23,053 bases of DNA. Source: Oscillospiraceae bacterium. GTDB taxonomy: Bacteria; Bacillota; Clostridia; Oscillospirales; Acutalibacteraceae. Positions 1 through 23,053 of this stretch are shown here, piece after piece. Both the position numbers and the translations under genes were made by a program. Every line of letters begins with the position of its first letter. Within the stretch, counting starts at the first letter, position 1. The stretch is taken from positions 1 to 23,053 of the forward strand of contig JAISYX010000030.1 of assembly GCA_031269595.1 (NCBI GenBank), given 5' to 3'. Below the pieces are notes generated by a model. That model saw only the letters and a program-made list of their open reading frames with translations, made no database searches and was not told where the DNA came from.

Positions 1-122
1 TTGGTATTCCGCCAGAAACACTTCTCAAAAAGGGGTTGATTGGCATTTCACAACAAGCGATGCACGTAATAAATTAAAACATTTGTATCCCGTTGTCAAG
101 TTTTAGTTGACAAGTACTAGTA

Positions 123-305
123 GGGGCAGACCCATGTGTCTGCCCAAAGACGGAGATTTTTACGATAATCTGGGCAGACACGAAGGTCTGCCCCTACACA
201 CCTTGTTAAATCAAAAACTGTACACAGATTGTAGGGGACGATGTCCACATCGTCCCGTTTTTTCGAAATTCGCAGGTATTCACGGGATGATGTGGACATC
301 ATCCC
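123..305. repeat. REP-like hairpin cluster (family 3). Four perfect hairpins: GGGCAGAC-n6-GTCTGCCC twice, then GGGACGATgtccacATCGTCCC and GGGATGATgtggacATCATCCC. The 3' part (about 225-345) recurs inverted at 22850-22965
   Basis: Palindromes and the long-range inverted match were read directly from the sequence. The six-frame ORFs here (107..319, 117..302) lie wholly inside the repeat. Confidence 0.7.
235..263 (+). terminator. Rho-independent terminator-like hairpin GGGACGAT-gtccac-ATCGTCCC followed by GTTTTTT
   Basis: 8-10 bp GC-rich stem followed by a T6 run. Confidence 0.5.
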
Positions 306-421
306 CTACCGCTCTGTAAAGATTTAGACCTTACAAGGTACTACAAGACGAACAGAGATGCTTAATTAAGCGCAATCTTACCAAAACACTGCCATTTCTC
401 AAACTTTTTACATCAAACCCC

Positions 422-450
422 TTGACACCGCATTCTGTTTATAGTATAAT
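422..450 (+). promoter_or_regulatory. Sigma-A type promoter for the ylxM-ffh operon: TTGACA, 17 bp spacer, TATAAT
   Basis: Perfect -35 at 422-427 and perfect -10 at 445-450. Confidence 0.7.
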
Positions 451-457
451 AGCTAAG

Positions 458-480
458 GTGTAAAGAGAAGTTCTTTACAC
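458..480 (+). promoter_or_regulatory. Perfect 9-bp inverted repeat GTGTAAAGA-n5-TCTTTACAC at the predicted transcription start
   Basis: Palindrome immediately downstream of the -10. Possible operator or 5' stem-loop. Confidence 0.4.
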
Positions 481-566
481 AATTCATAGCAAAGCCTAAA
501 TGAAAGGAGCGGTTGGTCTGCTTTAAAACCTGCTTTAATGCGGGCGGCAGGCTCTACTACACAGTT

Positions 567-929
567 ATGGCTGTTAACCCACAAATAACGCTGCTCTTGG
601 ATTTTTACGGCGATATGCTAACCGAAAAGCAGCGCAATATGATAGACTATTACTATAACAACGACCTCTCTCTGGGTGAGATTGCTCAAAATGAGGGCAT
701 TACCCGTCAGGGCGTGCGGGATTCTATCAAAAGAGCAGAGGCTCAAATGGTAGAAATGGAAGAAAGACTTGGCCTTGCAGCTAGATTTTCAGAGCTTCAG
801 GAGGGTCTTGAGGAGATAAAGCTGCGTGTTGCCGTTATCGAAGAGATTAACAGCCGCAGCGGTAATAACTATGATATAAGCAAGCACATTGATGCTATCA
901 AGCTTCTGGCCGAAAGGCTTATTAAATAG
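567..929 (+). CDS. ylxM: YlxM/UPF0122 family putative DNA-binding protein, the usual partner upstream of ffh
   Basis: Motif LLDFYGDMLTEKQRNMIDYYYNNDLSLGEIAQNEGITRQGV is typical of the family. ATG 567 gives about 120 aa. The alternative TTG at 513 sits only 3 nt after AAAGGAG. Confidence 0.75.
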   Translation: MAVNPQITLLLDFYGDMLTEKQRNMIDYYYNNDLSLGEIAQNEGITRQGVRDSIKRAEAQMVEMEERLGLAARFSELQEGLEEIKLRVAVIEEINSRSGNNYDISKHIDAIKLLAERLIK

Positions 930-975
930 AAAGGCAGAGCGCAGCAGCTAATGCTCTGACACATGGTGTTTTTTG
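929..975 (+). promoter_or_regulatory. Leader element copy C1 (short form): GAAAGGCAGAGCGCAGCAGC-taat-GCTCTGACACATGGTG-ttttttg, ending at the ffh ATG
   Basis: Member of an 8-copy family with box1 GAAAGGaAGAGaCGCAGgcgCAGCAG and box2 GTGTGCgGGCTCTCTgACACATGGTG. Confidence 0.6.
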
Positions 976-2313
976 ATGCCCTTTGAAGGACTTGGCGACA
1001 GACTTTCGGCCGCATTTAAACGCCTTAGAAATAAAGGCAAGCTAACTGAAAAGGACGTTAAAGAGGCTATGCGTGAGGTGCGCATGGCTCTGCTTGAGGC
1101 AGACGTTAACTATAAGGTGGCAAAGGATTTTACCGCAAAGGTCACCGAGCGTGCTGTGGGCGAGGATGTGCTTGAAAGCCTTACTCCCGGGCAGCAGGTG
1201 GTAAAAATAGTTAACGAAGAGCTCACCGCACTCATGGGCGGGGAGCACAGGCGCATTAAATCCGCCCCCAAGCCGCCTACAATTATCATGCTCTGCGGCC
1301 TGCAGGGCTCAGGCAAAACCACACATGCAGGCAAGCTTGCATACATGCTTAAATCAGAGGGCAAGCGTCCTATGCTTGTGGCCTGTGATATATATCGACC
1401 CGCCGCAATACAGCAGCTGCAGGTTGTTGGAGGCAAGGCGGGAGTTCCCGTTTTTGAAATGGGGCAGACCGACCCCGTTAAAATCTCTAAAGAGGCCATA
1501 AAGCACGCCAGAGACCACGGCAACGACATTGTAATAATAGATACCGCCGGCCGTTTGCACATAGATGAGGTGCTGATGGATGAGCTTAAGAACGTCAAAG
1601 CTGCCGTAGAGCCCACCGAAATAATGCTGGTTGTGGACGCTATGACAGGTCAGGATGCCGTTAACGTGGCTAAATCCTTTGACGATGCACTGGGCATAGA
1701 CGGCGTAATTATAACCAAGCTGGATGGCGATACCCGCGGCGGTGCTGCGCTCTCCATCCTCTCGGTAACAGGCAAGCCTATCAAGTTTATGGGCACAGGC
1801 GAAAAGCTGGAAAATCTTGAGCCCTTCCACCCTGAGCGCATGGCTTCCCGAATTTTGGGAATGGGTGATGTGCTCTCTCTTATAGAAAAGGCCGAGCAGC
1901 AGCTAGACGAGCGCAAGGCCGAGGAACTGGCCAAAAAGCTGGAAAAGAACAGCTTTGATCTTAACGACCTATACGAGCAATTTCAGCAGGTTAAAAAGAT
2001 GGGGCCGCTTAAGCAGGTTCTTTCCATGCTCCCGGGCGTGGAAAAGCAGATACGGGACGTTGATGTAGACGACAGACAGCTGGATAAAACCATGTCTATC
2101 ATACTCTCAATGACACCCGCCGAAAGGTCTAAGCCCGACGTACTCAATGCCTCACGCAAGCGCAGAATAGCAGCAGGCTGCGGCATGGAGGTTTCGGACA
2201 TAAACCGTTTACTCAAGCAATACGACCAAATGCGCCAAATGATGCGCCAAATGACAGGCAAGGGCGCAAAGCGCAGAATGATGATGCCCGGTTTGGGCGG
2301 AAAATTACGTTAA
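976..2313 (+). CDS. ffh: Signal recognition particle protein Ffh (SRP54 GTPase)
   Basis: N domain, G domain (GLQGSGKTT, DTAGR, TKLDGDTRGG) and Met-rich M domain. The ORF-track TTG at 973 is followed by ATG at 976. Confidence 0.95.
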   Translation: MPFEGLGDRLSAAFKRLRNKGKLTEKDVKEAMREVRMALLEADVNYKVAKDFTAKVTERAVGEDVLESLTPGQQVVKIVNEELTALMGGEHRRIKSAPKPPTIIMLCGLQGSGKTTHAGKLAYMLKSEGKRPMLVACDIYRPAAIQQLQVVGGKAGVPVFEMGQTDPVKISKEAIKHARDHGNDIVIIDTAGRLHIDEVLMDELKNVKAAVEPTEIMLVVDAMTGQDAVNVAKSFDDALGIDGVIITKLDGDTRGGAALSILSVTGKPIKFMGTGEKLENLEPFHPERMASRILGMGDVLSLIEKAEQQLDERKAEELAKKLEKNSFDLNDLYEQFQQVKKMGPLKQVLSMLPGVEKQIRDVDVDDRQLDKTMSIILSMTPAERSKPDVLNASRKRRIAAGCGMEVSDINRLLKQYDQMRQMMRQMTGKGAKRRMMMPGLGGKLR

Positions 2314-2336
2314 CTAATAACAGGAGGTGATTCAAT

Positions 2337-2579
2337 ATGGCAGTTAAAATCAGGCTTCGCCGCATGGGTGCGAAAAAGGCTCCCTTTTATCGTATAGTTG
2401 TGGCCGATTCAAGATACCCCCGTGATGGAAGGTTCATTGAAGAAATAGGCTATTACAACCCTTTAAAGGAACCGGCAGAGGTTAAAATTGACGCTGAAAA
2501 GGTACAGCAATGGATAGCAAACGGTGCACAGCCCACAGATACGGTAAAGGCACTGTTAAAAAGAAACGGTATTGCATAA
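2337..2579 (+). CDS. rpsP: 30S ribosomal protein S16
   Basis: [51 protein letters not shown] lies 8 nt upstream. Confidence 0.95.
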
Positions 2580-2590
2580 TCAGTTTGTAA

Positions 2591-2653
2591 GAAAGGTAAG
2601 TGTCAGCAGAGGTGCATAGCTGTGCCTGTGCTTTATGACACATGGTAACAAGC
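2591..2653 (+). promoter_or_regulatory. Leader element copy C2: GAAAGGTAAGTGTCAGCAGAGG ... TGTGCCTGTGCTTTATGACACATGGTAACA
   Basis: Box1 and box2 consensus. The element ATG at 2642 lies 12 nt before the likely true GTG start at 2654. Confidence 0.55.
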
Positions 2654-2887
2654 GTGAACGAGCTTCTTATTGACATTGCAAAGGGCTTGGTTGAAGAGCC
2701 TGAGGCAGTGAGCGTTGAGGTTGATGAGGTTAACGAGGAGGGTATTATTGTATACCATCTTAAGGTAGCCGATGATGACAAGGGCCGTGTAATAGGCAAG
2801 CAGGGCAGAATTGCAAAGGCAATCCGCACTGTTATGCGTGCAGCAGCCAACCGCCAAAACCTAAAGGTTTCGGTTGAAATTGACTAA
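2654..2887 (+). CDS. KH domain RNA-binding protein (YlqC/UPF0109 family)
   Basis: GKVIGKQGRIAKAIRTVMRAAA KH motif. The start is either ATG 2642, inside the leader element, or GTG 2654, which gives the usual family N-terminus. Confidence 0.8.
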   Translation: MNELLIDIAKGLVEEPEAVSVEVDEVNEEGIIVYHLKVADDDKGRVIGKQGRIAKAIRTVMRAAANRQNLKVSVEID

Positions 2888-2910
2888 CATAGTTCATTAA
2901 CCAAACAAAG

Positions 2911-2947
2911 GCCGTGAAGCAAATTAAAGCTTCACGGCACTTTTAAT
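2911..2947 (+). terminator. Rho-independent terminator GCCGTGAAGC-aaattaaa-GCTTCACGGC then ACTTTTAATT
   Basis: 10-bp perfect stem plus T-rich tail, directly 3' of the KH gene. It ends the operon before the rimM/trmD/rplS genes that normally follow. Confidence 0.7.
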
Positions 2948-2950
2948 TAA

Positions 2951-3290
2951 ATTGAAAATTGAAAGTTGAAAGTTGAAAGTTAAGGCTAATTTGCTGCGCA
3001 AATTTAAAAGAATATAATTCCCCTCAACGGAGGGGTGCCCCAAAGGGGCAGGGTGGTTTATACGTCAGCAAACACTTTAAAGTAACGCTTAATTAAGAGC
3101 GAGCACAAAGCTAAAAAGCAAGCACCACGCTCCAAAATTCACAAATCAAAAGAGTAGTGCGCCCGCAAAACCACCCTCTCTTCCTCCTACGGGGCGGAAG
3201 AATGCCCCTCCGAAGAGGGGAATTTAGTCGGCAGCCCGAACCCTTAAATCAAAATTTGCGCAGCAAATCCACCTTCATTATGCATTATCA
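2951..3290 (+). repeat. MITE-like repeat, family 1, copy 1, about 340 bp. Layout: TTGAAAG heptamer repeats, AATTTGCTGCGCAAATT hairpin, a 45-55 bp GC-rich TIR (AATTCCCCTCaacgGAGGGGtgCCCC...GGTGGTTT), an A-rich 170-bp core, the inverted TIR, then AAATTTGCGCAGCAAAT hairpin
   Basis: About 85-90% identical to 14083-14445 (same orientation) and 16852-17203 (inverted). No credible ORF. Sits between convergent genes. Confidence 0.75.
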
Positions 3291-3291
3291 A

Positions 3292-3978
3292 TTATACATT
3301 AATCAAAACTGGCGCAAATCCTGTGTAATCGCAGGAGATTAGCTTAAACTTTGTGCCCTCGTTTTCGCCGTTAAAGGCTTTTTTGTGTGCTATCCCGTGC
3401 AGATGTCCGTAATATACCCTTTTAATGCTGTATTCCTGCAGCACTGCAAGTATCTCCTCGCAGGTGTATTCGCCCATAATTGGGGGGTAATGCAGGAACA
3501 CAACAGGCTCAAGGCCTGTTTTTGCAGCCTCCTCTATAGAGGCTCGCAGCCTGCCCGCCTCCCGCAGTATAATGCGCTTGTCGTCCTCTCCTGCGTCAAG
3601 ACTCCAGCCCCGAGTTCCGCATAGACAAAGCCCCTCAACAGCCTTGCAGGAGTTGTGGATAATCTCCAGCGTGTTAAAGCCCTGCTCTGCAAAGAAGCTT
3701 TCCATTTTGCGGCGGGTGCTCCACCAGTAATCGTGATTCCCCTTTATAAGCAGCTTTGTTCCGGGCAAGGAGTTGAGGAAGACAAAGTCTGTGCGGGTGT
3801 TTTCCAGCCGCATAGCCCAAGAAATATCCCCTGCAATTACCACCGTATCCTCAGGCTTTACAAGGGCATTCCAGTTTTTTTCGATTTTTTCTGTGTAGCT
3901 CTCCCACCCGCGAAAGATGTCCATGGGCTTGTCTGTGCCCAGTGAGAGGTGTAAATCTGCTATTGCAAAAATTGCCAT
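3292..3978 (-). CDS. Metallophosphoesterase (calcineurin-like phosphoesterase, YfcE-like)
   Basis: DLHLS, GDISWA and GNHDYW metal-binding motifs. The last about 4 codons lie in the MITE flank. Confidence 0.75.
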   Translation of the reverse strand: MAIFAIADLHLSLGTDKPMDIFRGWESYTEKIEKNWNALVKPEDTVVIAGDISWAMRLENTRTDFVFLNSLPGTKLLIKGNHDYWWSTRRKMESFFAEQGFNTLEIIHNSCKAVEGLCLCGTRGWSLDAGEDDKRIILREAGRLRASIEEAAKTGLEPVVFLHYPPIMGEYTCEEILAVLQEYSIKRVYYGHLHGIAHKKAFNGENEGTKFKLISCDYTGFAPVLINV

Positions 3979-4057
3979 TAAAACACCATGTGTTAGAGAG
4001 CCCGCACACTAATAAGTCATCAAAAGTTCACCCTTTGTGCCTGCGTCTCTACCCTTC
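3979..4057 (-). promoter_or_regulatory. Leader element copy C3 (long form), ending at the metallophosphoesterase ATG
   Basis: Minus-strand sense reads GAAGGGTAGAGACGCAGGCACA...GTGTGCGGGCTCTCTAACACATGGTGTTTTAATG. Confidence 0.6.
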
Positions 4058-4074
4058 TTATTTTTTTAAAACTG

Positions 4075-4113
4075 ACACCATGTGTTAGAGAGCACACTGC
4101 GCTCTGCCTTTCA
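4075..4113 (-). promoter_or_regulatory. Leader element copy C3' (short form), in tandem upstream of C3, followed by a 7-codon mini-ORF MVSVLKK
   Basis: Sense reads GAAAGGCAGAGCGCAGTGTGCTCTCTAACACATGGTGTCAGTTTTAAAAAAATAA. Confidence 0.5.
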
Positions 4114-4236
4114 CGCTTTTAAAATTTTTTGCCATTTATATTTTGTCTGTTAAACAGGAATAATAATATTGGTCTTAAAACCGTGCCGGCGGCACTGTAA
4201 AAGACTATACTTTATTATATTCAGGAGGACACTGTT

Positions 4237-4398
4237 TTGGATAGAAAAAATAGCGAAAATATTAACCATATAGAGTGCAACGTTAAAAACTGTGAATATC
4301 AGCAAGAGAGCAAGTGCTGCGCCGACGATGTTAAGGTTGGCCCCAATTTTGCCGTAACCTCTGCCGATACTGTTTGCAAAACCTTTAAAAGCAGATAA
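4237..4398 (+). CDS. DUF1540 family small Cys-rich protein, 53 aa, missing from the ORF track
   Basis: AGGAGG, 8 nt, then TTG start. Translation MDRKNSENINHIECNVKNCEYQQESKCCADDVKVGPNFAVTSADTVCKTFKSR matches the DUF1540 pattern C.V.NC.Y...C.A..V.V....TVC.TFK. Confidence 0.7.
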   Translation: MDRKNSENINHIECNVKNCEYQQESKCCADDVKVGPNFAVTSADTVCKTFKSR

Positions 4399-4423
4399 CA
4401 AGCCGTTACAGCGGTAATATTCA

Positions 4424-4456
4424 AAGCCCGCCAATCTAATTGACGGGCTTAGTTTT
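4424..4456 (+). terminator. Terminator hairpin AAGCCCG-n13-CGGGCTT then AGTTTTTT, probably bidirectional between DUF1540 and the LXG-like gene
   Basis: 7-bp GC stem plus T6. Confidence 0.55.
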
Positions 4457-4471
4457 TTAGTGTTTTTTGCA

Positions 4472-5053
4472 CTAATTACTTGCCTTAGCCTGCTCTATTT
4501 TAATTAATAAGGCTTGCAGCGAGCCTATTATGGACGAAAATCTCTCGCCATTTTCTATATCAAATGAGAGAAACCTCTCTGTCAATTCCTCTGTAAGGCT
4601 CAAGCCCTCGGTTAAGGGCTGCATAAAGTCTGTGTTCTGGGGGCGTGTCATGGGAAGCAGATCTTTAATTTTGCTTAAATCCGTTTCCAGCTCTCTTTGC
4701 AGCACGTCAAAGGATTTGCGCAGCTCGTTAAACTCCTGAGAGACAGCCGTTAAAACCGTGGAATCTATGTAGGAGATGTCGCTCCCGTCCACATTTTGCA
4801 CATACTTCATCATGGTTTGCCTAAGAGCCTCCAGCAATGCGGTGGAAATTTCGGCAAGCTCACGACACACAGAACGGTGTGTTGAGGAGATATATTGCTT
4901 AAGGCTCTCGGCTCCTGCACCGGACATGTCCTGGGCAGCAATGTCCGCCCAAATGACATCCATGCGCTTAAAGCCTTCGCTTAGCTTGGCGGATTTTGGC
5001 GCAAAGCTCTCTCTGGCCTGCACCAGCTCGGAATAATCTAAAAGCTTACTCAT
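4472..5053 (-). CDS. LXG-domain-like protein, 193 aa, an N-terminal type VII effector delivery domain with no C-terminal toxin domain
   Basis: N-terminus MSKLLDYSEL, a SGAGAESLKQY block, DISYIDSTVL and KDLLPM all resemble LXG domains. GGGGAGG RBS. Preceded by two small helical genes as in the Bacillus ywqH-ywqI-ywqJ locus. Confidence 0.5.
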   Translation of the reverse strand: MSKLLDYSELVQARESFAPKSAKLSEGFKRMDVIWADIAAQDMSGAGAESLKQYISSTHRSVCRELAEISTALLEALRQTMMKYVQNVDGSDISYIDSTVLTAVSQEFNELRKSFDVLQRELETDLSKIKDLLPMTRPQNTDFMQPLTEGLSLTEELTERFLSFDIENGERFSSIIGSLQALLIKIEQAKASN

Positions 5054-5313
5054 AGACTAGCCTCCCCGCCCTGCTGTGTAAGGTCAAGAGTATCCACAGC
5101 CTTTTCTATTTTTGCAGTGTCAAGCATTACTAATTCAGAATATGCATTTACGCATTTTTGAAGCAGAGCCAGAGCCTCTGAAAAGCCTGCAAAGGTGCTA
5201 AGGGTGCTTTTGGAGACAGACAGAGTATCGTGGCTTGTCTCTCCAAGCTCTACCGCCTCGTTTTTTAGAAGAGCAAGCTGGCCTTTAATGGCCTCGCTGT
5301 TAAAGCCTACCAT
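5050..5313 (-). CDS. Small helical WXG100-like accessory protein, 87 aa (YwqI / DUF5344-like, an LXG partner)
   Basis: Size, position between the 134-aa gene and the LXG gene, and GGGGGG RBS. Start and stop overlaps with both neighbours. Confidence 0.45.
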   Translation of the reverse strand: MVGFNSEAIKGQLALLKNEAVELGETSHDTLSVSKSTLSTFAGFSEALALLQKCVNAYSELVMLDTAKIEKAVDTLDLTQQGGEASL

Positions 5314-5711
5314 GCAGCATACCCCCCTGTTTCTTTTTCAAGCATATCCAGCGAATTTCTTAATGAAGTAATTTGCTTGTGATTGCTGTAACGCTGATTT
5401 TCTAACCGTGTTATTTCTCTTTCAATAGAATCCTGTATTAAATCAAGCTTGCGAAGGTAATCGGTGCAGCCCCAAACGGTGTCGTCTACTAATCTGTAAT
5501 GAATTTTTTTGGCCTGCATACCCTTCCACTCTTTAAACAGGGATTCTTTAGCCTTTAAACGGCTAAGGCTGGTTTTAACGTTAAACTTTAAAAAGCCCAA
5601 ATCCTCGCCGGCCTCCTTAAGCCTTTGTATCCCTTGAGCTATACGTTCCTGCCGCCTTAAAAGGTCGTTTAAATCTCCGTTTGTAAGAGAAATTCGTTCC
5701 CTTATGTTCAT
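5307..5711 (-). CDS. Small helical accessory protein, 134 aa (YwqH / DUF5082-like, an LXG partner)
   Basis: AAAAGGGGGA then 9 nt then ATG at 5711. The ORF-track TTG at 5750 lies upstream of the RBS. Confidence 0.45.
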   Translation of the reverse strand: MNIRERISLTNGDLNDLLRRQERIAQGIQRLKEAGEDLGFLKFNVKTSLSRLKAKESLFKEWKGMQAKKIHYRLVDDTVWGCTDYLRKLDLIQDSIEREITRLENQRYSNHKQITSLRNSLDMLEKETGGYAAW

Positions 5712-5986
5712 ATGTAAAAATCCCCCTTTTAACATGAACAATTTGTGCAATTTTAAGCAACTTATAGCATATTAACCCATATTGCCACAAAATTTGCGAT
5801 AACTGTATTGATTATAACATATGCAACCTGAAATGTAAATAGTTTTATAATCAAAATGTTTTGGAAAAATTTGATAGTTGGATTTTTGTAAGTAGTGGTT
5901 TGTGGAGTGCTCTGTAAATCTTAAAATTTCAAATTCGCCCACAACGCTACAGTGGTACACCAAATGAATTTGAAGCCACAAAAGCT

Positions 5987-6160
5987 GCGTCATTGCGAGC
6001 ACGCAACAAAGCCGGAATAACAGTAAAGTGCGGTGTGCGAAGCAATCCAGTGGAACAAGGCCAGACGTCCCATAGTAGCACAGGGGCTTAAGTCCCACTG
6101 GATTGCTTCGCACTTGTAACCGCATGGTAAACTCAAGCTCAGCGGTGCTCGCAATGACGC
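5987..6160. repeat. Nested-palindrome repeat, family 2, copy A, about 174 bp. Outer stem GCGTCATTGCGAGCAC/GTGCTCGCAATGACGC encloses an inner stem GTGCGAAGCAATCCAGTGG/CCACTGGATTGCTTCGCAC
   Basis: Second copy at 12952-13125 in the opposite orientation. The overlapping ORF 5772..6206 is judged spurious. Confidence 0.7.
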
Positions 6161-6376
6161 ACGTCAGTGGGGCGATAGAAAAGTAACATTCCTCACGCTC
6201 TCTCACATTCCGCCCGGTCTACATGTGGACGTAAAAAGTTTTAGTTGTTACAAGGTAGTAGCAGCAAATTTTTAATCGAAATTGCGAAAATTGCTAAAAA
6301 ACTGCGAAATCAGGCAAAAAACTGCGCAACAGCGAGCTAATCTCAGCTAATCGCCGAATATGTCAACAAATCAGGG

Positions 6377-6405
6377 TTGCGGTTCTTTTGAACTTGTGTT
6401 ATAAT
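6377..6405 (+). promoter_or_regulatory. Promoter for the DUF1836 gene: TTGCGG, 17 bp, then TGT-TATAAT extended -10
   Basis: -35-like at 6377-6382, TATAAT at 6400-6405. Confidence 0.45.
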
Positions 6406-6451
6406 TCATATATCGTAGAAATCGCTCATTTCACATTAGGAGGTGTTCTTT

Positions 6452-7012
6452 GTGACGGTTTTGCCCGGTACGATGTACCAAATAGACGAAAAAGAAATTA
6501 CATCAGCCTTTTCGCTCATTAGGCCAATCTTTGCAATGACAGGGGGTATAACTCTCTCTCAGCTAAGGGAACTAACGGGGCTGGAGGGCTCTACAATTCA
6601 AAATTGGGTTAAGCGGGGGTGGATAGCCACCACCACAGGAAAGAAGTATAATGAGCACCACTTGGCACGTATACTTATAATAAACCTGCTGCGGGGCTCG
6701 TTGCGCATGGAGGATATAGTTAAGCTTATGGCATATGTTAACGGCGACGTCCAGAGCCAAGAGGACGACATTATTGACGATAGCGAGCTGTATGACAGGC
6801 TTTGCGGAGTCATATTTAATTTGGAAAAAGACGGCACATATTCCCAAGACCGCATTAGTGAGGCCGTTGAGTTACAAATGGTTGAATACTGCCCCAAATT
6901 TGAGGATTCAGAGGATAGATTGCGCAATGCGCTAAATATTATGGCTCATGCGTATATCTCCTCAGACTTCAGGCAGCGGGCAGAGGCCCTTATTGGGGAG
7001 ATTGAACTGTGA
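6452..7012 (+). CDS. DUF1836 domain protein (putative HTH protein)
   Basis: ITLSQLRELTGLEGSTIQNWVKRGWI and HHLARILIINLLRGSL match DUF1836. AGGAGGTG then 6 nt then GTG 6452. The ORF-track start 6443 lies inside the RBS. Confidence 0.7.
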   Translation: MTVLPGTMYQIDEKEITSAFSLIRPIFAMTGGITLSQLRELTGLEGSTIQNWVKRGWIATTTGKKYNEHHLARILIINLLRGSLRMEDIVKLMAYVNGDVQSQEDDIIDDSELYDRLCGVIFNLEKDGTYSQDRISEAVELQMVEYCPKFEDSEDRLRNALNIMAHAYISSDFRQRAEALIGEIEL

Positions 7013-7034
7013 GAGGTTCTATAGTTAAAAAATA

Positions 7035-7108
7035 CGAAAGGTGGAGACGCAGCATACACTTTTTAATAAATTGTTGGTGTGCGGGCTCTCTGACACATGG
7101 TGTTTGTT
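7035..7108 (+). promoter_or_regulatory. Leader element copy C4 (long form)
   Basis: CGAAAGGTGGAGACGCAGCATACAC-ttttaataaatt-GTTGGTGTGCGGGCTCTCTGACACATGGTGTTTGTTATG. Confidence 0.6.
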
Positions 7109-7783
7109 ATGAGCGGAATTACCGCATGGTGGGAGGGGCTTAGCTCCTTACAACAGGTATTTGTAGCAATGGCAACTCCTGCTACAGTTATACTGTTTTT
7201 ACAAACTATACTGCTACTATTTGGCATGGGACACGGCAACTCAGCCGAGTTTGAGAGTGACACCTCAGGCTTGGGCGACAGTGACGCTCCCGACGGCCAC
7301 GCACTGGAATTTCATGACCACGACGCCTCAGGGCACGAGGATTTTTCCGGCTTGCGCATATTTACTCTTAGGGGCATAATCGCCCTGCTGGCCATTGGCG
7401 GCTGGACAGGCGCAGTTGTGGCAGGGGGCACAGGGAGTGCTTCTTTAAGCATCATCTCCGCTTTAATTGCGGGCATTGCTGCGCTTATACTGGTGGCTCT
7501 GTTCTTTAAGGGGATACTCTCGCTGCAAGAAAACGGCAACACACAAATAAAAACCGCCGTAGGCAAAACCGCCGAGGTTTACCTGCGAGTTCCTGCAAAC
7601 CGCAGCGGTACAGGCAAGGTTAATGTACTGTTAGGCTCTCAATTGGTGGAGGCCGAGGCTCTAACTGATTCTGATAAGGATATTTTCCCACATGAGCAGG
7701 TAAGTATAACGGCGGTAGAGGAGAGAATCCTTATAGTAAAACGCAAATCCATTTTAACAACCAACAAGGAGGAAAACTCGTGA
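7109..7783 (+). CDS. NfeD-like (YuaF-like) membrane protein with a C-terminal OB-fold
   Basis: TM segments plus a C-terminal KTAEVYLRVPANRSGTGKVNVLLGSQLVEAEA beta-barrel, and position before a flotillin gene. Alternative start ATG 7097 gives MVFVM, but that prefix comes from the leader element. Confidence 0.65.
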   Translation: MSGITAWWEGLSSLQQVFVAMATPATVILFLQTILLLFGMGHGNSAEFESDTSGLGDSDAPDGHALEFHDHDASGHEDFSGLRIFTLRGIIALLAIGGWTGAVVAGGTGSASLSIISALIAGIAALILVALFFKGILSLQENGNTQIKTAVGKTAEVYLRVPANRSGTGKVNVLLGSQLVEAEALTDSDKDIFPHEQVSITAVEERILIVKRKSILTTNKEENS

Positions 7784-8487
7784 ACAACAACCAGCAATAT
7801 GACAACATGGGCTATCCTGTAGAGATAGTCAGCAAAACCCGCACAAACGCCCTGCTGGGCAAATCCTTTTTATTTATGCTTATAGGCCTGCTTTTAACAG
7901 GCGTGGTAGCTTTGTTTACGGCATATTCGGGCGCAGTTATTACAATTCTAAGCAATCCCCTTTACTTTTACGGCATGATGATTGTTCAGCTCGGAGTTGT
8001 CTGGACTTTATCTCTAGCCTTTAAGAAGCTATCTTACCATGCGGCGGGTGCACTATTCTTTGTTTATGCCATTTTAAGCGGCGTCACGCTATCTATTATC
8101 TTTTTGGCCTATGAGCTGTATTCAATAATCTATATCTTTTTTGCAGCGGCGGCTATGTTTGGTGCATTGGCTGTTGTGGGCTACAAAACCAAAAAGGATT
8201 TAATCGGCTGGCGGCCTGTTATACAGGTTGGCTTGATAGTTAGCATAATAGTTAGCCTTATAAACATATTTATACTGCACCTTAGTATGCTTGATGTCTT
8301 GCTGGATGTGGTAATTCTGGGGCTATTCTGCGCCGCAACTATTTATGATATTAACAAGATAAAAAAGGCTCAGCGTTATGCAAACATCCCGCAGGATAAG
8401 CTTGCCGTTTACTTTGCCTTGGATTTATATCTGGACTTTATCAACATCTTTTTGCGCTTGCTCTCACTGCTTGGCAAAAGAAGATAG
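7780..8487 (+). CDS. Bax inhibitor-1 / YccA family 7-TM protein (FtsH modulator family)
   Basis: 7 TM segments and a C-terminus DFINIFLRLLSLLGKRR like YccA YNIFVSLLSILGF. GTG start overlaps the NfeD stop (GTGA). Confidence 0.7.
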   Translation: MNNNQQYDNMGYPVEIVSKTRTNALLGKSFLFMLIGLLLTGVVALFTAYSGAVITILSNPLYFYGMMIVQLGVVWTLSLAFKKLSYHAAGALFFVYAILSGVTLSIIFLAYELYSIIYIFFAAAAMFGALAVVGYKTKKDLIGWRPVIQVGLIVSIIVSLINIFILHLSMLDVLLDVVILGLFCAATIYDINKIKKAQRYANIPQDKLAVYFALDLYLDFINIFLRLLSLLGKRR

Positions 8488-8533
8488 AGTTAGAAAATTG
8501 CAAATTTAAAATGACAAATGGCAAATGAAGGTT

Positions 8534-8550
8534 AATTTGCTTCGCAAATT
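8534..8550 (+). repeat. Solo AATTTGC-ttc-GCAAATT hairpin preceded by caaat-type tandem repeats
   Basis: Same palindrome that caps the family-1 MITE copies. Confidence 0.5.
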
Positions 8551-8580
8551 TAAACAATTAAAAATCAGGAGGAAAATGTT

Positions 8581-9954
8581 ATGCCTATCGAAAACGTTCT
8601 TTTAACAGTGGTTGCTGTTGTATTTGTATTCAGTCTTATTTTGGTGTTTTTAACACGCTACCGCAAATGTCCGTCGGACAAAATCATGGTCATTTATGGC
8701 CGTGTTGGTTCAGATTCAGAGGGCACAACCCGCTCTTCAAGATGTATACACGGCGGTGCATCCTTTATTATCCCTGTTATTCAGGCCTATCAGTACTTAG
8801 ATTTAACCCCTATCTCCATAAATGTGGACTTAACCAATGCACTTTCAAAGCAGAATATCCGTATAGATGTGCCCTCCCGTTTTACCGTTGGTATCTCAAC
8901 CGAGGCCGGCGTTATGCAAAACGCAGCAGAGCGTCTGCTGGGCTTGCGCATGAATGAGATTCAGGAGCTTGCAAAGGATATTATCTTCGGCCAGCTGCGT
9001 CTTGTTATTGCAACCATGGATATTGAAGAGATTAACACCGACAGAGACAAGTTCCTTGAGGCTGTCTCGCACAACGTTGAAAGCGAGCTTAAAAAGATAG
9101 GCCTGCGCCTTATCAACGTTAACGTAACCGATATTACCGATGAATCCGGATACATTGAGGCTCTGGGTAAGGAAGCCGCAGCAAAGGCAATCAACGACGC
9201 TAAAAAGTCTGTTGCCGAAAAGAACAGAGACGGTTCTATAGGTCAGGCAGAGGCGCAGAGAGACGAGCGTATATCTGTTTCAGACGCAAACTCACGTGCC
9301 GTTAACGGCGAAAACGAGGCAAAGGCTGTAATTGCACAGTCAGACGCAACCCGCCGTGAGCGTGAGGCAGAGGCCTCCAGGCGTGCGGTTGCCGCCGAAA
9401 AGACAGCCGAGGCTCAGGCCTTGCAGGAGGCCTATGCAGCTCAGCAGATAGCCGAGCAGGCTCGTGCCGCAAGAGAGCTTGCAACCCAAGAGGCCGATGT
9501 TATCATCAAGGCCGAAATAGCAAAGCGCAAGCTGGAAATTGAAGCAGAGGCCATAGCCGAGCAAAAAAGACGTCAGGCACGAGGCGAGGCAGACGCTATC
9601 TTTGCCACTATGGAGGCTCAGGCAAGAGGTACACAGGAGATACTCACCCGACAGGCCGCAGGCTTGCAGGAGATAGTCAATGCAGCGGGCGGCGCACCTG
9701 AGGACGCAGTGCAGCTGATTCTGGCGGATAAGATTGAAACCTTGGTTAAAACTCAGGTTGAGGCCATTAAGAACATAAAAATTGATAAGGTTACTGTGTG
9801 GGATTCCGGCAACAGCCAAGACGGGAAGAACTCAACCTCCAATTTCTTAAGCGGATTAATGCAGAGCATACCGCCCCTTAGCGATACCTTTAAGCTTGCA
9901 GGCATGAAGGTGCCCTCATATCTGGGCACAGATGTTGCCGAAAAGCAGCACTAA
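8581..9954 (+). CDS. floT: Flotillin (FloT/YuaG-like SPFH domain protein with an Ala/Glu-rich coiled coil)
   Basis: N-terminal TM segment, SPFH domain, then EA-rich repeats (AEAQRDER..., EAEAIAEQKRRQARGEADAI). AGGAGG 8 nt upstream. Confidence 0.85.
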   Translation: MPIENVLLTVVAVVFVFSLILVFLTRYRKCPSDKIMVIYGRVGSDSEGTTRSSRCIHGGASFIIPVIQAYQYLDLTPISINVDLTNALSKQNIRIDVPSRFTVGISTEAGVMQNAAERLLGLRMNEIQELAKDIIFGQLRLVIATMDIEEINTDRDKFLEAVSHNVESELKKIGLRLINVNVTDITDESGYIEALGKEAAAKAINDAKKSVAEKNRDGSIGQAEAQRDERISVSDANSRAVNGENEAKAVIAQSDATRREREAEASRRAVAAEKTAEAQALQEAYAAQQIAEQARAARELATQEADVIIKAEIAKRKLEIEAEAIAEQKRRQARGEADAIFATMEAQARGTQEILTRQAAGLQEIVNAAGGAPEDAVQLILADKIETLVKTQVEAIKNIKIDKVTVWDSGNSQDGKNSTSNFLSGLMQSIPPLSDTFKLAGMKVPSYLGTDVAEKQH

Positions 9955-9980
9955 GCTAACTAACTTTACCTTCCTGAAAA

Positions 9981-10030
9981 GAGCCTTACGGTTAAGCTGT
10001 TACGCTTGCCGTAAGGCTCGAATATTTTAA
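9981..10030. terminator. Bidirectional terminator between convergent floT and pyrF: GAGCCTTACGG-n17-CCGTAAGGCTC then GAATATTTTAAA
   Basis: 11-bp perfect stem with T-rich flanks. Confidence 0.6.
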
Positions 10031-10033
10031 ACT

Positions 10034-10960
10034 CTAATTGCTCTTAGCAAGGGGCGCATTCAGCTCGTCTCTCATGCGAATGGCCTCACGTCTGGCCGCT
10101 GCTGCGTACTCCCTCTCGTCACAGCCCTCTTTTTTATAGGCACACATTATGGCACGGGAGGAATTTACTATTGCACCCAAGCCATTTGCATCAAAGGCAG
10201 GGGCTACATCGGCAGCACCGCCGCCCTGTGCGCCGTACCCGGGCACTAGGAAGAAGGTGTGCGGTAGCTTTGCCCGCAGTTCCTTAAGCTGTGCGGGATA
10301 GGTTGCACCCACTACAGCACCAACGCCGCTGTAGCCATGCTTGCCTATGGAATCCTCTCCCCACTGTTTGCAGTGCTCGCCCATTATTTCATATACAGAT
10401 TTACCCTCTATCAGCTTATCCTGCAACTCCCCTGAGGAGGGGTTTGAGGTTTTAACCAGCACAAATATGCCTTTATCCTTGCCCTTGCATATATCAAGCA
10501 GGGGCTTTATTCCGTCACTGCCCAAATATCCGTTAACCGTGAGGGCATCCCCGCCGAAGGGCTCAAAGCTCAGGTCTTCAACGGCTACCTCGCCCAAGTG
10601 GGCTATGGCGTAGGCCTCCATGGTTGTGCCTATATCGTTGCGCTTGCCGTCTGTTATAACAAACATGCCCTTTTGCCTTGCATATGCAATGGTTTGCTGC
10701 AACACACGCACACCCTGCCAGCCGTACATCTCATAATAGGCCGCCTGAGGCTTGACTGCCGGAACAATATCGCAAAGAGCATCAATTAACCCAATGTTAA
10801 ATTGCAGCAGAGCCTCCGCTGCGCCCTCTAGGCTTTTGCCGTGCTTGGCATAGGCCGCCTCCTTAATAAAGGAGGGAATGAAGTCCAGCTTTGGGTCTAG
10901 CCCCGCAACTGTAGGGTTTTTTGTTTGAATGATTTTTTCTATAAGTCTATCTAATGACAT
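10034..10960 (-). CDS. pyrF: Orotidine 5'-phosphate decarboxylase, type 2 (long form)
   Basis: KNPTVAGLDP, VITDGKRNDIG and about 310 aa length. The start is either ATG 10969 (MVVM, inside the leader element) or ATG 10960. Confidence 0.85.
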   Translation of the reverse strand: MSLDRLIEKIIQTKNPTVAGLDPKLDFIPSFIKEAAYAKHGKSLEGAAEALLQFNIGLIDALCDIVPAVKPQAAYYEMYGWQGVRVLQQTIAYARQKGMFVITDGKRNDIGTTMEAYAIAHLGEVAVEDLSFEPFGGDALTVNGYLGSDGIKPLLDICKGKDKGIFVLVKTSNPSSGELQDKLIEGKSVYEIMGEHCKQWGEDSIGKHGYSGVGAVVGATYPAQLKELRAKLPHTFFLVPGYGAQGGGAADVAPAFDANGLGAIVNSSRAIMCAYKKEGCDEREYAAAARREAIRMRDELNAPLAKSN

Positions 10961-10969
10961 AACCACCAT

Positions 10970-11020
10970 GTGTAGAGCTTAAGAACAACATCAGCTGCTG
11001 CACCTGCGCTCTCTCCCTCG
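10970..11020 (-). promoter_or_regulatory. Leader element copy C5
   Basis: Sense reads CGAGGGAGAGAGCGCAGGTGCAGCAGCTGATGTTGTTCTTAAGCTCTACACATGGTGGTTATG. Confidence 0.5.
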
Positions 11021-11023
11021 TAA

Positions 11024-12124
11024 CTATTTCTTCTTAATTGGAGTGTAATCTGCTGTGTAGATAAATTTGCTCAGCTTATCGGCGTTGGACTTTACATCCA
11101 AAACCAAAACATCCTTGCCGTTAACAGATTTACCCTCATATGTGCCCTCTGCGGGAATTGAAAATTGCTTTATCTCATATCCGGTGAGCACCTGCGCATC
11201 TGCTACAAAGCCGCCTAGCTCCGGCACTGAGAGATTGGTTGATATAGCGGGGAGCATATCGTCCATAAGCCGCTTTAAATCGACCACATTATACTTCTTT
11301 ATCTTTCCTGCAAGCTGCTCTATAACAGCCCTCTGTCTGGCGGTGCGCTGGAAGTCGCTGTCTAACCTTCTCATTCGCACATATTCAAGGGCGTCTGCGC
11401 CGTTAAGCCTATTGCTTCCCTCTGAAAATGCGTGGTGACAGTAGTAGGTCATGTATTCCGCCTGAGCCTTGGTTAGCTTGGCACTTATGCCTCCCATGCG
11501 GTTTATAATCTTTTCAAAGGCTGAAAAATCAATTATAACATAGTTATCTATCTTGATTTTAAAGTTTTCCTCTATAGTTTTTATTGTAAGGCTTATGCCT
11601 CCTACAGAATAGGCGGCGTTAATTCTGTTATCGCCATAGCCTGGGAGGTGCACATAGCAATCTCTTAAAAAGGAGGTCATTTTAATTTGCTTGTTGCGGT
11701 TATCTACAGATACAAGAATCATGGAATCTGAGCGGGGAACGTCTCCCTTTTTTTTCTCATCCTCGCCTATAATAAGGATATTCTGAACATCCTTATCAGA
11801 GCGCAGTGCAGTATCGGGCAATTCAACGGAGGGGAGTGAATCTGTCTCATCCAAGATGGAGCTTTCGGTAGGGTCATGCGGTTCATTCCAAATCTCAGTA
11901 TAATCGCGGAAAACACCAGGATCGTAACGCTTTAAGCCTGCACCTATAGCAAACACAACAGAGCCAAGAGAGATAAAGGCAATAAGCAGCACACTAAGAG
12001 ATGAGAGCACTATCTTGCGGCTGCGCTTAACAGGCCTGCGGTTGTGCTCCATCATGGGCTTGTACTTGCGCCCTCGGGTTAAAAAGTACCATATATTATA
12101 AAAAAATCGGCTAATCTTTTTCAT
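11024..12124 (-). CDS. LytR-CpsA-Psr (LCP) family cell-envelope phosphotransferase
   Basis: N-terminal TM segment and an LIIGEDEKKKGDVPRSDSMILVSVD...NAAYSVGG LCP core. Confidence 0.8.
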   Translation of the reverse strand: MKKISRFFYNIWYFLTRGRKYKPMMEHNRRPVKRSRKIVLSSLSVLLIAFISLGSVVFAIGAGLKRYDPGVFRDYTEIWNEPHDPTESSILDETDSLPSVELPDTALRSDKDVQNILIIGEDEKKKGDVPRSDSMILVSVDNRNKQIKMTSFLRDCYVHLPGYGDNRINAAYSVGGISLTIKTIEENFKIKIDNYVIIDFSAFEKIINRMGGISAKLTKAQAEYMTYYCHHAFSEGSNRLNGADALEYVRMRRLDSDFQRTARQRAVIEQLAGKIKKYNVVDLKRLMDDMLPAISTNLSVPELGGFVADAQVLTGYEIKQFSIPAEGTYEGKSVNGKDVLVLDVKSNADKLSKFIYTADYTPIKKK

Positions 12125-12261
12125 TAGTTTAAGTTATCCTTTCGTATTTTGTAGTAAGACTAAAGTCCTTTTGCGTTGCGAACTAATAATAAGTATATCA
12201 TGGTAATCCCCTTTAAACAAGCGGGGTATTCAAAATTTACAAAATAATAAAAGTTATGCTA

Positions 12262-12855
12262 TTATCTGCTCATACCCTGTTCATCTAAGGTTAGCATATA
12301 TGCGGGTAAAAGCTCCTCTAAAAAGCAGTTAAGCTCTGGCAGGTTAAGCCTTTTAATTGCCTCTAGGGTTGCCTTTTCGGCATTTGCAAACTCCATATTC
12401 CCCGCCTTGCGCTCCTCTATGCATTTAATTAAGGCCGAGAGCTTGTCCGCCGCCTTTACAATGCTGTGCAGCTCCTGATCTTCACGATGCAGGATTAAGG
12501 GCTCATACTCCGGCCGCAAATCCTCAGGCAGCATAGAGAGCAGCCTTGCGCAGGCCGATTCTTCCACCTGCTTATAGGATGAGCGGATTTCCTCATTAAA
12601 ATACTTAACGGGAGTGGGCATATCGCCTGTTAAAATCTCAGAGGCATCATGAAAAATAGCTAGCAGAGCGGCTTGCTCCGCATTTACATTGCCGCCAAAG
12701 CGTTTATTTTTAATAACAGCCAGAGCATGGGCTAAAATGGCGGTATCCAGCGAGTGCTCGCTGAGATTTTCGGAATAAGTATTGCGCATTAAAGCCCATC
12801 TATTAATGAACTTCATGCGGGAGATTATAGCAAAAAAGGGGAAGTGTTCGGCCAA
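12262..12855 (-). CDS. HD-domain 5'-deoxynucleotidase (YfbR-like)
   Basis: RWALMRNTYSENLSEHSLDTAILAHAL...FHDASEILTGDMPTP. AAAGGAG then 8 nt then TTG start. Confidence 0.75.
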   Translation of the reverse strand: MAEHFPFFAIISRMKFINRWALMRNTYSENLSEHSLDTAILAHALAVIKNKRFGGNVNAEQAALLAIFHDASEILTGDMPTPVKYFNEEIRSSYKQVEESACARLLSMLPEDLRPEYEPLILHREDQELHSIVKAADKLSALIKCIEERKAGNMEFANAEKATLEAIKRLNLPELNCFLEELLPAYMLTLDEQGMSR

Positions 12856-12951
12856 GAATTTCAGCTCCTTTGTTTGTGATTATTGATTGCTCTGTCTGTG
12901 GGGATATGCGAGAGCGTTAGGAATGTTGTGTTTCTATCGCCTCGCTGCCGT

Positions 12952-13125
12952 GCGTCATTGCGAGCACCGCTACGCTTGAGTGTATCATAGGGTTACAAGT
13001 GCGAAGCAATCCAGTGGGACTAAGCCCTTGCGGCTTCGATTGAACGTCTAGCCTTGCTCCACTGGATTGCTTCGCACACCAAACATCACTGTTGGTTTAG
13101 CTTGGTTGCGTGCTCGCAATGACGC
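12952..13125. repeat. Nested-palindrome repeat, family 2, copy B (inverted relative to copy A)
   Basis: Same outer and inner stems as 5987-6160. The spacers are reverse complements of copy A. About 80-85% identity. Confidence 0.7.
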
Positions 13126-13206
13126 AGCTTTTATGGCTTCAAAATCATTTAGTGCACCGCTGTAGCTTTGCGGGCGAATGCAATTCGCTCCTACAGTTTT
13201 TAGATG

Positions 13207-14061
13207 TTATTCCAACGTCAAAACAATAATTTCTGCTCTGTTCCACAGGCGCATTATCTTTGCGGGGCCAAGGCCGCTGCTAATAAGCATCTTGCAGCCT
13301 TTATTTTCAAACATACCTGCGTCATACCGTGGAAAAAACAGGAAGTGGGGCGAAAATACGCCCCCAAAAAATGGGATGCGCACTATGCCGCCGTGCACGT
13401 GTCCGCTTAGAGTAAGGGCAGCACCCCACTGGACATAGGCCTCAAATTGGTGAGGGTCGTGAGCTAGCAGCAGTGCGGGATTTTGCGGCTTTTCATTAAG
13501 AGCAAGGAGTATATCCTCGCCTGTTATGTCAAGCAGCCGCCTGTGAAATATATTTGAGGCAGACTTTTCATCCAAGTCTTGAATGTAGCCGTAAATCGGC
13601 AATTCTGCGCCGTTTTTCTTAAATTTTTCGCTGCTATTCAGCAGGCAAACAACGCCTCTCTTTTGCAGCTCACGCTTAAAAGCTTCGCTTATGCTGCGGC
13701 CGTCACCATTGCGCAGGTCGTGGTTGCCCGGGCTGTAGTACACGGGAAATCGGCCTTCAAGGCTATCCAGCAGCTCCATAAAGGAGCGGTAGCTGCGCCT
13801 GTTGGAGTCGTGCATATCCCCGGGACAGGCGATAAAATCGGGATTTTCGGCAGCGATTTTTTCAGCCAGACGCCTGTTGTGCTTGCCAAAGCTCTTTTCG
13901 TGCAAATCACTAAGTGTGACTATTTTAAGCCCCTTAAGCTCCTTAGGCAAGCCCTTAAGGGCGGCGGTGCAGCGGGTTATACGCAAGCAGTTGGCAGAGC
14001 GCAGAGCCTCAAAAACAAGATAAACCGCAAGGAGGATAATTGCTGTTATAATGTATTTCAA
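13207..14061 (-). CDS. Membrane-anchored metallophosphoesterase (YkuE-like)
   Basis: N-terminal TM segment plus LSDLH, GDMHD, GNHD and GHVHGG motifs. The ORF-track TTG 14067 is 2 nt from GGGGGG. The next in-frame TTG at 14061 has 8 nt spacing. Confidence 0.7.
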   Translation of the reverse strand: MKYIITAIILLAVYLVFEALRSANCLRITRCTAALKGLPKELKGLKIVTLSDLHEKSFGKHNRRLAEKIAAENPDFIACPGDMHDSNRRSYRSFMELLDSLEGRFPVYYSPGNHDLRNGDGRSISEAFKRELQKRGVVCLLNSSEKFKKNGAELPIYGYIQDLDEKSASNIFHRRLLDITGEDILLALNEKPQNPALLLAHDPHQFEAYVQWGAALTLSGHVHGGIVRIPFFGGVFSPHFLFFPRYDAGMFENKGCKMLISSGLGPAKIMRLWNRAEIIVLTLE

Positions 14062-14082
14062 ACGCAAAGCCCCCCTTTTTTA

Positions 14083-14445
14083 AATTGAAAATTGAAAGTT
14101 GAAAATTGAAAGTTATGGTGAATTTGCTGCGGCAAATTTAAATTAAAAAAGAATATAATTCCCCTCAACGGAGGGGTGCCCCGAAGGGGCGGGGTGGTTT
14201 ATGCATCCGCAAACGCCCTAAATTAACACCTATTTAAGAGCGAGCACAAAACCAAAAAGCTAATAGGCAAGAACCACGCATCAAAATTCAAAAAAGCAAG
14301 AGCATCCCGCCCGCAGACACAACCCTCGTCTTTCGCCCCGCAGGTGAAAGCCTTCCCCTCCGAAGAGGGGAATTTTAGGTGGCTGGGGCTTGAACCCTTT
14401 TAATCAAAATTTGCGTTAGCAAATCCGCAACTCTTCACTTTTCAC
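14083..14445 (+). repeat. MITE-like repeat, family 1, copy 2
   Basis: Heptamer repeats plus AATTTGCTGCGGCAAATT hairpin at 14121-14138, TIRs, and an AAATTTGCGTTAGCAAAT hairpin at 14407-14424. Confidence 0.75.
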
Positions 14446-15243
14446 TCAATCAAAGTATCCTTCTCTATATAGGTCTATATAATTTTCGCAATATTCATCA
14501 CGGCCAATCAGAGCCTCTGTGGCCAAGACAAGGCACATAAGCTCCTTGTCAAGCGGGTTTAGGATTGCGCTGTCCATCCCTGCTATAATGGCCGCTACAA
14601 GAAAGGCACGGTTGATGTACTTTCGAGCCGGCAGACCATAGGAGATGTTGGAAAGTCCGCAGGTTATGTGAACCTTGGGATATTCAGTGCGTATGGTGCG
14701 TATAACCTCCAGTGAAGAAAGCCCCGCGTCCTCCTCAACCCCTAAGGGGCTGAGCATTGGGTCTATGTAAATATCCTCAAGGGCAAGGCCTTTGCCGCTA
14801 AGCTTTTCAATTAGAGTGCGGGAGAGGCCTATCCTCTCCTCGGCGGTTTGGGGTATCCCGTTGTCGTCCATACACAGGGCAAGTATGCCTGCATTGTACT
14901 TCTTTGCAAGGGCAGACATTTTTTCAAAGCGTTCTGCCTCCAGTGTGGTGGAATTGATAAGGGGCTTAGGGCCTTGATACACCTTTAAGGCCTGAGCCAT
15001 AGCCTCATAGCCAGGGCTGTCTATGCACAGGGGCAGAGTGGTGTTTGCCGCAATAAGCTTGACTAATTGGCTTAGCTTTTCGGCCTCTTCCTCCCCGAAC
15101 ATACCTGCATTTACATCCAAAAAGGCCGCTCCGGCCTTTGCTTGTGCCTGTGCAAGCTCTATAAGCTTAGCCTCATTCCAAGAGGCCATGGCCTCACGCA
15201 CAGAGGGTATAGAGCTGTTTAGCTTTTCACCTATTATTATCAT
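14446..15243 (-). CDS. Pterin-binding domain methyltransferase (MtrH/AcsE-like methyl-THF:corrinoid methyltransferase family)
   Basis: DHPS-like TIM-barrel motifs (IIGEKLNSS, LDVNAG, ITCGLSNISYGLP). Probable real start ATG 15243, 13 nt after the leader-element GTG at 15276. Confidence 0.6.
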   Translation of the reverse strand: MIIIGEKLNSSIPSVREAMASWNEAKLIELAQAQAKAGAAFLDVNAGMFGEEEAEKLSQLVKLIAANTTLPLCIDSPGYEAMAQALKVYQGPKPLINSTTLEAERFEKMSALAKKYNAGILALCMDDNGIPQTAEERIGLSRTLIEKLSGKGLALEDIYIDPMLSPLGVEEDAGLSSLEVIRTIRTEYPKVHITCGLSNISYGLPARKYINRAFLVAAIIAGMDSAILNPLDKELMCLVLATEALIGRDEYCENYIDLYREGYFD

Positions 15244-15324
15244 TTGTTGACACCACGTGTCAGAGAGCCCGCACACAAAACTCTGTAAAAGATGTTTTGC
15301 TGGGCTTCCTGCGTCCTTTCTTGG
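15244..15324 (-). promoter_or_regulatory. Leader element copy C6 (long form)
   Basis: Sense reads CAAGAAAGGACGCAGGAAGCCCAGC...TTTTGTGTGCGGGCTCTCTGACACGTGGTGTCAACAAATG. Confidence 0.6.
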
Positions 15325-15339
15325 TTATTTTTCAAACGT

Positions 15340-16830
15340 TTAGTTCTCCAGTTTTATTGATTTAAGCCCGTAATATTTGCAAACTGTCATGTTTCTCCAG
15401 TCAGCGGTATCCTCTGTAATGTCGTCAAAGAAGAGTAGCGGCGGCTTGACGGAGTAGGGCTTTATCACGACATCCCCGCCTCTTGAGCTGCGACAGAGCG
15501 CAGTTCTTTGAACAGCCTCAGAATAGAACAACGCCGCCTCCCCTGATTTTATGGCAGCAAGAGCCTTAAAGGAGGCCGCCTCTGAAGCTTTAAAGGTAAA
15601 GGTAAAGCTCAAAAGCAGAGCAAGCGCAAAAGCGGCTATTGCCGAGCCTCTCACGGTTCGGAACTGCTTTGACCTAAGCTTAGACCTTATCAATGGAAGC
15701 AGCCTCTTGTGAACATATCCGCACATATAAAACAGAGCAGAAAATACGGCAAGGATGAATCCAAAATAGCAGGTTTCGCTTATTCTGCCCTTTTCCACGC
15801 CGCCTACTGCGTAAATCGGCGCAAAAAACTGAGCACAATAGCAGCAGTATATCACAGCCAAGGCCAAAATCGGCTTTTTAAAGATTAACTTACTCCCCTT
15901 GGCAGCCCTGTATATGAATGGCAAAATAAGCAGAAATACAAAAATAAATGCATGGCTTGCCCCTGATTTTGCAAATATCAGACCATATTTTAATGACCTG
16001 TAAATCGCAGGAAAAAACGGAGTTCCTGTAAAGAACTCGCTGCGGCTTTGAGTGCCCGGGGAGCTAACATTTAAAAGCAGTCCAAGGGCAGAGCACAGGA
16101 ACGCAGCCAAGTAATGCCACTTCTGTTTTAAAAAGCTGCGTCTTTCCCCTATTATCTGCCACAGACATAACAGCCCTAGCACTGTAGGAAAAAGGCTTGC
16201 GGTGATAAGGTTTGCGCCTCCCACTAAAAAGGAGAGGGCAGTGCACAGAACTCCAAGCACAACCTTGCCTCGCTTGCCATCCATTTTTATGACTAAAAGC
16301 AGAGAGAGCAGCATAAGCGCAAGGGAATAGAGCACAGTATAGGATATTGCGGCAGAGTACCAATAATACATTTGAACGGGGATTTTAACAAAATTTACCG
16401 TTACAAAGCTCACCGCAAGATATATTACAAACAGCCTTTTAGGCGGGATTCCCAGCACCTTAGGCAGTGCCCAGAGAAAAAACACAGCATTGGAGGCCAC
16501 AAGCGCACTTACTGAAATAAAGCATGTGATAAAATAGCAGCTCTCCCCAAATATATTGGGAGGAACAGCCGCAAGAAACATGCTTGTAAAGCAACCGTTG
16601 TATCTGCCGTATATGCTAATTGAGGAGTGAAATGCAGAGCTTAGCACTGCCAAAATAGAGTGTGTAGAATCCCACACCGCCGCCGCCGCTGCTCCCTGAG
16701 CAAAGTCGTCAGCAGAGGGCACGGCATACATGCCCAGCATATAAAGGGGCAGCAGACTGAGCAAAAACGCCCCCAGAAGAGCTGTGTTAAACCCTTTAGA
16801 GCCGCAAAAAGCCTTTATTTTGCAAAGCAC
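15340..16830 (-). CDS. Polytopic integral membrane protein, at least 12 TM segments, function unknown (possibly a GT-C-like glycosyltransferase)
   Basis: Highly hydrophobic 496-aa ORF. AAGAGGGGAA then about 10 nt then GTG start. Confidence 0.5.
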   Translation of the reverse strand: MLCKIKAFCGSKGFNTALLGAFLLSLLPLYMLGMYAVPSADDFAQGAAAAAVWDSTHSILAVLSSAFHSSISIYGRYNGCFTSMFLAAVPPNIFGESCYFITCFISVSALVASNAVFFLWALPKVLGIPPKRLFVIYLAVSFVTVNFVKIPVQMYYWYSAAISYTVLYSLALMLLSLLLVIKMDGKRGKVVLGVLCTALSFLVGGANLITASLFPTVLGLLCLWQIIGERRSFLKQKWHYLAAFLCSALGLLLNVSSPGTQSRSEFFTGTPFFPAIYRSLKYGLIFAKSGASHAFIFVFLLILPFIYRAAKGSKLIFKKPILALAVIYCCYCAQFFAPIYAVGGVEKGRISETCYFGFILAVFSALFYMCGYVHKRLLPLIRSKLRSKQFRTVRGSAIAAFALALLLSFTFTFKASEAASFKALAAIKSGEAALFYSEAVQRTALCRSSRGGDVVIKPYSVKPPLLFFDDITEDTADWRNMTVCKYYGLKSIKLEN

Positions 16831-16851
16831 AAAACCAGTTCCCCTCTTTGT

Positions 16852-17203
16852 TGATTCGTAATGCGTAATTCGTAATTAAAGGTGGATTTGCTGCGCAAAT
16901 TTTAATTCAATACTATCGATTAACACTGCCCTAATTCCCCTCTTCGGAGGGGAATTCTTCCGCCTACAGGGAGGAAGAGAGGGTGGTGCCTGCGGGAGTA
17001 CTACTCTCTTGATTTGTGAATTTTGGAGCGTGGTGCTTGCCTTTTAGCTTTTGGTTTTGTGCTCGCTCTTAATTATGTGTTAGTTTAAAGTGTTTGAGGA
17101 TGCATAAACCACCCCGCCCCTGCGGGGCACCCCTCCGTTGAGGGGAATGATATTATAAATCAAAATTTGCAAAGCAAATCCACCTTTAATTACGCATTAC
17201 GAA
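16852..17203 (-). repeat. MITE-like repeat, family 1, copy 3 (inverted), abutting the stop codon of the SDR gene
   Basis: Reverse complement is about 90% identical to copy 1. Outer TIR AAAGGTGGATTTGCTGCGCAAATTT matches AAATTTGCAAAGCAAATCCACCTTT, and the cgtaatg-type flanks are also inverted. Confidence 0.75.
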
Positions 17204-17920
17204 TCATGCATTAAACAACCCATCTACCCCCAAAACCTGCCCTGTTATAAAGCCGGCCTCAGTTGAGGCCAGGAACAGTGCGGCGTTTGCCACCTCATCG
17301 GGAGTGCCAATGCGCCCTAATGCGCTTTGAGCGGCCAGCTCGTTTAAATCCTCGGGGCTAAAGCCATGCAGCATTTGGGTGTTAATTACCCCGGGACTTA
17401 TGCAGTTTACCCTTATGCCCGAGGGTCCAAGCTCCTTTGCCAAGGCCTTAGTCAGGCCTATAACCGCCGCCTTTGCGGCCGAATACGCCGCCTCGCAGGA
17501 GGCTCCCGCCTCCCCCCATATAGAGGACATGGTTATAACAGAGCCGCTTTTGCGGCTTATCATTTGGGGCAGGATAAAATGGCTTGCATTGTATATGCTC
17601 TTAACATTAACGGCAAACAGCCTATCCCATTCCTTAGGGCTAAGCTCTGTAAACAGGCCGTAGGAGGCCGCTCCCGCATTGCAAACCAGCACATCAACAT
17701 GGCCAAGCTGAGAGAGAATCTCCTTGCAGCTGGCCTCAGTTTGAGCGTAATCGGCGCAGTCACATTTAAAAGCGGCTGCGCCTGTATTTTTAGAAAGAGA
17801 GCGTGCCTCAGCCCCACTGTTAAGATAGGTAAAAGCACAATTATATCCATTTTGCGTGAATTTTATAACGATTTCACGACCTATCCCACGTGAACCGCCA
17901 ACAATTAATGCTGTTTTCAT
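17204..17920 (-). CDS. Short-chain dehydrogenase/reductase (FabG-like 3-oxoacyl-ACP reductase family)
   Basis: TALIVGGSRGIGREI Rossmann motif, NAG, and a YSAAK catalytic motif. ATG 17920 is preferred over the ORF-track GTG 17935. Confidence 0.8.
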   Translation of the reverse strand: MKTALIVGGSRGIGREIVIKFTQNGYNCAFTYLNSGAEARSLSKNTGAAAFKCDCADYAQTEASCKEILSQLGHVDVLVCNAGAASYGLFTELSPKEWDRLFAVNVKSIYNASHFILPQMISRKSGSVITMSSIWGEAGASCEAAYSAAKAAVIGLTKALAKELGPSGIRVNCISPGVINTQMLHGFSPEDLNELAAQSALGRIGTPDEVANAALFLASTEAGFITGQVLGVDGLFNA

Positions 17921-18010
17921 TAGAGAGTACTCCACTAAAACTAAATGAGCATGATTTGAGAGAGCAAAACAGACGAAAAAGGTTCAACAAGACAAATTAC
18001 CGCAAAGCTT

Positions 18011-18136
18011 CTCAAACGTCTTGCGTTTGAGGGATGGGCGGGGGGATGCAAGGGGGACGCAGTGGAGTGTGGGAGTCGACGACTCTGCGCCCCCCTTGCC
18101 CGCATCTTTGCTTACTTTCTGGGCGGAACCAGAAAG
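18011..18136. other. Cluster of three hairpins in the SDR upstream region: CTCAAACG-n5-CGTTTGAG, GCAAGGGGGaCGCAG-n22-CTGCGcCCCCCTTGC, and CTTTCTGG-n6-CCAGAAAG, with G-runs on the plus strand
   Basis: Read from the sequence. None is followed by a U-tract. Confidence 0.4.
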
Positions 18137-18252
18137 TAAGTGCCTGTGCGGCATGAGCACAAGCTAAAACAATATCTTGCTTCACCTTAATGCAACTAAA
18201 TTAAAACTTAGAAAGCCTTTACTTCTGCTCAGCTGTCTTTTATCATTGAAGC

Positions 18253-19533
18253 CTACACTAGCTTATTCATAACCATTCCTGTTATTATTTTCGGGTAGAA
18301 GTAGGTTGACTTCTGGGGCATTTTTTCATCTGCTGCGGCAACCTCTCCAATTTCTGTCACTCTTGTGGGGTTTAGAATAAAGGAGCACTGGAACTCACCG
18401 GAATCCACCTTTGCAATGGCCTCTTCAAACACACGGGTGTAGGTAAGGTTGATTTGATTAGCCATGTTCTCTTTATCTATGCCCAGAGCTTCCTCTAAAA
18501 CAAGACTGTGGAGCACGGTTACATCCAGCTCACGCAATGCCTTGCTCGCCTTGGGGAGCTTCTCGGCCAATACGGCTATATCCTTAAGCACAAACAGCTT
18601 TGCCTTGCCATCGCCAAGATACAGCACAAAGGCCTTTTTATTCTGGTTATAGAGCTTTTCAAGTGTTGGCTCAATTTGAGAGGCATCTGCCTCGCTTATA
18701 TCAAAATACTGCGCTGATTTTGCATACAGCTCCTCAGGGTTAAAGGAGGGCAAATCACGCACCAGCCTGTGTGTCGGGAAGACAACTAAGCCCTCATGCT
18801 CCATATCCACAAGCAGCATCATTACATAATCAGAGGCCGCCCCCTCCTTTGCCGCAGCGGTTTGGCGCAGATGATTGCGGAAGTTAAGTGCGGTTTCATA
18901 GCGGTGGTGTCCGTCGGCTATATATAGCTTGCGGCTGGTAAATCCACCTGCAATCTCGGCTATTACAGCAGGGTCTGTAACGACCCAGAGCCTGTGTATA
19001 ACGCCGCCCTCGTCTGTCAGCTCCTGGTCTGGAGTGCATTGGGAGAGCTTTTCAATAAGGGGTCTTGTGGTTTTATCCTCATCTACATAAAGGGAGTAAA
19101 TCTGGCTAAAATTGCAGTTGGTGGCCTCCATAAGATTGAACCTATCTGCCTTGGCCTTGGAGAGGGTCTCCTCGTGGGGGAGCACTACGCCCTTTTCAAA
19201 TTCCTCCAGTTTAACACGGCATACAAAGCCCTTTACGCTCTTTTTGCTGCCGTAAGCAGTAAACTCCTCCTCATAGATATAAAGGCTATCCTGCGCATCC
19301 TGCGCGAGAATACCGGCATCCTCCCATGCCTTAAGGGTTTCCCCCGCTGTTTGATATGGGTTTTCGCCCTCACGGGGCAGCTCCAGCCGGATAACATTAT
19401 AGGGGTTGGTTTTGATAAAGTTAAGCCTCTGCTCCTCGCTTATAATGTCATAAGGGGGACAGGTCAGGGAGCTTATCTCACCTGCCTTTTGAGTGTTAAA
19501 GCGCAGTGCCTTGAATCCTTTGATTTCAGCCAT
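18253..19533 (-). CDS. DUF1015 domain protein
   Basis: IADGHHRYETAL and a C-terminal KSTYFYPKIITGMVMNKL typical of DUF1015. AAGGAGA RBS. Confidence 0.75.
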   Translation of the reverse strand: MAEIKGFKALRFNTQKAGEISSLTCPPYDIISEEQRLNFIKTNPYNVIRLELPREGENPYQTAGETLKAWEDAGILAQDAQDSLYIYEEEFTAYGSKKSVKGFVCRVKLEEFEKGVVLPHEETLSKAKADRFNLMEATNCNFSQIYSLYVDEDKTTRPLIEKLSQCTPDQELTDEGGVIHRLWVVTDPAVIAEIAGGFTSRKLYIADGHHRYETALNFRNHLRQTAAAKEGAASDYVMMLLVDMEHEGLVVFPTHRLVRDLPSFNPEELYAKSAQYFDISEADASQIEPTLEKLYNQNKKAFVLYLGDGKAKLFVLKDIAVLAEKLPKASKALRELDVTVLHSLVLEEALGIDKENMANQINLTYTRVFEEAIAKVDSGEFQCSFILNPTRVTEIGEVAAADEKMPQKSTYFYPKIITGMVMNKLV

Positions 19534-19613
19534 GTTTACATTCTCCTTGTTAATTAAATTATATTTGAGACTCTATATTTACTCCATGCCACATAGGTCT
19601 GCCCCTACAGTTT

Positions 19614-20414
19614 TTAGAGATACCCATTTAATAGCCTTTTTGCATTATTACAGCAAATATCCTCCAGCTCCTGCGGGCTTAAGCCGGCAGAGCGCAGCAC
19701 CTTAAGTGCGGCGGGCACTGTATCCCAAGGGGAATCTGTGCCAAATAGCAGGCGGTCTTTTGGGAATTCCTTTATTATTCTATCCACGCTTTTATCATAG
19801 CACCAGCCCAGCGCAGCGGAGGTGTCAAGATACACCGAGGTATCCTTAAGATAGAGCAGAGCCTCATCATAACGCCTGTAGCCGCCCATGTGTGCGATTA
19901 TAAGAGTGGCCTGAGGTACTGCCTTAGTGAGCCTGTAAACCCTGTGAGGAGTGCAGCGGGGCAGCTCAGGAAAGGAGGGGTCGCAGCCGCCGTGCAGCAA
20001 CACAGGAAGCTCCAGCTCTGCACAAATGCGAACGCAATTGACAGTTGCGGCATCGTCGCAGTCGTGACCAACAAAGTCTGAGTGTATTTTAACTCCCCTT
20101 GCGCCCAGAGCCTTAACCCGCTCCAGCTCGCCCTTTATGCCGGGGTGGTCGGGGTGCATACCTGCAAAGGCAATAAGCTTTGAATTTTGATTTTGCAGCT
20201 CAAGGGCATAATCGTTAATTCTGCCCACCTGACGCACATTGGTGGCCACGGGCAAAAGCACGGAATAATCAACCCCGTTTTGTTCCATTGCCTCAAGCAA
20301 ATGGGCGGCTGTGCCCTCTATGGCTCGTTTAAAGCCGCTTGTGCCCTCAAGAGAGGTGAGTGCCTCGGCGGCGATTTTATCGGGGAATATATGGGTGTGA
20401 AAGTCGATTATCAT
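19614..20414 (-). CDS. Amidohydrolase-2 (PF04909-like) TIM-barrel metal-dependent hydrolase
   Basis: MIIDFHTHIFP N-terminus with HxH metal motif. AAGGAG then 8 nt then ATG 20414. The ORF-track GTG 20420 is too close to the RBS. Confidence 0.65.
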   Translation of the reverse strand: MIIDFHTHIFPDKIAAEALTSLEGTSGFKRAIEGTAAHLLEAMEQNGVDYSVLLPVATNVRQVGRINDYALELQNQNSKLIAFAGMHPDHPGIKGELERVKALGARGVKIHSDFVGHDCDDAATVNCVRICAELELPVLLHGGCDPSFPELPRCTPHRVYRLTKAVPQATLIIAHMGGYRRYDEALLYLKDTSVYLDTSAALGWCYDKSVDRIIKEFPKDRLLFGTDSPWDTVPAALKVLRSAGLSPQELEDICCNNAKRLLNGYL

Positions 20415-20426
20415 AAGCACTGCTCC

Positions 20427-21020
20427 TTAGATATAAATATTAGTGCCTGTAAAGCCGCTAAAGGCAAGCCCAAGTATCCCTATATAAACAAGAGAGGCGG
20501 GGATACCCCTAAACGAGCGGGGAACCTGCGGGTTATCTATTCTCTCTATACCCTCGCACACAAGCCAGGTGGCTATAAAAAAGCCCACTCCCGCCCCTAT
20601 GGCAAAGCCAAGAGCAGCTGCAAAGCTTATTGAGAGCCTGCCCACAATAAGGGGCACACAAAAGACTATGCCGTTAAGGGCAGAGTTAGCCAGCACAGGG
20701 GCTATCTTATTATAAACATTTGGAGCAAGCTTTGCAAGCACTATTCTTGCTGCAAGATAAAGCACGCTAACCACAATTGCAAATATCAGCGGACGCAGAT
20801 ACATTGCAGCCCAGCCATCCTTGGCAAGTCTCATTAGGGGGAAGCAGAGCAGCTCCCCTACAAAGGCAAAAATAAACACCAGCAGGCAATAAAGAGGGTA
20901 TCCCTTGCGCCTTTTTGCAACCTGTAAAAGGCGGCTGGAGGCTATGCCTCCCGTAAATAGCATATTTTGCGTAAGCATTGCCATAAAACCATAGGTTAAA
21001 AATGCAGAGAGGCTGTTCAA
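20427..21020 (-). CDS. rnfA: RnfA/NqrE family membrane subunit
   Basis: C-terminus PRSFRGIPASLVYIGILGLAFSGFTG matches the RnfA P.FRG...GLMSLAF.GFSG signature. TTG start with AAAGGGGA RBS. Confidence 0.7.
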   Translation of the reverse strand: MNSLSAFLTYGFMAMLTQNMLFTGGIASSRLLQVAKRRKGYPLYCLLVFIFAFVGELLCFPLMRLAKDGWAAMYLRPLIFAIVVSVLYLAARIVLAKLAPNVYNKIAPVLANSALNGIVFCVPLIVGRLSISFAAALGFAIGAGVGFFIATWLVCEGIERIDNPQVPRSFRGIPASLVYIGILGLAFSGFTGTNIYI

Positions 21021-21024
21021 AAGC

Positions 21025-21639
21025 TCATCCCCTTTCAGTGCGGCGTGAATCTGCCGGCTTGTTTAAAATGCGTATATATTTGCTTAAAGCGGCGCAAAAG
21101 CCCAATGCTATAAAGCAGATAAAGGGCAGGCGTGCTCCGCTTAGCCGGAAGCTGTTTTGCATTTGAACTCCCCAAAGAGTCCCTGTTGTGAGCAGCTCAC
21201 GCACAATAGAGAGGAGAAGCACCACGCCCACAAAGCCCGCAAGGTTGCCGAGGGATTCACTCATGAAAACACGCCTGCTTTCGGCCTTGCTGCCTTTAAT
21301 TGCAGAGAGTATGGAGTTAACCGCCATTAGAGGTGCGAACACCCCAAGTGCGGCAATAGAGTGCTGCATTAGCAAATTGCACATCAAATAGGCGGGTATC
21401 AGCAGTGCAGTTGAGAGCACCATGTGTGCAGGAAGGCGGAAGCGGTCGGGTATTCTACTGGCAAGCAGGATGTCAAAGGCAGTGCCCCCAAGGGTGAGGA
21501 CGACCATAATAAGAGAGATAGCCACGCCGTTTTTAAGTGAAAGCGTGGTAGATATAACCGGCCCAAGCCCAATAGCTCTAACCAGTATGGGGTTTTTTGC
21601 AAATAAGATATGCATAAAGGCATGTTTGGGTTGCGGCAC
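21025..21639 (-). CDS. rnfE: RnfE/NqrD family membrane subunit
   Basis: NPILVRAIGLGPVI, IPAYLMCNLLMQ and FAPLMAVNSIL match RnfE/RnfA conserved blocks. AAGGGAGG then 7 nt then GTG. Confidence 0.65.
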   Translation of the reverse strand: MPQPKHAFMHILFAKNPILVRAIGLGPVISTTLSLKNGVAISLIMVVLTLGGTAFDILLASRIPDRFRLPAHMVLSTALLIPAYLMCNLLMQHSIAALGVFAPLMAVNSILSAIKGSKAESRRVFMSESLGNLAGFVGVVLLLSIVRELLTTGTLWGVQMQNSFRLSGARLPFICFIALGFCAALSKYIRILNKPADSRRTERG

Positions 21640-21660
21640 AGTTAAACCTCCCTTTTAAGT

Positions 21661-21715
21661 TGAAAATTGAAAGTTGAAAGTTGAAAATTAAGGCGAATTT
21701 GCTGCGGCAAATTTT
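21661..21715. repeat. Partial family-1 left flank only: TTGAAAG heptamer repeats plus AATTTGCTGCGGCAAATT hairpin, acting as a terminator-like hairpin 3' of rnfD
   Basis: Matches the left ends of the MITE copies but no TIR or core follows. Confidence 0.55.
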
Positions 21716-21787
21716 GATTAAAGGGTTTAAACTCTTCCTCCCTCCAAGAGGGAGCCAGGTAATTTAGGAATTCTTGCATCTTACCTC

Positions 21788-22753
21788 TTACCTCTTGCCT
21801 CTAGCCGCTAGCTGCATCCCCAGTCTATCCAGCGAATAGGATACGGCGTTTACCATTAATATTGCAAAGCAGGCCCCCTGCTCGTATATTCCAAAATACC
21901 GCAAAAGCATACATAGCAGGCCTCCCAGTGCGCCGTACATACCCCTTGCCACTGAGGACTTAGGGGCGGTGGAGGGCTCAGCTGCCATAAACACTCCCGC
22001 AAACACAAGCGAGCCTGAGAGCAGCTCAAAGGTGAGTGATTCCAGCCTGTTGCCCGGGATTCTGGGGAACAGCAGAGCAAAAACTGCGGCCGTTCCAATA
22101 AAAAACACAGGAATTTGCCACGGGACAGTCTTCCTTAGCATAAGATATATAGCACAGGCTGCAATTACCAGCACTGCACTTGTCCCCATAGGCCCGGGGA
22201 AGTTGCCCAAGGCCATCTCTGAAGGGAATATATCAGGCCTTGTGTGCCTGTGCAGCAGCAGTGCAGGGGATTCTACCCCCGCCAGATTAGGGTTTGCAAA
22301 AACAGGCAGAGGCTCAAGGAGCTTGGTATCTCTGTATTTAAATAATTCGCCTGTAAAAAATACGGTTGCAAAGGCTACGCCGCCTGCGGCGGGGTTAAAT
22401 GGGGTGTTACCCATGCCGCCTAAGGGCATCTTTACTACCAGAATTGCAAAAGCCGAGGCGGCCACAGGCAGCCACAGCGGAGCAGAAACAGGCATTAGCA
22501 TAGCAACAACAAGCCCAGTTACTACTGCTGAAAGGTCGGCTACTGTTATGTCCTTTCTTGCGAAAAGGCAGAAGAGAGCCTCAGAGACAACAGCCGAAAG
22601 CACAGCTGCTCCCGTTATGCTCAGCACCCTTAAGCTGCTGTAAATAAACGGTACTATAAGCAGCATAAGCAGCGGGATTATGGCATCCATCATAACAGAG
22701 CGTGAGGATTCTTTTTTTCTTACATGGGGAGCAAGCGCAAAATTTAGCGGCAT
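21788..22753 (-). CDS. rnfD: RnfD/NqrB family membrane subunit
   Basis: GGMGNTPFNPA signature. Alternative start ATG 22765 gives MVFVM, but that prefix comes from the leader element. No rnfC, rnfG or rnfB adjacent. Confidence 0.7.
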   Translation of the reverse strand: MPLNFALAPHVRKKESSRSVMMDAIIPLLMLLIVPFIYSSLRVLSITGAAVLSAVVSEALFCLFARKDITVADLSAVVTGLVVAMLMPVSAPLWLPVAASAFAILVVKMPLGGMGNTPFNPAAGGVAFATVFFTGELFKYRDTKLLEPLPVFANPNLAGVESPALLLHRHTRPDIFPSEMALGNFPGPMGTSAVLVIAACAIYLMLRKTVPWQIPVFFIGTAAVFALLFPRIPGNRLESLTFELLSGSLVFAGVFMAAEPSTAPKSSVARGMYGALGGLLCMLLRYFGIYEQGACFAILMVNAVSYSLDRLGMQLAARGKR

Positions 22754-22765
22754 AACAAACACCAT

Positions 22766-22830
22766 GCGTTGAGACCTTGCACACCAACAATATGTAAAAT
22801 TGTCTGCTGCGCCTGCGTCTCTTCCTTTCG
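22766..22830 (-). promoter_or_regulatory. Leader element copy C7 (long form)
   Basis: Sense reads CGAAAGGAAGAGACGCAGGCGCAGCAGACAATTTTACATATTGTTGGTGTGCAAGGTCTCAACGCATGGTGTTTGTTATG, nearly identical to C4. Confidence 0.6.
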
Positions 22831-22849
22831 TATTATTGGCGGTTTTTAA

Positions 22850-22965
22850 TAAACTCTGTAAGGTCTAAAGCGTTACGTTTCGTACGGGATGATGTCCACA
22901 TCATCCCGTGAACACCTGCAAATTTCGAGAAAATGGGACGATGTGGACATCGTCCCATATGCACT
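22850..22965. repeat. REP-like hairpin cluster (family 3), inverted copy of 225-345. Contains GGGATGATgtccacATCATCCC and GGGACGATgtggacATCGTCCC
   Basis: Reverse complement of 225-305 matches with only a few substitutions. On the minus strand the second hairpin is followed by ATTTTCTCG. Confidence 0.7.
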
Positions 22966-23053
22966 AACTTAACACAACAACTGCAAAGGGTGTCTGTTTC
23001 GTCTTTTTTCAACGCACAGGTTAATGAGCACTTGCTGTATATCTGAAAACATC

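Follow-up and report, generated by a model that had tools for sequence, protein, structure and literature searches.

The question raised by this locus is whether a repeat bounded by GC-rich hairpins, found in three places in the intergenic DNA of an Oscillospiraceae bacterium, is a mobile element, a structured RNA or something else, and what might move it if it is mobile. The window analysed here is the whole 23,053-nt stretch of contig JAISYX010000030.1. Three full copies of the repeat unit (352-368 bp) lie within it at 2952-3303 (+), 14085-14452 (+) and 16854-17206 (-), and their flanks are unrelated. The sequence comparison agrees with a first-pass annotation, made from the sequence alone, that three copies occur at about these positions and that the third is inverted; the 85-90% identity claimed there was too high, the measured pairwise values being 75-79% for the complete unit, 79-89% for its inner 209-218 bp and 59-87% for the outer parts. 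Additionally, two partial copies (8491-8560 and 21653-21815) had been overlooked. The longest stop-free stretch in the copies is 55-62 codons; they hold no ORF and are therefore interpreted as non-autonomous, MITE-like elements.

The repeat is organized in two nested layers, an outer shell and an inner module. The shell, of about 150 bp, comprises heptamer arrays, two ATTTGC-N3-4-GCAAAT hairpins and a central CCCCTC-N4-GAGGGG hairpin, which in full reads AATT-CCCCTC-N4-GAGGGG-AATT; the inner module (209-218 bp) is bounded on each side by one copy of this central hairpin. The inverted ends of the module are 43-56 bp long, close to the 45-55 bp given earlier for GC-rich hairpin inverted repeats, and are built from CCCCTC-N4-GAGGGG and GCCCC-N3-GGGGC hairpins. 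The left end (LE) consists of AATT, hairpin A (CCCCTC..GAGGGG), T, hairpin B (GCCCC..GGGGC) and GGGGTGGTT, and the right end (RE), its inverted partner, consists of AACCACCC, hairpin B', hairpin A' and AATT. The core between them is A-rich (43% A) and without an ORF, as previously described, but its length is 111-119 nt rather than 170 bp. The outer hairpins and heptamers are also inverted between the two ends of the unit. Heptamer arrays (TTGAAAR, CGTAATK, CATTATK and others) flank the outer hairpins and form part of the inverted ends in copies 2 and 3, and the motifs AAGGYNR and CCACCTT are confined to the outer sides, where they pair mutually across the element. What had been taken for a cap palindrome AAGGTGGATTTGC...GCAAATCCACCTT at both ends is instead a separate ATTTGC-N3-4-GCAAAT hairpin for each unit end.

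Copy 1, on the forward strand, lies between the khpA terminator, a terminator-like hairpin at 2911-2938, and the stop of a convergent metallophosphoesterase gene. Its left shell (2952-3005) contains four TTGAAAR heptamers (2952-2981), AAGGCT and the hairpin AATTTGC-TGC-GCAAATT (2988-3004). The LE (3016-3058) reads AATT, hairpin A CCCCTC-AACG-GAGGGG (3020-3035), T, hairpin B GCCCC-AAA-GGGGC (3037-3049) and AGGGTGGTT, and fits the cross-phylum consensus described below; the A-rich, non-coding core (3059-3168) is lineage-specific and has no similarity to the DUF559 genes discussed below. The RE (3169-3224) reads AACCACCC, hairpin B' CTTCCTCC-TACGG-GGCGGAAG (3180-3200), AATG, hairpin A' CCCCTC-CGAA-GAGGGG (3205-3220) and AATT, and the right shell (3225-3303) is composed of a spacer, the hairpin ATTTGC-GCA-GCAAAT (3254-3268), CCACCTT and CATTATG-like heptamers (3276-3303). 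The metallophosphoesterase stop (3292-3294) and last codons lie inside these right-hand heptamers, which bears out the statement that the flank of this copy encodes the last residues of that protein; the statement that rimM, trmD and rplS are missing at this site is likewise correct as a description of the window.

Copy 2 has its LE at 14157-14199, core at 14200-14317, RE at 14318-14374 and outer hairpins at 14120-14139 and 14409-14424. It is located between the stop of a pterin-binding gene (14446-14448, -) and the start region of a metallophosphoesterase gene (~14067, -) and is antisense to both; its RE has the variant CACAACCC. Copy 3, in forward-strand order, has its RE at 16933-16988, core at 16989-17106 and LE at 17107-17149, and its outer hairpins are found at 16886-16900 and 17165-17179. 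Its start is at the stop codon of the SDR gene (17204-17206), as had been reported; it ends about 24 nt before the GTG (16830) of a DUF6056 gene, and is sense to both genes. Copies 2 and 3 are thus intergenic spacers between same-strand genes: the claim that copies always abut gene 3' ends holds in that each lies 3' of a gene, but these two directly precede the 5' end of the following gene as well. Of the two partial copies, both on the forward strand and lacking the inner module, the first is a solo left-type shell end (8491-8560) with a heptamer-like array and AAGGTTAATTTGC-TTC-GCAAATTT, placed between the stop of the Bax1-I gene (8487) and the RBS/ATG of the SPFH gene (8581). The second is a small shell-only element (21653-21815) with TTGAAAR heptamers, one outer hairpin (21693-21716), CTTACCT heptamers and a degenerate central hairpin (CTCCCTC-CAA-GAGGGAG). 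Several further families of small palindromic repeats were also observed in the window, and a separate GTAG-tagged REP-like family at its ends.

The module ends extend far beyond this contig. Genome contigs were scanned for the LE pattern, which turned up in more than 117 stretches representing many phyla, with carriers in Cyanobacteria (isolates included), Chlorobi, Fibrobacteres, Spirochaetes, Planctomycetes, Proteobacteria, Bacillota, Actinobacteria and others, and single genomes held 5-12 or more such stretches. The sequence common to the window and the cross-phylum loci is the ~43-nt end only. The family LE consensus (AATT, CCCCTC(C)-loop-(G)GAGGGG, T(G), a short GC hairpin and GGGGTGGT) is present in 3/3 window copies, and so is the RE consensus in inverted orientation (ACCACCC(C), a hairpin, CCCCTC(C)-loop-(G)GAGGGG and AAT(T)), at the LE and RE positions given above and as the reverse complement in copy 3. 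ORF-less LE-core-RE units keep the exact outer boundary (A)ATT, and ORF-bearing and ORF-less units with the same ends stand side by side in one contig (L004). Elements in two other contigs (L132 and L158) are 88% identical over 437 bp and have unrelated flanks, as would be expected of a mobile family. Most of the supporting loci are MAG or metagenome contigs; isolates with the LE motif are Oscillatoria, Laspinema and Streptomyces, and a Synechocystis plasmid carries a more distant DUF559 gene with related hairpins. Heptamer arrays were considered as a family hallmark and rejected, being found in 4/353 outward flanks vs. 6/2363 random sites (p = 0.03); they are a feature of particular lineages. 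A literature search covering DUF559, EDxHD, Vsr-like mobile elements, heptamer/MITE terms and the motif strings found no description of these ends.

Genomes other than that of the window contain these ends around a unit of 424-616 bp (between outer hairpins) whose sole gene encodes a DUF559 endonuclease of about 123 amino acids; loci in which LE and RE are separated by 500-640 bp contain a DUF559 gene inside. These proteins are Vsr/EDxHD-like (Pfam PF04480, E = 1e-28 to 1e-30; PDB 3HRL, E = 7e-16), and their EVDGSSHD motif shows no variation at E, D and H in a 7-sequence alignment. The DUF559 family has a Vsr-like fold and includes a proven homing endonuclease (PMC3239194, PMC3384342). The association was also examined in reverse, with 80 loci selected by DUF559 protein similarity alone, 70 of which had enough flank: hairpin A was present on both sides in 54/70, on one side in 12/70 and on neither in 4/70, compared with a background of 13/543 windows (2.4%). 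Gene and ends are closely fitted, with GGGGTGGT located 1-10 nt before the DUF559 ATG, at RBS distance, the RE overlapping the C-terminal codons, and a consistent spacing in 54 loci.

In the window copies, the LE junction, GGGGTGGTTTATGC(A/G)T, is the same as that from GGGGTGGT to ATG in the ORF-bearing elements. The window core was also considered as an internally deleted DUF559 gene, a candidate that was discarded: local alignment scores equalled those of shuffled sequence, a DUF559 HMM gave no match to the six-frame translation of the 23-kb window, and the GGGGTGGTTTATGC junction alone was similar. The autonomous partner with the same inverted repeats that the first-pass annotation had proposed to look for does appear to exist as DUF559-bearing units with the same LE and RE, in other genomes rather than on this contig; these genomes include Oscillospiraceae MAGs, in which the hairpin-end-associated DUF559 subfamily is common. 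In a plasmid collection, only distant DUF559 genes (<45% identity) were found. DUF559 relatives as a whole form 16,944 clusters at 50% identity, annotated just as "DUF559" or "endonuclease domain-containing". Stand-alone Vsr-like nucleases are not a known transposase class, which weighs against a mobile element driven by DUF559.

Combined, these results lead us to favor, with somewhat better than even confidence, the reading that the repeat is a composite, nested, non-autonomous mobile DNA element whose ends belong to a DUF559-linked family spread across phyla. Several observations weigh against this reading: the window has no DUF559 gene, no clear target-site duplication was found, just 8/117 LE-motif loci have a DUF559 gene nearby, and most of the supporting loci are MAG or metagenome contigs. 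A further proposal is made more tentatively, its probability falling somewhat short of even: the DUF559 units may constitute an unrecognized class of autonomous mobile element in which a Vsr/EDxHD-like nuclease, as the only protein, acts on hairpins or cruciforms at its own inverted ends, spreading horizontally through most bacterial phyla and yielding ORF-less, MITE-like offspring such as the three window copies. Such hairpin-ended units would rank among the smallest known mobile elements.

The main alternative, which we regard as unlikely, is that the hairpin modules are REP-like repeats spread by host recombination, replication or another enzyme, and that DUF559 is a separate selfish homing endonuclease that lands between hairpins, so that the window copies would never have been moved by DUF559. 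A DUF559 gene is nearby in just 8/117 LE-motif loci, and given this proportion the ends could be acted on by a different enzyme; RE-spacer-LE arrangements occur, as do tandem partial units; one of the DUF559 relatives is a proven homing endonuclease (PMC3239194); DUF559 elements are found repeatedly at one position, between hsdS and hsdM, in type I restriction-modification operons of several phyla; and several other small palindromic repeat families share the window. This alternative is at odds with the integration of the ends with the gene (the GGGGTGGT motif at RBS distance and the RE over the C-terminal codons), with the consistency of the spacing over 54 loci and with the exact (A)ATT outer boundary shared by the ORF-less units. 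It also does not account for the matching of the two loops within an element above chance, the LE loop being the reverse complement of the RE loop in 14/46 elements (null 2.4 +/- 1.4). The DUF559 units are found in many unrelated contexts with their own inverted ends, and not in an intron or intein or at one defined homing site.

The mobile element reading can be compared with several known systems. Like the bacterial MITEs (Correia/NEMIS of Neisseria, RUP of pneumococcus and Nezha of cyanobacteria), the elements are small, ORF-less and multi-copy, with terminal inverted repeats able to form a long stem, intergenic positions near gene ends and ends in common with an ORF-bearing relative; the window repeat is below ~600 bp, has no coding capacity, carries terminal inverted repeats and is dispersed (3 full and 2 partial copies in 23 kb). 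Unlike in MITEs, the ORF-bearing relative encodes just the ~123-aa Vsr-like nuclease, without DDE or other recognized transposase; the ends are two discrete hairpins conserved almost base for base among phyla; no clear target-site duplication was seen, just AATT on either side; and the window copy is nested in a second palindromic element. The REP/REPIN-RAYT systems are similar in having short GC-rich palindromes scattered through intergenic DNA, frequently paired as inverted doublets that build a larger hairpin, an enzyme gene flanked by the repeats and hairpins presumed to act as DNA. RAYTs, however, are HUH proteins (IS200/IS605 TnpA-like), usually single-copy and vertically inherited, whereas the enzyme here is a PD-(D/E)XK/Vsr-like nuclease and the unit looks horizontally spread; REPs bear a GTAG or CGTC tag and are lineage-specific, whereas the hairpin sequence here is common to phyla. 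At hairpin A the REP tag is absent, with AATT flanks instead of GTAG/CGTC, and no RAYT-like family was found among the window ORFs.

The partner gene belongs to the same superfamily as the EDxHD/Vsr-like homing endonucleases such as I-Bth0305I (Pfam DUF559/Vsr clan), with conserved E, D, H and D, and selfish, mobile behavior has been documented for members of this superfamily (PMC3239194, PMC3384342; Dassa et al. 2009). Known EDxHD members reside in group I introns, inteins or free-standing phage genes and possess an additional DNA-binding region and a single defined homing site; the DUF559 proteins here, in contrast, are a bare domain of about 120 amino acids surrounded by hairpin inverted repeats in many unrelated contexts, with ORF-less derivatives. 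Finally, IS200/IS605 elements and their PATE derivatives are also very small, with ends defined by DNA hairpins rather than long duplex repeats and with hairpin-only non-autonomous derivatives. Their ends are not inverted repeats, since both hairpins lie on the same strand, and they depend on a Y1 HUH transposase that works on single-stranded DNA, whereas the ends described here are true inverted repeats with no associated HUH gene.

The hairpins themselves bear on whether the repeat functions as DNA or in a transcript. In hairpin B, 3/4 pairs change on both sides in a compensatory manner and 97.8% of cells are paired, with 81 distinct sequences among 137, so that conservation is structural and not of sequence; G-T pairs make up just 7/592 stem pairs. 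Its loops are GNA triloops in 99/129 cases, nearly all of them C-G-closed, and the GNA loop is found at both ends on the inward-reading strand. The sequence d(C-GNA-G) forms an unusually stable DNA mini-hairpin, and the symmetrical placement of the GNA loop at both ends is as expected for DNA, suggesting a role at the DNA level. The covariation, the scarcity of G-T pairs, the C-GNA-G triloops and the occurrence of copies in either orientation to transcription together favor DNA hairpins over a functional RNA.

The first-pass annotation had also offered a structured 3'-UTR, terminator or insulator RNA, and this reading, extended to a stable ncRNA acting in the transcript, is now considered quite improbable. 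It draws on the very stable predicted fold, which for the whole unit is much stronger than in shuffled sequence on either strand (z = -7.3 and -9.0), on the position of the copies in intergenic spacers by gene 3' ends, and on the terminator-like score of hairpin A with AATT and an A/T-rich tail when read outward; REP-type repeats are, moreover, known to affect mRNA stability. Against it, Rfam returned nothing at gathering score for the whole window and 12 related loci, and in E-value mode the 431-nt stretch 2900-3330 gave a best E of 0.5 or worse, with scores far below gathering thresholds; no tRNA or tmRNA was found in the window. Promoter and terminator signals were close to, and not above, the shuffled expectation, copy 2 is antisense and copy 3 sense to its own operon, and RNAalifold of the three inner modules gave a covariation term of -0.1 with broken core pairs and no conserved core pairing. 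A single transcript would have GNA at one end and UNC at the other, G-U is almost absent in hairpin B, and the same ends enclose a protein gene elsewhere.

The nesting of the two layers is apparent from the incongruent identities of shell and inner module among the copies. The left shell is most similar between copies 1 and 2 (87%), yet their inner modules are the least similar (79%); for copies 1 and 3 the order is reversed (left shell 60%, inner module 89%). The solo and shell-only partial copies in the window further support the nesting. A related contig (L118) encodes an SDR protein 89% identical to that of the window and, immediately behind the orthologous SDR stop, carries a shell that has just one central hairpin and lacks the inner module; the window copies minus the inner module align to this shell. 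Presence/absence polymorphism of the inner module, for which a comparison of orthologous loci had been suggested, was thus observed at one orthologous site. The L118 state could reflect a deletion between two hairpin-A copies, which would count against the nested mobile element, rather than an empty target. The shell has so far been seen only in the window and this related contig, and BLAST of the window core and shell against 200 loci recovered the shell in L118 only. A metagenome scan with the core-specific pattern TTAAGAGCGAGCAC..AAAGCTAA gave 0 matches, an exact-sequence look-up of the window proteins gave no record, and no close relatives were found for the copy 2 site, the next pterin-binding homologue being 56% identical. 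Conservation stops at (A)ATT outside hairpin A on both sides, and this AATT may be part of the end or a duplicated target. The MITE-like reading of the first-pass annotation is strengthened by the nested anatomy, the presence or absence of the module in L118 and the ends shared with the DUF559 family.

The single hairpin A in L118 also resembles a site that is not occupied, and a copy of hairpin A borders the module on each side, as would be expected if hairpin A were the core site of a site-specific recombination system (att, dif or integron attC-like) and the module a cassette that integrates and excises as a circle; the alternation of gene-sized and short segments between RE-spacer-LE junctions in two contigs (L004 and L028) points the same way. 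We consider this very improbable. The hairpin-A loops are inverted in the 14/46 elements noted above and directly identical in just 1/46, which fits inverted ends and not attL/attR, and a direct-repeat model was rejected on this ground; single hairpins with both outer flanks (ATT...AAT), considered as a common empty site, are rare elsewhere (1/283 and 1/202); and no recombinase gene recurs near the loci. The attC core site GTTRRRY is absent in L004 and the window copies, and in place of integron R''/R' sites (RYYYAAC ... GTTRRRY) the boundaries are AACCACCCC ... GGGGTGGTT or AATT ... AATT. Segmental duplication or chance low-complexity similarity, to which the presence of two metallophosphoesterase genes, one by copy 1 and one by copy 2, might be thought to lend weight, has a negligible probability, given dissimilar flanks, sharp repeat boundaries, genes placed differently relative to the element, the inversion of copy 3 and an identity of 79-89% over 210 bp that is far beyond chance.

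Returning to the nested mobile element, a possible course of events can be outlined. The inner module sits at the central hairpin of the shell, with LE and RE as the terminal inverted repeats of a family spread over many bacterial phyla, and these ends would function in the form of DNA hairpins or cruciforms. They may be cut or nicked by a DUF559 nuclease whose gene lies at another place in the genome, after which transposition, or break-induced copying from shell to shell, would copy or move the ORF-less module. The part of DUF559 in moving the element is inferred. Any effects on neighboring genes, such as mRNA 3'-end stabilization or partial termination, would be a by-product.

Taken alone, the window displays an ordinary phenomenon, namely the colonization of intergenic DNA by small palindromic repeats. 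Beyond it, a double-hairpin end of about 45 nt, nearly identical in sequence in phyla as far apart as Cyanobacteria and Bacillota, surrounds the gene of a very common protein without known function, and these ends point to a widespread and apparently undescribed family of very small mobile elements. If it is true that DUF559 moves these units, a large DUF family would gain a function, and a new nuclease class would join the DNA-mobilizing enzymes. The same activity would account for many spurious ORF extensions and assembly breaks in metagenomes, and would provide a compact nuclease that recognizes DNA hairpins.

A repeat search and a three-way alignment confirmed that the ORF-less repeat is genuine, with full copies at 2952-3303 (plus strand), 14085-14452 (plus) and 16854-17206 (minus), the third being inverted as the first-pass annotation had described. 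The window is the complete 23,053-bp contig of an Oscillospiraceae MAG, and its gene content (ylxM-ffh-rpsP-khpA, LXG/YwqH and Rnf genes) is consistent with Clostridia. The flanks of the three copies are unrelated; therefore, segmental duplication, the alternative raised in that annotation, is excluded. Identity between copies was measured at 75-79% over the whole unit rather than the 85-90% first estimated, and at 79-89% over the inner 209-218 bp; by part, it was 91-95% in the left inner end (LE), 78-88% in the core, 76-89% in the right inner end (RE) and 59-87% in the outer parts. The core is A-rich as described (43% A), spanning 111-119 nt instead of 170 bp, and the reported lack of an ORF agrees with a longest stop-free stretch of 55-62 codons in the element. 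Eight ATTTGC-N3-4-GCAAAT hairpins, not six, were found in the window, the extra two belonging to partial copies at 8491-8560 and at 21653-21815, the latter a shell without the inner module.

Direct comparison of the copies revealed a nested structure in which an outer shell encloses an inner module. The left half of each full copy consists, in order, of a heptamer array, AAGGYNR, the hairpin ATTTGC-N3-4-GCAAAT, ~15 nt and AATT; LE runs from AATT through hairpin A (CCCCTC-N4-GAGGGG), T, hairpin B (GCCCC-N3-GGGGC) and GGGGTGGTT to the core. After the core, RE comprises AACCACCC, hairpin B' (8 bp), hairpin A' and AATT, followed in the right shell by ~25 nt, the hairpin ATTTGC-N3-4-GCAAAT, CCACCTT and a heptamer array. 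Deleting in silico from the end of hairpin A through the end of hairpin A' leaves a ~150-bp shell that can be aligned lengthwise with a natural element of L118, a related contig (close relatives were scarce). On that contig, which encodes an SDR protein 89% identical to the one in the window, a shell with one central hairpin and no inner module lies immediately 3' of the orthologous SDR stop codon. The presence/absence comparison that had been proposed for orthologous loci was thereby answered at one site with a directly observed difference, either insertion or deletion, and hairpin A is the precise point at which the inner module is gained or lost. The loop of the single L118 hairpin, CGTT, is the reverse complement of the window LE loop, AACG; on this one observation, template switching may have inverted the loop. 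The left shell is where copies 1 and 2 are nearest (87%) and the inner module where they are farthest (79%), and copies 1 and 3 show the reverse pattern (60% and 89%); given these differing identity patterns between layers, the inner module is a discrete unit with its own history.

The gene order adjoining the repeat also differs between window 16830-17206 and L118 1184-1341: in L118 the SDR gene and the minimal element are followed directly by a pterin-binding methyltransferase gene, and in the window these two genes are separated by one for a 496-aa DUF6056 membrane protein (15340-16830). The heptamer arrays (2952-2981, 3276-3303, 14085-14114, 14430-14452, 16854-16878 and 17187-17206; L118 1300-1330) vary in type by copy (TTGAAAR, CATTATK, CTYTTCA, CGTAATK), with inverted complements at the opposite ends of copies 2 and 3 and with CATTATT in L118 matching the position of CATTACG at the orthologous site; concerted evolution of the arrays, both inside each end and from one end to the other, seems likely. 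At 2887-3292, the rimM-trmD-rplS genes that usually follow ylxM-ffh-rpsP-khpA are absent; beyond a terminator-like hairpin (2911-2938) and copy 1 comes a convergent metallophosphoesterase gene, and a rearrangement breakpoint may lie at copy 1.

Additional repeats were observed in the window. GTAG-tagged palindromes in inverted pairs (e.g., GTAGGGGCAGACC..., GTAGGGGACGATGTCCACATCGTCCC) occur at both contig ends (120-197, 231-309 and 22882-22959), resemble a distinct family of the REP/REPIN type and may have caused the assembly to break there. A 279-nt repeat with many internal hairpins (GTGCGAAGCAATCCAGTGGGAC / GTCCCACTGGATTGCTTCGCAC) is present in two inverted copies of 83% identity (5933-6211 and 12901-13179); the ORF at 5772-6206 over one copy had no Pfam match, and the repeat is probably another non-coding palindromic family. 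Three unrelated genes, starting at 3978 (minus strand), 7097 (plus strand) and 15276 (minus strand), have their start codons overlapped by a ~40-nt motif, TTGGTGTGCGGGCTCTCTrACACATGGTG, at 3981-4025, 7061-7105 and 15250-15279; the motif has a fourth copy at 4070-4104 and could serve as a common leader/start-region cassette or as a mobile module carrying a promoter/RBS.

When one genome per species was scanned for the pattern CCCCTC-N-GAGGGG-N-GCCCC-N-GGGGC, at least 117 stretches matched, with 5-12 or more in some single genomes (e.g., Oscillospiraceae Hs463_bin105 and MAG D1_MAG_00021). Matches were found in Cyanobacteria (including the isolates Oscillatoria sp. HE19RPO and Laspinema olomoucense), Chlorobi, Fibrobacteres, Spirochaetes, Planctomycetes, Verrucomicrobia, Bacteroidota, Alpha-, Beta- and Gammaproteobacteria, Myxococcota, Actinobacteria (a Streptomyces isolate), Bacillota, one CPR lineage and others; the inner ends are not restricted to the lineage of the window. 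Only ~43 nt are common to the window and the matching stretches. The LE consensus is ATT-CCCCTCC-loop-GGAGGGG-T-GCCCC-loop-GGGGC-GGGGTGGT, with constant stems, variable loops and (A)ATT as the outward limit of conservation. Its RE partner, ACCACCCC-hairpin-CA-CCCCTCC-loop-GGAGGGG-AAT, lies 58-160 nt after LE in ORF-less, window-like units, ~500-640 nt after LE, or 29-50 nt ahead of LE where units abut.

Clustering of ORFs over the 117 listed loci identified one small protein recurring between LE and RE in different phyla, a bare Vsr-like PD-(D/E)XK domain matching Pfam DUF559 (PF04480, E = 1e-28 to 1e-30), whose EVDGSSHD motif has invariant E, D and H residues in a 7-sequence alignment; PDB 3HRL, an 'endonuclease-like protein', was the sole solved relative detected by sequence. 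In a reverse test, the best 80 of 555 confirmed metagenome loci were picked by DUF559 protein similarity alone, and hairpin A was sought within 250 nt at the 70 loci with at least 150 nt on each side. It was present on both sides at 54, on one side at 12 and on neither at 4, against a background of 13 in 543 windows of 250 nt (2.4%). In gene sense, these units read (A)ATT, hairpin A, TG, hairpin B, GGGGTGGT, 1-10 nt and ATG, and, after DUF559, ACCACCCCG, hairpin B', CA, hairpin A' and AAT; RE overlaps the C-terminal DUF559 codons, and hairpin A lies 424-616 bp from hairpin A'. The sharing of ends with the window element is a direct observation, extending to the window LE junction GGGGTGGTTTATGC(A/G)T, which is identical to the GGGGTGGT-to-ATG junction of DUF559 units (e.g., GGGGTGGTTTATGCGT in locus L150); no similarity was found between the window core and the DUF559 gene. 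ORF-bearing units with the same terminal repeats, as sought in the first-pass annotation, thus occur in other genomes, encoding a nuclease not known to form a transposase class instead of the transposase anticipated.

Loci L132 and L158 carry elements that share 88% identity over 437 bp between unrelated flanks, and at L004 a frameshifted ORF-bearing unit adjoins an ORF-less one of 85 nt whose ends are the same. The comparison loci are mostly MAG or metagenome contigs; a complete plasmid of Synechocystis sp. B12 carries a DUF559 of greater divergence (44% identity) between the related hairpins CCCCCTCTCC..GGCGAGGGGG and CCCCTCTCC..GGAGAGGGG, so the association holds in finished isolate sequence and reaches hairpin variants. 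This gene (CP101712.1, 35250-35950, with flanking CCCCTCTCC-type hairpins) is neighboured by a short DUF1156 CDS on one side and next by a 'hypothetical protein' CDS, and it may split a DUF1156 methylase gene. On the Pseudanabaena galeata plasmid NZ_CP112876.1, a DUF559 domain is annotated within a 4.9-kb CDS. Clustering at 90% identity divides the subfamily into at least 1,953 clusters (E <= 1e-20), many from Oscillospiraceae MAGs, with no names beyond 'DUF559 domain-containing', 'endonuclease domain-containing' or 'very-short-patch-repair endonuclease'. All DUF559 relatives together fall into 16,944 clusters when 50% identity is used (E <= 0.001) and are often called within longer ORFs, which suggests read-through annotation or in-frame insertions. 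In MAGs of Chlorobiaceae, Pseudomonadales and Proteobacteria, DUF559 units lie between hsdS and hsdM (L004, 2233-3110; L028, 3640-4500; L085, 1785-2340), with the hsdS reading frame extending into the hairpin end; L028 also holds a 40-nt repeat of right-end origin (AACCACCCCGTCTTTCGGGGAACCCTCCAGAGGAGAGTT) five times in tandem. At L067 (Turneriella), the same restriction-modification genes and an LE-RE pair were present and DUF559 was not detected.

We propose that a DUF559 nuclease encoded elsewhere would recognise the hairpin or cruciform ends and nick or cut there, after which the ORF-less module would be moved, or copied by repair into other shells, whose homology extends over 60-80 nt to either side. 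In the main rival explanation, which we consider unlikely, other means would have spread the hairpin modules as REP-like repeats, between which DUF559 settles as a homing-type selfish gene. In its favour, a DUF559 gene is nearby at only 8 of the 117 listed motif loci, type I restriction-modification operons of several phyla repeatedly have a unit between hsdS and hsdM, and we know of no stand-alone Vsr-like transposase.

The first-pass annotation had also offered a structured 3'-UTR, terminator or insulator RNA, and a pure RNA function is disfavoured by several results. Relative to the surrounding genes, copy 2 is antisense and copy 3 sense; promoter and terminator scans of the window were close to shuffled expectation, RNAalifold on the three inner modules gave a covariation term of -0.1 with core pairs broken, and Rfam returned no match. 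Hairpin A is constant in sequence, a consequence of sequence selection in alignment A3; the constant form is also the large majority in looser searches, with compensated variants at L187 and on the Synechocystis plasmid, both distant members. Hairpin B occurred in 81 distinct versions among 137, with both-side changes in three of the four pairs and 97.8% of cells paired (vs. 40-63% with the partner column shifted), a directly observed constraint: the hairpin is conserved as structure rather than sequence. Several of its features favour DNA, with G-T pairs at 7 of 592 stem pairs, GNA triloops in 99 of 129 loops and C-G closure in 122 of 129; d(C-GNA-G) is reported by Hirao and colleagues to be an unusually stable DNA mini-hairpin. 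The GNA loops are on the inward-reading strand at both ends, a symmetry natural for DNA ends, whereas in a single transcript one end would show GNA and the other UNC. We conclude that the element acts, if at all, as DNA, with an incidental hairpin effect on mRNA ends no more than conceivable. In 14 of 46 units the LE loop matches the reverse complement of its RE counterpart (null 2.4 +/- 1.4), and the two loops are directly identical in 1 of 46; LE and RE are thus true inverted repeats, an inverted symmetry that disfavours an att-like recombination model.

Compared with known systems, the window copies fit the descriptive criteria of a MITE, minus a demonstrable target-site duplication. The architecture resembles that of REPINs, which, unlike the window element, have a GTAG/CGTC tag and an HUH partner. 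The Vsr/EDxHD superfamily, home of the partner gene, includes the proven homing endonuclease I-Bth0305I (PMC3239194, PMC3384342); in contrast to known members, the DUF559 described here is a bare domain with its own inverted hairpin ends in many different genomic contexts. Full-text literature on DUF559, EDxHD and Vsr-like mobile elements gave no account of these ends, and the diagnostic strings GGAGGGGTGCCCC and GGGGCGGGGTGGT had no match, within an incomplete coverage that makes an earlier description possible. Overall, the window feature is rated as a MITE-like element with an unusual partner, and the DUF559 units may, at somewhat less than even chances, represent a new class of minimal mobile element.

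Follow-up and report, generated by a model that had tools for sequence, protein, structure and literature searches.

Three overlapping genes on the minus strand of the window (a complete contig of 23,053 nt from an NCBI MAG labelled 'Oscillospiraceae bacterium') form an intact locus under purifying selection, in which a YwqH-like (Lap4-type) protein and a probable Lap3-type protein are followed by a protein of 193 aa that consists of a single LXG domain. In the 23-kb contig we found neither a toxin domain or toxin remnant nor an immunity gene or any of the type VII core genes. [quoted passage not shown] NCBI already carries family labels for two of the three proteins, so the new element is the selected toxin-less state only; this state appears to be undescribed, and one pairwise sequence comparison stands behind it.

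Gene layout and family assignment

The following features make up the locus and its immediate downstream region:

5307..5711, minus strand: gene 1, YwqH-like/DUF5082 (Lap4-type) protein of 134 aa with a W62-K-G64 turn motif (MDR1563823.1)
5050..5313, minus strand: gene 2, helical protein of 87 aa, probable DUF5344/Lap3-type
4472..5053, minus strand: gene 3, a single LXG domain and nothing else, 193 aa (MDR1563821.1)
5811..5839, minus strand: sigma-70-like promoter (TTTACA, 17-nt spacer, TG-extended TATAAT)
4424..4450, no strand assigned: terminator hairpin with a 12-bp stem and 3-nt loop, common to the trio and the convergent DUF1540 gene
4237-4398, plus strand: DUF1540 gene, 53 aa, cysteine-rich, convergent on the trio, 98% conserved in the related metagenome contig L001
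4434-4150, minus strand: shadow ORF of 94 aa, hydrophobic, antisense to the DUF1540 gene

The earlier note on this DNA had described three overlapping minus-strand genes of 134, 87 and 193 aa in an order like that of ywqH-ywqI-ywqJ; coordinates and sizes are exact, and the order (YwqH-like gene, 87-aa gene, LXG gene) was confirmed. Genes 1 and 2 overlap by 7 nt and genes 2 and 3 by 4 nt (ATGA), and a strong Shine-Dalgarno sequence is located before each of the three. A 147-aa form of gene 1 extended to a TTG codon is unlikely since the ribosome-binding site AAAGGGGGA precedes the ATG. PGAP annotates all three genes as intact, and NCBI names the products of genes 1 and 3 'DUF5082 domain-containing protein' and 'LXG domain-containing protein', respectively. 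The promoter-like site lies about 100 nt upstream of gene 1, has 11 out of 12 consensus matches plus the TG extension, and is the best such site in a 2.7-kb region; it is to be read as a consensus match only since promoter-like sites are no more numerous than expected from shuffling. The terminator hairpin starts 21 nt past the LXG stop codon, and the 61-nt stretch that contains it has a predicted folding energy of -21.6 kcal/mol (z = -5.0). The hairpin is flanked by an A-tract and, on the opposite side, by a T-tract, so that the terminator is probably bidirectional; the U-tract, as read from the sequence, is weak on the strand of the trio.

Gene 3 is a member of the LXG family. It scores 53.5 bits against PF04740 (cutoff 26.5), with residues 3-186 aligned to positions 1-186 of the 202-position model so that the whole domain is covered, and it can be aligned end to end with the LXG domains of toxins of 357-653 aa. 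As a single sequence it has very low identity to Streptococcus intermedius TelA (E = 0.2), and a profile built from gene 3 and the LXG domains of its distant relatives matches the TelA LXG domain (8gmh_B) at E = 1.8e-24. The blocks MSKLLDYSEL, SGAGAESLKQY, DISYIDS and KDLLPM, to which the earlier note had drawn attention, are all present and fall on the conserved columns G45, Y54, D89, I96 and D131. At the LxG position the protein carries M43-S-G45, a hydrophobic-x-Gly motif. In the alignment with its relatives G45 is invariant while position 43 is F, I, M or L, and M-x-G recurs in the full-length LXG toxin P0007, whose gene is part of a T7SS cluster. The sole change at this motif examined by experiment, L-to-Q in TelA, abolishes export (PMC10801868). 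The AF2 monomer model of the LXG protein, of low confidence (pLDDT 59), puts the helix 1/2 turn at residues 41-44, and a Foldseek search of the PDB with this model gave nothing at E <= 0.001.

The two upstream proteins were assigned in the nomenclature of Klein et al. (2024), in which DUF5344 is Lap3 and DUF5082 is Lap4 (PMC10801868). Gene 1, located upstream of the LXG gene, belongs to the Lap4 family with 44.4 bits against PF16888 (YwqH-like; cutoff 33.7), and a profile made from it and its positional equivalents in two related loci (L083 and L084, see below) has LapA4 (8gmh_C in PDB 8GMH) as its top match at E = 1.1e-4. Gene 2 is a probable DUF5344/Lap3-type targeting factor, as judged from weaker matches: it scores 19.6 bits against PF17279 (DUF5344; E = 0.0014), under the cutoff of 27, and 14.8 bits against TIGR04197. 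Among four positional equivalents of gene 2, three have a DUF5344 match, the best at E = 2.9e-5, and the size of gene 2 and its place between the Lap4 and LXG genes fit Lap3; a search of the PDB with the gene 2 sequence gave no LapA3 match. Profile searches thus bore out the families proposed in the earlier note for genes 1 and 3 and stayed below the cutoff for gene 2. Rfam, PHROGs and PADLOC returned nothing meaningful for the trio locus.

Relatives of the trio and selection on its genes

An exhaustive HMMER search for relatives of the LXG protein covered 1.84 billion representative proteins and gave 12 hits: the closely related P0001, eight full-length LXG proteins of 357-653 aa with 21-30% identity, P0011 (243 aa), and two repeat-protein matches discarded as spurious, of which one was a cytochrome c and the other an LRR/fn3 protein. 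Word-indexed searches with the LXG protein and with the LXG profile found P0001 alone, and the same kind of search with the Lap4 protein found only the window's own NCBI entry; the trio was not found in the genome and metagenome collections scanned. P0001 has 193 aa, is 91% identical to gene 3 and comes from two metagenome contigs, L001 and L002. In these contigs the same three genes are present with identical lengths, stop codon, terminator hairpin and downstream DUF1540 gene, and the hairpin is identical in L001 despite a differing flanking spacer.

Selection was measured with Nei-Gojobori counts between the window and L001, which is one pairwise comparison of two closely related lineages. 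For the LXG gene dS is 0.34 and dN is 0.047 (dN/dS 0.14), and pN/pS is 0.165 (Fisher p = 4e-12). Divided into thirds, the gene shows pN/pS of 0.24 for aa 1-64, 0.18 for aa 65-128 and 0.09 for aa 129-193, so that the C-terminal end is the most constrained part of the protein. The dN/dS ratio is 0.30 for the 87-aa gene and 0.15 for the 134-aa gene, the latter over the 63 C-terminal codons that L001 covers; with all three genes pooled, pN/pS is 0.21 at dS ~0.3-0.4. No frameshift or stop was found in the trio between the window and the L001 lineage. The locus had been called decayed in the earlier note. This description is not supported: the genes are intact, have equal lengths in a relative at dS ~0.34 and are under purifying selection, and none of the marks of a pseudogene (disrupted frame, relaxed selection, leftover toxin DNA) was found.

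The toxin-less state was found in a single narrow lineage; apart from the frameshifted P0011, all further relatives detected are full-length toxins of at least 357 aa. P0011 was considered as a second toxin-less LXG protein and rejected, as it is a frameshifted full-length toxin instead. Its locus and that of P0007, the closest full-length relative of gene 3, are as follows:

L083, 2908-3988: P0011 locus, directly after essC; the adjacent frame encodes a transmembrane, glycine-rich segment matching the toxin part of P0007
L084, 1266-11800: type VII cluster with P0007

The frameshift in P0011 could be a sequencing error or a real pseudogene. The broken gene in L083 keeps its toxin sequence in the next frame, whereas the trio locus does not. 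The L084 cluster contains a separate DUF6382/FHA protein and a CbiA/MipZ-type ATPase, and after these YukD, an EssC of 1518 aa, a WXG100 protein, a YwqH-like protein, a 98-aa protein, the 653-aa LXG toxin P0007 and DUF4176. No EsaA, EssA or EssB hit is on record for this cluster, which may represent a clostridial T7SS variant other than T7SSb. As a separate observation, the C-terminal part of another distant LXG relative, P0009 (377 aa), matches impB/mucB/samB (Y-family polymerase) Pfam families; either LXG is fused in an unusual way in P0009, or the assembly is chimeric.

Surroundings of the trio in the contig

As the earlier note had stated, the protein stops right after the LXG domain and a terminator is next: gene 3 ends at residue 193, which is the LXG boundary, stops follow in all frames, and the hairpin with its 12-bp stem comes directly behind. 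The claim that toxin and immunity genes are absent was upheld as well. A tblastn search with the C-terminal regions of all distant LXG relatives gave no match in the window, and directly 3' of the LXG stop codon there is the terminator and then the convergent DUF1540 gene, with no immunity gene in that place. The downstream 94-aa ORF (4434-4150) was considered as a hidden membrane toxin or immunity gene and rejected as a shadow ORF of the DUF1540 gene: of nine substitutions relative to L001, eight fall on third positions of the DUF1540 frame and are synonymous there, and in the shadow frame eight of the nine are non-synonymous. Such an ORF antisense to DUF1540 could easily be miscalled as a membrane protein. 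In a six-frame search of the window with the proteins of the related T7SS cluster, the LXG gene was the sole match. No DUF4176/Ltc chaperone gene was found in the window, which fits an LXG protein without a middle domain (PMC10801868, discussion).

The rest of the contig encodes ylxM, ffh, two metallophosphoesterases, DUF1836/MerR, Bax1-I, SPFH, pyrF and LytR, and further YfbR, SDR and rnf subunits; all neighbors in the contig are housekeeping genes or unrelated to T7SS. The Ffh protein of the window has at most 77-78% identity to any homologue in 185,579 species-representative genomes, from which we concluded that the lineage is essentially unsampled; the nearest matches are an uncultured Clostridia MAG from goat omasum and Acutalibacteraceae/Ruminococcus MAGs. 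Eighty Ffh-anchored loci from related Oscillospirales have just ylxM-ffh in common with the window. Elsewhere in the contig (7097-9954, plus strand) a gene for a 228-aa membrane protein without a Pfam match is followed by the Bax1-I gene and a gene for a 457-aa SPFH/Band-7 protein. In L046, which is recorded as the MAG 'Oscillospiraceae bacterium isolate Th196P3bin149', the 228-aa protein and the SPFH protein (78% identity) have homologues that lie side by side.

A dispersed intergenic repeat of about 280 nt was also observed, with copy A at 5933-6211 (plus strand) and copy B at 12901-13179 (minus strand), the two being 85% identical. Copy A is located between the promoter of the trio and the divergent DUF1836 gene. 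The repeat is built of nested long inverted repeats, whose outer stem has 17 nt (TGCGTCATTGCGAGCAC) and whose inner stem has 22 nt (GTGCGAAGCAATCCAGTGGAAC); copies A and B have identical stems and diverge in the loops. The predicted RNA fold has an energy of -105.6 kcal/mol (z = -10.5), and the repeat has no match in Rfam or among plasmids. Nothing yet favors a structured RNA over a MITE-like DNA element, since one segment of the inner helix is broken and uncompensated in copy B. The inner-stem 19-mer is found directly beside outer-stem matches of 12-16 nt (core CGTCATTGCGAGC) in four unrelated metagenome contigs:

L085, 496-533: stem-sequence pair, outer-stem match of 15/16 nt
L086, 1484-1562: stem-sequence pair, exact outer-stem match of 12-13 nt
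L087, 1682-1762: stem-sequence pair, exact outer-stem match of 12-13 nt
L088, 22-76: stem-sequence pair, exact outer-stem match of 12-13 nt

The stem sequences seem to belong to a more widespread family of short palindromic repeats, of which the element in the window would be an expanded version.

Possible function and comparison with known systems

LXG toxins of S. intermedius need Lap3 and Lap4 partners (Klein et al., PMC10801868). In that species LXG, Lap3 and Lap4 together form an elongated helical bundle and the two Lap proteins are co-secreted, and the LXG domain with its Laps, without the toxin domain, is necessary and sufficient for T7SSb-dependent export (PMC10801868). The trio encodes just this minimal unit sufficient for export, and from this we infer that its products would most likely be exported as a cargo-less heterotrimer. 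Translational coupling of the genes would give roughly equal amounts of the LXG protein and its Lap4-type and Lap3-type partners. By analogy with TelA-LXG/LapA3/LapA4, the LXG protein and two helical partners would assemble into an elongated helical bundle that constitutes a tripartite type VII signal, and this bundle would be exported without cargo by a T7SSb or a clostridial variant encoded elsewhere. LXG proteins are proposed substrates of the T7SSf and T7SSj of Clostridia (PMC11217815), and the exporting machine may be one of these two variants. The most likely origin is a toxin-bearing LXG locus that lost its toxin and immunity genes, after which selection on the complex's own function would have kept the module. 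Candidate roles are that of a carrier for separately encoded cargo and that of a structural or regulatory substrate comparable to EsxA or PE-PPE pairs. We only tentatively suggest, and regard as rather doubtful at present, that the trio is a natural cargo-less, true type VII substrate with such a non-toxin role, i.e. a trans-carrier of LXG-less cargo or a structural or regulatory component.

Points that count against an exported complex are the lack of T7SS core genes in the contig, the methionine in place of the LxG leucine that is essential in TelA, the score of gene 2 under the Pfam cutoff, and the restriction of the toxin-less state to one lineage. Other explanations have to be weighed against an exported complex. 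Since all other detectable relatives are full-length toxins, the ancestor was almost certainly toxin-bearing, and the locus could be a truncated remnant from which the toxin and immunity genes were deleted, the leftover genes being functionless and not yet decayed. Sporadic truncations just past the LXG domain are known from individual strains (G218* in 2 out of 15 GBS strains; PMC9900821), and the trio locus stands alone amid housekeeping genes. A remnant is nevertheless quite unlikely given the low pN/pS (0.165 for LXG and 0.09 for its C-terminal third, with dN/dS of 0.30 and 0.15 for the helpers, at dS ~0.34), the reading frames without frameshifts or stops and the lengths and stop codon that are identical in the second lineage. 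Ribosome-binding sites, start/stop overlaps and the promoter-like site have all been kept, and there is no toxin leftover, unlike in the broken L083 gene. The earlier note had left the choice between a truncated remnant and a toxin-less adaptor set; selection and intact frames favor the toxin-less set and argue against the remnant.

Selection shows function, not the place of action, and in a genome without T7SS the LXG-Lap bundle could have been co-opted for an intracellular or membrane-associated role. The 23-kb contig contains no T7SS gene and the module is highly divergent (a search of 1.84 billion proteins gave 12 hits, the nearest LXG relative beyond P0001 being at most 30% identical), both of which are consistent with such a non-secreted complex. 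We consider it unlikely, however, as T7SS targeting is every experimentally known LXG-Lap role (PMC10801868, PMC9600955) and a location remote from the secretion cluster is normal for LXG loci in Bacillus subtilis (ywqHIJ and yxiBCD; PMC8321402). In addition, the closest full-length relative comes directly after essC and a WXG100 gene in L084, and the trio has kept the hydrophobic-x-G turn as well as the WxG motif in its Lap4-type protein. The head and its helpers might also be maintained as a docking module onto which orphan toxin-immunity cassettes can recombine. T7SS loci commonly contain orphan C-terminal fragments of toxins that lack LXG, and their reconstitution by recombination has been proposed (PMC13492133; PMC9900821). 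A head-only module would be the logical counterpart. Downstream of the LXG gene, however, there is no cassette, linker homology or recombination-suited repeat, but a terminator and a conserved convergent gene, and rare future recombination would not give strong purifying selection on amino acids, notably at the C-terminal end; this explanation is very unlikely.

If the exported cargo-less complex is real, it would bear on how LXG domains are viewed, which the literature treats as the N-terminal address labels of type VII toxins. Were a label-only module to occur naturally and be kept by selection, this would point to a biological function of the exported bundle itself, for example as a carrier, structural part, regulator or decoy, and LXG domains would then serve for more than the addressing of toxins. 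A structural or regulatory substrate would be a Bacillota counterpart of the bare PE-PPE pairs. With the trio one would have a native substrate, minimal and non-toxic, on which recognition by the secretion ATPase could be studied. For genome mining we advise caution: an LXG locus need not encode a toxin, and a short LXG gene should not be taken for a pseudogene by default. In the T7SS literature searched we came upon no account of a head-only (toxin-less) LXG module that is conserved, which is absence of evidence only.

Compared with S. intermedius TelA-LapA3-LapA4 (PDB 8GMH, PMC10801868), the trio has the same three protein families with the helpers directly upstream of LXG, and the crystallised, export-competent LXG fragment of TelA is about as long as the whole 193-aa protein of the window. 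TelA continues into middle and toxin domains and has an immunity gene and a DUF4176 chaperone, whereas the trio lacks all of these; the LxG leucine of TelA is replaced by methionine in the window protein. Strains of GBS subtype II with G218* have a toxin-less LXG domain like that of the window (PMC9900821). The cases in GBS, Listeria and S. suis are strain-level nonsense mutations with the toxin DNA left in place, or C-terminal fragments without the LXG head. Unlike these, the window gene is a clean head-only form, conserved between lineages, under purifying selection and with no toxin DNA. Toxins that lack LXG and are exported via other signals are also described in the literature.

The B. 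subtilis operons ywqH-ywqI-ywqJ and yxiB-yxiC-yxiD show the same order of a YwqH-like protein, a protein of about 87 aa and LXG. Their helper proteins are similar in size to those of the trio. YwqJ and YxiD, of roughly 570-600 aa, are toxins with immunity genes behind them, whereas the LXG protein of the window has 193 aa and nothing downstream. The ywqHIJ and yxiBCD loci sit far from the T7SS core cluster (PMC8321402). A more distant parallel is provided by the PE-PPE pairs, which belong to another phylum, to T7SSa and to other sequence families; the analogy to the trio is functional, not familial. Mycobacterial PE-PPE pairs, such as PE25-PPE41, frequently leave the cell as bare bundles of helices that carry no enzymatic domain. 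Klein et al. (PMC10801868) report a structural resemblance between LXG-Lap complexes and PE-PPE heterodimers.

Follow-up and report, generated by a model that had tools for sequence, protein, structure and literature searches.

A conserved sequence at 7035-7108 of a contig from an Oscillospiraceae MAG (the whole stretch of 23,053 nucleotides is the window analysed here) runs up to the start codon of a membrane-protein ORF, and it recurs directly upstream of other, unrelated genes. What is this sequence, how did it come to occupy so many gene starts, and what does it do to the ribosome-binding sites (RBSs) on which it sits? The initial annotation, made from the letters alone, described a leader with two separate parts, box1 and box2, and proposed three roles: a cis-regulatory leader RNA, an operator for a global regulator, or a small mobile element bringing a translation-initiation region with it. 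Our analysis favours the last of these. With a probability that we put at roughly 60%, the copies are lineage-specific, MITE/REP-like, non-autonomous repeats built on an imperfect palindrome, which colonised and replaced RBSs and supply substitute initiation signals.

Copies of the repeat share one position and one orientation

All eight copies of the initial annotation were found on their strands and at, or within a few bases of, the coordinates first given, and a ninth was present in an unrelated metagenome contig (L083, metagenome Ga0123353). Measured from GAAAGG to GGTG, the copies are 37-74 nt long. The parts of the reported copy and the positions of the others in the window are as follows.

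7036-7102 (+): reported copy, long form, 67 nt
7036-7041 (+): SD-like GAAAGG of the reported copy
7043-7059 (+): 5′ arm of the reported copy, GGAGACGCAGCATACAC
7060-7076 (+): A/T-rich loop of the reported copy
7077-7091 (+): 3′ arm of the reported copy, GTGTGCGGGCTCTCT
7092-7102 (+): conserved tail of the reported copy, GACACATGGTG, with an internal ATG at 7097-7099
7109-7111 (+): probable start codon of the membrane-protein ORF (no Pfam match), 6 nt past GGTG and in frame with the repeat's ATG at 7097
929-968 (+): copy filling the ylxM-ffh gap, short form, 40 nt
2591-2647 (+): copy in the rpsP-khpA gap, the most divergent (nhmmer E=1e-7)
3984-4057 (-): proximal copy at the metallophosphoesterase gene, long form
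4076-4112 (-): distal tandem copy at the metallophosphoesterase gene, short form, 18 nt upstream of the proximal copy, no start codon adjoining
10964-11019 (-): copy filling the gap between a LytR-family gene and pyrF, beginning 4 nt past the upstream stop
15251-15320 (-): copy in the gap between a DUF6056 gene and a pterin-binding methyltransferase gene, long form; gene ATG at 15243
22760-22829 (-): copy at rnfD, long form; rnfD ATG at 22753

Read through, 7035-7108 is GAAAGG-TGGAGACGCAGCATACAC-(A/T-rich)-GTGTGCGGGCTCTCT-GACACATGGTG, followed by TTTGTT-ATG. The genes around it are, in order, a DUF1836/MerR-like gene, the ORF without a Pfam match (the earlier identification of this ORF as NfeD found no backing in Pfam), Bax1-I and SPFH. 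The first G of the 929 copy is the final base of the ylxM TAG stop, and the ffh ATG at 976 follows 7 nt past GGTG. In the 2591 copy the helix runs from GTGTCAGCAG...TGACAC and khpA starts with a GTG at 2654, while the pyrF ATG at 10960 lies 3 nt past GGTG. The ATG within the 3984 copy opens the mini-ORF ATG GTG TTT TAA, and at 3978 the stop of this mini-ORF shares bases with the ATG of the gene (TAATG); the ORF upstream of this tandem pair is unannotated and has no Pfam match, and the gap holding the pair contains a weak promoter-like site. The internal codon of the 15251 copy is GTG rather than ATG. The 22760 copy shares with the 7036 copy the 5′ extension AATACGAAAGG and the 3′ sequence GGTGTTTGTTATG, and its 3′ arm now reads GGTCTC, a perfect match for pairing with GAGAC. 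It does lie upstream of rnfD, as first assigned, with neither rnfC nor any other gene before it on the contig.

An nhmmer --max search of the window with a profile built from the copies recovered precisely these eight and none besides. The box2 core CTCTNACACATGGTG (up to 3 mismatches) gave 8 matches against 1.3 expected from shuffles, and the box1 pattern 6 against 0.7. Exact box1 12-mers at 13993 and 19686 are antisense within coding regions with no box2 near them, and were set aside as chance or low-complexity matches. A 13-nt sequence at 12138-12150 (-), AAAATACGAAAGG, reproduces exactly the 5′ end of the 7036 copy and forms the RBS region of the LytR-family gene, with neither hairpin nor tail; it could represent a remnant of the repeat, its 5′ end alone, or a sequence favoured as a target.

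Every copy is in the sense orientation relative to its downstream gene, and the placement directly upstream of seven unrelated genes was borne out throughout. GGTG ends 3-7 nt 5′ of the start codon in seven of the eight contig copies, the remaining one being the upstream tandem; the distance of 12-14 nt earlier reported for the end of box2 was too long, and the feature found 9-13 nt upstream of the start is the internal ATG. Given 4,045 nt of intergenic DNA, the chance of seven loci falling in such a slot in this orientation is, by a rough estimate, ~1e-12. Five contig copies occupy stop-to-start gaps of co-directional genes, where they begin -1 to 23 nt past the upstream stop. The repeat is carried by 7 of the 26 genes on the contig, at a density of 8 copies per 23 kb, and its hosts (ffh, khpA, pyrF, rnfD, and genes for a phosphoesterase, a methyltransferase and membrane proteins) have no functional theme.

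Genes recognised by Pfam on the contig comprise ylxM-ffh-rpsP-khpA, the metallophosphoesterase gene, an LXG/YwqH cluster, the LytR-family gene followed by pyrF, the DUF6056 gene followed by the pterin-binding methyltransferase gene, and rnfD with two Rnf-Nqr subunits. Upstream of ylxM, at 422-450 (+), lies a perfect sigma-70 consensus promoter (TTGACA-17-TATAAT). The segment at 4472-5750 (-) encodes an LXG-domain protein, small ORFs and a YwqH-like protein, and looks like a type VII secretion toxin/immunity cluster. When ORFs are called mechanically, starts fall inside the repeat at 7097, 10969, 15276 and 22765 (MVFVM..., MVVM..., VCGLSDTWC...), and the annotated N-termini of repeat-bearing genes in the MAG are probably several residues too long.

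The two boxes are the arms of one hairpin

Box1 and box2 are not the two separate parts first described: they are the complementary arms of a single imperfect hairpin, and the "spacer" between them is its variable loop. The main hairpin, AGAG(A)C...G(G)CTCT, is present in every copy and is extended in the long forms by CGCA/TGCG and GCACA/TGTGC. The internal loop ranges from 0 to ~35 nt with no conserved pocket, and by comparison of the copies the short forms, at ffh and distally at the phosphoesterase gene, resemble long forms that have lost the loop.

RNAalifold on a MAFFT alignment of the nine copies returned no consensus structure, because short and long forms misalign, and the helix was therefore counted by hand on the five long copies. 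In this hand-specified 13-pair helix 83% of cells were paired, against 25-56% when the 3′ partner was slid. The initial annotation had proposed covariation between the boxes as a check; in these five copies the arms pair yet show no two-sided compensatory changes, as expected for copies of a palindromic repeat related by descent. Hairpin stability relative to shuffles was unremarkable to modest (z from +0.1 to -2.65). The hairpin potential is thus real, and covariation gives no sign of selection for RNA structure.

Outside the hairpin lie GAAAGG on the 5′ side and an 11-nt tail, (G/A)ACAC-ATG-GTG, on the 3′ side; in partition-function folds both are predicted to be mostly unpaired and the core paired. 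The tail is the best-conserved block of the repeat, exceeding the stems, with TGGT invariant in 9/9 copies. The start codon that had been noted inside the element is likewise kept in 9/9 copies, as ATG replaced by GTG in one. No promoter-like site was found inside any copy, the A/T-rich loop included, and a promoter within that loop was accordingly rejected. An intrinsic terminator was also rejected, the U-run lying ~12 nt from the main hairpin and the mini-hairpin having only 4-5 bp.

The repeat displaces the Shine-Dalgarno sequence

The last 25 nt before each start codon were hybridised to the Firmicute anti-SD tail. Near-start SD energies in the 7 repeat-bearing genes ranged from -2.9 to -8.4 kcal/mol (median -5.4), compared with a median of -11.3 kcal/mol in the 16 repeat-free genes (Mann-Whitney p=0.0004). 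Over the 100 nt upstream, no site matched the anti-SD more strongly than box1 in 7 of the 8 repeat-bearing leaders, and in the KH leader box1 came a close second. Its energies were -8.8 to -12.9 kcal/mol, at a position 45-85 nt upstream of the start. Sequence of native SD strength has therefore been displaced, and just GGUG is left near the start. That GGTG takes the place of the SD, as was initially supposed, is plausible, but the signal is weak: it has the low energies given above, makes a poor SD for a Firmicute, and in two copies, those of pyrF and L083, leaves a spacing of just 2-3 nt to the start. The varying reading-frame relation described at the outset was also seen. Four copies have their own ATG in the reading frame of the gene, and in the others a mini-ORF overlaps the true start; four of eight is no different from a one-in-three chance.

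Split initiation signals are known from single genes. Phage T4 genes 38 and 25 have a split RBS with hairpin-containing SD-to-AUG spacers, and the STAB-SD of B. thuringiensis cryIIIA places GAAAGG(AGG) far upstream as an mRNA-stabilising 30S binding site. The contig repeat has the far-upstream SD-like GAAAGG in common with these, and its GAAAGG might likewise act across a distance shortened by the hairpin, or bind 30S subunits and stabilise the mRNA, but the T4 and cryIIIA sequences are single-gene devices and are not dispersed. The repeat could itself be a split RBS bridged by structure, with box1 GAAAGG serving as the SD and the hairpin looping out 40-75 nt toward the AUG of the repeat or of the gene; were the repeat's AUG used, the product would be a short N-terminal extension or a coupled mini-ORF. 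The native-strength anti-SD complementarity of an unpaired box1 fits this proposal, as do the in-frame AUGs and, elsewhere, the mini-ORFs overlapping gene starts, for example through TAATG at the phosphoesterase. Folding the segment from box1 to the start leaves only 4-15 nt outside helices, with the repeat's AUG 0-4 unpaired nt past the hairpin. However, 27% of dinucleotide shuffles are equally compact, and the idea that the fold brings box1 unusually near the start codon was dropped since it fails to discriminate the copies from shuffles. The in-frame count is at chance level, and the second mini-hairpin (4-5 bp, 3-nt loop) is marginal. We consider a bridged RBS of this kind rather unlikely.

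Orthologous sites are empty in related genomes

The Ffh protein of the contig had one match on record at 100% identity, in the 23,053-bp MAG contig itself. The closest relatives found were four Logan contigs (L086-L089) with Ffh 83-84% identical and the order ylxM-ffh-rpsP-khpA kept. Their ylxM-ffh and rpsP-khpA junctions contain no repeat and do contain a canonical SD. The ylxM-ffh spacer of the relatives is 23-28 nt with GAAAGGA or AAAGGGGTG, for example TAA-ATTTTTTTGAAAGGATTGATTTT-ATG, and their rpsP-khpA spacer is 17 nt, TGACGGAGGTTTCTATA-ATG. The corresponding gaps in our contig measure 46 nt and 74 nt and are nearly all repeat; the native GGAGG is absent at its khpA. Filled and empty sites are thus seen between related genomes at both junctions. 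In 12 further genomes the ffh junction is empty, with a canonical SD 5-9 nt 5′ of ffh.

The comparison covered ~1.4 Mb of related DNA with Ffh 63-84% identical overall. The ffh regions of related Oscillospirales genomes (80 loci, 1.34 Mb, Ffh 63-77% identical) contained no copy, and neither did 25 kb from the closest relatives. A metagenome scan with a 19-mer returned five loci (L081-L085), and the sole true copy among them was L083, where rsmI and a gene for a small membrane protein flank the repeat, which is again in sense and has its GGTG 2 nt from ATG; the match in L081 resembles chance and was discarded. Viral contigs searched with the box2 pattern gave no match, and a plasmid search gave only insignificant 21-26-nt matches. 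Rfam had no match for the contig at the gathering threshold, and none at E<=1 for two copies.

It is the empty orthologous sites with a canonical SD, together with the restriction to one lineage, the loop of 0-35 nt, the unrelated host genes and the missing native SD, that lead us to favour a mobile element among the three roles proposed. Mobility itself is suggested by the empty sites, and the relatives that show them share only 83-84% Ffh identity with the contig.

Gene order downstream of khpA also differs. In the relatives khpA is followed by rimM and trmD (L086:7577-8886), and in our contig (2887-3300) by a terminator hairpin (2911-2938), a MITE-like element and a gene on the opposite strand; a conserved operon has therefore been broken at a repeat.

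Possible origin, and other repeats of the contig

MITE-type terminal inverted repeats are present in the form of the imperfect arms, with the SD-like head and the 11-nt tail outside them. No consistent target-site duplication was found, just a common GG (GGTG at the 7036 copy and GGTAA at that of KH), and neither a transposase nor a RAYT is encoded on the 23-kb contig.

Two of the other loci returned by the 19-mer scan, L082 and L084, contain a near-perfect palindrome with 32-nt arms, ATAAACAAAGGTGACACCATGTGTCAGAGAGC-NN-GCTCTCTGRCRCATGGTGTCAYCTTTGTTTAT (L084 and L085 have one and the same sequence). At L082:4363-4428 the palindrome separates convergent genes, and at L084:10411-10800 it forms three tandem 129-nt units between hydF and pgi. 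It is nested in a larger inverted-repeat element (GACGTGCAC...GTGCACGTC). The 3′ arm of the palindrome corresponds to box2 plus tail plus TTGTTAT, with 5 nt (CACCT) that are missing from the contig copies, and its 5′ arm begins ATAAACAAAGGTG, resembling AATACGAAAGGTG of the contig repeat. Some of the lost 5′ arm survives in the KH and L083 copies as (G)TGTCAG, paired there with CTGACAC. These features suggest that the contig family may be an asymmetric deletion derivative in which the SD-like head and the AUG tail lost their pairing partners. We give homology between the contig repeat and the palindrome only about even odds, because the 19-mer was selected for and a database as large as the one scanned should contain chance matches to such a pattern.

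At least three other repeat families are present on the contig, and repeat proliferation is therefore a trait of this genome. REP/REPIN-like units, each with a GTAG head and a ~22-nt G+C-rich palindrome (e.g. GTAGGGGACGATGTCCACATCGTCCC), lie at 120-197, 231-309 and 22882-22959, as inverted pairs ~50 nt apart and at both contig ends; they suggest a RAYT-type system elsewhere in the genome. A MITE-like repeat of ~350 nt occurs at 2945-3300, 14078-14430 and 16851-17214 (reverse) with 82% mean column identity, and as fragments at 8491-8560 and 21653-21731. Its terminal inverted repeats contain AAGGTGGATTTGCTGCGCAAATTT, and TTGAAAG heptamer runs and CCCCTC..GAGGGG hairpins are found in it; several of its ends adjoin the SDs of neighbouring genes. 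A 279-nt repeat is found in inverted orientation at 5933-6211 and 12901-13179 (~83-90% identical, no Rfam match). It contains nested palindromes (GCGTCATTGCGAGCAC...GTGCTCGCAATGACGC), and one copy overlaps an unannotated 144-aa ORF.

Comparison with known repeat families

Neisseria REP2 (the CREN regulon) and Borrelia IR-A/IR-B, which bear a promoter, an RBS and an ATG, are, like the contig repeat, dispersed immediately upstream of ORFs in a fixed orientation. REP2 and IR-A are 120-150 bp long with a promoter, two stem-loops and ~25 copies per genome (PMC3184786), whereas the contig repeat is 37-74 nt long with one hairpin, has no sequence similarity to them, and mostly sits in co-directional stop-to-start gaps at a far higher local density. 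Of the features of REP2, the RBS-like box, the ATG and the upstream position are seen in the contig repeat, and the promoter-like site was not found. MIRUs, at 40-100 bp, are intercistronic within operons and gene-oriented, with ends reaching into the flanking stop and start codons; tandem units occur, and sites filled in one species are empty in another (PMC3184786). The contig repeat is likewise intercistronic and co-oriented, one copy overlaps the ylxM stop, and mini-ORFs overlap starts in four. MIRUs, however, are G+C-rich direct-repeat units with a small through-running ORF thought to couple translation, in contrast to a hairpin with an SD-like head, a varying frame and no conserved through-reading ORF.

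REP/BIME, ERIC, BOX/RUP/SPRITE and Correia elements are also short, imperfectly palindromic, high-copy and lineage-restricted, and they are co-transcribed and able to alter mRNA stability or translation. The modular A-B-C build of BOX, with its variable middle (PMC3049150), parallels the short and long forms of the contig repeat. Small palindromic families are mainly located 3′ of genes or in the gaps of convergent genes, in either orientation (Table 1, PMC3049150), and pneumococcal BOX, RUP and SPRITE are enriched between convergent genes (PMC3049150). Unlike REP/BIME, ERIC, BOX and Correia elements, the contig repeat is found only on start codons and in sense, and it replaces the SD. As to REP/REPIN features, it has no GTAG head, its copies are single or in direct tandem, and they are strictly sense. 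The contig repeat is set apart by its small size, single hairpin, lack of a promoter, and very high local density combined with SD replacement.

Regulatory alternatives

Conservation of the single-stranded tail could instead reflect a binding site for a trans-factor. The copies might then constitute a domesticated post-transcriptional regulon, with the tail (GACACAUGGUGU) and/or the hairpin bound by one RNA-binding protein or sRNA that gates translation. That the tail is the best-conserved block, with its TGGT and start codon retained in every copy, speaks for this, and so does its overlap with the ribosome landing zone, 2-7 nt from the start. There is a precedent in Neisseria REP2, which carries an RBS and ATG upstream of 14 co-regulated genes (PMC3184786). 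However, the genes carrying the repeat are functionally unrelated, covariation is absent and no candidate factor came to light. The repeat is also absent in close relatives, so that any regulon must be very young. We judge a regulon unlikely.

A more speculative proposal, which we hold to be similarly improbable, is that the repeat might be a portable, self-propagating RBS. GAAAGG at its 5′ end and AUG/GGUG at its 3′ end would each imitate one half of an RBS; the repeat might home to, or survive only in, SD-to-start spacers, and might have rewired the initiation of perhaps a quarter of genes, possibly under one trans-factor that reads the tail.

The operator proposed in the initial annotation would act through the ACAC-N3-GTGT and GTGT-N12-ACAC dyads of box2. 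Short dyads do exist in box2 and the tail, and reach GACAC-NTG-GTGTC in two copies, but at least six copies (five on the contig plus L083) occupy co-directional stop-to-start gaps with no predicted promoter and none expected. The two gaps that can be compared in relatives, at 17-28 nt, are too small for a promoter, no copy contains a promoter-like site, and a palindromic operator would not require a strict sense orientation. Binding by a global transcription factor is thus very unlikely.

A ligand-sensing riboswitch or conserved structured leader is more improbable still: the hairpin does adjoin the RBS in a 5′-UTR-like position, but there is no Rfam match even at E<=1 (two copies), no conserved pocket in a loop that varies from 0 to ~35 nt, no repeat in the orthologous leaders of relatives, no compensatory covariation and no relation among the host genes.

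A model for the repeat at gene starts

We return to the mobile, MITE/REP-like repeat as the preferred reading. A copy would have split or replaced the native RBS at a stop-to-start position, and would have brought its own substitutes: the single-stranded SD-like GAAAGG at the 5′ end, the central hairpin of variable length, and the 3′ tail ACAC-AUG-GUG(U), which places GGUG 2-7 nt ahead of the start codon of the gene. Copies that fill short co-directional stop-to-start gaps would be expected in the mRNA. Initiation could then proceed through the weak near-start GGUG, aided by box1 as an upstream anchoring or standby site for the 30S subunit, and the hairpin may modulate the rate of initiation. 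Copies would survive only at sites and in orientations that keep the downstream gene translated, and we infer that the strict position and orientation of the family arise because only such translation-preserving copies persist.

Small bacterial repeats are usually tolerated downstream of genes. The family described here sits on the RBSs of housekeeping genes (ffh, khpA, pyrF, rnfD) and moves their SD 45-85 nt away from the start, which indicates that repeats can spread across translation-initiation regions and the genes not be killed. If the whole genome is as densely populated as this contig, with 8 copies per 23 kb and 7 of 26 genes affected, a large share of the proteome would be translated from signals supplied by a repeat. 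The organism would then lend itself naturally to the study of structured or split RBSs in Firmicutes, of repeat-driven rewiring of expression, and of the mis-annotation of gene starts.
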